A DNA stretch of 47,983 nt from Verrucomicrobiota bacterium (lineage in GTDB: Bacteria > Verrucomicrobiota > Verrucomicrobiia > Limisphaerales > UBA9464), in NCBI GenBank assembly GCA_039796015.1, contig JBDKKQ010000293.1, positions 1 through 47,983 on the forward strand, given 5' to 3'. This document shows positions 1 through 47,983 of this stretch, piece after piece (position 1 is the stretch's first letter; the number at the start of each line of letters is the position of its first letter). Under the pieces are notes generated by a model. That model was not told the DNA's origin and made no database searches. It saw only the letters and a program-made list of their open reading frames with translations. Both the position numbers and the translations under genes were made by a program.

Positions 1-163
1 TCGAAGTGGGGGACGTTTTGACCGACTCGAAGGGTAATCTGTTCGCTCATATCGACGGGGTTAGATGACAAAGTGGCAGGATTGAGTGTTTCCCGGCGTC
101 GGGCCGGGTGCAGAAAATCGATAGCATGTTCCGCTGGAGGTGCAATCGGATGAGGTGCTTTTT

Positions 164-191
164 TTGACGAATCCGGATTATGCGATACGAT
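164..191 (+). promoter_or_regulatory. putative sigma70 promoter TTGACG-N16-TACGAT
   Basis: Near-consensus -35/-10 hexamers directly upstream of ATG 197; implies a leaderless or very short-leader transcript. Confidence 0.45.
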
Positions 192-196
192 TATAA

Positions 197-1456
197 ATGA
201 TTTCCATGACCCGATTGCCCCGATTTTTGCTGTTGCCGATGCTGTGTTCGTCGCTGATGGCCGCCGAATCGTGGGACCAATGGCGTGGCCCCAATCGGGA
301 CGGCAGGATTTCCGGTGCGAAATGGCCCGCAGGGCTGGACGAAGCCCGCCTTAAGAAACGTTGGCAGTTACCTCTGGGTCCCAGCTACTCCGGGCCGGTG
401 ATGAATGCCGAGCGGGTCTTTATCACCGAGACCGTGGACAAGAAGCGGGAGCAGGTGACGGCATTGCGACGCTCCGATGGTTCTGTGGTTTGGAAGCGGG
501 ACTGGGAGGGAGCTATGTCCGTTCCATTCTTTGCTCGATCCAATGGGGATTGGATTCGTGCCACCCCGGCCTTGGATGGCGATACGCTGTATGTTGCTGG
601 CATGCGCGACGTGTTGGTGGCTCTGAACAGCACCGACGGTTCCGAGCGTTGGCGATTGGACTTCGTGAAACGCTTTGGAGCAGACCTACCCACCTTTGGT
701 TTTGTCTCCTCACCCTTGATTGATGGCGACAGTGTTTACGTTCAGGCCGGTGGTGGTGTTGCACGTCTGCGCAAAGCCGATGGTCAGGTGGTGTGGCACG
801 GGGCCCGGGATGGTGGCGGTATGATGGGCAGTGCCTTCGGATCGCCCGTGATCCTCACCCTCGCCGGCAAACGCCAGTTGGTGATCCAGGCGCGGACTCG
901 ACTCTTCGGGGTGGCGTTGGAGGATGGTGCCGAATTGTGGTCCCTTCCGGTCGAATCCTTCCGTGGCATGAACATCCTAACGCCGACCTTCGCCGGCAAA
1001 GATCGACTCTTCACAGCTGCCTACGGTGGGAAAACTTTGGGCATCGATATCCGTTCGGAGAACGGTGGCTTCCGGGCGGTCCCGGCATGGGAATTTAAGG
1101 CGCAAGGCTACATGACCTCCCCGATCATTCATGAGGGACATGCTTACCTCCAGTTGCGGAGCCAACGAGCTCTCTGCATAGAGCTGGCGACGGGCGCCGA
1201 GAAGTGGACTACCAGTGAGAGTTTCGGCAAATACTGGAGCATGGTTGCCCAGTCCGATCGTATCCTTGCCTTAGACGAACGCGGGGAGCTGATCTTGTTT
1301 AAAGCCACCCCGGAGAAATTTGACGTCCTTTCTCGGCGCAAGGTGGCTGAATCCGATGCCTGGGCCCACCTGGCGGTGGACGGTTCAGAGCTTTACATCC
1401 GGGAACTGAAGGCCCTCAGCGTCTGGGATTGGTCGAGCGGCGCGTCTCAGCCCTGA
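197..1456 (+). CDS. PQQ-like beta-propeller repeat protein (BamB-like), secreted
   Basis: Signal peptide followed by WDQWRGPNRDG motif and repeated G..xW propeller blades typical of PVC PQQ_2 proteins; start could be 206. Confidence 0.85.
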   Translation: MISMTRLPRFLLLPMLCSSLMAAESWDQWRGPNRDGRISGAKWPAGLDEARLKKRWQLPLGPSYSGPVMNAERVFITETVDKKREQVTALRRSDGSVVWKRDWEGAMSVPFFARSNGDWIRATPALDGDTLYVAGMRDVLVALNSTDGSERWRLDFVKRFGADLPTFGFVSSPLIDGDSVYVQAGGGVARLRKADGQVVWHGARDGGGMMGSAFGSPVILTLAGKRQLVIQARTRLFGVALEDGAELWSLPVESFRGMNILTPTFAGKDRLFTAAYGGKTLGIDIRSENGGFRAVPAWEFKAQGYMTSPIIHEGHAYLQLRSQRALCIELATGAEKWTTSESFGKYWSMVAQSDRILALDERGELILFKATPEKFDVLSRRKVAESDAWAHLAVDGSELYIRELKALSVWDWSSGASQP

Positions 1457-1497
1457 GGTCGCTCAGTTCTGAGATGGAGAACTCATGGAACGGAGGA

Positions 1498-2469
1498 TTA
1501 GAAAATGCTGCCTGCTGCCGTGCCGATGACCTGAAGTGGGCCGGCATCCTCTAGTGTTTCGGTGGCCTTTTCGACTTTCTGAAGGGTGAGCTTCAGGTTG
1601 CGCAAGAACGCATCATCATTGATGAGCTGACCGACCGTTCCGTTTCCTCGATTCAACTTCTCGGCCACTTCGCGGAGGTTGGTGATCATGTTGGTCGTCT
1701 CACGGAACAGCGAGTCATCCACCAGCAGGCGGCCGATGGTTCCTTTACCGGAGTTCATGTCGGCCATCATTTGGCGAGTCGTGGACAAAGTGATCTTCAG
1801 GTCTTCGGTAGACGCGATGAGGTTGGTGACCGCCTGGAGCGTCTGAACGTACAAAGTGTCTTGCCTCAGCAGTCGACCCAGCGTGCCTTCGCCCTTGTTG
1901 ATACCGGTGGTCACGCTGTCGAGGTTGCTCAAGATTGAAGCGATGCGTGGCTGGTTGTCCTTGATCATGTCGGTCATGGGTCCGAGCAGCTTGGTGAAGT
2001 CTTCACCGCTGAAGCTCTTGGTCATGTTTTGCATGCCGTCGGCGGCGCTCTCCAGCTTGCTCATGATGGCCGCTAGATCGGGTTGCTCACGGCTTTCGAG
2101 CAAGGCTCCTGTGGACACCACCGGAGAGGCGGGGTTACCGAAATCGATGGCCATGAAGTTTTGACCCATCATGCCGGTGAATTTGATGGATGCCTTGCTG
2201 TCGGTGCGCACCCCGGCTGCTGGTTCCACAGTCATGGAGACCTCCACCTTGCCATCGGCGATCCGGATTGCTTGGACTCGGCCGACATCTACGCCCGCCA
2301 ATTTGACCGGATCTCCCACCTTGAGATCCCCCGCGGAGTTGAATCGGGCCTTGATTGGGATACCGCTATCAAAGAAGCGCTCGCCTCCCACCATTTCAAA
2401 CAGTACGAACGCAGCCACGAAGACCAGGGCAAAGAAAATGCCCAGTCGAGTTTCCAGAGAGTTTTTCAT
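1498..2469 (-). CDS. MlaD/MCE family lipid transport substrate-binding protein
   Basis: N-terminal TM, MCE motif (LKVGDPVKLAGVDVGRV), helical C-terminus with repeated GxGT(L/I/V)GxL(L/I) units. Confidence 0.9.
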   Translation of the reverse strand: MKNSLETRLGIFFALVFVAAFVLFEMVGGERFFDSGIPIKARFNSAGDLKVGDPVKLAGVDVGRVQAIRIADGKVEVSMTVEPAAGVRTDSKASIKFTGMMGQNFMAIDFGNPASPVVSTGALLESREQPDLAAIMSKLESAADGMQNMTKSFSGEDFTKLLGPMTDMIKDNQPRIASILSNLDSVTTGINKGEGTLGRLLRQDTLYVQTLQAVTNLIASTEDLKITLSTTRQMMADMNSGKGTIGRLLVDDSLFRETTNMITNLREVAEKLNRGNGTVGQLINDDAFLRNLKLTLQKVEKATETLEDAGPLQVIGTAAGSIF

Positions 2470-2609
2470 TCAGACCAATTGAGTGACGTTCCTTGCTAGG
2501 GATGTCTGCTGCAGAACGCTAGAAAGGCAACCATGTTCAAGTCAATGTCGACCGGTTACCGCCAACGGCCGTCTAGCGCTGCATTCCGCCCGCTGGTCAA
2601 GTATCCGTC

Positions 2610-2644
2610 AAAAAACCCCGGGCCACAAGGGTGGCACCGGGGTT
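2610..2644 (-). terminator. intrinsic terminator downstream of cupin gene
   Basis: Minus strand aaccccggtgccac-cctt-gtggcccggggtt hairpin followed by U-run. Confidence 0.7.
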
Positions 2645-2671
2645 GGAACGGAATCCTTATTCTACCATGTA

Positions 2672-3940
2672 TCAGGCGAAGGTATTCTTGCGATAGGCAC
2701 CCATCGTTGGGGCATCCGGGTTCACTTCGGGTCCGAAGTACCGCAGGCAAACCAAGGGTTCGGTTTCACTGGTGTTCTCGAAGGTGACACCGGCTTTGGC
2801 ACCGTCTTCGGTGCAGAAGTATTCGTCTTCGGTCAGCTCGTGGAAGCGGATGAGCTTCGGGCTGTTGAGCGGCTGACCGTTGATCTTACCGCTGCCTTGG
2901 ACGCAAATCAGGCCGTAGGCACCCTTGTCGGGGATCGTGGCCTTCATGCCCGGATCCACCGTGAGCTCCTTGGCGGTGAAGAGCTGCTCGCCGTCCACTT
3001 TGCCGTACACGATCCAGCGGTCGACAAAGCCTTCTTTGCGAGTGTCAGCCACCGGCACGGGCTCGAGGTAGTGGTTGTCCTTGAAATTCGGATCCACGTT
3101 CTTGTCCCAATCCAACTGTTCGACGATGAAGTCGATATCCTGATGGTACTTCTTGGGCATGTCCTTCACCAGCAGGCTCCAGGGCACATAGCGTCCCTCG
3201 ACCAAGCTTTGGTACATGCCGAACACGTCGCTACCCCACTGCGGCTCATAGGTGCAGAGGCTTCCCGGGGCGTGGAGGATGCAGGGGTCGATCAGCCAAC
3301 CGGTGCCGGGCTTGAGGCGGTAGGCCTTGGACAGGTCCAGAATTCCGTTGTCACCCTTGTTCCAGTCTTCGAGGCACTTCCGGACTTGGGCCTTGGTCGT
3401 GCCCGGTTCAAATCCCATGAAGGTGTAGGGGAAGTTGTTTCCCACATTGTTGTGCTGGGGCGGAAAGTAGTAGCTCTCGGGCTTGCCTTCCTGACCCACC
3501 AACTTGGCCTGCTTGGCCGACTGGTGCATGTGATGGGGAATGGGCCCCATGTTGTCGAAGAACTTGGAGTACACGGGCCAGCGGCCGTACTTCTTCCAAA
3601 TCGACTTGCCCACCAGAGTGGCCCCGGTGTCTTCGACCGCCTGACGCAAGGTAAAGCGTTCTTTGCCCACGACCACATAGCTCAGGCCCTCATCTGCCAC
3701 GCGTCCCTCATTGGCCGCCTCGGTTGTCGATGCGAACCAACGTTCATCGATGCCACCGCGGTTCGCCCCGTAGGCGTAGGTGTCATCTGGGTGGAGTTTG
3801 AGGCGAAGACCCGGCTGCAGGAAGGAGCGGGGCACCCAGGCCGGAGCCAGGCGCAGCAAACCTCCGGTGCGTGAGAGCTCAGCCTCGACCTTGGACTTGG
3901 TGTTCTTCCGGACGGTCTTCAGTTGCGTGACGGTGTTCAT
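2672..3940 (-). CDS. conserved cupin-fold protein, mannose-6-phosphate isomerase class I-like
   Basis: PMI-like metal motifs PIPHHMHQ, GKPESYYF, ILHAPG, YEPQ..SD; strong GC3 codon bias; start set at MNTVTQ. Confidence 0.65.
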   Translation of the reverse strand: MNTVTQLKTVRKNTKSKVEAELSRTGGLLRLAPAWVPRSFLQPGLRLKLHPDDTYAYGANRGGIDERWFASTTEAANEGRVADEGLSYVVVGKERFTLRQAVEDTGATLVGKSIWKKYGRWPVYSKFFDNMGPIPHHMHQSAKQAKLVGQEGKPESYYFPPQHNNVGNNFPYTFMGFEPGTTKAQVRKCLEDWNKGDNGILDLSKAYRLKPGTGWLIDPCILHAPGSLCTYEPQWGSDVFGMYQSLVEGRYVPWSLLVKDMPKKYHQDIDFIVEQLDWDKNVDPNFKDNHYLEPVPVADTRKEGFVDRWIVYGKVDGEQLFTAKELTVDPGMKATIPDKGAYGLICVQGSGKINGQPLNSPKLIRFHELTEDEYFCTEDGAKAGVTFENTSETEPLVCLRYFGPEVNPDAPTMGAYRKNTFA

Positions 3941-4197
3941 CAAAAACGTTTCAGAGGTTTTATTCCCTTCGATGACGGGTTGGCCTGGCGAGGTATAACA
4001 GACCCCGACCAGAGGACCCCGACCTGAGGAGCCCGACTTGAGAGTCAACGAAGGATGCGCTTACGGTAATCGGGAGGAGGCCGGGACGGCCAAGGGAAAA
4101 CCGAGGCCTGTTTAAAAAACTCCGAGCTCAATTCGAGTCGGCATCTTGATCTTGGGCTAGGCCTTGAGCGGCTGAATGCGTGGTCAGCTAATCGGAA

Positions 4198-5016
4198 TTA
4201 TTGGGGCAACAGGCGCAGCACGGACTGCGGCAGCTGATTGGCCTGGGCCAACATCGCTGTGGTGGATTGATTGAGAATGTTCTGTCTTGAGAACTCCGTA
4301 CTCTCGCTAGCCACGTCCACGTCTTTAATGGCCGAGGTGGCGGCCGTGAAGGTCTCGATGGTGGCTGCCAAGTATTCGGAGGCCATGTTGAGGCGGGATT
4401 GATTGGCGCCGACATTGGCTCGGTCTGCAGCCAATTGAGTGATGGCCGTTCGCACTGCAGACAGTGCGGTGGTGGCCGCTCCGGTGGTAGAGATGCCGCT
4501 GGCACTTTGGGTCACCGCATTGTAGGTCGCTGAAGCGGACCCCAGGTTGATCCCACTCATCACGAAGGCGGTTCCCTCCGAATCGATCACCGATTCAACG
4601 TCGGCTGCCGAAAAGAGCGAAACACTGTTGAACTCCTTGTTGGCGAGGTCGGAGATGTAGCTCTTGAGTTGCGAGAACTCATTGTTGTAGAGGGCCCGGT
4701 CGGCGTCGCTCTTAGTACCGTCGAGCGAGAGCATGGCTAGTTCGCTCATCCGGTTCAGGGTCTTTGCAACCCGCTTGAGGTAGCCGTCCTGAGTGTTGGA
4801 AAAGGATTGGGCGTTGGACACGTTGTCCTTGGCCGCATTGGCACGCTCAAGTTTGGCGTCGAAACGCATGCTGACGGCCAGACCGCCTGCGTCATCGTAA
4901 GCGTTTACGATGCGAGAACCGGAGCTGAGTTTGGCCAGCGACTTGGTGAGAGCGGCCGAGGTGCGCGTGAGGTCGTTGGAGGCCGATTGGGCGGCCAAAT
5001 TGGAGCCAATGGTCAT
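4198..5016 (-). CDS. fliC: flagellin (short, 272 aa)
   Basis: LSSGSRIVNAYDDAGGLAVS N-terminal and IKDVDVA..STEFSRQNIL..AMLAQANQLPQSVLRLL C-terminal flagellin motifs. Confidence 0.95.
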   Translation of the reverse strand: MTIGSNLAAQSASNDLTRTSAALTKSLAKLSSGSRIVNAYDDAGGLAVSMRFDAKLERANAAKDNVSNAQSFSNTQDGYLKRVAKTLNRMSELAMLSLDGTKSDADRALYNNEFSQLKSYISDLANKEFNSVSLFSAADVESVIDSEGTAFVMSGINLGSASATYNAVTQSASGISTTGAATTALSAVRTAITQLAADRANVGANQSRLNMASEYLAATIETFTAATSAIKDVDVASESTEFSRQNILNQSTTAMLAQANQLPQSVLRLLPQ

Positions 5017-5077
5017 GGGAGTAATTTCTATCGGAGTGGTTTCAGTTCAGTGGAAACCTCAGAGGGGTCGAGAGTGC

Positions 5078-5884
5078 TTACTGCGGCAACAGTCGCAGCA
5101 CGGACTGAGGCAACTGATTGGCCTGGGCCAGCATGGCGGTGGTGGATTGATTGAGGATGTTTTGCCGCGAGAACTCAGTGCTTTCGCGGGCGACATCGAC
5201 ATCTTTGATCACCGAGCTGGCGGCGGTGAAATTCTCGATGGTGGCCGCGAGCTGGTCGTTAGCCATGTTAAGCCGGGACTGGAAGGCGCCAATGGTGGCT
5301 CGGTCGGCGGCCAATTGGTCGATGGCCTTGCGGATGCCGCTGAGTGCGGTCGTCGCGAAACCGGTCGTCGCGATTGAGCTGCCGGTGACTGAGGTGTAGG
5401 TGACAGAATCTAGATCCACACCCGTCATGTTGAAGGAGGTGCCCTCGGAATCGATGACGGACGCCACGTTTGCCGCCGAGAACAGGCTGACCGAGTTGAA
5501 CTCCTTGCCGCCCACGTTGGTGATGTAGCTGCTGAGCTGATCGAATTCGTTTTCGTAGAGCGCCCGGTCGGCGTCGCTCTTAGTACCGTCGAGCGAGAGC
5601 ATGGCCAGTTCGCTCATACGGTTGAGGGTCTTGGACACCCGCTTGAGGTAGCCGTCCTGGGTGTTGGTGAACGACATCGCGTTGGCCACGTTATCCCGGG
5701 CGGCGTTGGCTCGCTCTATCTTGGCGTCGAAGCGCAGGCTGATGGCGACTCCGGCCGCGTCATCGTACGCATTCACAATGCGTGAACCCGAGCTGAGTTT
5801 GGCCAAGGACTTGGCGAGTGCTGCGGATGTGTTAGTGAGGTCGTTGGCGGCCGATTGTGCAGCCAAGTTGGAACTGATAATCAT
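5078..5884 (-). CDS. fliC: flagellin (short, 268 aa)
   Basis: Same flagellin N/C motifs; tandem paralogue of 4198..5016. Confidence 0.95.
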   Translation of the reverse strand: MIISSNLAAQSAANDLTNTSAALAKSLAKLSSGSRIVNAYDDAAGVAISLRFDAKIERANAARDNVANAMSFTNTQDGYLKRVSKTLNRMSELAMLSLDGTKSDADRALYENEFDQLSSYITNVGGKEFNSVSLFSAANVASVIDSEGTSFNMTGVDLDSVTYTSVTGSSIATTGFATTALSGIRKAIDQLAADRATIGAFQSRLNMANDQLAATIENFTAASSVIKDVDVARESTEFSRQNILNQSTTAMLAQANQLPQSVLRLLPQ

Positions 5885-6165
5885 ACAGTTTTACTATGGG
5901 TTTGGTTGTTGGCAGGACTTAAAGGGGTGGAGGCCGTTGGGCTTTTGGGTTTTCCAAAAGTCGGCAAGTGGGGTAGGGGGATCCGAGTGGCGGCCTCTCG
6001 GTTAGCCTTTTGGATTTCGTCGTAGACTTCCTGTCGATGGACAGGGATGTCGGCAGGGGCCTCGATGCCCACTTTGACCGTGTCACCATCGGTGCGGATG
6101 ATTTTGACAATCACTCGTCCGTCGATGACCAGGCTCTCTCCGACTTTTCGTGAAAGTATCAGCAT
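5881..6165 (-). CDS. csrA: carbon storage regulator CsrA with C-terminal extension
   Basis: MLILSRKVGESLVID...VKVGIEAPADIPVHRQEVY signature; between fliW and flagellin. Confidence 0.95.
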   Translation of the reverse strand: MLILSRKVGESLVIDGRVIVKIIRTDGDTVKVGIEAPADIPVHRQEVYDEIQKANREAATRIPLPHLPTFGKPKSPTASTPLSPANNQTHSKTV

Positions 6166-6189
6166 TAGACCCTCCTTGGTATGCGTGCT

Positions 6190-6600
6190 TCAGGTTGCTT
6201 GGATCGGGTGTTTGATCGCGTATTGCGACTGGCTCAACACGACTTGCATTCCGATCATCGTGTGTCGGTTGATCACGATGGGGCCCTTAAGGTTTACGGT
6301 GGCCGATCCATCCGATTTCAGGGTCACGATGTTGAAGACCAGAGTGTCGTTGGGATTCCGGATCTCCAGAAAGTCCGCGTCGGCGTCGCTCATATCGAGG
6401 GCGTAATCGGGCAGTACCAGACATGGAGGCACCACCAAGAAGGCGAGATCGCCTCCATCAGGGACTGAGAGCCAGTGGAAGGGTGTTTGATCGGCTCTGG
6501 TAATGAGCGAGTAAGTCTTGATTCGCTCAAAGCCCAAAAGGCCCAGAGGTAACTGGACCGTCTGGGTTTTAGTGATCTCGATTTCAGCGACGCTACTCAT
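6190..6600 (-). CDS. fliW: flagellar assembly factor FliW
   Basis: GLLGFE, PFHWL, LAFLVVPP, ATVNLKGPIVIN motifs; adjacent to csrA; start set at MSSVAE. Confidence 0.92.
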   Translation of the reverse strand: MSSVAEIEITKTQTVQLPLGLLGFERIKTYSLITRADQTPFHWLSVPDGGDLAFLVVPPCLVLPDYALDMSDADADFLEIRNPNDTLVFNIVTLKSDGSATVNLKGPIVINRHTMIGMQVVLSQSQYAIKHPIQAT

Positions 6601-6613
6601 GGCGAGTGGGTTC

Positions 6614-6630
6614 AAGCAGTGGCTGTGCCA
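6614..6630 (-). promoter_or_regulatory. sigma54 (-24/-12) promoter of fliW-csrA-fliC-fliC
   Basis: Minus strand TGGCACAGCCACTGCTT: GG-N10-GC with TGGCAC. Confidence 0.75.
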
Positions 6631-6712
6631 GCCCCTAAAACAGCCCAAAAACCTCAATTCTTGCCGAGGAACACGCTGAAACGAGCCGTTTATTCCCAGT
6701 ATTTAGGGAGGA

Positions 6713-6729
6713 GCGGCAAAAATGGCCGG
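6713..6729. promoter_or_regulatory. candidate enhancer (bEBP site) GCGGCAAAAATGGCCGG
   Basis: Imperfect palindrome about 90 bp upstream of the sigma54 site; 14/17 identical to 29231..29247. Confidence 0.45.
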
Positions 6730-6845
6730 CAGAGGAAGGCGCAGCCAGCACGACCGATCGAACTTAGTCGTTCCCTAGAGGGTCCGTAGCCGAAGATTCA
6801 GGGAATTCCCCTTGTTCGACAGGGATGCCTGACCCTAATTTGTTC

Positions 6846-6940
6846 GTGCCAGGGCCCATGGAACGTGGACTTGTGAACCCCGCCAGGGCCGGAAGGCAGC
6901 AACGGTGCTTGTTCCGCGTCTGCCGTGGGTACCCTGGCAT
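6846..6940 (+). ncRNA. ffs: small SRP RNA (4.5S)
   Basis: Helix-8 motif GCCAGGGCCGGAAGGCAGCAACGGT, terminal stem gtgccaggg/ccctggcat, followed by U-rich tract. Confidence 0.93.
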
Positions 6941-7089
6941 TTTCTCTTTTCACGGCGAGGGCGGTTTACGGAATCCGTTCCGTCAGGTCCGATTCCGTTA
7001 GGGCATAAATGAGGTTGGTTCGTCAATGACCGGACCGCGTGTCTGGACTTCGAGTTGAACAATGACCGCGGCATGCTAAGCGTCTCATC

Positions 7090-8538
7090 TTGAAAACGGT
7101 TCTCCATTGGTTTCGCCGCGATCTTCGAGTTACCGACAACACGTCGCTATGGCAGGCCTATAGCGAATCGGACCGTTTGGTAACTGTCTTCTGTTGGGAT
7201 GACGCGATTTTGCAGTCCCCGGACGTAGGGCCGGCTCGGGTGAATTTCCTGCTGCGATCCCTGGAGGCGTTGTCGCGAAATCTCGAGAGTTTAGGGCACC
7301 AATTGGTGGTGCGTCGAGGGCCTCCGGAGGAGGTTATCCCGGCGTTGGCTCGCGAGGTGGGTGCCATTTCGGTGTTCACCAATCGGGACTACGAGCCTTA
7401 TGCGATGGCTCGTGATGAGCGGGTTCGTGCTGCCTTGAAGGAGCGCTCGATCGGGTTTCGGTCTCATAAAGACGCGGTAATCCATGAAGAGCGGGAGGTG
7501 CTGACTCGCACCGGCACGGTGTTCAGTGTCTTCACACCGTATTCCCGTGCCTGGAAAACGTTGCCGGTGGCCGGGCCATTACCGCGGATTGGCGCACCCA
7601 AGTCGCCGATGCCATCGCCGCCATCCTTGCCCCTGCCCAATGGCGGTGAGGCGCTGGGCCACCCGTTGGCGCAGAGTCTCTTCCCAGCCGGTGAAAGGGC
7701 CGGACTGCAGGCTCTGGAAGCATTTCTGGAGGCGCGCGTTTTCGGCTATGACCATGGACGCAACGTCCTCGAAAAGAATCCTGGCACCTCGCAACTCTCA
7801 CCACATCTGCGTTTTGGGACGGTGGGAATCCGGACGGTTCTGGATCGATTGCAAACGGCCCGGTCCAGGGCCACGACGGCGACGAGTCTGAAATCCTGCG
7901 ACACGTGGCTCAGTGAGCTCATTTGGCGTGAGTTTTACATTCAGATTCTAACCAATCATCCGCGCGTCGCAGCGGGGGCCTTTCGCCCGGAGTACAATCA
8001 GATTCAGTGGCAGGGAACTGACGCTCAGTTTGACGCGTGGTGCGCCGGTCAGACCGGATATCCGATCGTCGATGCGGCCATGCGATGCCTGAATGCCACG
8101 GGGTGGATGCACAACCGGCTCCGAATGATCGTTGCCATGTTTCTGACCAAAGATCTGATGGTCTCTTGGCAGCGAGGTGAACGCTACTTCATGCGGACCT
8201 TGGTGGATGGCGATTTGGCCGCCAACAACGGCGGTTGGCAGTGGAGTGCGGGCTGTGGCACCGACGCCGCCCCCTATTTCCGAATCTTCAACCCAGTGAC
8301 CCAGGGTGAGAAATGTGATCCGGATGGAGCCTTTGTTCGACAATGGGTGCCGGAGTTGGCGGATGCACCGTCGGATTGCATCCAAGAGCCTTGGGCCCGA
8401 CCGATCTTGCTAGCCCGAAGCCGATACGTGTCACCCATCGTTCAGCACGATGTTCAGCGCGGTCGCTGTCTGGCCATGTTCAAGGCCGTCAAGGGGGCGG
8501 CGGCTCCATCGATACCCAACGAGGCAACCCACGAATGA
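7090..8538 (+). CDS. phrB: deoxyribodipyrimidine photolyase
   Basis: WFRRDLRVTDN, TSQLSPHLRFG, ELIWREFY, TGYPIVDAAMR, MHNRLRM, NNGGWQW, YFRIFNP. Confidence 0.95.
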   Translation: MKTVLHWFRRDLRVTDNTSLWQAYSESDRLVTVFCWDDAILQSPDVGPARVNFLLRSLEALSRNLESLGHQLVVRRGPPEEVIPALAREVGAISVFTNRDYEPYAMARDERVRAALKERSIGFRSHKDAVIHEEREVLTRTGTVFSVFTPYSRAWKTLPVAGPLPRIGAPKSPMPSPPSLPLPNGGEALGHPLAQSLFPAGERAGLQALEAFLEARVFGYDHGRNVLEKNPGTSQLSPHLRFGTVGIRTVLDRLQTARSRATTATSLKSCDTWLSELIWREFYIQILTNHPRVAAGAFRPEYNQIQWQGTDAQFDAWCAGQTGYPIVDAAMRCLNATGWMHNRLRMIVAMFLTKDLMVSWQRGERYFMRTLVDGDLAANNGGWQWSAGCGTDAAPYFRIFNPVTQGEKCDPDGAFVRQWVPELADAPSDCIQEPWARPILLARSRYVSPIVQHDVQRGRCLAMFKAVKGAAAPSIPNEATHE

Positions 8539-9236
8539 ACCTGCAAACACAGCCCCCCCTCGATACCAGCGGACTTTCGCCCGCGGAACGAACCCGTCTG
8601 GAATACGACGCCCTAACCCGTCAGTTAGAGCGCATGCGGGCCATGCAATATGCTTACAACCGCAAGTTCTTCTCGCTCCTGTTAGTGTCTACGTTGACTG
8701 CCATTGGCTTGCTTTTGTGGGACCGTTGGATGGGGTGGTTCGTAGTTTGTTTTGGGTTGATCAGCACCGGGGTTACGGCCTCGTTCTTCCTGCACTTTTG
8801 TGACTTTGCCCGAGTCCATGCTCGAGCCCTCGAGGCCCGAATCAATATGCTCTTGGGCGCGAAGGTCCTCATCGCCTCGGAATTGGAGGCTGATTACTTC
8901 TATCCCCATGTTTCGCCCAAATTGAGCGGGTTCAGCTATGAAAACCCGGGGTCGTTCTTTTCGGTGTACACCCTGCATTTTTGTGCGGTCTGGGGGCTGA
9001 TGATCTTGTTGAGCGCCTGGAGGCTTTGGGACCAGGTGGATTCCACGGTCTGGTTTTGTTGGGCTGTTCTTTGGTGCGGATGGAGTGCGGCTAACGGGTT
9101 GTACTTGCGGTGGTGGTTCGGTGACTTCAGGGCCGAGGCCCGCATGGCCCGTCGTTTGGCCGAGACCTACGGCTTGCCTCAGGATCCCCAGTCGTCCGAG
9201 TCGGTTCCGCTGGTTTCGGAGCCGCCTGTTTCCTAA
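8535..9236 (+). CDS. hypothetical multi-pass membrane protein
   Basis: About 4 hydrophobic segments; ATG overlaps photolyase TGA (ATGA). Confidence 0.7.
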   Translation: MNLQTQPPLDTSGLSPAERTRLEYDALTRQLERMRAMQYAYNRKFFSLLLVSTLTAIGLLLWDRWMGWFVVCFGLISTGVTASFFLHFCDFARVHARALEARINMLLGAKVLIASELEADYFYPHVSPKLSGFSYENPGSFFSVYTLHFCAVWGLMILLSAWRLWDQVDSTVWFCWAVLWCGWSAANGLYLRWWFGDFRAEARMARRLAETYGLPQDPQSSESVPLVSEPPVS

Positions 9237-9296
9237 CTCGGACGGTTTTCCGCTCTGGCCAAAATGACGTGTCCCGGCAAAAGCTCTCCTCAAACC

Positions 9297-10370
9297 ATGA
9301 ACCGACGTAAATTCCTCACCGCCGCCGCCGTGGCTGGCGCCTCCGCTCTCGTGGCTCCCGTCGCCTCGGCCGCCGTTGCAGCTCGTCGTGATGCCTCGGG
9401 TAACCGCATCAAGCTAGGCATCGACAACTTCGCCGTCCGGGCTTGGGGATGGAAGGGGCGTGAGTTGGTGGATTACGCAGCCGGGTTGAAACTCGATACC
9501 CTCTTCATCACTGACCTGGCCGGACTGGGTTCGATGGAAACCTCGGCCGCAGCAGAACTGCGCAAGTACGCCGCAGACAAGGGCGTGGAAATCTTGCTCG
9601 GTTCCTGGAGCATTTGTCCGACTTCCAAGTCGTTCAAAAAGGACTGGGGCACTGCCGAGGAGCATTTGTCCTTGGGGCTGCGCCTTTCTAAGGCGGTGGG
9701 TTCACCCGCCTTCCGGGTGGTGCTGGGTTCGCGCGATGATCGTCGGACTCCGGGTGGAATCGAGGCGCGGATCGCCGACACGGTTAAGGTATTGAAGGCC
9801 TGCCGGAATCAGGCCTTGGATTTGGGTGTAAAAGTGTCGGTGGAAAACCACGCGGGCGACATGACGGCTGAAGAATTGATCACCTTGATCGAAGGAGCCG
9901 GTCGCGAGTTTGTCGGTGCCAACATGGACTCCGGCAATGCGGCTTGGACTCTCGAAGATCCCTTGGACAGCTTGGAGAAACTCGGTCCCTACGCCATTAC
10001 CACCAGCTTGCGGGATTCGCGCATTTGGCAGACCGACAAGGGTTGCAAGGTGCAGTGGACGGCGATGGGCGACGGAGGCTGTGTGGACTTGAATCGGTAC
10101 TTCGATCGGTACGCGCAATTGTGCCCGGGTGTGGCGGTGAACATCGAGACCATCGGCGGATTCGCCGTGGAGTTTCCGTACTACCAGGACTCCTTCTGGG
10201 AGGCTTTTCCCAAGAAGTCGGCCGTAGAATTTGCACGATTCCTGGCCGTCGCCCGTCGTGGGCAGGCGATGGATCAGTACGATGGCGGTGACAAGCAGCG
10301 GCAGCGCGACGAACTTGAGAAGAGCATTCGCTACTGCCGCGATGGTCTCGGCCTGGGACTCAAGGCTTAA
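9297..10370 (+). CDS. Tat-exported sugar-phosphate isomerase/epimerase (xylose-isomerase-like TIM barrel)
   Basis: MNRRKFL Tat signal; VENHAGD, NMDSGN, SLRD, NIE motifs. Confidence 0.85.
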   Translation: MNRRKFLTAAAVAGASALVAPVASAAVAARRDASGNRIKLGIDNFAVRAWGWKGRELVDYAAGLKLDTLFITDLAGLGSMETSAAAELRKYAADKGVEILLGSWSICPTSKSFKKDWGTAEEHLSLGLRLSKAVGSPAFRVVLGSRDDRRTPGGIEARIADTVKVLKACRNQALDLGVKVSVENHAGDMTAEELITLIEGAGREFVGANMDSGNAAWTLEDPLDSLEKLGPYAITTSLRDSRIWQTDKGCKVQWTAMGDGGCVDLNRYFDRYAQLCPGVAVNIETIGGFAVEFPYYQDSFWEAFPKKSAVEFARFLAVARRGQAMDQYDGGDKQRQRDELEKSIRYCRDGLGLGLKA

Positions 10371-10396
10371 TTGAAGGACTGACTCTGCTTGAGAGA

Positions 10397-10425
10397 GACA
10401 ACTCCGCGGCCCCCGCGGAGTTGTC
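10397..10425. terminator. 13-bp perfect hairpin between convergent genes
   Basis: gacaactccgcgg-ccc-ccgcggagttgtc. Confidence 0.6.
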
Positions 10426-10441
10426 CTTGAGGCGCTGTGAG

Positions 10442-10481
10442 GCCCCTATTAGACCCTGTTAGACCCTGTTAGCCCCTATTA
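10442..10481. repeat. 4x 10-bp tandem repeat G(C/A)CCCT(A/G)TTA
   Basis: gcccctatta gaccctgtta gaccctgtta gcccctatta, the last unit including the rsmB stop codon. Confidence 0.85.
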
Positions 10482-11873
10482 GAGCTTGGTCCAAGCGGCG
10501 ACAAACATGCCGTTGCCGCCGGTGTCCTGAGGCAACAGTTGCAACTGGGTGACCGGAGGCTCGTCAGGCTGGAACGGATTGATCACGGCGAGGGTATCCA
10601 AGTCACTGCGCTCCTGGGTAAACCAGTCGGCGACCTCGGTTGTTTCGGCACGGCTTAGCGTGCAGACGGCGTAGATTAATCGACCGCCCGGTTTCAGGGA
10701 GTCGGCCACGTTCTGGAGCAACTTTCGCTGAATGGCTGCGAGTTCCTCGATGTCTTGGACTGTAGTTGTCCATCGGGAATGGGGATTGCGACCCCAGGTG
10801 CCCAATCCAGAACAGGGGGCGTCGAGGAGAATGCCATCGAAGCGGGTCTTCGTGGGCGGGTGTTCCGAGCCGTCCCAATGAACAGCCCTATAATTGAAGC
10901 ACTTGGCCCGGCCGGCCCGCTGGCGGAGGCGATCAAGACGCCAGGCCGCACGGTCACTGGCCCAAATGAGGCTCTTGCCACCCATTAGTGCTGACAAGTG
11001 CAGGGTCTTGCCGCCCTCGCCCGCGCAGGCATCCCACCACACCTCACTGGCTCGCGGAGCGCAAATGCGTCCCACGGCCTGAGAGGCGATATCCTGGATC
11101 TCGAATTGGCCGGCTTGAAACCCTCGGTCTATGAAGAGGTCATCCCGGCCTGTGAACTGGTACGAGTCGGGGAAAGGGCCGGGCTTAAGATCGCGAAGAC
11201 GTTGAGACAGCTCTTCACTGGATTCGGGTCGGCTTCGGATCCAGAGGCTGGGTTCGCGTTGAAGTGAGCGAGCTAATTCGGGTGTGACCGCCAGATGTTG
11301 GGCCGCCCAATCAGGCAGGGTATTGCGGACCAGTTCATCGTTGGAAAAAGTTTTTGGTTCTGCGGCGAACCGAGCCGCCAGGCGTAAGCCATCTTCGATG
11401 CGCGATTCTAGGGGGCGATCAGCGGCCAACCAGCGTTCCCATCGGAAAAAACTAAAAACGGCCCGACTGACCCAAGTGGCATCGGAGGGCGACAGACCCC
11501 GACGACGGAAGAGCGTTTGGCGCAAGACCATGTCCGCTGGGTTCTCGGGGGTGGAACGGCTCACGATCCGAACAGCCAATTGCAGCGGAGTCATCTGGGA
11601 GGGCGGAATTCCTCCCGGTTCATCGGCAAGTTCTCCTCGTGGAGGCTGGGGGTGTCTTCCCTCCGGTCTGGGTGACGGATTCCGTGCCTCTGGATGGACA
11701 ACTGGCCGTCCGGCAACTGGCCGTCCGGCGCCGGGTCGACGGTCTTGCTGCGGGCTTTGCTGCGGGCTGAAAGGACGGCGTTGCTGGACGAATCGAGGTC
11801 CGCGAGCAGGTCGGTCGGATCCGCGTCGCGGGCCATTGCTGGAGTTAGGGGAATCGGTCGGAGGAGGGTTCAT
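10479..11873 (-). CDS. RsmB/NOL1/NOP2/Sun family rRNA m5C methyltransferase
   Basis: EIQDIASQ, WDACAGEGGKT, LDAPCSGLG, YAVCTL motifs. Confidence 0.9.
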   Translation of the reverse strand: MNPPPTDSPNSSNGPRRGSDRPARGPRFVQQRRPFSPQQSPQQDRRPGAGRPVAGRPVVHPEARNPSPRPEGRHPQPPRGELADEPGGIPPSQMTPLQLAVRIVSRSTPENPADMVLRQTLFRRRGLSPSDATWVSRAVFSFFRWERWLAADRPLESRIEDGLRLAARFAAEPKTFSNDELVRNTLPDWAAQHLAVTPELARSLQREPSLWIRSRPESSEELSQRLRDLKPGPFPDSYQFTGRDDLFIDRGFQAGQFEIQDIASQAVGRICAPRASEVWWDACAGEGGKTLHLSALMGGKSLIWASDRAAWRLDRLRQRAGRAKCFNYRAVHWDGSEHPPTKTRFDGILLDAPCSGLGTWGRNPHSRWTTTVQDIEELAAIQRKLLQNVADSLKPGGRLIYAVCTLSRAETTEVADWFTQERSDLDTLAVINPFQPDEPPVTQLQLLPQDTGGNGMFVAAWTKL

Positions 11874-12697
11874 TCTTTCAAACGGCGGGCGTGGACACGG
11901 GCGACATCGCCCATGTAGTCGTCGCGCGGAGCCATGTCGGCGGCCGTGCGGATGTGTTCGGCGGCGCGGGTCTTGTCCCCGGTCGCTTCGAAATAGAGGC
12001 CCAGATAGAGGCGGGCGTAGAAAAGGTGTTTTTGTTTAGCCTTGGGCTCGGCCGAGGTCTCCTCGGCGGCTTTGATCACGTCGGCAGGCGTCGCTGACCC
12101 AGAAAAGAGTCGGTGGACTTCTTTCATCGGGACACGCACATCGCCCTGGATGGGAATTAATCGGGCGCGTGCAGTCTCCGGGTTTTTTTCGCGTGCCACG
12201 CACAAGAAGTGCCAGACGGCATTCTCCACGTCGTCGGAATTGACCGTCTGGTGCAGCTCGAACTGCCGGCGTCCATCTGCGTAGCGTCCGGCGTAATAGA
12301 GGGCGATGCCGCGCTGCCAATTTTGCGGCGCCATCCGAGAATCAATTTCGTTGGTTCGATCGAAATCGATGAGAGCCTTTTCCATGTCATTGCGACGGAA
12401 ATGAAGCATTCCGCGCTCTTGGACCAGATAGGGGGATTTGGGGTTGCGCTGAATGGCTTCTCCGAAGTCCGCAATTGCCCCGTCAGCATCGCCACTCAGA
12501 CCTCGGATCTGGGCTCGTAAGTGCCATGCTCGGACTTCGTCGGGCTTTTGCTTGAGCAAGGCGCTGAGTGTGGCGATCGCATTCGTGGAGTCGCCCTTAC
12601 GCATCCATCCCAATGCTCCTTCTACGGTGGGAAGCTCGGCGGTAAAAGCGACCGATGCGGTCAGGGTCCAGAGTATCAGCCAACGAGCGAGGTACAT
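11870..12697 (-). CDS. secreted TPR protein (NlpI-like)
   Basis: Signal peptide, TPR repeats, WQRGIALYYAGRY and LYLGLYFE motifs. Confidence 0.8.
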   Translation of the reverse strand: MYLARWLILWTLTASVAFTAELPTVEGALGWMRKGDSTNAIATLSALLKQKPDEVRAWHLRAQIRGLSGDADGAIADFGEAIQRNPKSPYLVQERGMLHFRRNDMEKALIDFDRTNEIDSRMAPQNWQRGIALYYAGRYADGRRQFELHQTVNSDDVENAVWHFLCVAREKNPETARARLIPIQGDVRVPMKEVHRLFSGSATPADVIKAAEETSAEPKAKQKHLFYARLYLGLYFEATGDKTRAAEHIRTAADMAPRDDYMGDVARVHARRLKE

Positions 12698-12850
12698 GCT
12701 TGGGTGCCTATAGGAACCCGACCCGGCTTTCAGGGCGAGAGCATTCTGGTGTGGAGGGTCGGCAATATTGTTTTATTGGGGTGAAAGTTCGGTGTGAGGC
12801 TGGACTTCAAGCCTAGTTCACTGATTGTTTGCATCTCAATCGATTCAGCC

Positions 12851-13852
12851 ATGAGTGCCCCCACTGATTCTACATCCCTCGCTCCGTACCGTGCTGCCAG
12901 TGAACATCTGGGTCGGGTCCGCTCAGAGATGGCTCGGGTGATCGTGGGGCAACAAGAACTCATCCATCGGTTGATGGTGGGCCTGGTGGCCCGAGGTCAC
13001 ATTTTGCTCGAAGGGTTGCCCGGTTTGGCCAAGACCGCCAGCGTCAGCGCACTCGCCCGAGCCACGGATTGTCAATTTTCGCGGATTCAATTTACGCCTG
13101 ATTTGCTGCCGGGCGACATCACTGGAACGCTGATTTATGATCCGTTGCAGGGGACTTACTCAACCCGACAGGGACCGATTTTCGCCAATCTGGTGCTGGC
13201 CGACGAAATTAACCGCGCCCCGAGCAAAGTGCAGTCCGCATTGCTGGAGGCCATGCAAGAGCGCCAGGTGACCATCGGTGACAAGACGTGGCCGTTGCCG
13301 GATCCCTTCCTAGTGTTGGCGACTCAGAATCCTATTGAGCAGGAGGGAACCTATCCCTTGCCCGAGGCTCAAATGGACCGATTCATGTTGAAGGTGGTGG
13401 TGGGCTATCCGTCGGCCGAGGAGGAATTGATCATCCTCGATCGCATGGCCAGTACCCGCCCGCAGCTCACGATCGACTCGGTCGTGAAGCCGGAGGAAAT
13501 CTCCGCCTATCAGACTCTGGTCAACTCGATCCATGTGGATCCGCTAGTGCGCGACTACATTGTTCGTCTGGTGATTTCGACTCGTGAGGCAGCCTCGGGT
13601 TCCGGAGTAGCGCCGGAACTCAAGCGCCTGGTTCGAATCGGTGCCAGCCCGCGGGCCACGATCAATCTGACTTTGGCTGCACGGGCCTGCGCACTCATCG
13701 AGGGTCGCAACTATGTGACACCGGAGGACGTGAAGCGCATCGCTCTCGACGTTTTGCGGCACCGCATTCTGCTCACCTATGAGGCCGAAGCCGAAGAAGT
13801 GACCACAGAAAACATCGTCGGCACGCTGCTGTCCAAGGTGAAGGTTCCCTGA
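12851..13852 (+). CDS. moxR: MoxR family AAA+ ATPase
   Basis: LLEGLPGLAKT, RIQFTPDLLPGDITG, LADEINRA, ATQNPIEQEGTYPLPEAQMDRF. Confidence 0.95.
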   Translation: MSAPTDSTSLAPYRAASEHLGRVRSEMARVIVGQQELIHRLMVGLVARGHILLEGLPGLAKTASVSALARATDCQFSRIQFTPDLLPGDITGTLIYDPLQGTYSTRQGPIFANLVLADEINRAPSKVQSALLEAMQERQVTIGDKTWPLPDPFLVLATQNPIEQEGTYPLPEAQMDRFMLKVVVGYPSAEEELIILDRMASTRPQLTIDSVVKPEEISAYQTLVNSIHVDPLVRDYIVRLVISTREAASGSGVAPELKRLVRIGASPRATINLTLAARACALIEGRNYVTPEDVKRIALDVLRHRILLTYEAEAEEVTTENIVGTLLSKVKVP

Positions 13853-13928
13853 GGCTCAGAGCGGTCGGGCCGCGGGCAGGCATTGGGACGTAGCGGGTGC
13901 GCTCGCCTCGGCCTTTGCTGGTTGATGA

Positions 13929-14058
13929 GGGGAGCTGCTTGAGGTGGGGAGCTGGTTAAGGTTGGGGAGAATATCTATCGCGAGATTTCTATCGCGAGAG
14001 ATCGACCTCACTAGACTTCAACGCGGATCGACCCCGATCAATCCTGACCAACCCCGAT
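13929..14058. repeat. cluster of short direct repeats in moxR-metG intergenic region
   Basis: 17-mer at 13929/13946 (15/17), tctatcgcgaga at 13974/13988, accccgat at 14031/14051. Confidence 0.7.
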
Positions 14059-14126
14059 GAAGATCGACGGTGACTTGCCAGCGGAGCGGTCGCAGATCTT
14101 CGAGCAAGCAGGCAGACCTCCGTGGG

Positions 14127-15689
14127 TTATTTCGGAGCGAGATCTTTGCGGGGAAAGAGCGGGATGGGCGCGCCGACCTGGTGCCCTTGCGCCAGACCAC
14201 CCCAGGCCGATTGCTTCCAATCCGAGGCTGCGCCGCCGACCTGGAGTTGGGCGAAAATCTTGTCGGCGATTGCCGGCATCACCGGTTGCACCAGCACGGC
14301 CAGAATTCGGCACGACTCCACCAAATTGTAGAGCACCGAATCCAATAGTTCGGACTGCGCCGGATCTTTGGCCAGGTGGAAGGGTTTGGTCTCTTCGACA
14401 AACAGGTTGGCTCGATTCACCAGCTCCCAGGCCGCGATGAGGGCTCCTTGCGGGTCGTTGGCCAGGTAGCACGCGCGCGTTTTCTCGACGGCCGCCGTGG
14501 CCTCCACCGCGAGGGTGCTGGACGGGGAAGGGACCACGCCCGCTCGATACTTGTTGAGCATGTTGACCGCCCGGTTGAGCAAGTTGCCCAGTCCATTGGC
14601 CAATTCCGAGTTGTAGCGGACACGGAACCCGTCGTCGGTCCAGTTGCCGTCGGGGCCAATGCCCAATTCACGGACGACGTAGTAGCGGAAGGCGTCTAAC
14701 CCCCATTCGCCAATGATGGCCAGGGGATCCACCACGTTGCCCGTGCTCTTGCTGAGCTTGGCGCCGTCCTTCTGCCACCAACCGTGGACTAAAATGGTCT
14801 TGGGCAACGGGGCTCCAAGGGCGTGAAGCATGATCGGCCAGTACACGGCATGGAACTTGAGGATGTCCTTGCCGATCAAATGAATGTCTGCGGGCCAAAC
14901 GGACAAGCTGGAACTGGCGGGCGCTGGGCTGCCGAGGGGCGCGAGTGCCGCGGGGTCGCCCAAGGCGGCTGGGATGGAAAAATAGTTCACCAACGCATCG
15001 AACCAGACGTAAGTCACATAGCCGGGATCGAAGGGCAGGGGGATTCCCCAGGAGAGTCGAGAGGACGGACGGGAAATGCAGAGGTCTTCGAGCTTCTGGG
15101 AACGCAGGAAACCCAGGACCTCGTTGCGCCGGTTGGTGGGTTGGACGAACTCGGGATTCTTTTCAAGGTACTCGACCAACCACGCTTGGTGCTCACCCAG
15201 CTTAAAGTACCAGTTCTCCTCAACCAGTTCCTGCACGACGCCCCATTGCGGATCCCAGGAACCGTCGGGATTGCGGTCTTTTTCGGTGAGGAACGTTTCC
15301 TCCTTCACCGAATAAAATCCCCGGTAGGCCGACTTGTAAAAGTGACCCGTCGCGTGGAGTCGGTTGAGCAACGCCGCCACGATGTGCTGATGACGGGCAT
15401 CGGTGGTGCGAACGAAATCGTCGTGACTCAACCCGAGGGACTGGACGAAGGAACTCCACTGGACGGCGAGGTCATCGCAGTAGGCTTGAGGCGATTGGCC
15501 TAAATCGTGGGCCGCTTGCTGGACCTTCTGGCCGTGTTCGTCCAATCCGGTCAGGAAGAAGACAGACTGTCCCAGGCTTCGCCGAGCCCGAGCGATGACG
15601 TCGGCCACCACCTTTTCGTAGGCGTGCCCCAGGTGGGGAGCCCCGTTCACATAATCAATCGCCGTGGTGATGTAGAACCGCTTGTCCAT
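14127..15689 (-). CDS. metG: methionine--tRNA ligase (short form)
   Basis: FYITTAIDYVNGAPHLGH, YVWFDAL, IGKDILKFHAVYWP, KLSKS. Confidence 0.96.
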   Translation of the reverse strand: MDKRFYITTAIDYVNGAPHLGHAYEKVVADVIARARRSLGQSVFFLTGLDEHGQKVQQAAHDLGQSPQAYCDDLAVQWSSFVQSLGLSHDDFVRTTDARHQHIVAALLNRLHATGHFYKSAYRGFYSVKEETFLTEKDRNPDGSWDPQWGVVQELVEENWYFKLGEHQAWLVEYLEKNPEFVQPTNRRNEVLGFLRSQKLEDLCISRPSSRLSWGIPLPFDPGYVTYVWFDALVNYFSIPAALGDPAALAPLGSPAPASSSLSVWPADIHLIGKDILKFHAVYWPIMLHALGAPLPKTILVHGWWQKDGAKLSKSTGNVVDPLAIIGEWGLDAFRYYVVRELGIGPDGNWTDDGFRVRYNSELANGLGNLLNRAVNMLNKYRAGVVPSPSSTLAVEATAAVEKTRACYLANDPQGALIAAWELVNRANLFVEETKPFHLAKDPAQSELLDSVLYNLVESCRILAVLVQPVMPAIADKIFAQLQVGGAASDWKQSAWGGLAQGHQVGAPIPLFPRKDLAPK

Positions 15690-15811
15690 GTGCGAGCGAT
15701 TCAAACCGAGAATGCCTCAAAATCGAAGAGTTTACTCGCGCCAGAGTGGCCGAGCGCACCGGGCCTGCGTTGTTCAAAAAAGGGTCGCCCATCGTGGAGG
15801 GGCGTCGGACG

Positions 15812-16798
15812 TCAGTGCGCGCGACCCTGGCGCCATTTGTCTAGGCCCACGGCCATGACAATCACCGCGCCGATGATGATTTCCTGAATGTAGGAATCCC
15901 AGCCGAGTTGGTTGGTGCCATTGCGCAGAACCGCCATCAAGAGGGCTCCCATCAGCGAGCCACCGATGCCACCGATGCCACCGTTGAGGCTGGCCCCGCC
16001 GATCACGACGGCGGCGATGATGTCTAATTCGAGACCGACGGCCACCGTAGGATCCCCCTGGGTGAGTCGGGATTGCTGCATTAATCCGGCCAATCCGAAG
16101 AAGGCTCCTGCCAGTGTGTAGAGCAATAGTTTGACCCGTTGCACCCGGACTCCACATAAGCGAGCGGCCGGTTCGCTGGACCCGATGGCGTAGACATGGC
16201 GACCAAAAACGCTGCGGCGCATGATGAAGCTAGCGACTACCGCCAGGCCCAAGGTAATCCAAACGCCCGGAGGCAGAGGCAGGAAGCCTTGCGGGTTGGT
16301 TCGCTCCATCAGGGTGTTGAGACCGCTGCCCTCGGGGTTGTAGACGGCCTGCTTGCCGCTGATCCACTTGGCGCCCCCACGCACCACTCCCATCATTCCA
16401 AGACTAATGATGAAGGGAGAGAGGCGCAGTCCGGCGATGAGTCCTCCATTGGCTGCGCCGATGAGCGCCCCAGTACCCATCACAGCCGCTGCCGCCATCC
16501 AGGAGTTGTGGCCAGCGGTCAGCATCTTGGCTCCAACCACAGAACTGAAGGCGACCGCGGCTCCAACGCTGAGATCGATGCCACCACTGACAATGATCAT
16601 CGTCATGCCAATCGAGCCCAAGGCCACGATGACGGTTTGGGTGAGGACAATCGCCGCGTTGCGGCCCGTGAAGAGGGTGGGGCGGGCCTCTTCACTGAGT
16701 GCCAGCAGTCCCAAGACAAAGACCAAACCCAGCAACGGACCTGCGGTTTGCAGGAGGCGGCGCCAAGACGGAGCGTGAGGTGCAACAGTGGAGGCCAT
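15812..16798 (-). CDS. sugar ABC transporter permease (RbsC-like)
   Basis: GGIDLSVGA, FGRHVYAIGS, ELDIIAAVVIGGASL motifs; start set at MASTVA. Confidence 0.9.
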   Translation of the reverse strand: MASTVAPHAPSWRRLLQTAGPLLGLVFVLGLLALSEEARPTLFTGRNAAIVLTQTVIVALGSIGMTMIIVSGGIDLSVGAAVAFSSVVGAKMLTAGHNSWMAAAAVMGTGALIGAANGGLIAGLRLSPFIISLGMMGVVRGGAKWISGKQAVYNPEGSGLNTLMERTNPQGFLPLPPGVWITLGLAVVASFIMRRSVFGRHVYAIGSSEPAARLCGVRVQRVKLLLYTLAGAFFGLAGLMQQSRLTQGDPTVAVGLELDIIAAVVIGGASLNGGIGGIGGSLMGALLMAVLRNGTNQLGWDSYIQEIIIGAVIVMAVGLDKWRQGRAH

Positions 16799-16954
16799 CG
16801 GATGACTTGGAAAACGTGCAACACCTTGCCTGTTCCTGCCCGTGTCGCCAACCCTGGAAACCGGACGGCGGCGGGACGTGTACAAAATAAGTTTGCGCTC
16901 AGCCGGGCGAATCCGACTTGCCGGAGATCGCGGAGTAGGACCACCGTTGGACTC

Positions 16955-18298
16955 ATGAACTCCCCGTCACGCCGTCAATTTCTCAGGGATTCCATCGTGC
17001 TCGCCGGAGGGGCTTATCTGGCCGGATGCCAAGCCCCTTATGTGAGTCGACGGCGGGTGCTTGGAGCCAATGAGAGGCTCCGAATTGCGGCGGTTGGCGT
17101 GGGTGGAAAGGGTTGGACCGATGTCACCCAAGTGGGTGCCACCGAGAACATCGTCGGGCTTTGTGACGTGGATTCCGGCCGTTTGGCTCAAGCCGGCAAG
17201 ACCTTCACCTCGGCCCGTCGTTTTGCCGATTGGCGTGAAATGTTCGATCAGTTGGGCAACCAGATCGACGCGATTACCGTTTCGACGCCCGATCACACGC
17301 ACTTCCCACCATCGATGCGGGCGGTCCAGCACGGATGGCATGTCTATTGCCAGAAGCCATTGACCCACACGATTTGGGAGGCCCGCGAATTGACCCGGGC
17401 CACCCGGGCGGCGGGCGTGGCCACGCAAATGGGCAACCAAGGCATGTCGCGGGCAGCCGTGCGGAGGGACGCCGAGTGGGTTAAGGCAGGGGTGCTCGGA
17501 ACGGTTCGGGAGATTCACTGCTGGACCGATCGTCCCGGCCCTTGGTGGGCCCAGGGAGTTCAGCGCCCGACCGATCGGCCGATTGTTCCGAAGGAATTGT
17601 CCTGGGACCTCTGGCTTGGGACCGCTCCAGAGCGCCCGTATCATCCGGCATGGGGCCACTTCAAGTGGCGCGGTTGGTGGGACTTCGGGACTGGTGCCGT
17701 CGGTGACATGGGGTGCCACTTACTCAACGTGCCTACGTTGTCGATGGATTTGTCCAATCCCAGTGCCGTCGAGGCCACGTCGGAGGGGGCTAATGACGAA
17801 ACCGGCCCGGTGCGTTCGCACGTGGTCTGGGATATTCCGGCCCGTCGAGGTCAGGCCGCGCTGCGGTTCCATTGGTACGATGGTGGATCCTTGCCGCCGA
17901 CGCACTTGTTCCCCGGTCAGACCTACGGGGGCAATGGGGTCCTGATAGTGGGTTCGGAAGACACGTTGTTAACCAGTTACGAGAGTTTGCCCGGAGGCGG
18001 TAAACTCCGGTCAGGCCGGACTGCGGCCGAACTCAAGTCCATTCCTGAGAGGTTTGAAAAATACACTGATTCCGAGGGGGCCCACTATCAGGAATGGATT
18101 CGGGCCTGCAAAGGCGGGCCGAAGGCGCAGTCTGCCTTCGATGTGGCCGGACCTGTGACCGAAACCTTGCTCCTGGGCAACCTCGCCATCCGGGCGGGTC
18201 AGCGTCTGGAATGGGATTCCAAGGCGCTCAAAATCCGAAATCTGCCTTCAGCCAATCAGTGGGTTAAGACTCAGTATCGCCCGGGTTTCGTGGGCTGA
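16955..18298 (+). CDS. Tat-exported Gfo/Idh/MocA oxidoreductase
   Basis: SRRQFL Tat motif, VGVGGKG, STPDHTH, YCQKPL, GDMGCH. Confidence 0.92.
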   Translation: MNSPSRRQFLRDSIVLAGGAYLAGCQAPYVSRRRVLGANERLRIAAVGVGGKGWTDVTQVGATENIVGLCDVDSGRLAQAGKTFTSARRFADWREMFDQLGNQIDAITVSTPDHTHFPPSMRAVQHGWHVYCQKPLTHTIWEARELTRATRAAGVATQMGNQGMSRAAVRRDAEWVKAGVLGTVREIHCWTDRPGPWWAQGVQRPTDRPIVPKELSWDLWLGTAPERPYHPAWGHFKWRGWWDFGTGAVGDMGCHLLNVPTLSMDLSNPSAVEATSEGANDETGPVRSHVVWDIPARRGQAALRFHWYDGGSLPPTHLFPGQTYGGNGVLIVGSEDTLLTSYESLPGGGKLRSGRTAAELKSIPERFEKYTDSEGAHYQEWIRACKGGPKAQSAFDVAGPVTETLLLGNLAIRAGQRLEWDSKALKIRNLPSANQWVKTQYRPGFVG

Positions 18299-18320
18299 GG
18301 ATGTCGTGTCCAAAAGACGA

Positions 18321-18350
18321 CGGCCCGCAGCGTTTTCGCGCTACGGGCCG
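18321..18350 (-). terminator. terminator hairpin between Gfo/Idh/MocA gene and serA
   Basis: cggcccgcagcg/cgctacgggccg stem (G-U on minus strand) followed by a U-containing tract. Confidence 0.6.
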
Positions 18351-18385
18351 ATGGGTCTCAGAGAGGTCGTTGGCCGAAGAGTAAT

Positions 18386-19990
18386 TTACAAAGTCACCAC
18401 ACGGACGTTGGAAATCGATCGATCGGCTGCCAATTGATCCAGACAGGCCTTGGGCGGGCGGCTGTCGAGCACGAGCACCGTCAGGGCTAGTCCACCCTCG
18501 GTTTCACGACCAAGGCTCATGCTGGCGATGTTGACGTTGTGATCGGCCAAAATGCTGCCGAGCTTTCCCACCATGCCCGGTCGGTCTTGGTTGTTGAGCA
18601 GGAGCATGGTGCCCGAAGTCGGTATTTCTACCGGAGTGCTCGAGACTCGGACGATCCGGGGGTTTTGAGACGATCCGAAGAAAGTACCTCCAGCGCTGCC
18701 CACCTTGGTATTGCCGTGGAACAACTGGACGTGCAGCCACTCATTGAAGGTGACGGGCTCATCGGATTTCTTTTCTTCGACGGTCAGGCCGAGGTTGGAA
18801 GCAATGGAGCGCACGTTGATGTTGTTGATGTCCTTCGGCCCGGTTCCGCTGGCGTTGAGGTACCCCTTGAGGATGGCGCGGGTTACTGGGTCGGTCGCCG
18901 GGAGGTCCTGAGCCTTTCCGCCGAAGGTGACATACAAACGGTCTACCCCCGGAGGTGCAAGTTGGCTGAGGAGGCTGCCGAGCTTCTCGCCCAACGCCAC
19001 ATAGGGTTGGACTTGTTCAAAGGCCTTGGCATCGACTCCGGGGAGGTTGACCGCGTTGCGAACTTCGCCGGTGAGCAGGAAGGCGCTGATGATTTCGGCG
19101 ACTTCTAGGCCGCACTTCTCTTGGGCTTCTTCGGTGCTCGCTCCGAGATGCGGGGTGAGGACGACATTGGGGAGCGACCGGAGCTTGTGGTCCGCCGCGA
19201 GAGGTTCAGAGCTAAAGACATCCAGAGCGGCCCCGGCGACTTTTCCAGATTCTAGTCCGGCAATGAGGTCCGGTTCGTTGACAATCTCGCCGCGGGCACA
19301 GTTCACGATTCGCACGCCGGGCTTCATCTTGGCGATGGATTCCGAGTTGATCATGCCCCGCGTGTCTGGTGTCACCGGCATGTGGACGGTGATGAAATCC
19401 GAAGAGCGGTAGATGGCATCGGTGTCGGCGACGAGTTCGACCCCCAATTGGCGGGCACGGGCTTCGGTGAGGAAGGGGTCATAGGCGATCACTCGCATTC
19501 CGAAGGCGAGGGCCCGTTTGGCGACTTCCGAACCAATACGGCCCATGCCCAGTACGCCGAGGGTCTTGCCTTGGATCTCAATTCCCTGGAACGCCTTACG
19601 GTCCCACTTGCCCGCGGCCATGGTGGCGTGGGCGGCGGGGATCTTGCGGGCGAGGGCACCCAGCATGAAGAAGGTTAATTCGGCCGTGGTGACGGTATTG
19701 CCGGCCGGGGTGTTCATCACCACGACGCCCCGTTGGGTGGCTGCGGAGACATCGACGTTGTCGATACCCACCCCGGCGCGCCCGACGACCTGGAGTTTCG
19801 GAGCCGCATCCAGCACCGCCTGGGTGACCTTCGTCTCAGAGCGGACTACGAGGGCCTCCACGTCGGCCAGCAAGGGCAGCAATTCTGCCTCGGACAGCCG
19901 CTTGGACAGGACAGTTACCTTGAATTCAGGGCGTGCTTGGAAATACGCGATGCCGCGCGGGGAGATGGGGTCGCAAACAAGAACGTGCAT
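18386..19990 (-). CDS. serA: D-3-phosphoglycerate dehydrogenase (type I, with ACT domain)
   Basis: GRAGVGIDNVD, GMGRIG, NCARG, TPHLGASTEEAQ, DRPGMVG ACT motif. Confidence 0.96.
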   Translation of the reverse strand: MHVLVCDPISPRGIAYFQARPEFKVTVLSKRLSEAELLPLLADVEALVVRSETKVTQAVLDAAPKLQVVGRAGVGIDNVDVSAATQRGVVVMNTPAGNTVTTAELTFFMLGALARKIPAAHATMAAGKWDRKAFQGIEIQGKTLGVLGMGRIGSEVAKRALAFGMRVIAYDPFLTEARARQLGVELVADTDAIYRSSDFITVHMPVTPDTRGMINSESIAKMKPGVRIVNCARGEIVNEPDLIAGLESGKVAGAALDVFSSEPLAADHKLRSLPNVVLTPHLGASTEEAQEKCGLEVAEIISAFLLTGEVRNAVNLPGVDAKAFEQVQPYVALGEKLGSLLSQLAPPGVDRLYVTFGGKAQDLPATDPVTRAILKGYLNASGTGPKDINNINVRSIASNLGLTVEEKKSDEPVTFNEWLHVQLFHGNTKVGSAGGTFFGSSQNPRIVRVSSTPVEIPTSGTMLLLNNQDRPGMVGKLGSILADHNVNIASMSLGRETEGGLALTVLVLDSRPPKACLDQLAADRSISNVRVVTL

Positions 19991-20130
19991 AAAGCTCAGC
20001 GACGGTATGAACCGGGCCGGCGGAGGTCAACGCACTGTTGGGTGTCCTACAGAATGCGTTTGGGTGAAATCGGAGGCTTAGGAAGGGCTGGCTCTTGATC
20101 CGGAGGGGGCGGTGGCTTCCAATCGTTCTT

Positions 20131-21681
20131 ATGGCAAAGCTTTCCCGGCGGCAGTTTGGTGCGGCTCTGGCTGCAGTGGGTGGTCATTGGACCGTGCCAA
20201 TGATCGGCGCGTTGCCGGCCGTGCATTTGGGAGCACGCCCGCTCGTGACTCATGGAGTGGCCAGTGGCGATGTGGAGGCCTCATCGGCCGTTATCTGGAG
20301 CCGGTGCGATCAGGCGGCCCGCATGGTGGTGGAATGGTCGGAGGACGAGTCGTTCCGCACTCGGCAACGACGGGTGGGACCGGTGACGGGTCCGGAGTCC
20401 GATCACACGGCCAAAATGCTCCTTCGGGACCTCCCGACGGGTCGTCGTATCTTCTACCGGGTGTGCTTCGAGGATCGGCAAGGGGTGGCTGGAGACTGGG
20501 AGGCAGGGTCGTTGGTCACGGCCGGTACGGCCATGGGCCCGGGTTCGGAAGTGCATTTTGTCTGGTCGGGAGACACCTGCGGTCAGGGCTACGGCATCGA
20601 TGAGGGGCGTGGTGGTATGCGCACTTACCAGTCGATGTTGGCCCAGGATCCGCAGTTCTTTGTTCACAGCGGAGACACGATCTATGCCGACAATTTGTTA
20701 GCAGCCGAGATGCGACTTCCGGATGGAACCCTCTGGAAAAATCAGGTCACCGAAGAAAAATCGAAGGTGGCCGAGACCTTGGGCGAGTTCCGTGGCAACT
20801 ACCGCTACAACGTGTTGGACGCCCATGTCCGGCGTTTCAATGCCCGAGTTCCGATGTTTGCCCAATGGGATGACCATGAGGTGCTGAACAACTGGTATCC
20901 CGGAGAGTTGCTGCCCGTTTCCGCGGGGTATCGGGTTCGCGACGTGAACTTACTCGCAGCCCGTTCGCGACAGGCGTTCTTCGAGTACATGCCCATCCGG
21001 AAACATCCGCAGCGGCAAATTTATCGGCGCATCCGCCGCGGGCCTCATTGCGAATTGTTCTTTCTGGACCTGCGTTCCTACCGGGGTCCCAACAGCTCCA
21101 ACCGCCAGCCCATCTCCGGTCCAGAAACCGATTATCTGGGACGTACCCAACTGGATTGGTTGAAGGAATCCATCGCGGCCAGCACGGCCACCTGGAAGTT
21201 CGTGTGCTCGGATATGCCCCTCGGGTTGTTGGTCCGCGATGGCGCCGAAGCTTTCGAAAATGGGGCCAATGGGGACGGGATTCCCTTGGGTCGTGAATTA
21301 GAGATCGCTTCGCTGTTGCGCCATTTGCGGGACCATCGAGTCCGCAATGTGGTCTGGTTGACGGCGGATGTGCATTACTGCGCCTCGCATTTCTATGACC
21401 CCGCCCAGGCTCAGTTTTCCGAATTCGACGGCTTTTGGGAGTTTGTCAGTGGCCCTCTCCACGCGGGCACCTTCGGGCCGGGAACTCTCGACAACACCTT
21501 CGGGCCGCAGGTTCGGTTTTCTTCGCGCAAACCGGGGCAGGCTGTCTCGGGGCCCTGGAGCACTGAACAATTCTTTGGGTCGGTCCGCATCGCTCCGGTG
21601 ACCCAGGTGGCCACCGTGACCCATTTGAATCGAGACGGGCAGCGCTTGTGGAGTGTTGATCTGGAGCCGGCCCGCGCATGA
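20131..21681 (+). CDS. phoD: PhoD-family alkaline phosphatase/phosphodiesterase
   Basis: SRRQF Tat signal, GVASGD, HSGDTIYAD, WDDHEV, LDLRSYR, TADVH. Confidence 0.93.
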   Translation: MAKLSRRQFGAALAAVGGHWTVPMIGALPAVHLGARPLVTHGVASGDVEASSAVIWSRCDQAARMVVEWSEDESFRTRQRRVGPVTGPESDHTAKMLLRDLPTGRRIFYRVCFEDRQGVAGDWEAGSLVTAGTAMGPGSEVHFVWSGDTCGQGYGIDEGRGGMRTYQSMLAQDPQFFVHSGDTIYADNLLAAEMRLPDGTLWKNQVTEEKSKVAETLGEFRGNYRYNVLDAHVRRFNARVPMFAQWDDHEVLNNWYPGELLPVSAGYRVRDVNLLAARSRQAFFEYMPIRKHPQRQIYRRIRRGPHCELFFLDLRSYRGPNSSNRQPISGPETDYLGRTQLDWLKESIAASTATWKFVCSDMPLGLLVRDGAEAFENGANGDGIPLGRELEIASLLRHLRDHRVRNVVWLTADVHYCASHFYDPAQAQFSEFDGFWEFVSGPLHAGTFGPGTLDNTFGPQVRFSSRKPGQAVSGPWSTEQFFGSVRIAPVTQVATVTHLNRDGQRLWSVDLEPARA

Positions 21682-22835
21682 GTGAAGTTTCCGAACCCAT
21701 GCCTCCAGGAATGCCCCATCCTTCGATGGAATGTTCTCCACTCCTCGTCGAGCGGATCCGGGCAGCGATTGGAACCGGGGGTGGCGCTGTCTCGCTGTCT
21801 CGCTACATGGAAATGGCTCTCTATGAGCCGGGTCTCGGGTACTACGAGCGCACCCCTCGGATCGTGGGTCGTCGCGGAGATTTTGCGACTAGTGTCTCGG
21901 TGGGATCCCTCTTTGGCGAATTGCTAGCTTATTGGATCGAGCACGAAGTCGGCGCATCGGAAGGATTGTCCGACGGGCCTCTAGAAATCGTCGAGGCTGG
22001 GGCTCACGACGGCCGATGGGCGGAAGATATCCTGGAGGCGCTCATGCGTGGAAGCGGCAAGGACGGTGAGCGCTTCTGTTACCGGATTGTTGAGCCGAGT
22101 GCGACACGTCAGGCTTGGCAGCGTGAGCGTTTGGCCCGCTTCGGCGACCGCGTGGTCTGGAGCGAGGCGATGCCAGCCCGGGTGCGCGGGGTCATTCTCT
22201 CCAATGAACTGCTTGATGCCTTTCCGGTGGAACGCTGGTGCTGGAACGCTACCCAGCGGCGATGGGTAGAGCAGGGGGTGTGCTGGAAAGAGGGACGGTT
22301 CGACTGGATCGCACTGCCAGCCCCCGCGCCGATGGAGTGGAACTTGCCCGAAGAATTACAATCGGTGTTGCCCAACGGATTTGTTCGCGAGCGAAGCCCA
22401 ACTGCGGTGGCCTGGTGGGCTCGGGCCGCCGCCGCGTTGCAGGCGGGTTGTCTGATCACCCTCGATTACGGGTTGGAGGCGGAGGAGTTTCTGACTCCCG
22501 GCCGATCGGCAGGAACGCTGCGAGCCTACCACCGTCACCGGTTTTTCGACGACCTCTTGTCATTTCCGGGCGAGGTGGACTTGACGGCCCACGTTGATTT
22601 TAGCGCCGTCGCTGAGGCGGGTCTGCAGCAAGGGTTGGTGCCGTGGTACCGGGAACGCCAATCCAGGTTCCTCATGCGAATTCTCGAATCGACTCAGCGG
22701 AGTTCGGGCCGCTTCCCGGATTGGAGCACTCAACGCGTCCGAGCCTTCCAGACACTGACTCACCCTGAGCACTTCGGTCGTGGGTTCCGGGTGTTGGCTC
22801 AAGGACGTGGTGGTGCACCGTGGGGCCGAGCCTAA
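21678..22835 (+). CDS. SAM-dependent methyltransferase, MidA/NDUFAF7 family
   Basis: YMEMALYEPGLGYY, GDFATS, EAGAHDG, SNELLDAFP, DYG, DLTAHVDF. Confidence 0.9.
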   Translation: MSEVSEPMPPGMPHPSMECSPLLVERIRAAIGTGGGAVSLSRYMEMALYEPGLGYYERTPRIVGRRGDFATSVSVGSLFGELLAYWIEHEVGASEGLSDGPLEIVEAGAHDGRWAEDILEALMRGSGKDGERFCYRIVEPSATRQAWQRERLARFGDRVVWSEAMPARVRGVILSNELLDAFPVERWCWNATQRRWVEQGVCWKEGRFDWIALPAPAPMEWNLPEELQSVLPNGFVRERSPTAVAWWARAAAALQAGCLITLDYGLEAEEFLTPGRSAGTLRAYHRHRFFDDLLSFPGEVDLTAHVDFSAVAEAGLQQGLVPWYRERQSRFLMRILESTQRSSGRFPDWSTQRVRAFQTLTHPEHFGRGFRVLAQGRGGAPWGRA

Positions 22836-22915
22836 AGAGAATCGTTGCTGCCAAGCCTGGTTTCAGTCGGGCCCGTCTCTCGTAGATCCAACTTCCCGTT
22901 GCCCGCGAGGCAACC

Positions 22916-24007
22916 GTGCGCCAGTTTTGGCCTCGCGAGATGATGGACATAGCAGGCACAGCTCCCTGGCGACGGCCGGATCTCCGCCCGCTTGCGTGGG
23001 CGGCGGTGGTCGCGCTCGTCGTGCATATTCTTGTCTTCCTGCTGTGGACAGGCGCCGCGGTGTGGGTTCGCAAAGCCCCCGACCAGGCCCCGGATTGGGT
23101 TAAAAATCTGGTCCAACCCACTTTGCCAATGCCTGTGAAATCCGTGGATCCCGCACAGGATCCCGCGTGGCAAGAGGTGCCCATGACCTTCATCGAAGTC
23201 GATCCTGCGTTGGCGGTAAAGGATCCGCCGAAGGACGCCAAATTTTACTCGGCAGCCAATGCGGTGTCCGGTCAGGCCATTCCGTCGCAAAAAGCGCTCA
23301 AGGATCCGGAGATCACTGGCACCCAGAAGACGATGCCCAAGACCTTCGACACGGCCAAACCGTCACCGACCCCGCCCCAGGCCCAACCGAAGGAGGAAGA
23401 AGCCCCGGCGACTCCGGAGACGGCGGTCCGCCAAGAGAAGAAAGACTCCCAAAAGGCCCAGCCCTTGGGAGGGGTTCAGAATCTGGGCGAAACTCAATTG
23501 GCCAAGGTGGAACCCAAGGCCGCGACCGAGCGACCTCAAGAAGAGCGCAAGCCCGTTGAAGCCCAGGAATCTGGCACGCCAAGGCGCAAACCCATCAAGC
23601 GTTTGGCTCAGGCCATGGAACAAAAAGGCATCATTCGCGGGGAGAAGATGCTTCAGCAAGGGGGATCCAGTCGGTTCAGTATCTCGCCGTCTTTCGACGT
23701 CAAGAGCACTCCCTTCGGTGAGTACGATCTGCGAATGATCGCCGCCGTGCAGGAGCGCTGGTGGGCGCTTTTGGAGGAGCGGCATTATGCCTTGGAGCGC
23801 ACGGGCAAGGTGGTTCTTAAGTTTCGTTTGCACGGCGATGGTACGATTTCTCAGATGACCACCGCCGAGGCAACTGTCGGTGAGACGCTCAGTTTCACCT
23901 GTGAGGCGGCGGTCATGGGGGCTTCGCCTTTCGGTCGATGGCCCAGCGTGTTGAAAGCTCAAGCGCTGGATCCTCGCGAGATTACCTTCACTTTTCACTA
24001 CTACTGA
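22916..24007 (+). CDS. TonB/TolA-like energy transducer
   Basis: N-terminal TM with His, Pro/Lys/Glu-rich linker, TonB_C-like domain (GKVVLKFRLHGDGTI); precedes exbB-exbD; start may be 22940. Confidence 0.75.
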   Translation: MRQFWPREMMDIAGTAPWRRPDLRPLAWAAVVALVVHILVFLLWTGAAVWVRKAPDQAPDWVKNLVQPTLPMPVKSVDPAQDPAWQEVPMTFIEVDPALAVKDPPKDAKFYSAANAVSGQAIPSQKALKDPEITGTQKTMPKTFDTAKPSPTPPQAQPKEEEAPATPETAVRQEKKDSQKAQPLGGVQNLGETQLAKVEPKAATERPQEERKPVEAQESGTPRRKPIKRLAQAMEQKGIIRGEKMLQQGGSSRFSISPSFDVKSTPFGEYDLRMIAAVQERWWALLEERHYALERTGKVVLKFRLHGDGTISQMTTAEATVGETLSFTCEAAVMGASPFGRWPSVLKAQALDPREITFTFHYY

Positions 24008-24055
24008 CACCGGTCCTGCGGCCGGTTTGTATATTTTCAAACACCTTAGAAACTC

Positions 24056-24715
24056 ATGCGATCATTTTTGGATGGCGGCCCCTTTGTGTGGCTCTTGCTA
24101 GGGCTTTCGGTGACGGCTTTGACCGTCGTGCTGGAACGGGCTTGGTCGTTGCGGCGAGACCGCATCCTGCCACGCCCCTTGATGGATGCTTTGGCTGATG
24201 GCGATGTGGCCCGTTTGCGGGGAGCTTGCCAGGGTCATTCGTCGCCCATGGCTCGCCTGATTCTCTCGATCTTGGACCACCTACCGTGGCCTAAGGCGGA
24301 GAATGTGGCAGCCCTTGAGGTGCGAGCCCGTCAGGAGATTGCCGGTTTGGAGCGTGGTTTGGTGATCTTGGAGATCATCGTGGGTATTGCTCCGCTGTTG
24401 GGATTGGTCGGGACTATTTACGGCATCATTCCGCTGTTGGGGGATTTTGGAACCAACCTCCAGGCCGACAACGCGTTCATTGCTAAAGGGATGTCGATCG
24501 CTCTCTACAAGACGGTGCTCGGATTGCTGGTGGCCATGCCCACGTTGGCCGCCTGGAGCCTTTTTAATAAGCGCGTCGAACTGATAGGGCTTGAATTGGA
24601 GAGCGTTTGCGATGCCTTGATGCGCCGGCATTATCTGCGAGAGCGTGGGTCCAATGGCGCTGGAGCGGCTCGTGGAGCTGACGGTGGCGTTGGGGCTGAA
24701 GGGGTGCGTCCATGA
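24056..24715 (+). CDS. exbB: MotA/TolQ/ExbB proton channel protein
   Basis: IAPLLGLVGTIYG, GMSIALYKTVLGLLVAMP. Confidence 0.88.
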   Translation: MRSFLDGGPFVWLLLGLSVTALTVVLERAWSLRRDRILPRPLMDALADGDVARLRGACQGHSSPMARLILSILDHLPWPKAENVAALEVRARQEIAGLERGLVILEIIVGIAPLLGLVGTIYGIIPLLGDFGTNLQADNAFIAKGMSIALYKTVLGLLVAMPTLAAWSLFNKRVELIGLELESVCDALMRRHYLRERGSNGAGAARGADGGVGAEGVRP

Positions 24716-25137
24716 AGTTCCTGACACGCCGCCGCAAAGCTGCTCCAGCCATTATCATTATTTCGCTGATCGATGTGCTGGTGGTGTTGATGGTTTTCCT
24801 GATGGTAACCACGCGGTTTAAGAACACCCCTTCGGTGGCTCTGACCTTGCCCGAGACCCGTGAAGCGCCGAAGGCTGGAGCCAGTGCCGAGAAGCCGCCC
24901 ATGGTGGTGACCATTGCCGCGGCTGCTCCGCAATTCTATGTGGGCCCCCGTGCGGTCACCTCCGACAAATTGCTCAATGAATTGAAGGATGCCGTCGCTG
25001 CCGATTCCAAGGTGAAGGTGGTGTTGAGGGCCGACGAGAACGCCAACTGGGGCGATGTGGTGAAGGTCATGGACTTCGCCAAACAAGCCAAGGTTCAGAA
25101 CATCCGGGCTTTCACCCGTACGGCTGGTGGGAAGTGA
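24712..25137 (+). CDS. exbD: ExbD/TolR biopolymer transporter
   Basis: SLIDVLVVLMVFLMV, LRADENANWGDVVKVMD. Confidence 0.9.
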   Translation: MKFLTRRRKAAPAIIIISLIDVLVVLMVFLMVTTRFKNTPSVALTLPETREAPKAGASAEKPPMVVTIAAAAPQFYVGPRAVTSDKLLNELKDAVAADSKVKVVLRADENANWGDVVKVMDFAKQAKVQNIRAFTRTAGGK

Positions 25138-25142
25138 TGTGT

Positions 25143-25313
25143 GGGCTACGCGGGACCAGTCCTGCGCTCGCAGGGAAGCTTTGGAGAGGATCGGCTTTCG
25201 CGCGGTGCGCGAGGGGAGGGTTTGATCGCTTCCAATGCTTGCTCCGGACCGATCCCGCTCCGCTGCGGTTTTAGGGGGCTACGCGGGACCAGTCCTGCGC
25301 TCGCAGGGAAGCT
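25143..25313. repeat. REP/REPIN-like element: one full ~117-bp copy plus a perfect 38-bp partial copy
   Basis: gggctacgcgggaccagtcctgcgctcgcagggaagct at 25143 and 25276; 25143..25259 is homologous to 45654..45772. Confidence 0.8.
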
Positions 25314-25321
25314 CAGGCGAG

Positions 25322-26368
25322 TCAGTGGCGGCGGGTGGTGTAGGTGCGGGTGACGGGGCCGGGCAGGGTGATGGAGTAGGTGCTGCCATCGGGGAGTACT
25401 GCGCAGTGGATGGGGTGGGCGGTGCCGGTTTCGGTGTTGGCAATAAAGTCGCTGGGGATGTTGTTGGTGACGCCGTCAGGCCGGCGGTTCCGGTGCAATT
25501 GGTATTGGGCTTCGATCCGCGGGAGGGTGCGTAGCGTGGCCAGAACTTCGCCGGCGGTGCCCTTGGTGGGGCCGTTGTTCATGACGGTGACGGTGGGGTT
25601 GAGGGCGCTCAGCAGGCGCGGGTGGTTGCTGACATCGAGGCCGTGGTGGGTGATTTGCAACAAGTCCACTTCCGGAACTCGGATGTTGGGCCAAATCAAT
25701 TGGGTTTCTGCATTCCAGGTGAGGTCGCCGCCGTCGAAGAAGCGGAAGTTTCCGAAGCTCAGGACCCAGGCAGAGCTGTTGGCATTGTCGGAGGTGTCCG
25801 GGGCTTTGAGGGTCGGGGCGGATCCTTGGGCTTTTCGAGTAGGGAAGGCTCCTTCGGCGGGTTTCTGACGGGTGATGACACAGCGTATCGACAGGGGGGT
25901 CTTGCCGCTGGTCAGCGGTAGGCTAATGCCAGGTTCGACGCGATGCCGCTGTCCAACAGGCATGGTGCGGTAGGTCTTGCTGGTGAGGGGCCAGGTGGAG
26001 TTGCGGTTGCCGTCCGGGTCGGCGTCGGTGAGGCCGTTGTCCCAAAGGTTTTTGATGGGTACTTGGGCGGCGATTTCGGCGGCGCCACCAAAGTGGTCGA
26101 TGTGCAGGTGGGTGATTACCAGGTGGTCGAGATGTTGGAGGCCCGCGGTCTGGGTGAGGACTTTGAGGATGCGGGCCGAGTCGCGGCCGCCCGGGTTGCC
26201 GGAGTCGATGAGAATGCTCTCGCCGGCGGGCGTGATGATGAGGGTGGAACCACCGCCGTCCGAGTCGCACCACCAGATGTCCAGCCGCCCGTCGGACTTT
26301 CCGGCTATGAGGGACAGGGCGAGGGAGGGGACAAGGGCTAGGCTGAGGGCGAAGCGACGCAGGGACAT
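25322..26368 (-). CDS. secreted MBL-fold metallo-hydrolase (ComEC/Rec2-like)
   Basis: Signal peptide, LIDSG, THLHIDHFGG, GGDL, HHG motifs. Confidence 0.88.
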   Translation of the reverse strand: MSLRRFALSLALVPSLALSLIAGKSDGRLDIWWCDSDGGGSTLIITPAGESILIDSGNPGGRDSARILKVLTQTAGLQHLDHLVITHLHIDHFGGAAEIAAQVPIKNLWDNGLTDADPDGNRNSTWPLTSKTYRTMPVGQRHRVEPGISLPLTSGKTPLSIRCVITRQKPAEGAFPTRKAQGSAPTLKAPDTSDNANSSAWVLSFGNFRFFDGGDLTWNAETQLIWPNIRVPEVDLLQITHHGLDVSNHPRLLSALNPTVTVMNNGPTKGTAGEVLATLRTLPRIEAQYQLHRNRRPDGVTNNIPSDFIANTETGTAHPIHCAVLPDGSTYSITLPGPVTRTYTTRRH

Positions 26369-26459
26369 AATGGGGATAGATTACTGATCATGGGTTCGGA
26401 CTCCAGCCCGCCGTGTGGGATCCATTGAGTGATTCTCTAGGCCGAGGGATCTCTGAGCC

Positions 26460-26704
26460 GAACGATTTGAATGGGTGAGGTCGTGCTGGCTAACGCTATG
26501 GCGCGCCACCAAATGTCGTCCGAAGGCCCTCCGCCAAAGGTTTCTGAGATAGGGACCGATTTCCGAGCGGTCCGGCCCTGCGACTGTCGGTGTCTGAGGA
26601 CGTTCCGTGTCTGAGGACGCGGCGCTTTCGGAGAAATCGCTCTATCTCGGAGGTGCTCGGGTAAGGCTGGGTCAGAACGATTTGAGTGGGTGAGGTCGTG
26701 CTGG
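26460..26704. repeat. 30-bp direct repeats flanking a 185-bp hairpin-forming segment
   Basis: gaacgatttga(a/g)tgggtgaggtcgtgctgg at 26460 and 26675; internal 13-mer repeat at 26590/26607. Confidence 0.75.
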
Positions 26705-26868
26705 ATACGTCTTCTTCCGCAAGAGCGTCGTTGTTTGCTGATTATGGGCTTCAAGCACGGACCTCAGTTGGGGGTTCGATCTTCGTTCTCTACTGGTCGT
26801 CTTGGGAAAGAATCCGCTGCGCCGTCGCTTTCTTCCCAACTGAATCGTTCCGGCTTAGGCTTCGCTGC

Positions 26869-27888
26869 ATGTCGAACCAAGTGCGGGTGGCGGTGATCGG
26901 GACGGGGTCGCTGGGCAAGGAACACGCGCGTATTTATGCCGACCTAGCCAAGGCGGGGTTGGCGGAGTTCACCGGGGTGTTCGATGCCAATCCTGAGGCG
27001 GCCCGCACTCATGCGGCGCGTTGGGGGGTGCGAGCTTTTGCTTCGGTGGCTGAGGCTGCGGAGGTGAGCGATGCTCTCAGTGTGGTGACTCCGACGGTGA
27101 CTCACCATGCGATCGCTCGCGAGTTACTCAGTCTGGGGCGACATGTGTTGGTCGAGAAGCCGATGACCGACAATTCCGATCAAGCTCAGGATCTCGTTCG
27201 ATTGGCTCAGGAAAAGGGTTTAGTGCTCCAGGTGGGGCATGTGGAGCGGTTCAACCCGGTGTTTAGCTATTTGGAACAGGCAGCACCGTTTCCGAAATTC
27301 ATCGAGTGCCATCGGTTGTCGCCGTTCCCGGCTCGGAGCACGGACATCGGAGTGGTGCTGGACCTGATGATCCACGATCTTGATGTGGTGATGGCTTTTG
27401 TGAAGTCGCCAGTGGTGTCGGTGGATGCGGTGGGGATTCCTGTTTTGAGTCGCAGCGAGGACATTGCCAATGCGCGACTTCGGTTCGCCAATGGTTGCGT
27501 GGCCAATCTTACGGCCAGTCGCATTAGCCCGGAGCGGATGCGCAAGATTCGCGTCTTCAGCGGGGGCGATCATCCGGTGTACATCAGCCTCGATTACCGG
27601 GTTCAGGAAGGCTTCCTGTATCGGTTGGCGCGGGACGGCGAGGAGGAGAGCTCTCTGCTCCGCAAGCTGTTGTCGGCAAAGGAGTCGACGATTGTCAGTG
27701 AGTTTGCCGGCAAGCGAATCGTCCGGGAACCGGTACCCATTAATAAGGACGAGCCGTTGAAGCTCGAGTTGTCGGATTTCGTGGCCTGCGTGAGGGAGAG
27801 ACAGGTGCCGAAGGTGAGTGGAGCCCAGGCGAAGGCAGCGCTGGATGTTGCTTTCGAAATTGTGCGGCAAATCCAAGCATCGCCGTAA
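26869..27888 (+). CDS. Gfo/Idh/MocA oxidoreductase (GnnA-like UDP-GlcNAc dehydrogenase group)
   Basis: VIGTGSLG, HVLVEKP, QVGHVERFNP, DLMIHDLD, ANLTASRIS. Confidence 0.85.
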   Translation: MSNQVRVAVIGTGSLGKEHARIYADLAKAGLAEFTGVFDANPEAARTHAARWGVRAFASVAEAAEVSDALSVVTPTVTHHAIARELLSLGRHVLVEKPMTDNSDQAQDLVRLAQEKGLVLQVGHVERFNPVFSYLEQAAPFPKFIECHRLSPFPARSTDIGVVLDLMIHDLDVVMAFVKSPVVSVDAVGIPVLSRSEDIANARLRFANGCVANLTASRISPERMRKIRVFSGGDHPVYISLDYRVQEGFLYRLARDGEEESSLLRKLLSAKESTIVSEFAGKRIVREPVPINKDEPLKLELSDFVACVRERQVPKVSGAQAKAALDVAFEIVRQIQASP

Positions 27889-27953
27889 TTCAAAGTGGGA
27901 CTGTTGGGGCGATCGGCTTATGGGATCCCGCCCCGGTCGGGGGGAGAGATAGT

Positions 27954-28350
27954 GTCTTGGAAGGGCTGTAAGCCGAATTCTGTCTTCCTGACTTGCGCCA
28001 GGGAGAGAGTCATTTCTCTGAGCGACCGATACCCGGAACCCGATCGACTTTCGCCGATACGATGCGGGCCGCATCGAAGGTCCCCTATTTGGTCTTGCTC
28101 CCGGAGAGGTTTGCCATGCCCCGCTTCTTGCGTCGCGAGCGGTGGTCTCTTAAACCGCCTTTTCACCCTTACCCGTACCTTTCGGCGCGGGCGGTATATT
28201 CTCTGTGGCACTGTCTGTCGGCCACGCCTTACGTCGTGACCTCCCGCGTGTATCTCCGGCCTAACCGGAGTTACGTGGCTCCGCGCCCTATGGAGTTCGG
28301 ACTTTCCTCCCGCAACTTGCGCCGCGAGCGACCCTCCACCCTTCCAAGAC
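27954..28350 (-). ncRNA. rnpB: RNase P RNA (type A)
   Basis: Minus strand GAGGAAAGTCCGAACTCC near 5' end, ACAGAATTCGGCTTACAG near 3' end, P1 stem gtcttggaaggg/cccttccaagac. Confidence 0.95.
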
Positions 28351-28589
28351 GTTGTGACCGTGGGGGATGAAACCGAGTCTGGCGAGTCGGCAATTTTCCG
28401 AGGGCTTATCCGAATTCATCGGAAGGGGCTTCAGGTGCACGGGTGTGTGAAGCAAAATTGGGTGATTTCCAGACAGGAATGGTTGTAGTCAGGCCCCCTT
28501 TAGGAGTCAGATTACTTCCAGCAACCCCGTCAGAAGCCTCGGCAGGTCATGGGTGGTGTTGCACACACAACAACAAACGCACTCAAGTC

Positions 28590-28763
28590 ATGAAGACCCT
28601 CAAATTGTCCGTGATTCTCGCTCTGGTTTCGGCCGTGTTCGGTGCCACCGCACTTTCCGCAGCGCATTCTCCGCGTGGTGCTTCCAATGAGTCGTCCAAG
28701 TCGGCAAAGGGCCACTGCGACTCCAAGGACGGCGCTTGTTGCAAGAAGGACAGCAAGAAGTAA
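28590..28763 (+). CDS. small secreted Cys/Lys-rich protein (57 aa)
   Basis: MKTLK + hydrophobic signal peptide, mature part ...HCDSKDGACCKKDSKK; A-rich leader and its own terminator. Confidence 0.7.
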   Translation: MKTLKLSVILALVSAVFGATALSAAHSPRGASNESSKSAKGHCDSKDGACCKKDSKK

Positions 28764-28814
28764 AAAGAGCCTCCGCTCTGGACCCTGTGGGCGAAATCCG
28801 CAGGGGCCAATCGA

Positions 28815-28854
28815 TCAGGCGTTTCCGGTCTTCGGAGACGCCTGAATTGTTTTT
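28815..28854 (+). terminator. intrinsic terminator
   Basis: tcaggcgtttccg-gtctt-cggagacgcctga followed by attgttttt. Confidence 0.8.
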
Positions 28855-29230
28855 AGCCAAGGAGCCCTCTGGACGTGGGCTCCGCTTCCGGTTCAATTCA
28901 AGGTATAGAGCGATTCCGAGGCGATGGGACAAATGCGGGCTACCTAGAATGAGCTGAGCAATGCCGTGACCCGGCTTCATCCGTTGGTGCCTCGATGGAG
29001 TGCGCCCACGGTACAGGCTGAAATCCTCAAGGCCCTCTTTGAACCTGAAAACGGCGGTTGAAGGGGATGGAGTTTAAAGAGAATGGCCGTTGGAGTTGGT
29101 GATGGACCTGGTCGGGAGGGACTTAGAAGTTCCACTGCATGGGTGAGGTAGTGGGGGAATGAGTCCCGAAGTCGTTGGGTGGTTTGGATCTGAATGAATG
29201 GTTCGCAGGCTCCGGGGTAAATCGGGTGAC

Positions 29231-29247
29231 GCGGCAAAGTTGTCCGG
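29231..29247. promoter_or_regulatory. candidate enhancer (bEBP site) GCGGCAAAGTTGTCCGG
   Basis: 14/17 identical to 6713..6729; about 105 bp upstream of a sigma54 site. Confidence 0.45.
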
Positions 29248-29342
29248 AGGAGGGTCTGGGTTGCCGGTGGTCTTGGGGAGAAAGAGCCGGTCGCCGGGGT
29301 GATAGGAGCAAAAACCCCCTTAGAAACCCCATAAAAGACGCG

Positions 29343-29359
29343 TGGCACTCCGGATGCTT
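29343..29359 (+). promoter_or_regulatory. sigma54 (-24/-12) promoter of flgF operon
   Basis: TGGCACTCCGGATGCTT: GG-N10-GC with TGGCAC. Confidence 0.75.
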
Positions 29360-29369
29360 CACGGCAGGT

Positions 29370-30131
29370 GTGAATGTCGGAATTTATCAAGCCGCTGCAG
29401 CGATGACGGGTAATGCCCGCTGGCAGGAGGCTATTTCCGAGAACTTGGCCTCCGCGACGGTGCCCGGGTTCAAACGCACGGAGGTCTCCTTTTCTAGCCT
29501 GGCTTCGGGGTTTGTCCCGCCCGGTGATGCCGGCAGCCAAATCGACCGCGGCATGCGCTACCAGTTGCCCAATGCCCGAGGTTCGACGGTTTTCTCGGCC
29601 GGTGAGTTTCAGGCTACTGGGGTTCCCACCCATGTCGCAATTGAGGGGAACGGTTTTTTCGAGGTGCAGTTGCCCAATGGCGAATTGGGCTACACCCGTA
29701 GCGGACAGTTCTCCGTCGGACCGACCGGTCAGTTGGTGACATCGCAGGGTTTTCCAGTTCTCTCCGACGGTGGAGCCGTCCAGTTGGATAACACCGTCCC
29801 CGGTCCGATCTCCATCGCGGCCGATGGCACCGTTTCCAAGGGGGCCGCATCCCGTGGCAAGCTGCGTGTGGTTGCCTTCAATGCTCCCAATCGGCTGAGC
29901 GCCGCGGGCGGCGGCATCTGGAAGTCCACCGATCCGTCTCTGCAAAAGACCGATTCCGTCAATCCCATGCTGCGCGGCGGCGGGCTAGAAGGATCCAACA
30001 CCTCTGCCGTGGCTGAAATGGTCGGCATGATCCACGCCATGCGCATGTTCGAGGCCAACCAGAAGGTCATCCAGACGCAGGATGACCGCATGGGACGGGT
30101 CATTAATGACCTTGGGGGCGCACCTAGCTAG
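29370..30131 (+). CDS. flgF: flagellar basal-body rod protein FlgF-type
   Basis: ISENLASATVPGFK, VAIEGNGFF, YTRSGQF, LEGSNTSAVAEMV..R.FEANQK; immediately upstream of flgG; GTG start. Confidence 0.85.
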   Translation: MNVGIYQAAAAMTGNARWQEAISENLASATVPGFKRTEVSFSSLASGFVPPGDAGSQIDRGMRYQLPNARGSTVFSAGEFQATGVPTHVAIEGNGFFEVQLPNGELGYTRSGQFSVGPTGQLVTSQGFPVLSDGGAVQLDNTVPGPISIAADGTVSKGAASRGKLRVVAFNAPNRLSAAGGGIWKSTDPSLQKTDSVNPMLRGGGLEGSNTSAVAEMVGMIHAMRMFEANQKVIQTQDDRMGRVINDLGGAPS

Positions 30132-30157
30132 GCCTGAATTCACTAGGCCTAAATTCA
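30128..30157. repeat. 15-bp tandem duplication spanning the flgF stop
   Basis: ctaggcctgaattca ctaggcctaaattca. Confidence 0.8.
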
Positions 30158-30189
30158 ATTAAACTAAGCAGCTCCCAAAACCCTCTTCT

Positions 30190-30972
30190 ATGATCCGAGC
30201 CCTTTATTCCTCCGCCGCCGGAATGCAGTCCCAGCAGACGCAGCTCGACGTGATCTCGAACAACCTCGCCAACGTGAACACGACGGGATTTAAGAAATCC
30301 CGGCCCGAGTTCCAGGACTTGTTGTACCAGAACGAGCGGCCTTCCGGAGCCGATCAGGGTGCGGGCAATTTGGCGCCGTCCGGAGTCCAGATCGGTCATG
30401 GTTCCCAATTGGTGGCCACGGCCAAGGTTTTCACCACCGGTGAATTGACCAATACCGGCAACAAGTTCGACGTGGCCATTCAGGGGGATGGATTCTTCGA
30501 GGTCCAGATGCCCGATGGCAGTCGGGCCTTCACCCGCGACGGCGCGTTGAAGCTCAGTAACACCGGCAACTGGGTTACCAGCGATGGACTGCCTCTCTTG
30601 GGTGGGTTCCAGGCGGTGGCCGCAGGAACAACCGACGTCTCGATTTCACCGGGCGGGACCGTCACGACCCAAGGCGCGCAGGGCAATCAGACCTTCCAGG
30701 TCAATCTGGTCCGCTTCATTAACCCGGCAGGGCTCCAGAGTTTGGGGCGCAATTTGTACCGCGAGACCGGTGCCTCCGGGCAGGCCGAGCAGGGCAATGC
30801 AGCCCAGAATGGGTTCGGCAGTATCGCCCAAAACTACCTCGAAATGTCCAACGTGAAGGTTGTCGAGGAAATGGTCGGTATGATCGTCGCTCAGCGTGCC
30901 TACGAGGTGAACTCGAAGGCGGTCCAAGCGGCCGACGAAATGATGGGTCAGGCTAATAACCTCAAGCGCTGA
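30190..30972 (+). CDS. flgG: flagellar distal rod protein FlgG
   Basis: ISNNLANVNTTGFKKSRPEFQDLLYQ, LEMSNVKVVEEMV..AQRAYEVNSK. Confidence 0.96.
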   Translation: MIRALYSSAAGMQSQQTQLDVISNNLANVNTTGFKKSRPEFQDLLYQNERPSGADQGAGNLAPSGVQIGHGSQLVATAKVFTTGELTNTGNKFDVAIQGDGFFEVQMPDGSRAFTRDGALKLSNTGNWVTSDGLPLLGGFQAVAAGTTDVSISPGGTVTTQGAQGNQTFQVNLVRFINPAGLQSLGRNLYRETGASGQAEQGNAAQNGFGSIAQNYLEMSNVKVVEEMVGMIVAQRAYEVNSKAVQAADEMMGQANNLKR

Positions 30973-31940
30973 TGAAGTTCTCTCTCTCTCTTTTAATCCA
31001 GCTGTTGCTGGGGGTGGCATCCCTTGCGGCTCAAGCCCCAGGTCCGACGTTGGCGGCCTCCGAGCCGCTCGTCGCGGTCTTCGCCACCGGGGCGATGGTC
31101 CGTTCCGAAGGCGTCTTCTCCACAGATCTCATTCAGGGAGTTCCGGCCCTGCCGCGTGTCTGTGTGGCCCCGGCTCCGCAGGTTGGCGCCTGGTCTCAGC
31201 TTTCCCGGACTTCTGTTGTCGAGGCGTTGCGTATCGCGGGGGTCGATCTTTCGTTAGTTCGTTGGACGGGTCCAGAATCGGCCAGGGTTTCCCGGGCGAT
31301 GCGAGATTTGGGTGAGGTCGAAGTTCGCGATCGGATCACTCAAGAACTTCAGCGCCGATTTGCCCGCAACGGCGGCGAAATCGAGGTCCGCCTTTCTCGC
31401 CCTTGGCGCTCGGTCTCCATCCCCGACGAATCCCTGGACATACGCCTTCTCGATCTACCCACCGCGGGCCTCCAGTCGCTGATCTCTTTAAAGGTCGAGG
31501 GGCTGGTTGGGGGCGACGCGGTCGGTTCTTGGTTCCAACCCATCCAGGTCCGTCACTGGTGCGAAGTGCCGGTGGCTGCTGCGGCCCTTCGGCGTGGGCA
31601 ACTTCTCGTCGAGGTCGAAACCGTGCTTGAGCGTCGTGATGTTCTGGTCTCTCGGGGAATCCTCAAGGCTTTGCCCACAGCGGTTCAGAACTACGAACTG
31701 GCCGAGAGCCTGGCTCCAGGTCAGGCCCTTTCTGATCGAAGCCTCCGCCTCAAGACGGTGGTTTTCCGGGGGCGACGGGTCGATGCCCGGATCCAGGCCG
31801 GAACACTGGAAATCACCACCAAGGTCGAGGCCATGGAGGACGGGTATCCCGGGCAGAGCATTCGGGTGCGCAATCCCCTCTCAAAACGGGAGTTCCGAGG
31901 GGTCGTTCAAGGTGAGGACTCTGTCCTAATTCCCCTGTGA
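30972..31940 (+). CDS. flgA: P-ring assembly chaperone FlgA
   Basis: Signal peptide, SAF domain, C-terminal AMEDGYPGQSIRVRNPLSKR; position between flgG and flgH. Confidence 0.88.
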   Translation: MKFSLSLLIQLLLGVASLAAQAPGPTLAASEPLVAVFATGAMVRSEGVFSTDLIQGVPALPRVCVAPAPQVGAWSQLSRTSVVEALRIAGVDLSLVRWTGPESARVSRAMRDLGEVEVRDRITQELQRRFARNGGEIEVRLSRPWRSVSIPDESLDIRLLDLPTAGLQSLISLKVEGLVGGDAVGSWFQPIQVRHWCEVPVAAAALRRGQLLVEVETVLERRDVLVSRGILKALPTAVQNYELAESLAPGQALSDRSLRLKTVVFRGRRVDARIQAGTLEITTKVEAMEDGYPGQSIRVRNPLSKREFRGVVQGEDSVLIPL

Positions 31941-32620
31941 AGCCGGTCCAGAAATCCACGATCCCCATGAATGAGTTTCCCCAATTCCGACGCCCGCTCT
32001 TCGCGATCCAAGCGATCGCAGTGATGGCCGTTATGACCGTAATTTCGGTGCCTGTGTTGGCCGCCAACGGGTCTTTGTGGATCGAGTCCTCTGCTCGTCT
32101 GCTCTTGGCCGACAATCGTGCCCGTAATGTCGGCGACATCCTCACCATCGTGGTCGAAGAGACCAACGAATCGGCCAAGCAGAACAACACTAAAACCGCC
32201 AAAAAGACGGGCATTAGTGCGAGCATCTCGAGCTTCCTGTTCGGCGCGGGCCAAGACGGATTTCTGACCCGTGGCGGCAAGTATCCGTCCATGGACATGA
32301 AGTCCGACAAAAGCTTCGAAGGAGGCGGTACAATAAACAACTCCGAGCGCATCACCGCTCGGATTGCCGTCCGAGTGACCGAGGTGCTGCCCAATGGGCA
32401 CATGATTCTCGAGGGCCGCCGCATGACTCTGGTGGGTGGCGAGGAGCAGCAGGCCGTGCTGCGAGGATTGGTCCGTCAAGAAGACATCCAGCCTGGTAAC
32501 ACAGTCCTCAGCCACAACGTCGCTGATGCCACCATCAAGTTTGTCTCCAAGGGCGTGGTCTCCGACAGCCAACGCCGCGGTTGGTTCACCCGCGCTTTCG
32601 ACAAAATTACTCCTTTCTGA
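31937..32620 (+). CDS. flgH: flagellar L-ring protein FlgH
   Basis: DNRARNVGDILTIVVEE, VTEVLPNG, GLVRQEDI..NTVLSHNVADA, GWFTR; start 31937 or 31967. Confidence 0.93.
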   Translation: MKPVQKSTIPMNEFPQFRRPLFAIQAIAVMAVMTVISVPVLAANGSLWIESSARLLLADNRARNVGDILTIVVEETNESAKQNNTKTAKKTGISASISSFLFGAGQDGFLTRGGKYPSMDMKSDKSFEGGGTINNSERITARIAVRVTEVLPNGHMILEGRRMTLVGGEEQQAVLRGLVRQEDIQPGNTVLSHNVADATIKFVSKGVVSDSQRRGWFTRAFDKITPF

Positions 32621-32622
32621 CC

Positions 32623-33756
32623 ATGCGCCCCCAACGTTTTTCATCTTGTTGGACTGCGTTAGATCGCGGGTCCCGGATCTTCGCACTATTGAGCATTCTG
32701 TGCTGCTCACAGGCGCTGGCCCTGGGCACCCGGGTCAAAGACCTAGTTATGGTTGCCGGGGCGCGCGACAACCAGCTCGTGGGTTACGGGATCGTGGTGG
32801 GCCTCAACGGAGACGGCGACAAAAACCCCATTTATACGCTTCGCAGCTTCGCCAACTTGCTCCAGCGCTTCGGCGTCCAGGTGCCGGCTCAGACGCTCAT
32901 CGCCAAGAACGTGGCTGTGGTCATGGTGACGGCCGACATCAAGGCCTTCTCGAAGAACGGTCAACGTCTGGATGTCACCGTGTCTGCCATGGGCGATGCG
33001 CGCAGTTTGCAAGGGGGCGTCTTAGTGCAAACCCCACTCTACGCGGCCGACGGACAAATCTACGCCGTGGCCCAGGGTGCTCTGGCCGTGGGCGGTTTCA
33101 TCGGTGGCAATGCTTCGTCCAGCGTTCAGAAGAATCACCCCACCGTGGCGACGATTACCGGGGGTGGCCTGGTCGAGCGGGAGATCCCGACCCGCATCGT
33201 GGAGAACCAGGAAATTGAGCTGCTGCTGCGCGAGCCGGACTTCACGTCTGCAGCCCGATTAGCCATGGCGATCAATGAGCGGTTCACCAACTCGGCCCGA
33301 GCCATCGACCCTACTTCGGTCAAGGTTCGTATGCCTGAAGGGCTGGATCAGGCCTCTGTCGATTTCGTGGCCCGTCTGGAAGACATCGAGATGTCCCCGG
33401 ACACCACCGCCCGCATTGTCATCAACGAGCGGACCGGAACGATCGTGGCCACATCGAAGGTGAAGATCTCCAGCTGCGCGGTCTCCCACGGGGATCTGAC
33501 CATTACCATCGCCAACAGCTTCGATGTCTCGCAACCCAACGCGCTAAGCCAGACGGGCGAGACGGCCGTTACACAGCGGGCCGACGCCAGCGTCAATGAA
33601 CGCAAGGGCACGCTGATGACCATTGCCGACCTGCCCACCGTCGAAAAAGTGGCGGCCGGCCTTAACGCCATCGGCGTCACTCCGCGCGACATGATGGCCA
33701 TCTTCGGCTCCATGAAGCAGGCCGGAGCACTTCAGGCCGAACTCATCTTGCGCTGA
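32623..33756 (+). CDS. flgI: flagellar P-ring protein FlgI
   Basis: NQLVGYGIVVGLNGDGD, KNVAVVMVTA, SLQGGVL, INERTGTIV, KQAGALQAEL. Confidence 0.96.
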   Translation: MRPQRFSSCWTALDRGSRIFALLSILCCSQALALGTRVKDLVMVAGARDNQLVGYGIVVGLNGDGDKNPIYTLRSFANLLQRFGVQVPAQTLIAKNVAVVMVTADIKAFSKNGQRLDVTVSAMGDARSLQGGVLVQTPLYAADGQIYAVAQGALAVGGFIGGNASSSVQKNHPTVATITGGGLVEREIPTRIVENQEIELLLREPDFTSAARLAMAINERFTNSARAIDPTSVKVRMPEGLDQASVDFVARLEDIEMSPDTTARIVINERTGTIVATSKVKISSCAVSHGDLTITIANSFDVSQPNALSQTGETAVTQRADASVNERKGTLMTIADLPTVEKVAAGLNAIGVTPRDMMAIFGSMKQAGALQAELILR

Positions 33757-33759
33757 ACC

Positions 33760-34122
33760 ATGAACACTATTGGAACCAGTCCTTCTTCCGTTCCGCTGGC
33801 CGGCCTTGCCCACTCGGGCTCCAGGCCTCCGGGGGCCGCTCCCGCAGACAAGACCCGCGAGATGACCCAGCAGTTTGAGGCCGTCTTCGTGCGGCACCTG
33901 CTCAATGAGGCCCAAAAGCCGGTCCTCGGTGGCGGCGCTCTTCCGGCCTCGTCGTCTCGTGGTATTTACCAAGATATGATGGTCGAGCGTTGGGCCGACC
34001 AGATTAGCCAATCCGGGACATTCGGCGTCGCCCGAAGTCTCGAACTCCAGATTCGTCAGTCTTCCCCTGTGTCCATTTCAACCCCCGAGGCGGCCTTCTC
34101 AGGCGCCACAACTCTCCCGTGA
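33760..34122 (+). CDS. flgJ: FlgJ rod-binding domain protein (no muramidase domain)
   Basis: QQFEAVFVRHLL, IYQDMM, FGVA motifs; follows flgI. Confidence 0.8.
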   Translation: MNTIGTSPSSVPLAGLAHSGSRPPGAAPADKTREMTQQFEAVFVRHLLNEAQKPVLGGGALPASSSRGIYQDMMVERWADQISQSGTFGVARSLELQIRQSSPVSISTPEAAFSGATTLP

Positions 34123-34616
34123 ATTCATCCATTAAGGATCTAATTGAAGCGCTGCGGATGGAGCTGCAGCAATATGGTGAACTGCTGGCCCGTCTGGATC
34201 AGCAGCAGGAAACAGTCTTTCGGCGAGATGCCGAAGGAGTGCTGGACGGCTCTGCCGCCATCGAAAGTCAGGCCGCTCTCATCGAGGAGGCCCGTCGTGA
34301 ACGCGAATTGTGCCGGGCCCACTTGGCCCGCTCCCTGGGAGCTCCGGCCGATGCGTCGTTCGATCACCTCCTACCGCTGCTGCCCGAGGACTACCGTCCT
34401 CTGATTCGCGCGTTGGTAGAGGAAAACAACGAGTTACTGACCCGCGTCCGGGCCCGCTCCCGTCAGAACCACTTGCTGCTCTCGCGGACTGTGGAACTCA
34501 TGCAGCGGCTCATGGGCAGTTTGTTTGCCGCCAAGGGAGGTAGTACCTACTCCGGCGATGGAGCCTTGTTGGGTTCTCGCGCTCCAGCGCGGCGAATGTA
34601 CGAAGCGGTCGGATAA
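34119..34616 (+). CDS. flgN: flagellar export chaperone FlgN
   Basis: Helical protein with ..QNHLLL.. and TY..DG tail; precedes flgK. Confidence 0.8.
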   Translation: MNSSIKDLIEALRMELQQYGELLARLDQQQETVFRRDAEGVLDGSAAIESQAALIEEARRERELCRAHLARSLGAPADASFDHLLPLLPEDYRPLIRALVEENNELLTRVRARSRQNHLLLSRTVELMQRLMGSLFAAKGGSTYSGDGALLGSRAPARRMYEAVG

Positions 34617-34636
34617 ACCTTTTTGGAGCACGTTGT

Positions 34637-36067
34637 ATGTTGGGACTCTTGGGAACACTGCGTCTGGGAACTCGGGCCTTGGCTGCTCAACGGCAGGGCG
34701 TCGAGGTGGCCGGCCACAATTTGGCCAACGTCAACAACGCGGCCTACGCCCGGCAACGGGTCTCCATTCAATCGACCGCCTCCAGCGACGGCCTCACTGA
34801 TCCGGTGGGTTCTGGAGCAGAGGTGGTGGCTATCCGTCAGATCCGTGACCAAATCCTGGATAGGCAAGTTATTACCGAGGGTGGGGTGAGTGGCTCTCTG
34901 GAGGCCCAGCAGAACGCCTTGAAAACAGTGCAGTCGCTGCTTGGACAAAGCATTGATCGGGGCAATAGCGGCGCCGGAGGCACCTCGGCGGCCGACGGAG
35001 TGGGAGGCGGCCAGCAGTTGGCTGCGGGTTTGACCGATTTCTTTAACAACTTCGCGTCCCTAGCCGCCCAGCCAACTTCTCTTCCCGAGCGCGAAATTAC
35101 CCTACGTCGGGCAGCGTCCCTGGCGGCCCAGTTCCCGGCGCTCGACAATCGTTTATCCGCCCTGAGCACTCAGTTGGACGAATCCCTCAACACCGACCTC
35201 AAGTCGGCCAATGCGCTCTTGTCCGACATCGCGCGTTTGAATGGGCAGATTTCGCGGACCGAGGCCGTTTCGGGCGGTTCGGCCAACGACCTGCGGGATC
35301 AACGGCAAGCCAAGATGGAATCGCTTTCCGGAGTGATTGGATTCGATTCGTTCGAGTCGTCCGACGGCTCTGTGGGGATCGTGGTGGGTGGTGTTTCATT
35401 GGTCACCAGCGATATCCGGGCAAAGACTCTGGAGACGTTTACCAATACCGACGGCCAGCGGATGATCCGCGCTTCCGGCACCACCGATGTGTTGGCTATT
35501 ACCTCGGGTCGCGTGCACGGAACCTTGGATGCCCGTGACGGCGGTTTGAAAGACTTGCGCAGCAGCATTAATGACCTGGCCAAGAACTTGATCGACGAAG
35601 TCAATGCCGTGCATACCTCCGGCTTCGCCCTCGATGGTACTACCGGCCGGGCCTTCTTCTTGGGTTCTTCCGCAGCAGATATTCGTGTTAACCAAGACCT
35701 GTTGGATAATCCGAACTCCCTGCAGGTTTCCGGCAGCGCCATCGCACGGGGCGACAATCGGGTGGCCCAGGCTCTCTCGCAGTTAGGAAACCGGCCAATA
35801 GCAGCACTGGATGGCCAAACTTTGGGCAATGCCTACAACCGCATCGTCGGGCGGTTGGGTGAAGAGCTTTCCTCCGTCAACCAGCAGTTGGCCGACCAAA
35901 AAGTGGTTGCCGATTTGCTGAAGGGACAGAGGGATTCGGTCAGCGGTGTTTCCATTGATGAAGAAATGGCCGACCTCACTCGCTTTCAGCGCGGTTATCA
36001 GGCGAGTGCCAAGCTCATCAACACCATCGACGAACTGATGGATACGACCCTGAGCCTCAAGCGCTAG
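34637..36067 (+). CDS. flgK: hook-associated protein FlgK
   Basis: GHNLANVNNAAYARQRV, ANDLRDQR, SVSGVSIDEEMADL..FQRGYQASAKLI. Confidence 0.95.
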   Translation: MLGLLGTLRLGTRALAAQRQGVEVAGHNLANVNNAAYARQRVSIQSTASSDGLTDPVGSGAEVVAIRQIRDQILDRQVITEGGVSGSLEAQQNALKTVQSLLGQSIDRGNSGAGGTSAADGVGGGQQLAAGLTDFFNNFASLAAQPTSLPEREITLRRAASLAAQFPALDNRLSALSTQLDESLNTDLKSANALLSDIARLNGQISRTEAVSGGSANDLRDQRQAKMESLSGVIGFDSFESSDGSVGIVVGGVSLVTSDIRAKTLETFTNTDGQRMIRASGTTDVLAITSGRVHGTLDARDGGLKDLRSSINDLAKNLIDEVNAVHTSGFALDGTTGRAFFLGSSAADIRVNQDLLDNPNSLQVSGSAIARGDNRVAQALSQLGNRPIAALDGQTLGNAYNRIVGRLGEELSSVNQQLADQKVVADLLKGQRDSVSGVSIDEEMADLTRFQRGYQASAKLINTIDELMDTTLSLKR

Positions 36068-36092
36068 GGTTTCTTAACGAAAGGCCAACGAC

Positions 36093-37031
36093 ATGATTCG
36101 AGTCACCTCAGGAGCCTATGCCGATCGGTTGATTTCCAACCTGGGCACCATCACCGCACGGCAAGCCCGCTATCAGGCGCAGATCTCCACCGGTCAGAAA
36201 GTCAGGCTGCCCGAGGACGATCCGGGTGCTGTGCGGCGAACCTTGGATCTCGAAGGGGAACGCGGTCGGGTGGGTCAGTACGGTCGCAACGTCACCCGGC
36301 TCAAAGAGACAGCCACCACAACCAACATGGTGATGCGCTCGTTGTCCAAGATGGCCACTCGGGCCGGAGAATTGGCCGTGAAGTCCAACAGCATCCGCTC
36401 GGCCGACGATCTCAAGGCTTACGCAGCGGAGGTGACCCAGATGATCCATCAGGCTGTGTCTTCGGTGAATACCAACCTGCGCGGTGATTCGGTAATGGCC
36501 GGCACCCGCAATGGTCAACCGGCCTACACCTTGACCCTAGGCACCGATGGTCGGGTGCAGTCGGTGACCTACAATGGCAATCAGGACATACCGTCTCTGG
36601 ACATTGCCGAAGGTCAGGAACTCAGCGCCAGCGTGGTAGGATCGAACCCGACGGGCTCAGGTCCGGCTGGTTTGATCGAGGACCCTCGATCCGGAGCCGA
36701 TTTTTTCAATCACCTCATTCAGTTCCAAGATCAGTTGCTGGCCGGCACTGGCGCTGCGGTCACGACCACCACGGCGGTGGGGTTGCAGGCCGATGCCGAC
36801 AATCTCCTGCGCCACATTGCCGCCAATGGCGTTGTGCAAGGCCGCTTGGAGGCCGCCAGTGCAACAGTGAGCGATCGGTTGCTCTCTCTCGAAGGCCAAA
36901 TTTCTGGCGAGACCGACGTCGACTTGGCCAAGGCATTGGTTCGACTGAACGAGACTCAGGTTTCTTATCAGGCCGCCCTCCAGACCGGCGGCAAAATTCT
37001 GTCGATGTCCTTGATGGATTACCTGCGCTAG
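36093..37031 (+). CDS. flgL: hook-associated protein FlgL
   Basis: ISTGQKVRLPEDDP, DVDLAKA..YQAALQ..SLMDYLR. Confidence 0.93.
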   Translation: MIRVTSGAYADRLISNLGTITARQARYQAQISTGQKVRLPEDDPGAVRRTLDLEGERGRVGQYGRNVTRLKETATTTNMVMRSLSKMATRAGELAVKSNSIRSADDLKAYAAEVTQMIHQAVSSVNTNLRGDSVMAGTRNGQPAYTLTLGTDGRVQSVTYNGNQDIPSLDIAEGQELSASVVGSNPTGSGPAGLIEDPRSGADFFNHLIQFQDQLLAGTGAAVTTTTAVGLQADADNLLRHIAANGVVQGRLEAASATVSDRLLSLEGQISGETDVDLAKALVRLNETQVSYQAALQTGGKILSMSLMDYLR

Positions 37032-37131
37032 CGGCTGTGCTAAATCGCGGGCCGCAGCATCCCCGCTTTATCTTCCATGTGCCGTGTCCTTGATCGTGGC
37101 CCGGGGCTGACGATAAGGTGGTTTCACACTT

Positions 37132-38037
37132 ATGAGCGTTCTCGTCATCGGTACCACCGCGCTGGATTCCATTAAGACTCCAAAATTAGAAAACCCTCGC
37201 CTGTTGGGCGGCTCCGCCAGCCATGCGGCCGTGGCTTCGAGCTTCTTCGCTCCGACTCGGTTGATGGGTGTCGTGGGGGGCGACTTTCCGGCCAAATACC
37301 TCACACTGTTTAAGAAGCACGGTATTTGTCTCCAGGGATTGGAGCGGGTGAAAGACGGGAAGACCTTCCATTGGTCGGGCGAGTACGAGGTCAATATGAA
37401 CAACCGGCGGACGGTGGAGACCGTGCTCGGTGTCATCGAGCACTGGCAACCGGCACTTCCGGCGGCCTACGAGTCCACACCGTTCGTTCTCTTGGCCAAT
37501 ATTTCTCCGGGGGTGCAGCACCGGGTGCTGGATCAAATCTCCAAGGCCAAGTTCGTCATCGCCGATACGATGGACTTGTGGCTGAACATCGCATTGCCCG
37601 AAGTCCTAACCCTATTGAAGCGCATTGACTGCCTGGTGCTCAATGACAGTGAGGCGCGTCAATTGGTCTCCGACGACAACGTGGTGAGTGCCCTGACCAA
37701 GATTCACCGGATGGGCCCGAAGTACGTGATCATTAAGAAAGGCGAGCACGGTTCAATTCTGTCGGGGCCGAAGGGGCTCTTCATTGCGCCGGCCTATCCG
37801 CTCCGCAAGGTGGTCGATCCGACCGGTGCCGGGGACTCGTTCGTGGGCGGTTTGATTGGTTATCTGGCGGCCCAGAAAAAAGGAACGGTTGAGTCCAATC
37901 TCCGACGCGCCATCTTGCACGGCAGTGTCGTGGCGTCCTTCTGTTGCGAGGGTTTTGGTCTCAATGTCACCACCCGCACGACCAAGGCTAAGATCTTGGA
38001 GCGGGTCAAGGAGCTCGAGCGCTTGAGCAAGTTCTGA
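37132..38037 (+). CDS. PfkB family carbohydrate kinase
   Basis: LGGSASH, LNDSEA, KKGEHG, DPTGAGDSFVGG. Confidence 0.92.
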   Translation: MSVLVIGTTALDSIKTPKLENPRLLGGSASHAAVASSFFAPTRLMGVVGGDFPAKYLTLFKKHGICLQGLERVKDGKTFHWSGEYEVNMNNRRTVETVLGVIEHWQPALPAAYESTPFVLLANISPGVQHRVLDQISKAKFVIADTMDLWLNIALPEVLTLLKRIDCLVLNDSEARQLVSDDNVVSALTKIHRMGPKYVIIKKGEHGSILSGPKGLFIAPAYPLRKVVDPTGAGDSFVGGLIGYLAAQKKGTVESNLRRAILHGSVVASFCCEGFGLNVTTRTTKAKILERVKELERLSKF

Positions 38038-38044
38038 TGGGCCA

Positions 38045-38070
38045 AGGGGCGGCAGATTGGCGCCCCTCTT
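38045..38070 (+). terminator. putative terminator hairpin after pfkB-family gene
   Basis: aggggcg...cgcccct stem followed by ctt. Confidence 0.4.
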
Positions 38071-38261
38071 CTGGGAGCCTGTCCATCGGCCGGCTGAACT
38101 GAACGAGGCCTCCGGTGTGGAGGCCAATCTTCAGCGCGTTCGAGTGGCTATCGGCGGGGCCCAGTTCCTGATTCTGGATCGGGGGCAACTCAGGTTGCCC
38201 CCTGGACTTCGGGCAGAGGTCGCCCGTGCCAGGGAAGCCAGGGAAACCGGGGAGAGCTCGA

Positions 38262-40166
38262 TCAGATCTCCACTTGCATGCCCAACTCGACGACTCGGTT
38301 GGCAGGCAGGCGGAAATAGGCCGTGGCGCTGAGGGCGTTGCGGACCATGATGGCGAACAGGTGCTCCTGCCAGATGTTCATGCCGCCATTGTCGGTCTTT
38401 GGGATCACCGTTTCGCGACTGAGGAAGAAGGTGGTTTCCATCTCGTGGAACTCGAGATCGTGTTCCGCACACTGCCGAAGGATGGCCTGAATGTTGGGGG
38501 TCTCCATGAACCCGTAGTGGGCCTGGACCCGCCAGAAGCCAGACTCCATCCGCTCTACCTCCAGCCGGTGGGCCTTGTCCACCACAGGGTCTTCGTCCAC
38601 GCAGATGGTGAAGAAGACGACCCGCTTGTGGAGCACCTTGTTGTGCTTGAGGTTGTGCAGCAGGGCCATTGGAGTCGTGTGCGGGCTGCTGGCCATGTAC
38701 ACGGCGGTCCCGGCCACCCGTAGCGGATCCTTTTTGGCCATGTCCGCGATAAACTTGACGGCCGGCATGGCGCTGATCCGGAGGCGTTCCCAGACGAGGC
38801 GTCGGCCGGTTTTCCAGGTGGACATGATGAGGAACATCGCTCCGGCGATGAGCAGCGGGAACCAACCGCCGTGGGGAATCTTCAACAAGTTGGCCACTGC
38901 CAGGGGGCCCTCCACCATAAGCATGCCACCGGCCACCAGCGAGGCATGAAGTCGGGACCAACCGAACACCCGCTGAGAGGCGAAGAAGAAGAGAAGGGTG
39001 GTGGTCACCATGGTGAAGGTCACCGCGACTCCGTAGGCACTGGCCAAGTTTTCCGAGGTCTTGAAGCCGAAGATGAGTCCGAGACAGGCAACCATCAGAG
39101 CGAAATTGACCTGAGGCATGTAAATCTGGCCACGCTCGTGTTCAGAGGTGTGTTCGATGACGAGTCGCGGCATGTAGCCCAACTGAATGGCATGCATCGT
39201 CAGGGAGTAGGCCCCGGAGATGAGCGCTTGGGAGGCGATGATCGCCGCGGCAGTGGCCAGAATCACCAGAGGGTACAGCGCCCACTGAGGGCAGAGTTGA
39301 TAGAAGGGATTGAAAGTCGATGTCGCGGCAATTTCGGGCTGGGCTAACAGAAGAGCGCCTTGGCCGAGGTAATTGAGGATCAGGGCCGGAAATACCGCCA
39401 CAAACCAGGCCAGACGGATCGGGCGTGGCCCGAAATGCCCCATGTCTGCGTAGAGCGCTTCACCGCCAGTGACCGCCAGCACGACGGAACCGAGGACCAC
39501 CAAACCAATCTTTCCATGACCGGCCAAGAAGGACAGGCCGTGGAGGGGATTGAAGGCTTTCAGGATCTCCGGTTGCATTAGGATGCCCCGGATCCCAAGC
39601 ACGGCGATGGCCACGAACCAGACCAGCGTGATCGGGCCAAAGATCCGTCCGACCTTCGCCGTACCAAACCGCTGGGCTGCGAACAGGACGAGAATGATGA
39701 TCACCGAGATAGGAAGGATGAATCGATCTAACCCAGCTCCGGCCATCTTCAAGCCTTCTACGGCTCCCAACACCGAGATGGCTGGCGTAATGATGCCGTC
39801 GCCATAGAGCAGGCAGGCCCCGCCGATGCCGATGGCGGCGAAGCTCTTGGCCAAGCGACTCCGGTGACCCGTTTTGGCTTCCGGAAAGGCCAAGGACAAC
39901 AAAGCGAGAATTCCGCCTTCGCCCTTGTTGTCGGCTCGGAGCACGTAGACCAGGTATTTCACGGTCACGATCAGCAGCAGGGACCAGAGGATGAGCGATA
40001 CCACCCCCAGAACATTGCTAGCGCTCACTGGCGCTCCATGACCCGGAGCGAAGCATTCTTTGAAGGCGTAAATCGGGCTGGTGCCGATGTCTCCATAGAC
40101 AATGCCCAACGCGGCCATTGAAAGGCCGACCAAGCGTTTGCCAGTTGCGGGTGCGTGTTTGCTCAT
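38262..40166 (-). CDS. kup: Kup/HAK/KT potassium transporter
   Basis: GIVYGDIGTSPIY, ADNKGEGG, GDGIITPAISV, EALYADMGHF, GQIYMP, RVVELG. Confidence 0.97.
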   Translation of the reverse strand: MSKHAPATGKRLVGLSMAALGIVYGDIGTSPIYAFKECFAPGHGAPVSASNVLGVVSLILWSLLLIVTVKYLVYVLRADNKGEGGILALLSLAFPEAKTGHRSRLAKSFAAIGIGGACLLYGDGIITPAISVLGAVEGLKMAGAGLDRFILPISVIIILVLFAAQRFGTAKVGRIFGPITLVWFVAIAVLGIRGILMQPEILKAFNPLHGLSFLAGHGKIGLVVLGSVVLAVTGGEALYADMGHFGPRPIRLAWFVAVFPALILNYLGQGALLLAQPEIAATSTFNPFYQLCPQWALYPLVILATAAAIIASQALISGAYSLTMHAIQLGYMPRLVIEHTSEHERGQIYMPQVNFALMVACLGLIFGFKTSENLASAYGVAVTFTMVTTTLLFFFASQRVFGWSRLHASLVAGGMLMVEGPLAVANLLKIPHGGWFPLLIAGAMFLIMSTWKTGRRLVWERLRISAMPAVKFIADMAKKDPLRVAGTAVYMASSPHTTPMALLHNLKHNKVLHKRVVFFTICVDEDPVVDKAHRLEVERMESGFWRVQAHYGFMETPNIQAILRQCAEHDLEFHEMETTFFLSRETVIPKTDNGGMNIWQEHLFAIMVRNALSATAYFRLPANRVVELGMQVEI

Positions 40167-40264
40167 AGCAAGGGATTCGGGTGGGAGAGTGGCAGGGAAT
40201 TGGCGAAGACGACCTGATCTGGAATTACCAGAGCGGCCCTAGGCGTCGGGAGGAATGAGTTCAT
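40163..40264 (-). CDS. putative 33-aa proline-rich leader peptide overlapping kup start
   Basis: MNSFLPTPRAALVIPDQVVFANSLPLSHPNPLL, TGA overlapping kup ATG (ATGA); lies between riboswitch and kup. Confidence 0.35.
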   Translation of the reverse strand: MNSFLPTPRAALVIPDQVVFANSLPLSHPNPLL

Positions 40265-40341
40265 GATGTCTGCAACAGACCAGCGACCGAGGGTCACCGT
40301 TGTCGCAAGCCCGACTCCGCCGAACTGCGCACGACCGGATA

Positions 40342-40500
40342 CCCTTCCATATGCCTGCGAGGTTAGCTGACGGGCTAGGGCCTGGAAGTGCCCCGGGTCG
40401 GTTTCCCCACCCTACGCCCCGTGCTGAAATCATGGATTGATTTCAGCCTTGGGTCCCCCGCGCTTGTTCGATTGGACACCGACCAAGCTTCGGCTGCTGG
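40342..40500 (-). promoter_or_regulatory. c-di-AMP (ydaO/yuaA) riboswitch
   Basis: Minus strand GCAGCCGAA..GCGGGGGACCCA..GGGGCG..AGCCCGTCAGCTAACCTCGCAGGC..GGAAGG consensus blocks; upstream of a K+ transporter. Confidence 0.9.
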
Positions 40501-40727
40501 GCCGTGTTACGCCAGAACTCGGCCTTCTGTCAATACGGGTGACGGTCGAGTCACGGTGGCGTCACAGGGGGTAATTACCGCTGGAGGGCAGGGGGGAGAA
40601 TTTGCATGAGGCATCCATAAGAGGCGGGTTGCTCGGTGTTCTGGAGCGTTCTCGACCACTGAATAGACCTTCACCTTTGCAATTCGTCCCTTGACGGGCG
40701 GGGGCTCTCGGAGGTTCTTGGGAGTGC

Positions 40728-42806
40728 ATGTCGCGCAAGACGTTTCTGGCCGCCTCGCTGGCGGTTTTCTGCGGAACCGGGGCCCTTCGTTCTGACGAGG
40801 GAATGTGGCTTTACAATGATCCTCCCCGGGAACAGGTGCGCGCCAAGTATGGCTTTGAGATGACCGACGCTTGGCTGGAGCATCTTCAGAAGTCGTCGGT
40901 TCGGTTCAACTCCGGGGGCTCCGGATCGTTTGTCAGCGAAGACGGGTTAGTCTTGTCGAACCACCACGTCGGGGCTGACGCGCTCCAGAAGGTTTCCAGC
41001 GCCCAGAAGAACTACTTGCGCGATGGATTCTATGCCCGATCGCAGGCGGAGGAGATTCCCTGCGTAGACCTCGAGTTGAATGTTCTGCAATCCATTGCGG
41101 TAGTGACTGACCGGGTCAATGCCGCGGTGACGGCCGGCTTATCGCCCGAGGATGCGGTGAAGGCCCGGCGCCGGGTCATGGCGGCCATCGAGAAGGAATC
41201 CCTCGACGCCACGGGCCTTCGGTCAGATGTGGTAACGCTTTATCAGGGAGGTGCCTATCACCTGTATCGATTCAAGAAATACACCGATGTCCGGTTGGTC
41301 TTTGCGCCGGAACAGCAGGTCGCATTCTTTGGTGGCGACCCCGACAACTTCGAGTATCCGCGCTTCGACCTCGATATCTGTTTTTTTCGAGCTTACGAAG
41401 ACGGCAAACCCGTGAAGGTGCCGCACTCTCTGAAGTGGTCTAAGGCGGGGGCCGCTGAGGGCGAATTGACCTTCGTCTCGGGGCATCCGGGCCGCACGGA
41501 GCGCATGCTCACCGTCGCCGAGTTGGAGTACCTCCGCGACCGTCAGTACCCGATCACGTTGGCTTATCTCAAGCGCCGTGAGGTGCTCTTGAGGTCTTGG
41601 AGCGAGCGCAGTGCCGAGAATGCCCGGCGTGCGAAGGATGAACTCTTTGGCATTCAGAACAGCCGCAAGGCCCGCGATGGCGGTCATGCCGGCCTTTACG
41701 ATCCGGCCTTGATGCAGTCCAAGCGCCAGCAAGAGATGGCCTTGCGCACGAAGTTTGCCGCCAATCCGGCCTTTGCCTCCGCCGCAGCGGCCTATGACCA
41801 GATCCAGCAGGCCCAGTCGTCGATCGCGCGGTATGAGCGGGTCCACCGATTGCTGGAAGCCGGACAGGCCTTCCAGTCAGAACTCTTCGATATTGCCCAC
41901 ATCCTGGTCCGGGCGGCCGGAGAATATCCCAAGGCCGACGGGGAACGTCTGCGCGAGTTTGCCGAGGCCGGACGAGCATCGTTGGAGATGAGTCTTTTCT
42001 CCGACAAGCCCATCCACAATGACCTCGAGATCATTAGCTTGGCCGATTCGTTGACCTATCTGAACGAGCAACTCGGAGCGGAGTATCCGGTCGTCAAGAA
42101 GGTGATGGCCGGCAAGTCGCCGCGGGCCCGTGCTGCAGAACTCATTAATGGCAGTCGCCTGCGCTCGGTCGATGAGCGTCGTCGGCTCTACAAGGGCGGC
42201 ACGTCAGCCATCGATGCCTCTGAGGATCCCCTCATTTTGGTGGCCAAGTCGGTGGATGCTGAGGCACGCGAAGTGCGGCAGTTGATGGAGGCCCAAGCCG
42301 AGATCAAGAAGCAGGCGCATGCAGCGATCGCGTCTGCCCGCTTTGCTCTGGAAAGCAAGGGGCAGTATCCGGACGCCACCTTCACCCTGCGGCTCTCCTA
42401 CGGGGTAGTGAAGGGGTACACTTCGCTAGGTAAGGCCATCCCGGCGACGACGTCGCTGGGCGGAATCTTTGAGCGTTCCGCCGAAATGGAGGGTCGCCCT
42501 CCGTTTGATTTGCCCGAACGCTGGCAGAAGAAACGCCGCGCCCTCCATGCCGAAGCCCCGTTCAACTTTGTCTCCACCCACGATATCATCGGAGGCAACT
42601 CGGGCAGTCCGGTGGTGAATCGGAAGGGCGAATTTGTGGGCATTATCTTCGATGGCAACATCGAGTCGTTGGTGCTGGGGTTTGCCTATGAAGAAACCCA
42701 AGCCCGGGCCCTTTCGGTCCACAGCGCGGGTATCTTGGAGGCGCTTCGCAGCGTCTACGCCGCCAAGCCTCTAGTTGAGGAATTAGTCACCGGCCAGCGA
42801 AAGTGA
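40728..42806 (+). CDS. S46 family peptidase (DPP7/DPP11-like)
   Basis: DEGMW, LSNHHV, FGGDPDNFEYPR, YPDATFTLRLSYG, DIIGGNSGSP. Confidence 0.93.
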   Translation: MSRKTFLAASLAVFCGTGALRSDEGMWLYNDPPREQVRAKYGFEMTDAWLEHLQKSSVRFNSGGSGSFVSEDGLVLSNHHVGADALQKVSSAQKNYLRDGFYARSQAEEIPCVDLELNVLQSIAVVTDRVNAAVTAGLSPEDAVKARRRVMAAIEKESLDATGLRSDVVTLYQGGAYHLYRFKKYTDVRLVFAPEQQVAFFGGDPDNFEYPRFDLDICFFRAYEDGKPVKVPHSLKWSKAGAAEGELTFVSGHPGRTERMLTVAELEYLRDRQYPITLAYLKRREVLLRSWSERSAENARRAKDELFGIQNSRKARDGGHAGLYDPALMQSKRQQEMALRTKFAANPAFASAAAAYDQIQQAQSSIARYERVHRLLEAGQAFQSELFDIAHILVRAAGEYPKADGERLREFAEAGRASLEMSLFSDKPIHNDLEIISLADSLTYLNEQLGAEYPVVKKVMAGKSPRARAAELINGSRLRSVDERRRLYKGGTSAIDASEDPLILVAKSVDAEAREVRQLMEAQAEIKKQAHAAIASARFALESKGQYPDATFTLRLSYGVVKGYTSLGKAIPATTSLGGIFERSAEMEGRPPFDLPERWQKKRRALHAEAPFNFVSTHDIIGGNSGSPVVNRKGEFVGIIFDGNIESLVLGFAYEETQARALSVHSAGILEALRSVYAAKPLVEELVTGQRK

Positions 42807-43341
42807 GCGGAGGCGGGGGGGCTTTTGCTCCCCGCATTGCTCCCCGCGGACCGGTTGCTGCGTCAGAAGCGTTCGAGTGGTTCGCTCTGTGTTCGGCCGT
42901 CAGAAGCGTTCCTTGTCTGGCTGCCTGCCCGCTCATTTCAGCAGCACGGAGTCGGGGTGGAGCGATTGCTCACAGGCGTGGCGTTGGCTCCCGGTTGTAT
43001 TGGCTCTCAGCAACGTTCCGGAATCCACGGAAAGTTGCCGGTTCAAAATCCGAGGTTTTTCCGGATCCTCGGATGGGTTTTCTTCTAGGATGAATGCCCG
43101 CGTCTCTTACTTCTTCCAGATGAGGCTGAATGCGTCCGGGGCCCACCAGAGTTGATCAGAATTCCCTCGGGTAACCGACAAGCTGAGGCCGGATCAATGA
43201 TCCGTTGAGTTTCTGAGTTCAGTGGTTTCCAAACCGGCAAGTTGCATTGGTCTTCACACCGTCACTGACAATTCGCCTCGGTTGAGTTTTCTGGGGCCAG
43301 TCACCGCAGGCGGTTTTGGCGAAGGAGTTTGTCGCCGGGAC

Positions 43342-44322
43342 TCACTCCGGGGTGCCGCGCTCAACGAGCTTTTTATGGCGGAGGATGCCGTCAGCAATGG
43401 CGGCGGCGAGTTGGTCTCGTGATTTTTTAGAGTCCATCAGCCGGGTGTCACCAGGGTGGGTCATGTAGCCGCCCTCGATGAGGAGTCCGGGCATTCGCAG
43501 CAACGTCAATTCTTTGAAGCGGGCCCGGCGCACCCCCCGATCGGCCAAGGGGGTCTGATCGAGGATGGCCCGATGGACGAGGTGGGCGAGGGTGACGTTC
43601 TCGCGGTCGAAGCGGTTGGCGTCGAAACCGGCCATCCGACCGTGCCGTTGGGAATCATTGCTCGAAGGGGACCCAGCAGGCGTCAGGCAATAGGTTTCGA
43701 GGCCTTGCACCGCGTCATTTCCGGGCCCATCGAACCCATTGAAATGCAGGCTGACGTACAGGTCGGCGTTTGCGCGGTTGGCCTCCGTCGCACGATCTGG
43801 AAGGGCGATGAACCGGTCCGAGCTACGGATGAACACCACCTGAAAACCCGACGCCTTAAGGTGTCGTGCCAGGTCGATGGCCAGATCCAGCGTGTAGTTT
43901 TTCTCCATCCGACGACCCTCCATGTTGCCGGGATCTCGACCACCGTGCCCGGCATTGATGGCGATCCGCTTAATGGGGCGTGAAGTGCGCTTGGGCGGGG
44001 TCAATAGCGGCGCCATGAGCGAATCGATATCGCGCTGGGAGACCCGGAAATGGCCACCTTCGACTGAGATTCGGTCCGAAAGGCGAAACTCCACCTCGTT
44101 GAAGCTCATCCGATCGGAGTCCTTCCGGAACCGCATGCGCGTCCAGCGGTTGGTCAAAAGGAGTTCTTCACCCGAAGTGATGGGCCGCAACTGCAGACCG
44201 CGTCCCCAGTTGGCCAAGTCGCGAAATCCGGGTTCCCAGTCCCGAGCCTGAACGAGGCCAGACACCCATGTCAGAGCCAGAATGCAGGAGACTCGCAGCC
44301 AGCGAGTTAAGGACGCAGACAT
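43342..44322 (-). CDS. N-acetylmuramoyl-L-alanine amidase (Amidase_3)
   Basis: Signal peptide, INAGHGGRDPG, EK, YVSLHFN, LIEGGYM; start set at MSASL. Confidence 0.92.
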   Translation of the reverse strand: MSASLTRWLRVSCILALTWVSGLVQARDWEPGFRDLANWGRGLQLRPITSGEELLLTNRWTRMRFRKDSDRMSFNEVEFRLSDRISVEGGHFRVSQRDIDSLMAPLLTPPKRTSRPIKRIAINAGHGGRDPGNMEGRRMEKNYTLDLAIDLARHLKASGFQVVFIRSSDRFIALPDRATEANRANADLYVSLHFNGFDGPGNDAVQGLETYCLTPAGSPSSNDSQRHGRMAGFDANRFDRENVTLAHLVHRAILDQTPLADRGVRRARFKELTLLRMPGLLIEGGYMTHPGDTRLMDSKKSRDQLAAAIADGILRHKKLVERGTPE

Positions 44323-44360
44323 GGGGGGTGTGTTCTGGAGCGGACGGGTTTTATAACCCC

Positions 44361-45476
44361 TCAGCGGAGGTTTTCCGGATTGAGCCCGTGGAGGTCCTTC
44401 GGCACGAAAAGACCATCTCGCCGGATGATTTCGGAATCGAACCAAACCTCGCCGCCGCCCCACTCCGGGCGCTGGATTTGCACCATGTCCCAATGAACGG
44501 CAGACTTGTTGCCATTGCCCGGATCTTCGTAGGCCTGACCCGGAGTGAAGTGCAGGGAACCAGCGATCTTTTCATCGAACAAGATGTCGCACATCGGGTT
44601 GAGGATGAAGGGATTGAACCCGAGGCTGAACTCGCCGATGGACCGGGCTCCTGCGTCCATATCGAGGATCTCGTTGAGCTTGCGCTCGGTGCCGCCCTGA
44701 CAAGTGGCCTTGATGATACGACCCTCTTTCAGTTCCAGGCGGATGCCCTCGAACTTGGTGCCGGCATACAGGGTCGGCGTATTGAAGGTGATCACGCCAT
44801 TGGCCGATTTGAGCGTGGGACAACTGAAGCACTCGCCATCGGGAATATTGCGCAAGCCCTCGCAGGGCTTGGCTCCGATATTCTTGATGGAGAAGGAGAG
44901 ATCGGTGCCCGGTGCTACCAACCGCACCTTGTCGGCCTTGATCATGCGCTTCTCCAGAGGCTTCACAGCTCGCGCCATCTTGGCGTAGTCCATGGTGCAC
45001 ACGTCGAAGTAGAACTTCTCGAAGGCCTCAGTGCTCATGTTGGCCGACTGAGCCATGCTCGGCGTCGGCCAGCGCAGGACGCACCAGCGAGTCTTGTTGA
45101 TGCGGTGATCGAGAGCCGGCCGGAGAGTCTTAGAATAGAGCCGGGTCTTCTCGGACGGCACATCGCTGTTCTCGCTGGCGTTGTTCGCGCCGCGGATGGC
45201 GATGTAAGCCTGCATCTTGCGGATGCGGTTCAGCTCGATATCCCGCACCAGTTTGGCATGATGTTCATCGGTTCCCATCTGAACCTCGCGGAGGATCCGA
45301 GAATGGCGCATCTCCACAATCGGAGTGGCACCGACGGCCCGAGTGGCGCGGATGAGTTCCACGGCCATCGCATCCGGAGTATCGACTAGGTCGATCAAGA
45401 TGTTCTCTCCCGCCTTTAGTTCGCAGGAGTATTCGATGAGAAGCTTGGCCAGTTTGGCGTAACGCGGGTCGCTCAT
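44361..45476 (-). CDS. M29 family aminopeptidase (AmpS/AmpT-like)
   Basis: NIPDGECFSCP, IGEFSLG, LFDEKIAGSLHFTPG, SAVHWD. Confidence 0.92.
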   Translation of the reverse strand: MSDPRYAKLAKLLIEYSCELKAGENILIDLVDTPDAMAVELIRATRAVGATPIVEMRHSRILREVQMGTDEHHAKLVRDIELNRIRKMQAYIAIRGANNASENSDVPSEKTRLYSKTLRPALDHRINKTRWCVLRWPTPSMAQSANMSTEAFEKFYFDVCTMDYAKMARAVKPLEKRMIKADKVRLVAPGTDLSFSIKNIGAKPCEGLRNIPDGECFSCPTLKSANGVITFNTPTLYAGTKFEGIRLELKEGRIIKATCQGGTERKLNEILDMDAGARSIGEFSLGFNPFILNPMCDILFDEKIAGSLHFTPGQAYEDPGNGNKSAVHWDMVQIQRPEWGGGEVWFDSEIIRRDGLFVPKDLHGLNPENLR

Positions 45477-45564
45477 GTGTTCTGGCTCTAAAGAAGACCA
45501 CGCCTTCCCCCCAGAGGCCACGCAAACATTAAAATCCCACCTGCCAGGATCGCTGCCGGGGTCG

Positions 45565-45860
45565 GTCCCACCTATTTACACAAAAATAGCCAGTCTTGCA
45601 TATTTTTATGGTGATGGGGTGGCAGGGCTGTCGCTGGGCACGAGTGCCTCGAGGAGCTCCGCGGGAACAGTCCTGCGCTCGCAGGTAAGCTCAAGGAAAG
45701 GTGGAGCTTTCGCGCTGTGCGCTAGGGGAACTGGGTGTTCGCTCCCAATGCTCGCTGCGGACCGATCCCGCTGCCGCCAGGGTCCGCTGCCGCCAGGGTG
45801 CGTCCTCCTAAATTCATCAGTCCTACCTTTTTACACAAAAAGGGCCTGTCTTGCATATTT
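45565..45860. repeat. 41-bp direct repeats (45565..45605, 45820..45860) enclosing a REP-like element (45654..45772) and a 16-bp tandem duplication (45768..45799)
   Basis: gtcc(c/t)acct(a/t)tttacacaaaaa(ta/gg)gcc(a/t)gtcttgcatattt, 36/41 identical; ccgctgccgccagggt x2. Confidence 0.8.
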
Positions 45861-45893
45861 ACAAGATCCTCCGGCTCGACCAAAATGATAGTT

Positions 45894-46829
45894 ATGGCCC
45901 GTAAGCTGCGCATCGAATATCCCGGAGCGATCTACCACGTCATGAATCGAGGAGATCGACGTGAAGCCATCTTCCGCGATGATGTTGATCACCAGTTGTT
46001 CCTCAGCACACTCGACGAGACCTGCGTCAAGGCCGATTGGCTCGTTCACGCCTATTGCCTCATGGGCAATCATTTCCACGTGGTGCTGGAGACGCCCCGG
46101 GGCAATTTGGTGGCGGGGATGAAGTGGTTCTTGGGCACCTACACCTTGAGGTTCAACCGGCGTCACGGTGTGTCGGGTCACCTCTTTAGCGGACGCTACA
46201 AGGCTCTCTTGGTTGATCCAGGTCAGCCGGATTACCTGCGGACGGTCTGCGAATATGTCCACCTCAACCCCGTGCGCGCCCAATTGCTGCAACCCACGGA
46301 GCCGTTGCAGGCGTACCGGTGGAGCAGTTATCCGGCCTACCTAGAGCAGAACCGCCGACGGCCTGCCTGGCTGCAAGTGGAGCGGGTCTTGGGGGTAATG
46401 GGGATCCCCAAGGAAAGCTCGGCGGGTCGAAAACAGTTCGAGCGATTAATGGAAGAGCGGCGACGCGAGGAAAACCCGGAAGATTACGCCGGAATTCGGC
46501 GAGGGTGGTGCTGGGGTGATGACTCGTTTCGCCGAGAGTTGGTGGCGCAATTGGAGTCGGGCGGAGCTGCTTTAAACTCCGGCGTGGAGTTGCAGGAGCC
46601 GGCCACTGAGAAGGCCGAACGTTTGGCGCGCGAAGCATTGGCGAAGCTCGGTTGGAAGGAGACTGACTTGGCGGAGCGTCGCAAGGGAGACCCGGCGAAA
46701 CTCAAGATAGCCTTAACACTGCGTGCGGAGACCACCATGACCCTGAAATGGATCGCAGCCCGTCTTCAGATGGGGACCGCGTCGAGTCTGAGCAACCTGT
46801 TTTCGGCGAGGCGAACTGCCAAGAGGTGA
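45894..46829 (+). mobile_element. Y1 HUH transposase, REP-associated tyrosine transposase (RAYT)-type, with C-terminal HTH-like extension
   Basis: MARKLRIEYPGAIYHVMNRG, YCLMGNHFH (HUH), GHLFSGRYKA, EYVHLNPVRA (catalytic Tyr), YRWSSY. Confidence 0.88.
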
Positions 46830-46839
46830 ACGAGTCCTT

Positions 46840-47982
46840 TTACGGCGAGCCCCTGAGCACCAGGTCGAGGGATTCCGGCGTACCGAAGAGGTCGAGGACT
46901 CGGCGAGATCGGGTGATGCCCGTGTAAAGAAGGTTGCGGCTGAGGAGCCGGGACTCGGCGTTGGACGGCAGTTCGAGGGCGACCGAATCCCATTCGCTTC
47001 CCTGGCTTTTGTGGATAGTGAGTCCGAAGGCCGGTTGATGCGCCGGCAGTCGGACCCGCGGGATCAGCCTCGGGATTCCATCGGCCCCCGGAAAAAGAAC
47101 CAGTGTGGCCGGACCACCGGAGATGGGGCCGAGGGCGATGCCGATATCGCCATTGCTCAGTCCGAGCGAACGCAGGTTGGCCAGAATCAATACCGGACAA
47201 CCATGGGGCAGTTCGCTGAGAGATCGGGCCCCCTTGCCCCAAAGCAGCGCGGTGCCGGCCTGGTTGGCGCGGTCCACCTGATGATTGGCGCTGCAGAGGA
47301 GTTGAAATCGCCCAAGAAGTCGCAAGGCCTCATTCCGAGCCTGTCCTTGGGACTGAGCCTCAGAACCTGAGTCCTGGCAGAGCTCGGTCCAAGTGCGGGC
47401 CAGCTCTCCCCACGATTTCCAGCGCTCTTGGCAAAAGATCCGGCGGGATCGGTCGGGTGACTCACGATGCCAAGTGAGAACAGGTTCGGTCGCCGAGGCA
47501 TGCCGATCGAAGCACTCCTCGATAGAGCTCCGCGACTGAGTGCCGCCGGGCCGAACGCACTCGGCGAGATCAAGAACCCAGGGCGCGTTCATTGCGCGCC
47601 AACTGTGTCGGAGCCCCACCACCAGTCCGGGCAGCGCCTCCCCGGGGCTTTCCGAGGGAAGGTGGGGCAACCCTTGATCGTACTCGGCTTGGACTTGTTC
47701 GTTCGAAATCCCGAGCCGGGCGGCCAGGCGAGTTTGCAGAGCCTCTGGAAGGAGGCGGTTCTGGCCCGCTCTTTGGACGAATTCAGAGAGGATACCACCC
47801 ACGTCGACGCTCTCCAGTTGGTCGCTGTCGCCCAGCAGTAGCAGCGATGCGTCCGGCGGTAAGGCTCGAATCAGCGCATGCATCAACGACAAATCGACCA
47901 TGCTGGCTTCATCAACCAGCATCACACGGACTTGGAGCGGTCGGAGCGCGTTCCGCCGGTAGGGGCCGCCACGTTCCGGAGG
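46840..47982 (-). CDS. recD: RecD-like helicase (exodeoxyribonuclease V alpha), 5' part outside window
   Basis: LVDEASMVD, LLGDSDQL, NGDIG, TIHKSQGSE, LLYTGITR; frame is open to the window edge. Confidence 0.88.
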   Translation of the reverse strand, partial: PPERGGPYRRNALRPLQVRVMLVDEASMVDLSLMHALIRALPPDASLLLLGDSDQLESVDVGGILSEFVQRAGQNRLLPEALQTRLAARLGISNEQVQAEYDQGLPHLPSESPGEALPGLVVGLRHSWRAMNAPWVLDLAECVRPGGTQSRSSIEECFDRHASATEPVLTWHRESPDRSRRIFCQERWKSWGELARTWTELCQDSGSEAQSQGQARNEALRLLGRFQLLCSANHQVDRANQAGTALLWGKGARSLSELPHGCPVLILANLRSLGLSNGDIGIALGPISGGPATLVLFPGADGIPRLIPRVRLPAHQPAFGLTIHKSQGSEWDSVALELPSNAESRLLSRNLLYTGITRSRRVLDLFGTPESLDLVLRGSP

Positions 47983-47983
47983 C

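Follow-up and report, generated by a model that had tools for sequence, protein, structure and literature searches.

The repeat that stands upstream of a Y1 transposase gene in the DNA analysed here belongs to a conserved structured repeat family, element B, that is restricted to one genus, and B together with this gene is most likely a further case of a kind of mobile DNA that has already been described. The DNA, a stretch of 47,983 nucleotides from a Verrucomicrobiota bacterium that we call the window throughout, encodes a protein that fits the TIRYT/TIRtron class and not the classical RAYTs; this class was described by Di Nocera, De Gregorio and Rocco (2013, PMC3733652) and was equated with TnpA-Y1 subclass 2.1 by Quentin et al. 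(2018, PMC6006769). We consider it somewhat probable (about 0.55) that B is a REPIN- or MITE-like non-autonomous, that is gene-less, partner of this TIRYT. The cognate link, including the movement of B by the enzyme and its manner, is one that we infer from the linkage of B to a second module, A, from the adjacency of B to the gene and from their co-occurrence.

The TIRYT gene (45894..46829, plus strand) encodes 311 amino acids: a Y1 HUH domain at the N-terminus, a middle part made of helices and a helical tail at the C-terminus. A preliminary description of the window, made from the letters and their reading frames, had recognised an intact Y1 transposase with an HFH motif and a catalytic tyrosine and without tnpB, and our results confirmed each of these points. 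The ORF matched Pfam Y1_Tnp (E 3.7e-10), and among 18 homologues at least 90% retained H60-F61-H62 and all had Y102; the neighbouring genes encode an M29 peptidase and a RecD-like helicase, and no tnpB was present nearby. The dN/dS ratio ranged from 0.01 to 0.12 in 21 pairs, indicating that the gene is under purifying selection, and at least seven species had the gene at this locus. In the AF2 model of the protein (pLDDT 85.3), residues 237-310 form five predicted helices, and the top Foldseek match was 4er8_A (TM 0.74 normalised to the target), the structure of the E. coli RAYT in complex with a REP hairpin; matches to IS200/IS605 TnpA proteins (IS608, ISDra2; PDB 2vjv, 2xma and others) followed with E values of 1e-4 to 1e-3. 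By sequence, the PDB gave a single chance-level match (9s83_A, E 0.049), and a profile search of it gave none at E up to 10. In addition, no Pfam HTH domain was found in the C-terminal region at E up to 1 in the 18 homologues, and Bac_DnaA_C or HTH_23 occurred in just 11-12% of the members of the nearest ESM Atlas clusters, which serves as a lead only. These results support the view that the window gene encodes an intact and selected Y1 HUH enzyme with a predicted RAYT-like fold.

The label of a RAYT-type nuclease, under which the gene had been introduced, did not survive. Against NCBIfam NF047646 (REP-associated tyrosine transposase) the protein scored 44.9 bits, below the curated equivalog cut-off of 80, and the TIRYT/TIRtron class fits it instead. 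TIRYT genes are described as flanked by inverted repeats with GGGGWSAS, not by REP hairpins (PMC3733652, PMC6006769), and subclass 2.1, which was present in 14.9% of the strains surveyed, has a C-terminal extension resembling the HTH domains Bac_DnaA_C, HTH_23 and HTH_28 (Quentin et al., PMC6006769). In the family studied here, the RAYT-like Y1 HUH protein likewise has ~310 aa and a helical extension at its C-terminus; in homologues, GGGGWSAS-type inverted repeats, here GGGGTCAG/GGGGTCGG, bracket the gene, and these repeats are also seen without a gene, singly, as dimers or in clusters. We searched 80 homologous loci of species-representative genomes for the motif GG[GT]TC[AG]G[TC][TC]C at 30-130 nt before the ATG and for its inverted form in the 80 nt that follow the stop codon; it was present at both ends in 37, upstream only in 11, downstream only in 6 and absent in 26. 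The consensus of the terminal repeat, which carries GGGGTCRGTCC, was identical on both gene sides; in most homologues the motif preceded the ATG by 51-82 nt, both ends fell within 36 nt of the gene in 9/25 loci from relatives, and a scan of a genome collection returned at least 556 related stretches. The window gene differs from described members of the class in that it has the left repeat only and is fixed at one locus: no inverted copy was recognisable after its stop codon, and the convergent helicase gene ends 10 nt past that codon. Thus, the earlier remark that an element lies on one side of the gene only is correct for the window gene and does not extend to the gene family, where inverted repeats stand on both sides. 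B is also unlike what has been described for the class: it is 118 nt long, has a conserved core and an apical hairpin of its own and is no plain dimer of the repeat, and its copy numbers (62 here and at least 89 in relatives) exceed those of the "moderately abundant" families of PMC3733652. No biochemical test of any TIRYT was encountered in literature searches or in passages of PMC3733652 and PMC6006769.

Module A is a solo copy of the left end of the TIRYT and the clear cis element of the enzyme. The first copy in the window (45557..45604, plus strand) consists of GGGGTCGGTCC, 5 nt, ATTTACA and then ~20 nt, and stands 52 nt upstream of B; the second (45817..45860, plus strand) is the gene's own left terminal repeat with a promoter-like leader and ends 33 nt before the ATG. 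The two form a direct repeat with 86% identity, and nhmmer recovered 35 copies of the family in the genome. The exact 11-mer of A occurred 37 times in the genome, 32 of them inside A copies, against 2 for the reversed control, and a 23-nt repeat pattern was multi-copy in 25/41 related genomes, with the reversed control at 0 in all of them. Across 7 orthologous loci, the second copy was the most conserved non-coding stretch, with a mean pairwise difference of 0.051 vs 0.16-0.21 for the spacers. Plain repeat-to-repeat miniature elements of 52-150 nt were also observed in related genomes. An ordinary promoter role of A for protein genes was considered and set aside, the downstream gene being co-directional in just 4/14 A-only clusters according to crude gene calls.

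Full copies of a ~118-nt element had been reported at two places in the window, and both were recovered, together with a partial third. All three lie on the plus strand: 45656..45773 (109.5 bits with our model R1), upstream of the TIRYT gene; 25145..25259 (119.6 bits), between convergent genes and with no module A nearby; and 25278..25317, a left arm only (HMM positions 1-40) in tandem with the preceding copy. A repeat search of the window returned the same places, as a 46-nt repeat shared by 25143, 25276 and 45654 and a 37-nt repeat shared by 25223 and 45736. Directly 3' of the copy next to the gene lies a 16-nt tandem duplication (45768..45799, plus strand), which corresponds to a 16-column gap in 6/6 aligned orthologous loci. 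B is an imperfect hairpin whose terminal stem measures 13 bp; it further has two GCTCGC motifs that face each other, a helix of the GGAAGC/GCTTCC type and, at its apex, a CGCGC hairpin. The end pairing, the C.A and A.C mismatches, the facing GC-GA-GC motifs, GGAAGC/GCTTCC and CGCGC-N3-GCGCG, which the preliminary description had noted, all appeared in the minimum-energy folds. MITEs are defined by terminal inverted repeats of 15-30 bp, a target-site duplication and no coding capacity. B has no ORF, its 13-bp terminal stem is imperfect, and neither long perfect terminal repeats nor target duplications were clearly seen for it; both of its edges carry a constant GCTCCGC, which is therefore not a variable (target-site) duplication. 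Most copies start with GCTCC, and GCTAC, the complement of GTAG, occurs in 4/39 aligned copies.

It had been proposed that copies be collected and examined for covariation, and in 45 aligned copies this gave a positive answer: 18/31 pairs changed on both sides vs 10.6 expected, a value reached by 0/500 shuffles, with compensatory changes in three helices. Pairing was kept in 86.2% of cells, vs 80.1% in shuffled alignments and 22-44% with slid partners. In four folded copies, the RNA z-scores were -3.50, -3.97, -0.74 and -5.45 for the minus strand and +0.31, -1.97, -0.27 and -4.10 for the plus strand; the minus strand was thus the better one in 4/4, and the order was the same when the copies were folded as DNA. 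The preliminary description had further read the mismatches of the plus strand as wobble pairs of the minus strand, and this is true of the two window copies. It is not a general rule: over 46 copies, the plus strand held 86 A.C vs 67 G.T cells, with 55 vs 26 in the terminal stem and 1 vs 13 in the apical hairpin. A match to a described RNA family was also looked for. At the gathering threshold, Rfam identified only RNase P, SRP and a c-di-AMP riboswitch in the whole window and none at B, and 45480-45900 gave no match at E up to 10.

In the draft genome (3.25 Mb), nhmmer detected 62 matches to B, of which 46 were near full length. B was present in 17/23 other genomes of the genus and almost absent from the other genera searched, and its counts per genome varied widely, from 0 to at least 89. 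In behaviour, B resembles mobile or unstable DNA: between species at 92-96% identity its arrays differed in tandem copy number and make-up. At one site in the relative G014, a 481-nt insert contained two B units and other DNA, and the site was empty in this genome; for this site, the only empty one and bounded by GGTGGG, insertion and deletion between GGTGGG repeats are equally good explanations. Orthologous B sites were mostly kept from species to species. A comparison of this genome with 20 regions of G014 and G002 that carry B gave no clean insertion of a single B; most of these regions ended at contig breaks or differed in array length alone. In alignments of orthologous loci, B differed by 0.113 vs 0.16-0.21 for the spacers, suggesting some constraint on its sequence. 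We also observed that repeat modules beyond A accompany B in intergenic mosaics of variable number, and that the same genome holds an unrelated repeat family of ~270 nt.

The case for a link between B and the TIRYT begins with the fixed arrangement of A and B. A was followed by B on the same strand in 17/35 A copies, at a spacing of 17-20 nt in 10 of them, and orientation was uniform in 63/63 clusters of A and B elements. The order A-B-A-gene of the window was kept in 6/7 syntenic loci at 88-95% nucleotide identity; in the seventh, B was internally deleted. Among the 23 other genomes of the genus, 16 carried both B and the TIRYT family, 1 only B, 2 only the TIRYT and 4 neither, so that the proposed check on co-occurrence also came out positive, though confounded by descent. 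A TIRYT sharing at least 69% identity with that of the window was present in 13 genomes (G000 included), each of which carried 33 or more B copies. In genus genomes without B the M29 gene has other neighbours, so the B-bearing genomes are probably a single clade, and their co-occurrence with the TIRYT does not count as independent evidence.

An alternative that we regard as unlikely is that B is a dispersed repeat spread by another enzyme, or by recombination and tandem amplification, and adjoins the gene only because several repeat families pile up in the same intergenic spots. The ends of B speak for it. Only 6 of them came within 1 mismatch of the repeat 11-mer, so that the tips resemble the motif without matching it well, and the idea that they are true copies of the terminal repeat is weakened; near-matches to the 11-mer outside any element numbered 138 vs 161 for the reversed control, which is background level, and B has no inner ATTGACA box of the terminal repeat. 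In this respect, the earlier designation of B as the cognate element of the enzyme retains its support from co-occurrence within the genus and loses it at the ends, A being the clear cis element and the tips of B a poor match. G020 (90% complete) favours the alternative as well: it has 30 B copies, and neither a TIRYT of this family nor the repeat pattern was found in it. Further genomes count against the preferred reading: G025 contains 12 repeat motifs, with no TIRYT detected, and G006 and G010 have TIRYT homologues and no B. Moreover, B varies between species in tandem copy number and not in new sites, other repeat modules travel with it, and the ~270-nt family and other Y1 paralogues share its genome. 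Against these points, the order, orientation and spacing of A and B are fixed and A is the end of the TIRYT, the syntenic loci keep their order, every genome with a close TIRYT is rich in B, and neither A nor B was found on the contigs of the other Y1 paralogues, the full TIRYT gene itself being present in one copy in the genome.

B might instead be, or double as, a structured RNA, either a small RNA started from a promoter-like A or a hairpin that acts in cis within read-through RNA; effects on mRNA stability or termination have been reported for REP, ERIC and Correia elements. We think this quite improbable. Module A was flagged as sigma-70-like, with TTTACA-N18-CATATT pointing into B, and the minus strand of B has tandem G.A pairs, G.U wobbles and the better z-scores; yet these two strands conflict, as a promoter in A would give the plus strand and the structure favours the minus strand. 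By crude gene calls, B was antisense to same-direction neighbour genes in 19 clusters and sense in 6, so read-through RNA would carry the better-folding strand, but relative to the single upstream neighbour gene B was near even (14 co-directional, 15 opposed). B is more conserved than its spacers; a DNA hairpin, however, predicts the covariation equally, tandem B arrays without A exist, a T-run terminator is absent and Rfam offers no match. In metatranscriptomes of two studies, contigs run across A and B, and across A-B-A into the gene. Eighteen runs recorded as RNA contained at least half of the sampled words of 44400-47900, and four were compared with 45100-46300; contigs covered A, B and the gene start at 45559-45952 in X1 and at 45558-45743 and 45745-46028 in X5. 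Such libraries may contain DNA, and being assembled contigs they show neither strand, ends nor transcription. Their starts near 45558 coincide with the high-copy core of A (summed depth 4131 in X1) and so reflect breaks of the assembly at a repeat. Contigs of X2 and X3 did not cover B, and nothing was drawn from that. The stronger proposal, under which B would be a functional RNA that binds, guides or regulates the TIRYT, made from A as a portable promoter or as a minus-strand fold, stabilised by G.A and G.U pairs, of read-through RNA, appears very improbable indeed, and nothing was found in support of the structured RNA partner suggested in the preliminary description; if true, B would be the first RNA partner of a Y1 HUH transposase.

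It is also very unlikely that B is a chromosomal binding or architectural site adopted by the host, as proposed for BIMEs and REPs, with the TIRYT kept for an unrelated host function. Such a role would agree with the vertical persistence of B sites over long times, with purifying selection on a gene that is no longer self-mobile and with the conservation of nucleotides in loops and mismatches, GCTCGC of the two arms among them. The restriction to one genus and counts from 0 to at least 89 agree better with a selfish or commensal repeat than with a core function.

Under the reading that we prefer, in which B is a gene-less partner of the TIRYT, the window gene would be the resident TIRYT of the lineage, kept by selection at a fixed locus and, its right end being lost, no longer able to move itself. 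In trans, the enzyme may use as substrates gene-less stretches bearing its end motif: module A and the A-B and B units. If it works like IS608 TnpA and the E. coli RAYT, its Y1 domain would cleave and religate a single DNA strand folded as a long imperfect hairpin, for example at a replication fork. The putative recognition features are the mismatched GCTCGC/GCTCGC core and the GGGRTCRGTCC-like stem foot, the C-terminal helical tail may add DNA binding, and arrays would grow and shrink through tandem duplication.

Several known systems share part of this picture. As in the REPIN-RAYT system (Bertels and Rainey 2011, PMC3116915, and later papers), one Y1 transposase gene, passed on vertically, accompanies tens to hundreds of ~100-nt hairpin elements with two inverted arms, which persist across species divergence and whose arm changes keep pairing. 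Unlike that system, no GTAG-tagged REP palindrome is present here, the flanks of the TIRYT gene being A modules without one, the arms of B are no REP sequences, the protein lies below the NCBIfam RAYT cut-off, each cluster has one orientation, and the GCTCGC shared by the arms is direct, not inverted. Between genes, a few repeat modules (here A, B and others) form mosaics in which the number of units varies, an arrangement reminiscent of the BIMEs of E. coli. BIMEs alternate REP orientation, whereas orientation here is uniform within every cluster. With IS200/IS605 TnpA, the enzyme shares the catalytic fold (Pfam Y1_Tnp) and, presumably, the chemistry of single-strand cutting at hairpins. IS200/IS605 elements have subterminal hairpins, are often multi-copy and often carry tnpB; they reportedly lack terminal inverted repeats and have a short TnpA of ~130-150 aa (in part from PMC6006769). 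The protein here has 311 aa with extra domains, terminal repeats occur in its family, and there is one full copy with no adjoining tnpB. Correia/NEMIS, ERIC and RUP are bacterial MITEs transcribed into RNA hairpins (Background of PMC3733652); B falls within their size range (70-300 bp), resembles them in its intergenic position and strong hairpin, and differs in that its candidate enzyme is a Y1 HUH protein and not a DDE transposase.

TIRYTs are a large class of Y1 enzymes, and this lineage offers a natural dissection of one of them into a one-ended, selected gene, solo ends (A) and structured high-copy hairpins (B) joined to ends. Should B prove not to be a substrate of the enzyme, it would be one more repeat family that breaks assemblies of freshwater Verrucomicrobia and lacks an explanation. 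If the enzyme does act on it, the conserved mismatched core and the foot of the stem would reveal the features by which a TIRYT recognises its DNA, and the pair would be a second, independent case of long-term coexistence in the style of REPIN-RAYT, in a different phylum.

The open reading frame at 45894-46829 (+), which has an M29 peptidase gene and a RecD-like helicase gene as neighbours, encodes a Y1 HUH protein of 311 aa with the HFH motif and the tyrosine, and no tnpB adjoins it; the intact Y1 transposase of the preliminary description is thus confirmed. Its designation as RAYT-type holds for the fold: in the AF2 model (pLDDT 85.3), the nearest structure to the N-terminal domain is the E. 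coli RAYT-REP complex 4er8_A, followed by IS608 and ISDra2 TnpA. However, the protein falls under the NCBIfam RAYT cut-off. Its helical tail shows lead-level hints only of Bac_DnaA_C or HTH_23. RAYT-like genes flanked by terminal inverted repeats are termed TIRYTs, and the units TIRtrons, in the relevant passages of Di Nocera et al. 2013 (PMC3733652), which describe a common motif GGGGWSAS and moderately abundant gene-less repeat families occurring as dimers or clusters. Most TIRYTs were placed in TnpA-Y1 subclass 2.1 by Quentin et al. 2018 (PMC6006769), whose passages on this subclass describe its proteins as long, with an HTH-like extension at the C terminus, and the subclass as lacking REPs. 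The window protein resembles the TIRYT class in its length, its sub-cut-off RAYT score and its RAYT-like N-terminal fold. The earlier interpretation is thus right in part: the enzyme is RAYT-like but fits this already described class.

The window is contig C293 of a draft genome (G000; 3.25 Mb, 487 contigs, 77% complete) that contains one full copy of the TIRYT protein. Homologues were found in 31 of 41 genomes of the order (E up to 1e-20), several of which hold numerous copies, some of them fragments with stop codons. In homologues from other genera, GGGGTCRGTYC-N5-ATTGACA precedes the gene and its inverted copy follows, in some cases overlapping the stop codon; the consensus of the left end and that of the right end agree. 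A scan of species-representative genomes returned at least 556 related stretches. Among the best 80 of these, the record titles were chiefly Verrucomicrobiota, Pedosphaera or Limisphaerales MAGs, and the end motif lay on both sides in 37, upstream only in 11, downstream only in 6 and on neither side in 26. A 23-nt end pattern is multi-copy in numerous relatives, reaching 47 in G021, and its reversed form gave 0 in all; miniature elements of 52-150 nt with two ends facing each other are present in three genomes (G021, G013, G027). In a further genome, G025 (90% complete), in which no TIRYT was found, the end motif is arrayed in direct tandem with a unit length of about 257 nt (L074-L076), and the pattern has 12 matches genome-wide.

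Upstream of the window gene, a 44-nt direct repeat, module A, brackets the structured repeat B at 45562-45605 and 45817-45860, the second copy ending 33 nt before the ATG. Module A has 35 copies in G000. In 17 of them a B copy follows in the same orientation, at a spacing of 17-20 nt in 10 and of 39-105 nt in 7, and within each of the 63 clusters of A and B elements the orientation is uniform. It was also flagged as sigma-70-like (TTTACA-N18-CATATT). The exact 11-mer of the terminal repeat occurs 37 times in G000, 32 of them inside A copies, against 2 for the reversed control. Because this 11-mer is concentrated in A and is the end motif of the gene family, module A corresponds to a solo left end, and it is the enzyme's demonstrable cis element. 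Further conserved modules accompany B elsewhere (contigs C253:3257-3374 and 9025-9144 and C25:8786-8841 of G000; locus L174 of G014): both C253 copies have a common stretch of about 60 nt downstream, and in G014 a stretch of about 130 nt is repeated along with B. The repeats between genes thus form mosaics in which more than two modules take part.

The same two neighbour genes surround TIRYT in seven other species at 88-95% nucleotide identity, and in further species, at 72-79% protein identity, the start of the M29 gene is seen upstream of it. No recognisable right end was found at the window gene, and dN/dS was 0.01-0.12 in 21 pairs, indicating that the protein has been kept though the unit cannot move as a whole. 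The upstream A-B-A arrangement is present in six of the seven syntenic loci, B being internally deleted in the seventh. At the orthologous locus L045 of G003 (about 1338-1393), B consists of two arms joined directly, a mini-hairpin derivative scoring 46.9 bits with the B model R1. Directly after the window B copy, a 16-nt unit, CCGCTGCCGCCAGGGT, is tandemly duplicated (45768-45799) in G000 alone, whereas it is single at each of the six orthologous loci. In orthologues at a greater distance (G011, G016, G001), the gene's own left end is all that lies upstream, so the A-B unit was added in a sub-lineage. Among orthologous loci, the mean pairwise difference was 0.051 for the own left end, 0.113 for B, 0.137 for the other A and 0.16-0.21 for the spacers.

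The recurrence of B at 45654 and 25143 was borne out: window positions 45654-45775 and the region near 25143 have two common blocks, of 46 nt (78-93% identity) and 37 nt (89%), and a partial third copy starts at 25276. Folding likewise reproduced the proposed architecture. The ends pair, the stem passes two facing GCTCGC motifs, which on the plus strand produce T.C/C.T mismatches and on the minus strand tandem G.A pairs, and inward of these a GGAAGC/GCTTCC helix leads to a CGCGC-N3-GCGCG hairpin at the tip. The claim that C-A mismatches at the ends become G-U or G-T pairs on the minus strand is true of both window copies (C.A and A.C on the plus strand) but not overall, since hand counts on 46 copies gave 86 A.C versus 67 G.T. 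The minus strand had the lower z-score in all four copies folded both ways, as RNA and DNA alike, and with RNAalifold the 46 copies scored -20.0 on the minus strand versus -6.0 on the plus strand. In most G000 copies the heptamer GCTCCGC stands at the left edge and recurs, as a direct repeat, just within or beyond the right edge (e.g. 45656-45662 and 25254-25260); in some, as at 45770-45777, GCTGCCGC replaces it. A fixed target or cleavage sequence may describe this heptamer better than a variable target duplication.

Iterated nhmmer found 62 matches to B in G000, 46 near full length; by BLAST, copies have 67-84% identity to the one in the window. Almost all are intergenic on a crude gene call, and many are found at the ends of contigs or in tandem, with four copies at most in an array. 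Compensatory change, proposed earlier as a check, is present above shuffles: in 45 copies aligned to a covariance model, pairing cells made up 86.2% (80.1% shuffled, 22-44% with slid partners) and 18 of 31 pairs changed on both sides (10.6 expected), values reached by none of 500 shuffles, although these figures overstate independence, since the copies share descent and their alignment had been fitted to the model. Such changes include GC/UA in the terminal stem and, in the inner helix, AU/GC and GC/CG. Conservation in B is highest where the stem is mismatched: C.T at one position is found in 46 of 46 copies, and GCTCGC occurs in both arms in the same orientation. No Rfam family matched B. Searches with model R1 recovered B from 17 of 23 further genomes of the genus (6 to at least 89 copies) and from none of 17 that represent other genera of the order; a wider sample of other genera of the family gave B in 4 of 57 genomes, with 1-3 copies each. 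Some copies in these four (G076, G063, G091, G092) score like home-genus copies (122.6 bits in G076), and their presence may reflect horizontal transfer or mis-binned contigs from co-occurring genus members. As a family of structured repeats, B is new and specific to the genus.

An RNA, and equally a single-stranded DNA hairpin that a Y1 enzyme reads, would be expected to show covariation and conserved mismatches. A promoter in A would give a plus-strand transcript, whereas structure favours the minus strand. Between two neighbour genes that both run one way, the elements are antisense to them in 19 clusters and sense in 6 by crude gene calls. This excess could mean that read-through RNA carries the better-folding strand, or it could stem from insertion biased relative to replication, a bias that IS608-type enzymes have. 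Metatranscriptome contigs from two studies span A, B and the gene start, which proves neither transcription nor strand.

The window also contains an unrelated repeat, non-coding and about 270 nt long (42950-43330, core about 43003-43275), with 25 nhmmer matches in the genome and no open frame in six frames; its subterminal inverted 12-mers, AAGTTGCCGGTT and AACCGGCAAGTT, give it the look of a second family of MITE type. Three regions exceed the Rfam gathering threshold: a bacterial RNase P class A (27953-28347, minus strand, 218.8 bits), a small SRP RNA (6847-6942, plus strand, 73.1 bits) and a c-di-AMP riboswitch (40337-40505, minus strand, 62.4 bits). Two 300-nt direct repeats at 4198-5884, 868-880 nt apart and 75-78% identical, lie across two adjacent minus-strand ORFs of about 270 aa, probably tandem paralogous genes.

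Most orthologous B sites are common to species that are 92-96% identical, between which the number of tandem copies and the composition of arrays vary. One site carries in G014 an insert of 481 nt that includes two B units but is empty in G000; GGTGGG lies on both sides, which fits target duplication or deletion alike. The proposal that the element is cognate to the enzyme gains from the linkage of A and B, from the conserved adjacency to TIRYT and from co-occurrence in the genus (both in 16 genomes, B only in 1, gene only in 2, neither in 4); the tips of B, moreover, are GGGAYCRGTCC-like and in the correct inverted arrangement. However, just 6 B ends lie within one mismatch of the 11-mer, near-matches elsewhere being at background level, G020 has 30 B copies and a search for TIRYT in it found none, and G006 and G010 have homologues without B. 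In addition, local synteny is absent from those genomes of the genus that have no B, which probably makes the B-bearing ones a single clade and their co-occurrence not independent evidence. Taken together, B is probably, though not demonstrably, a non-autonomous partner of TIRYT.
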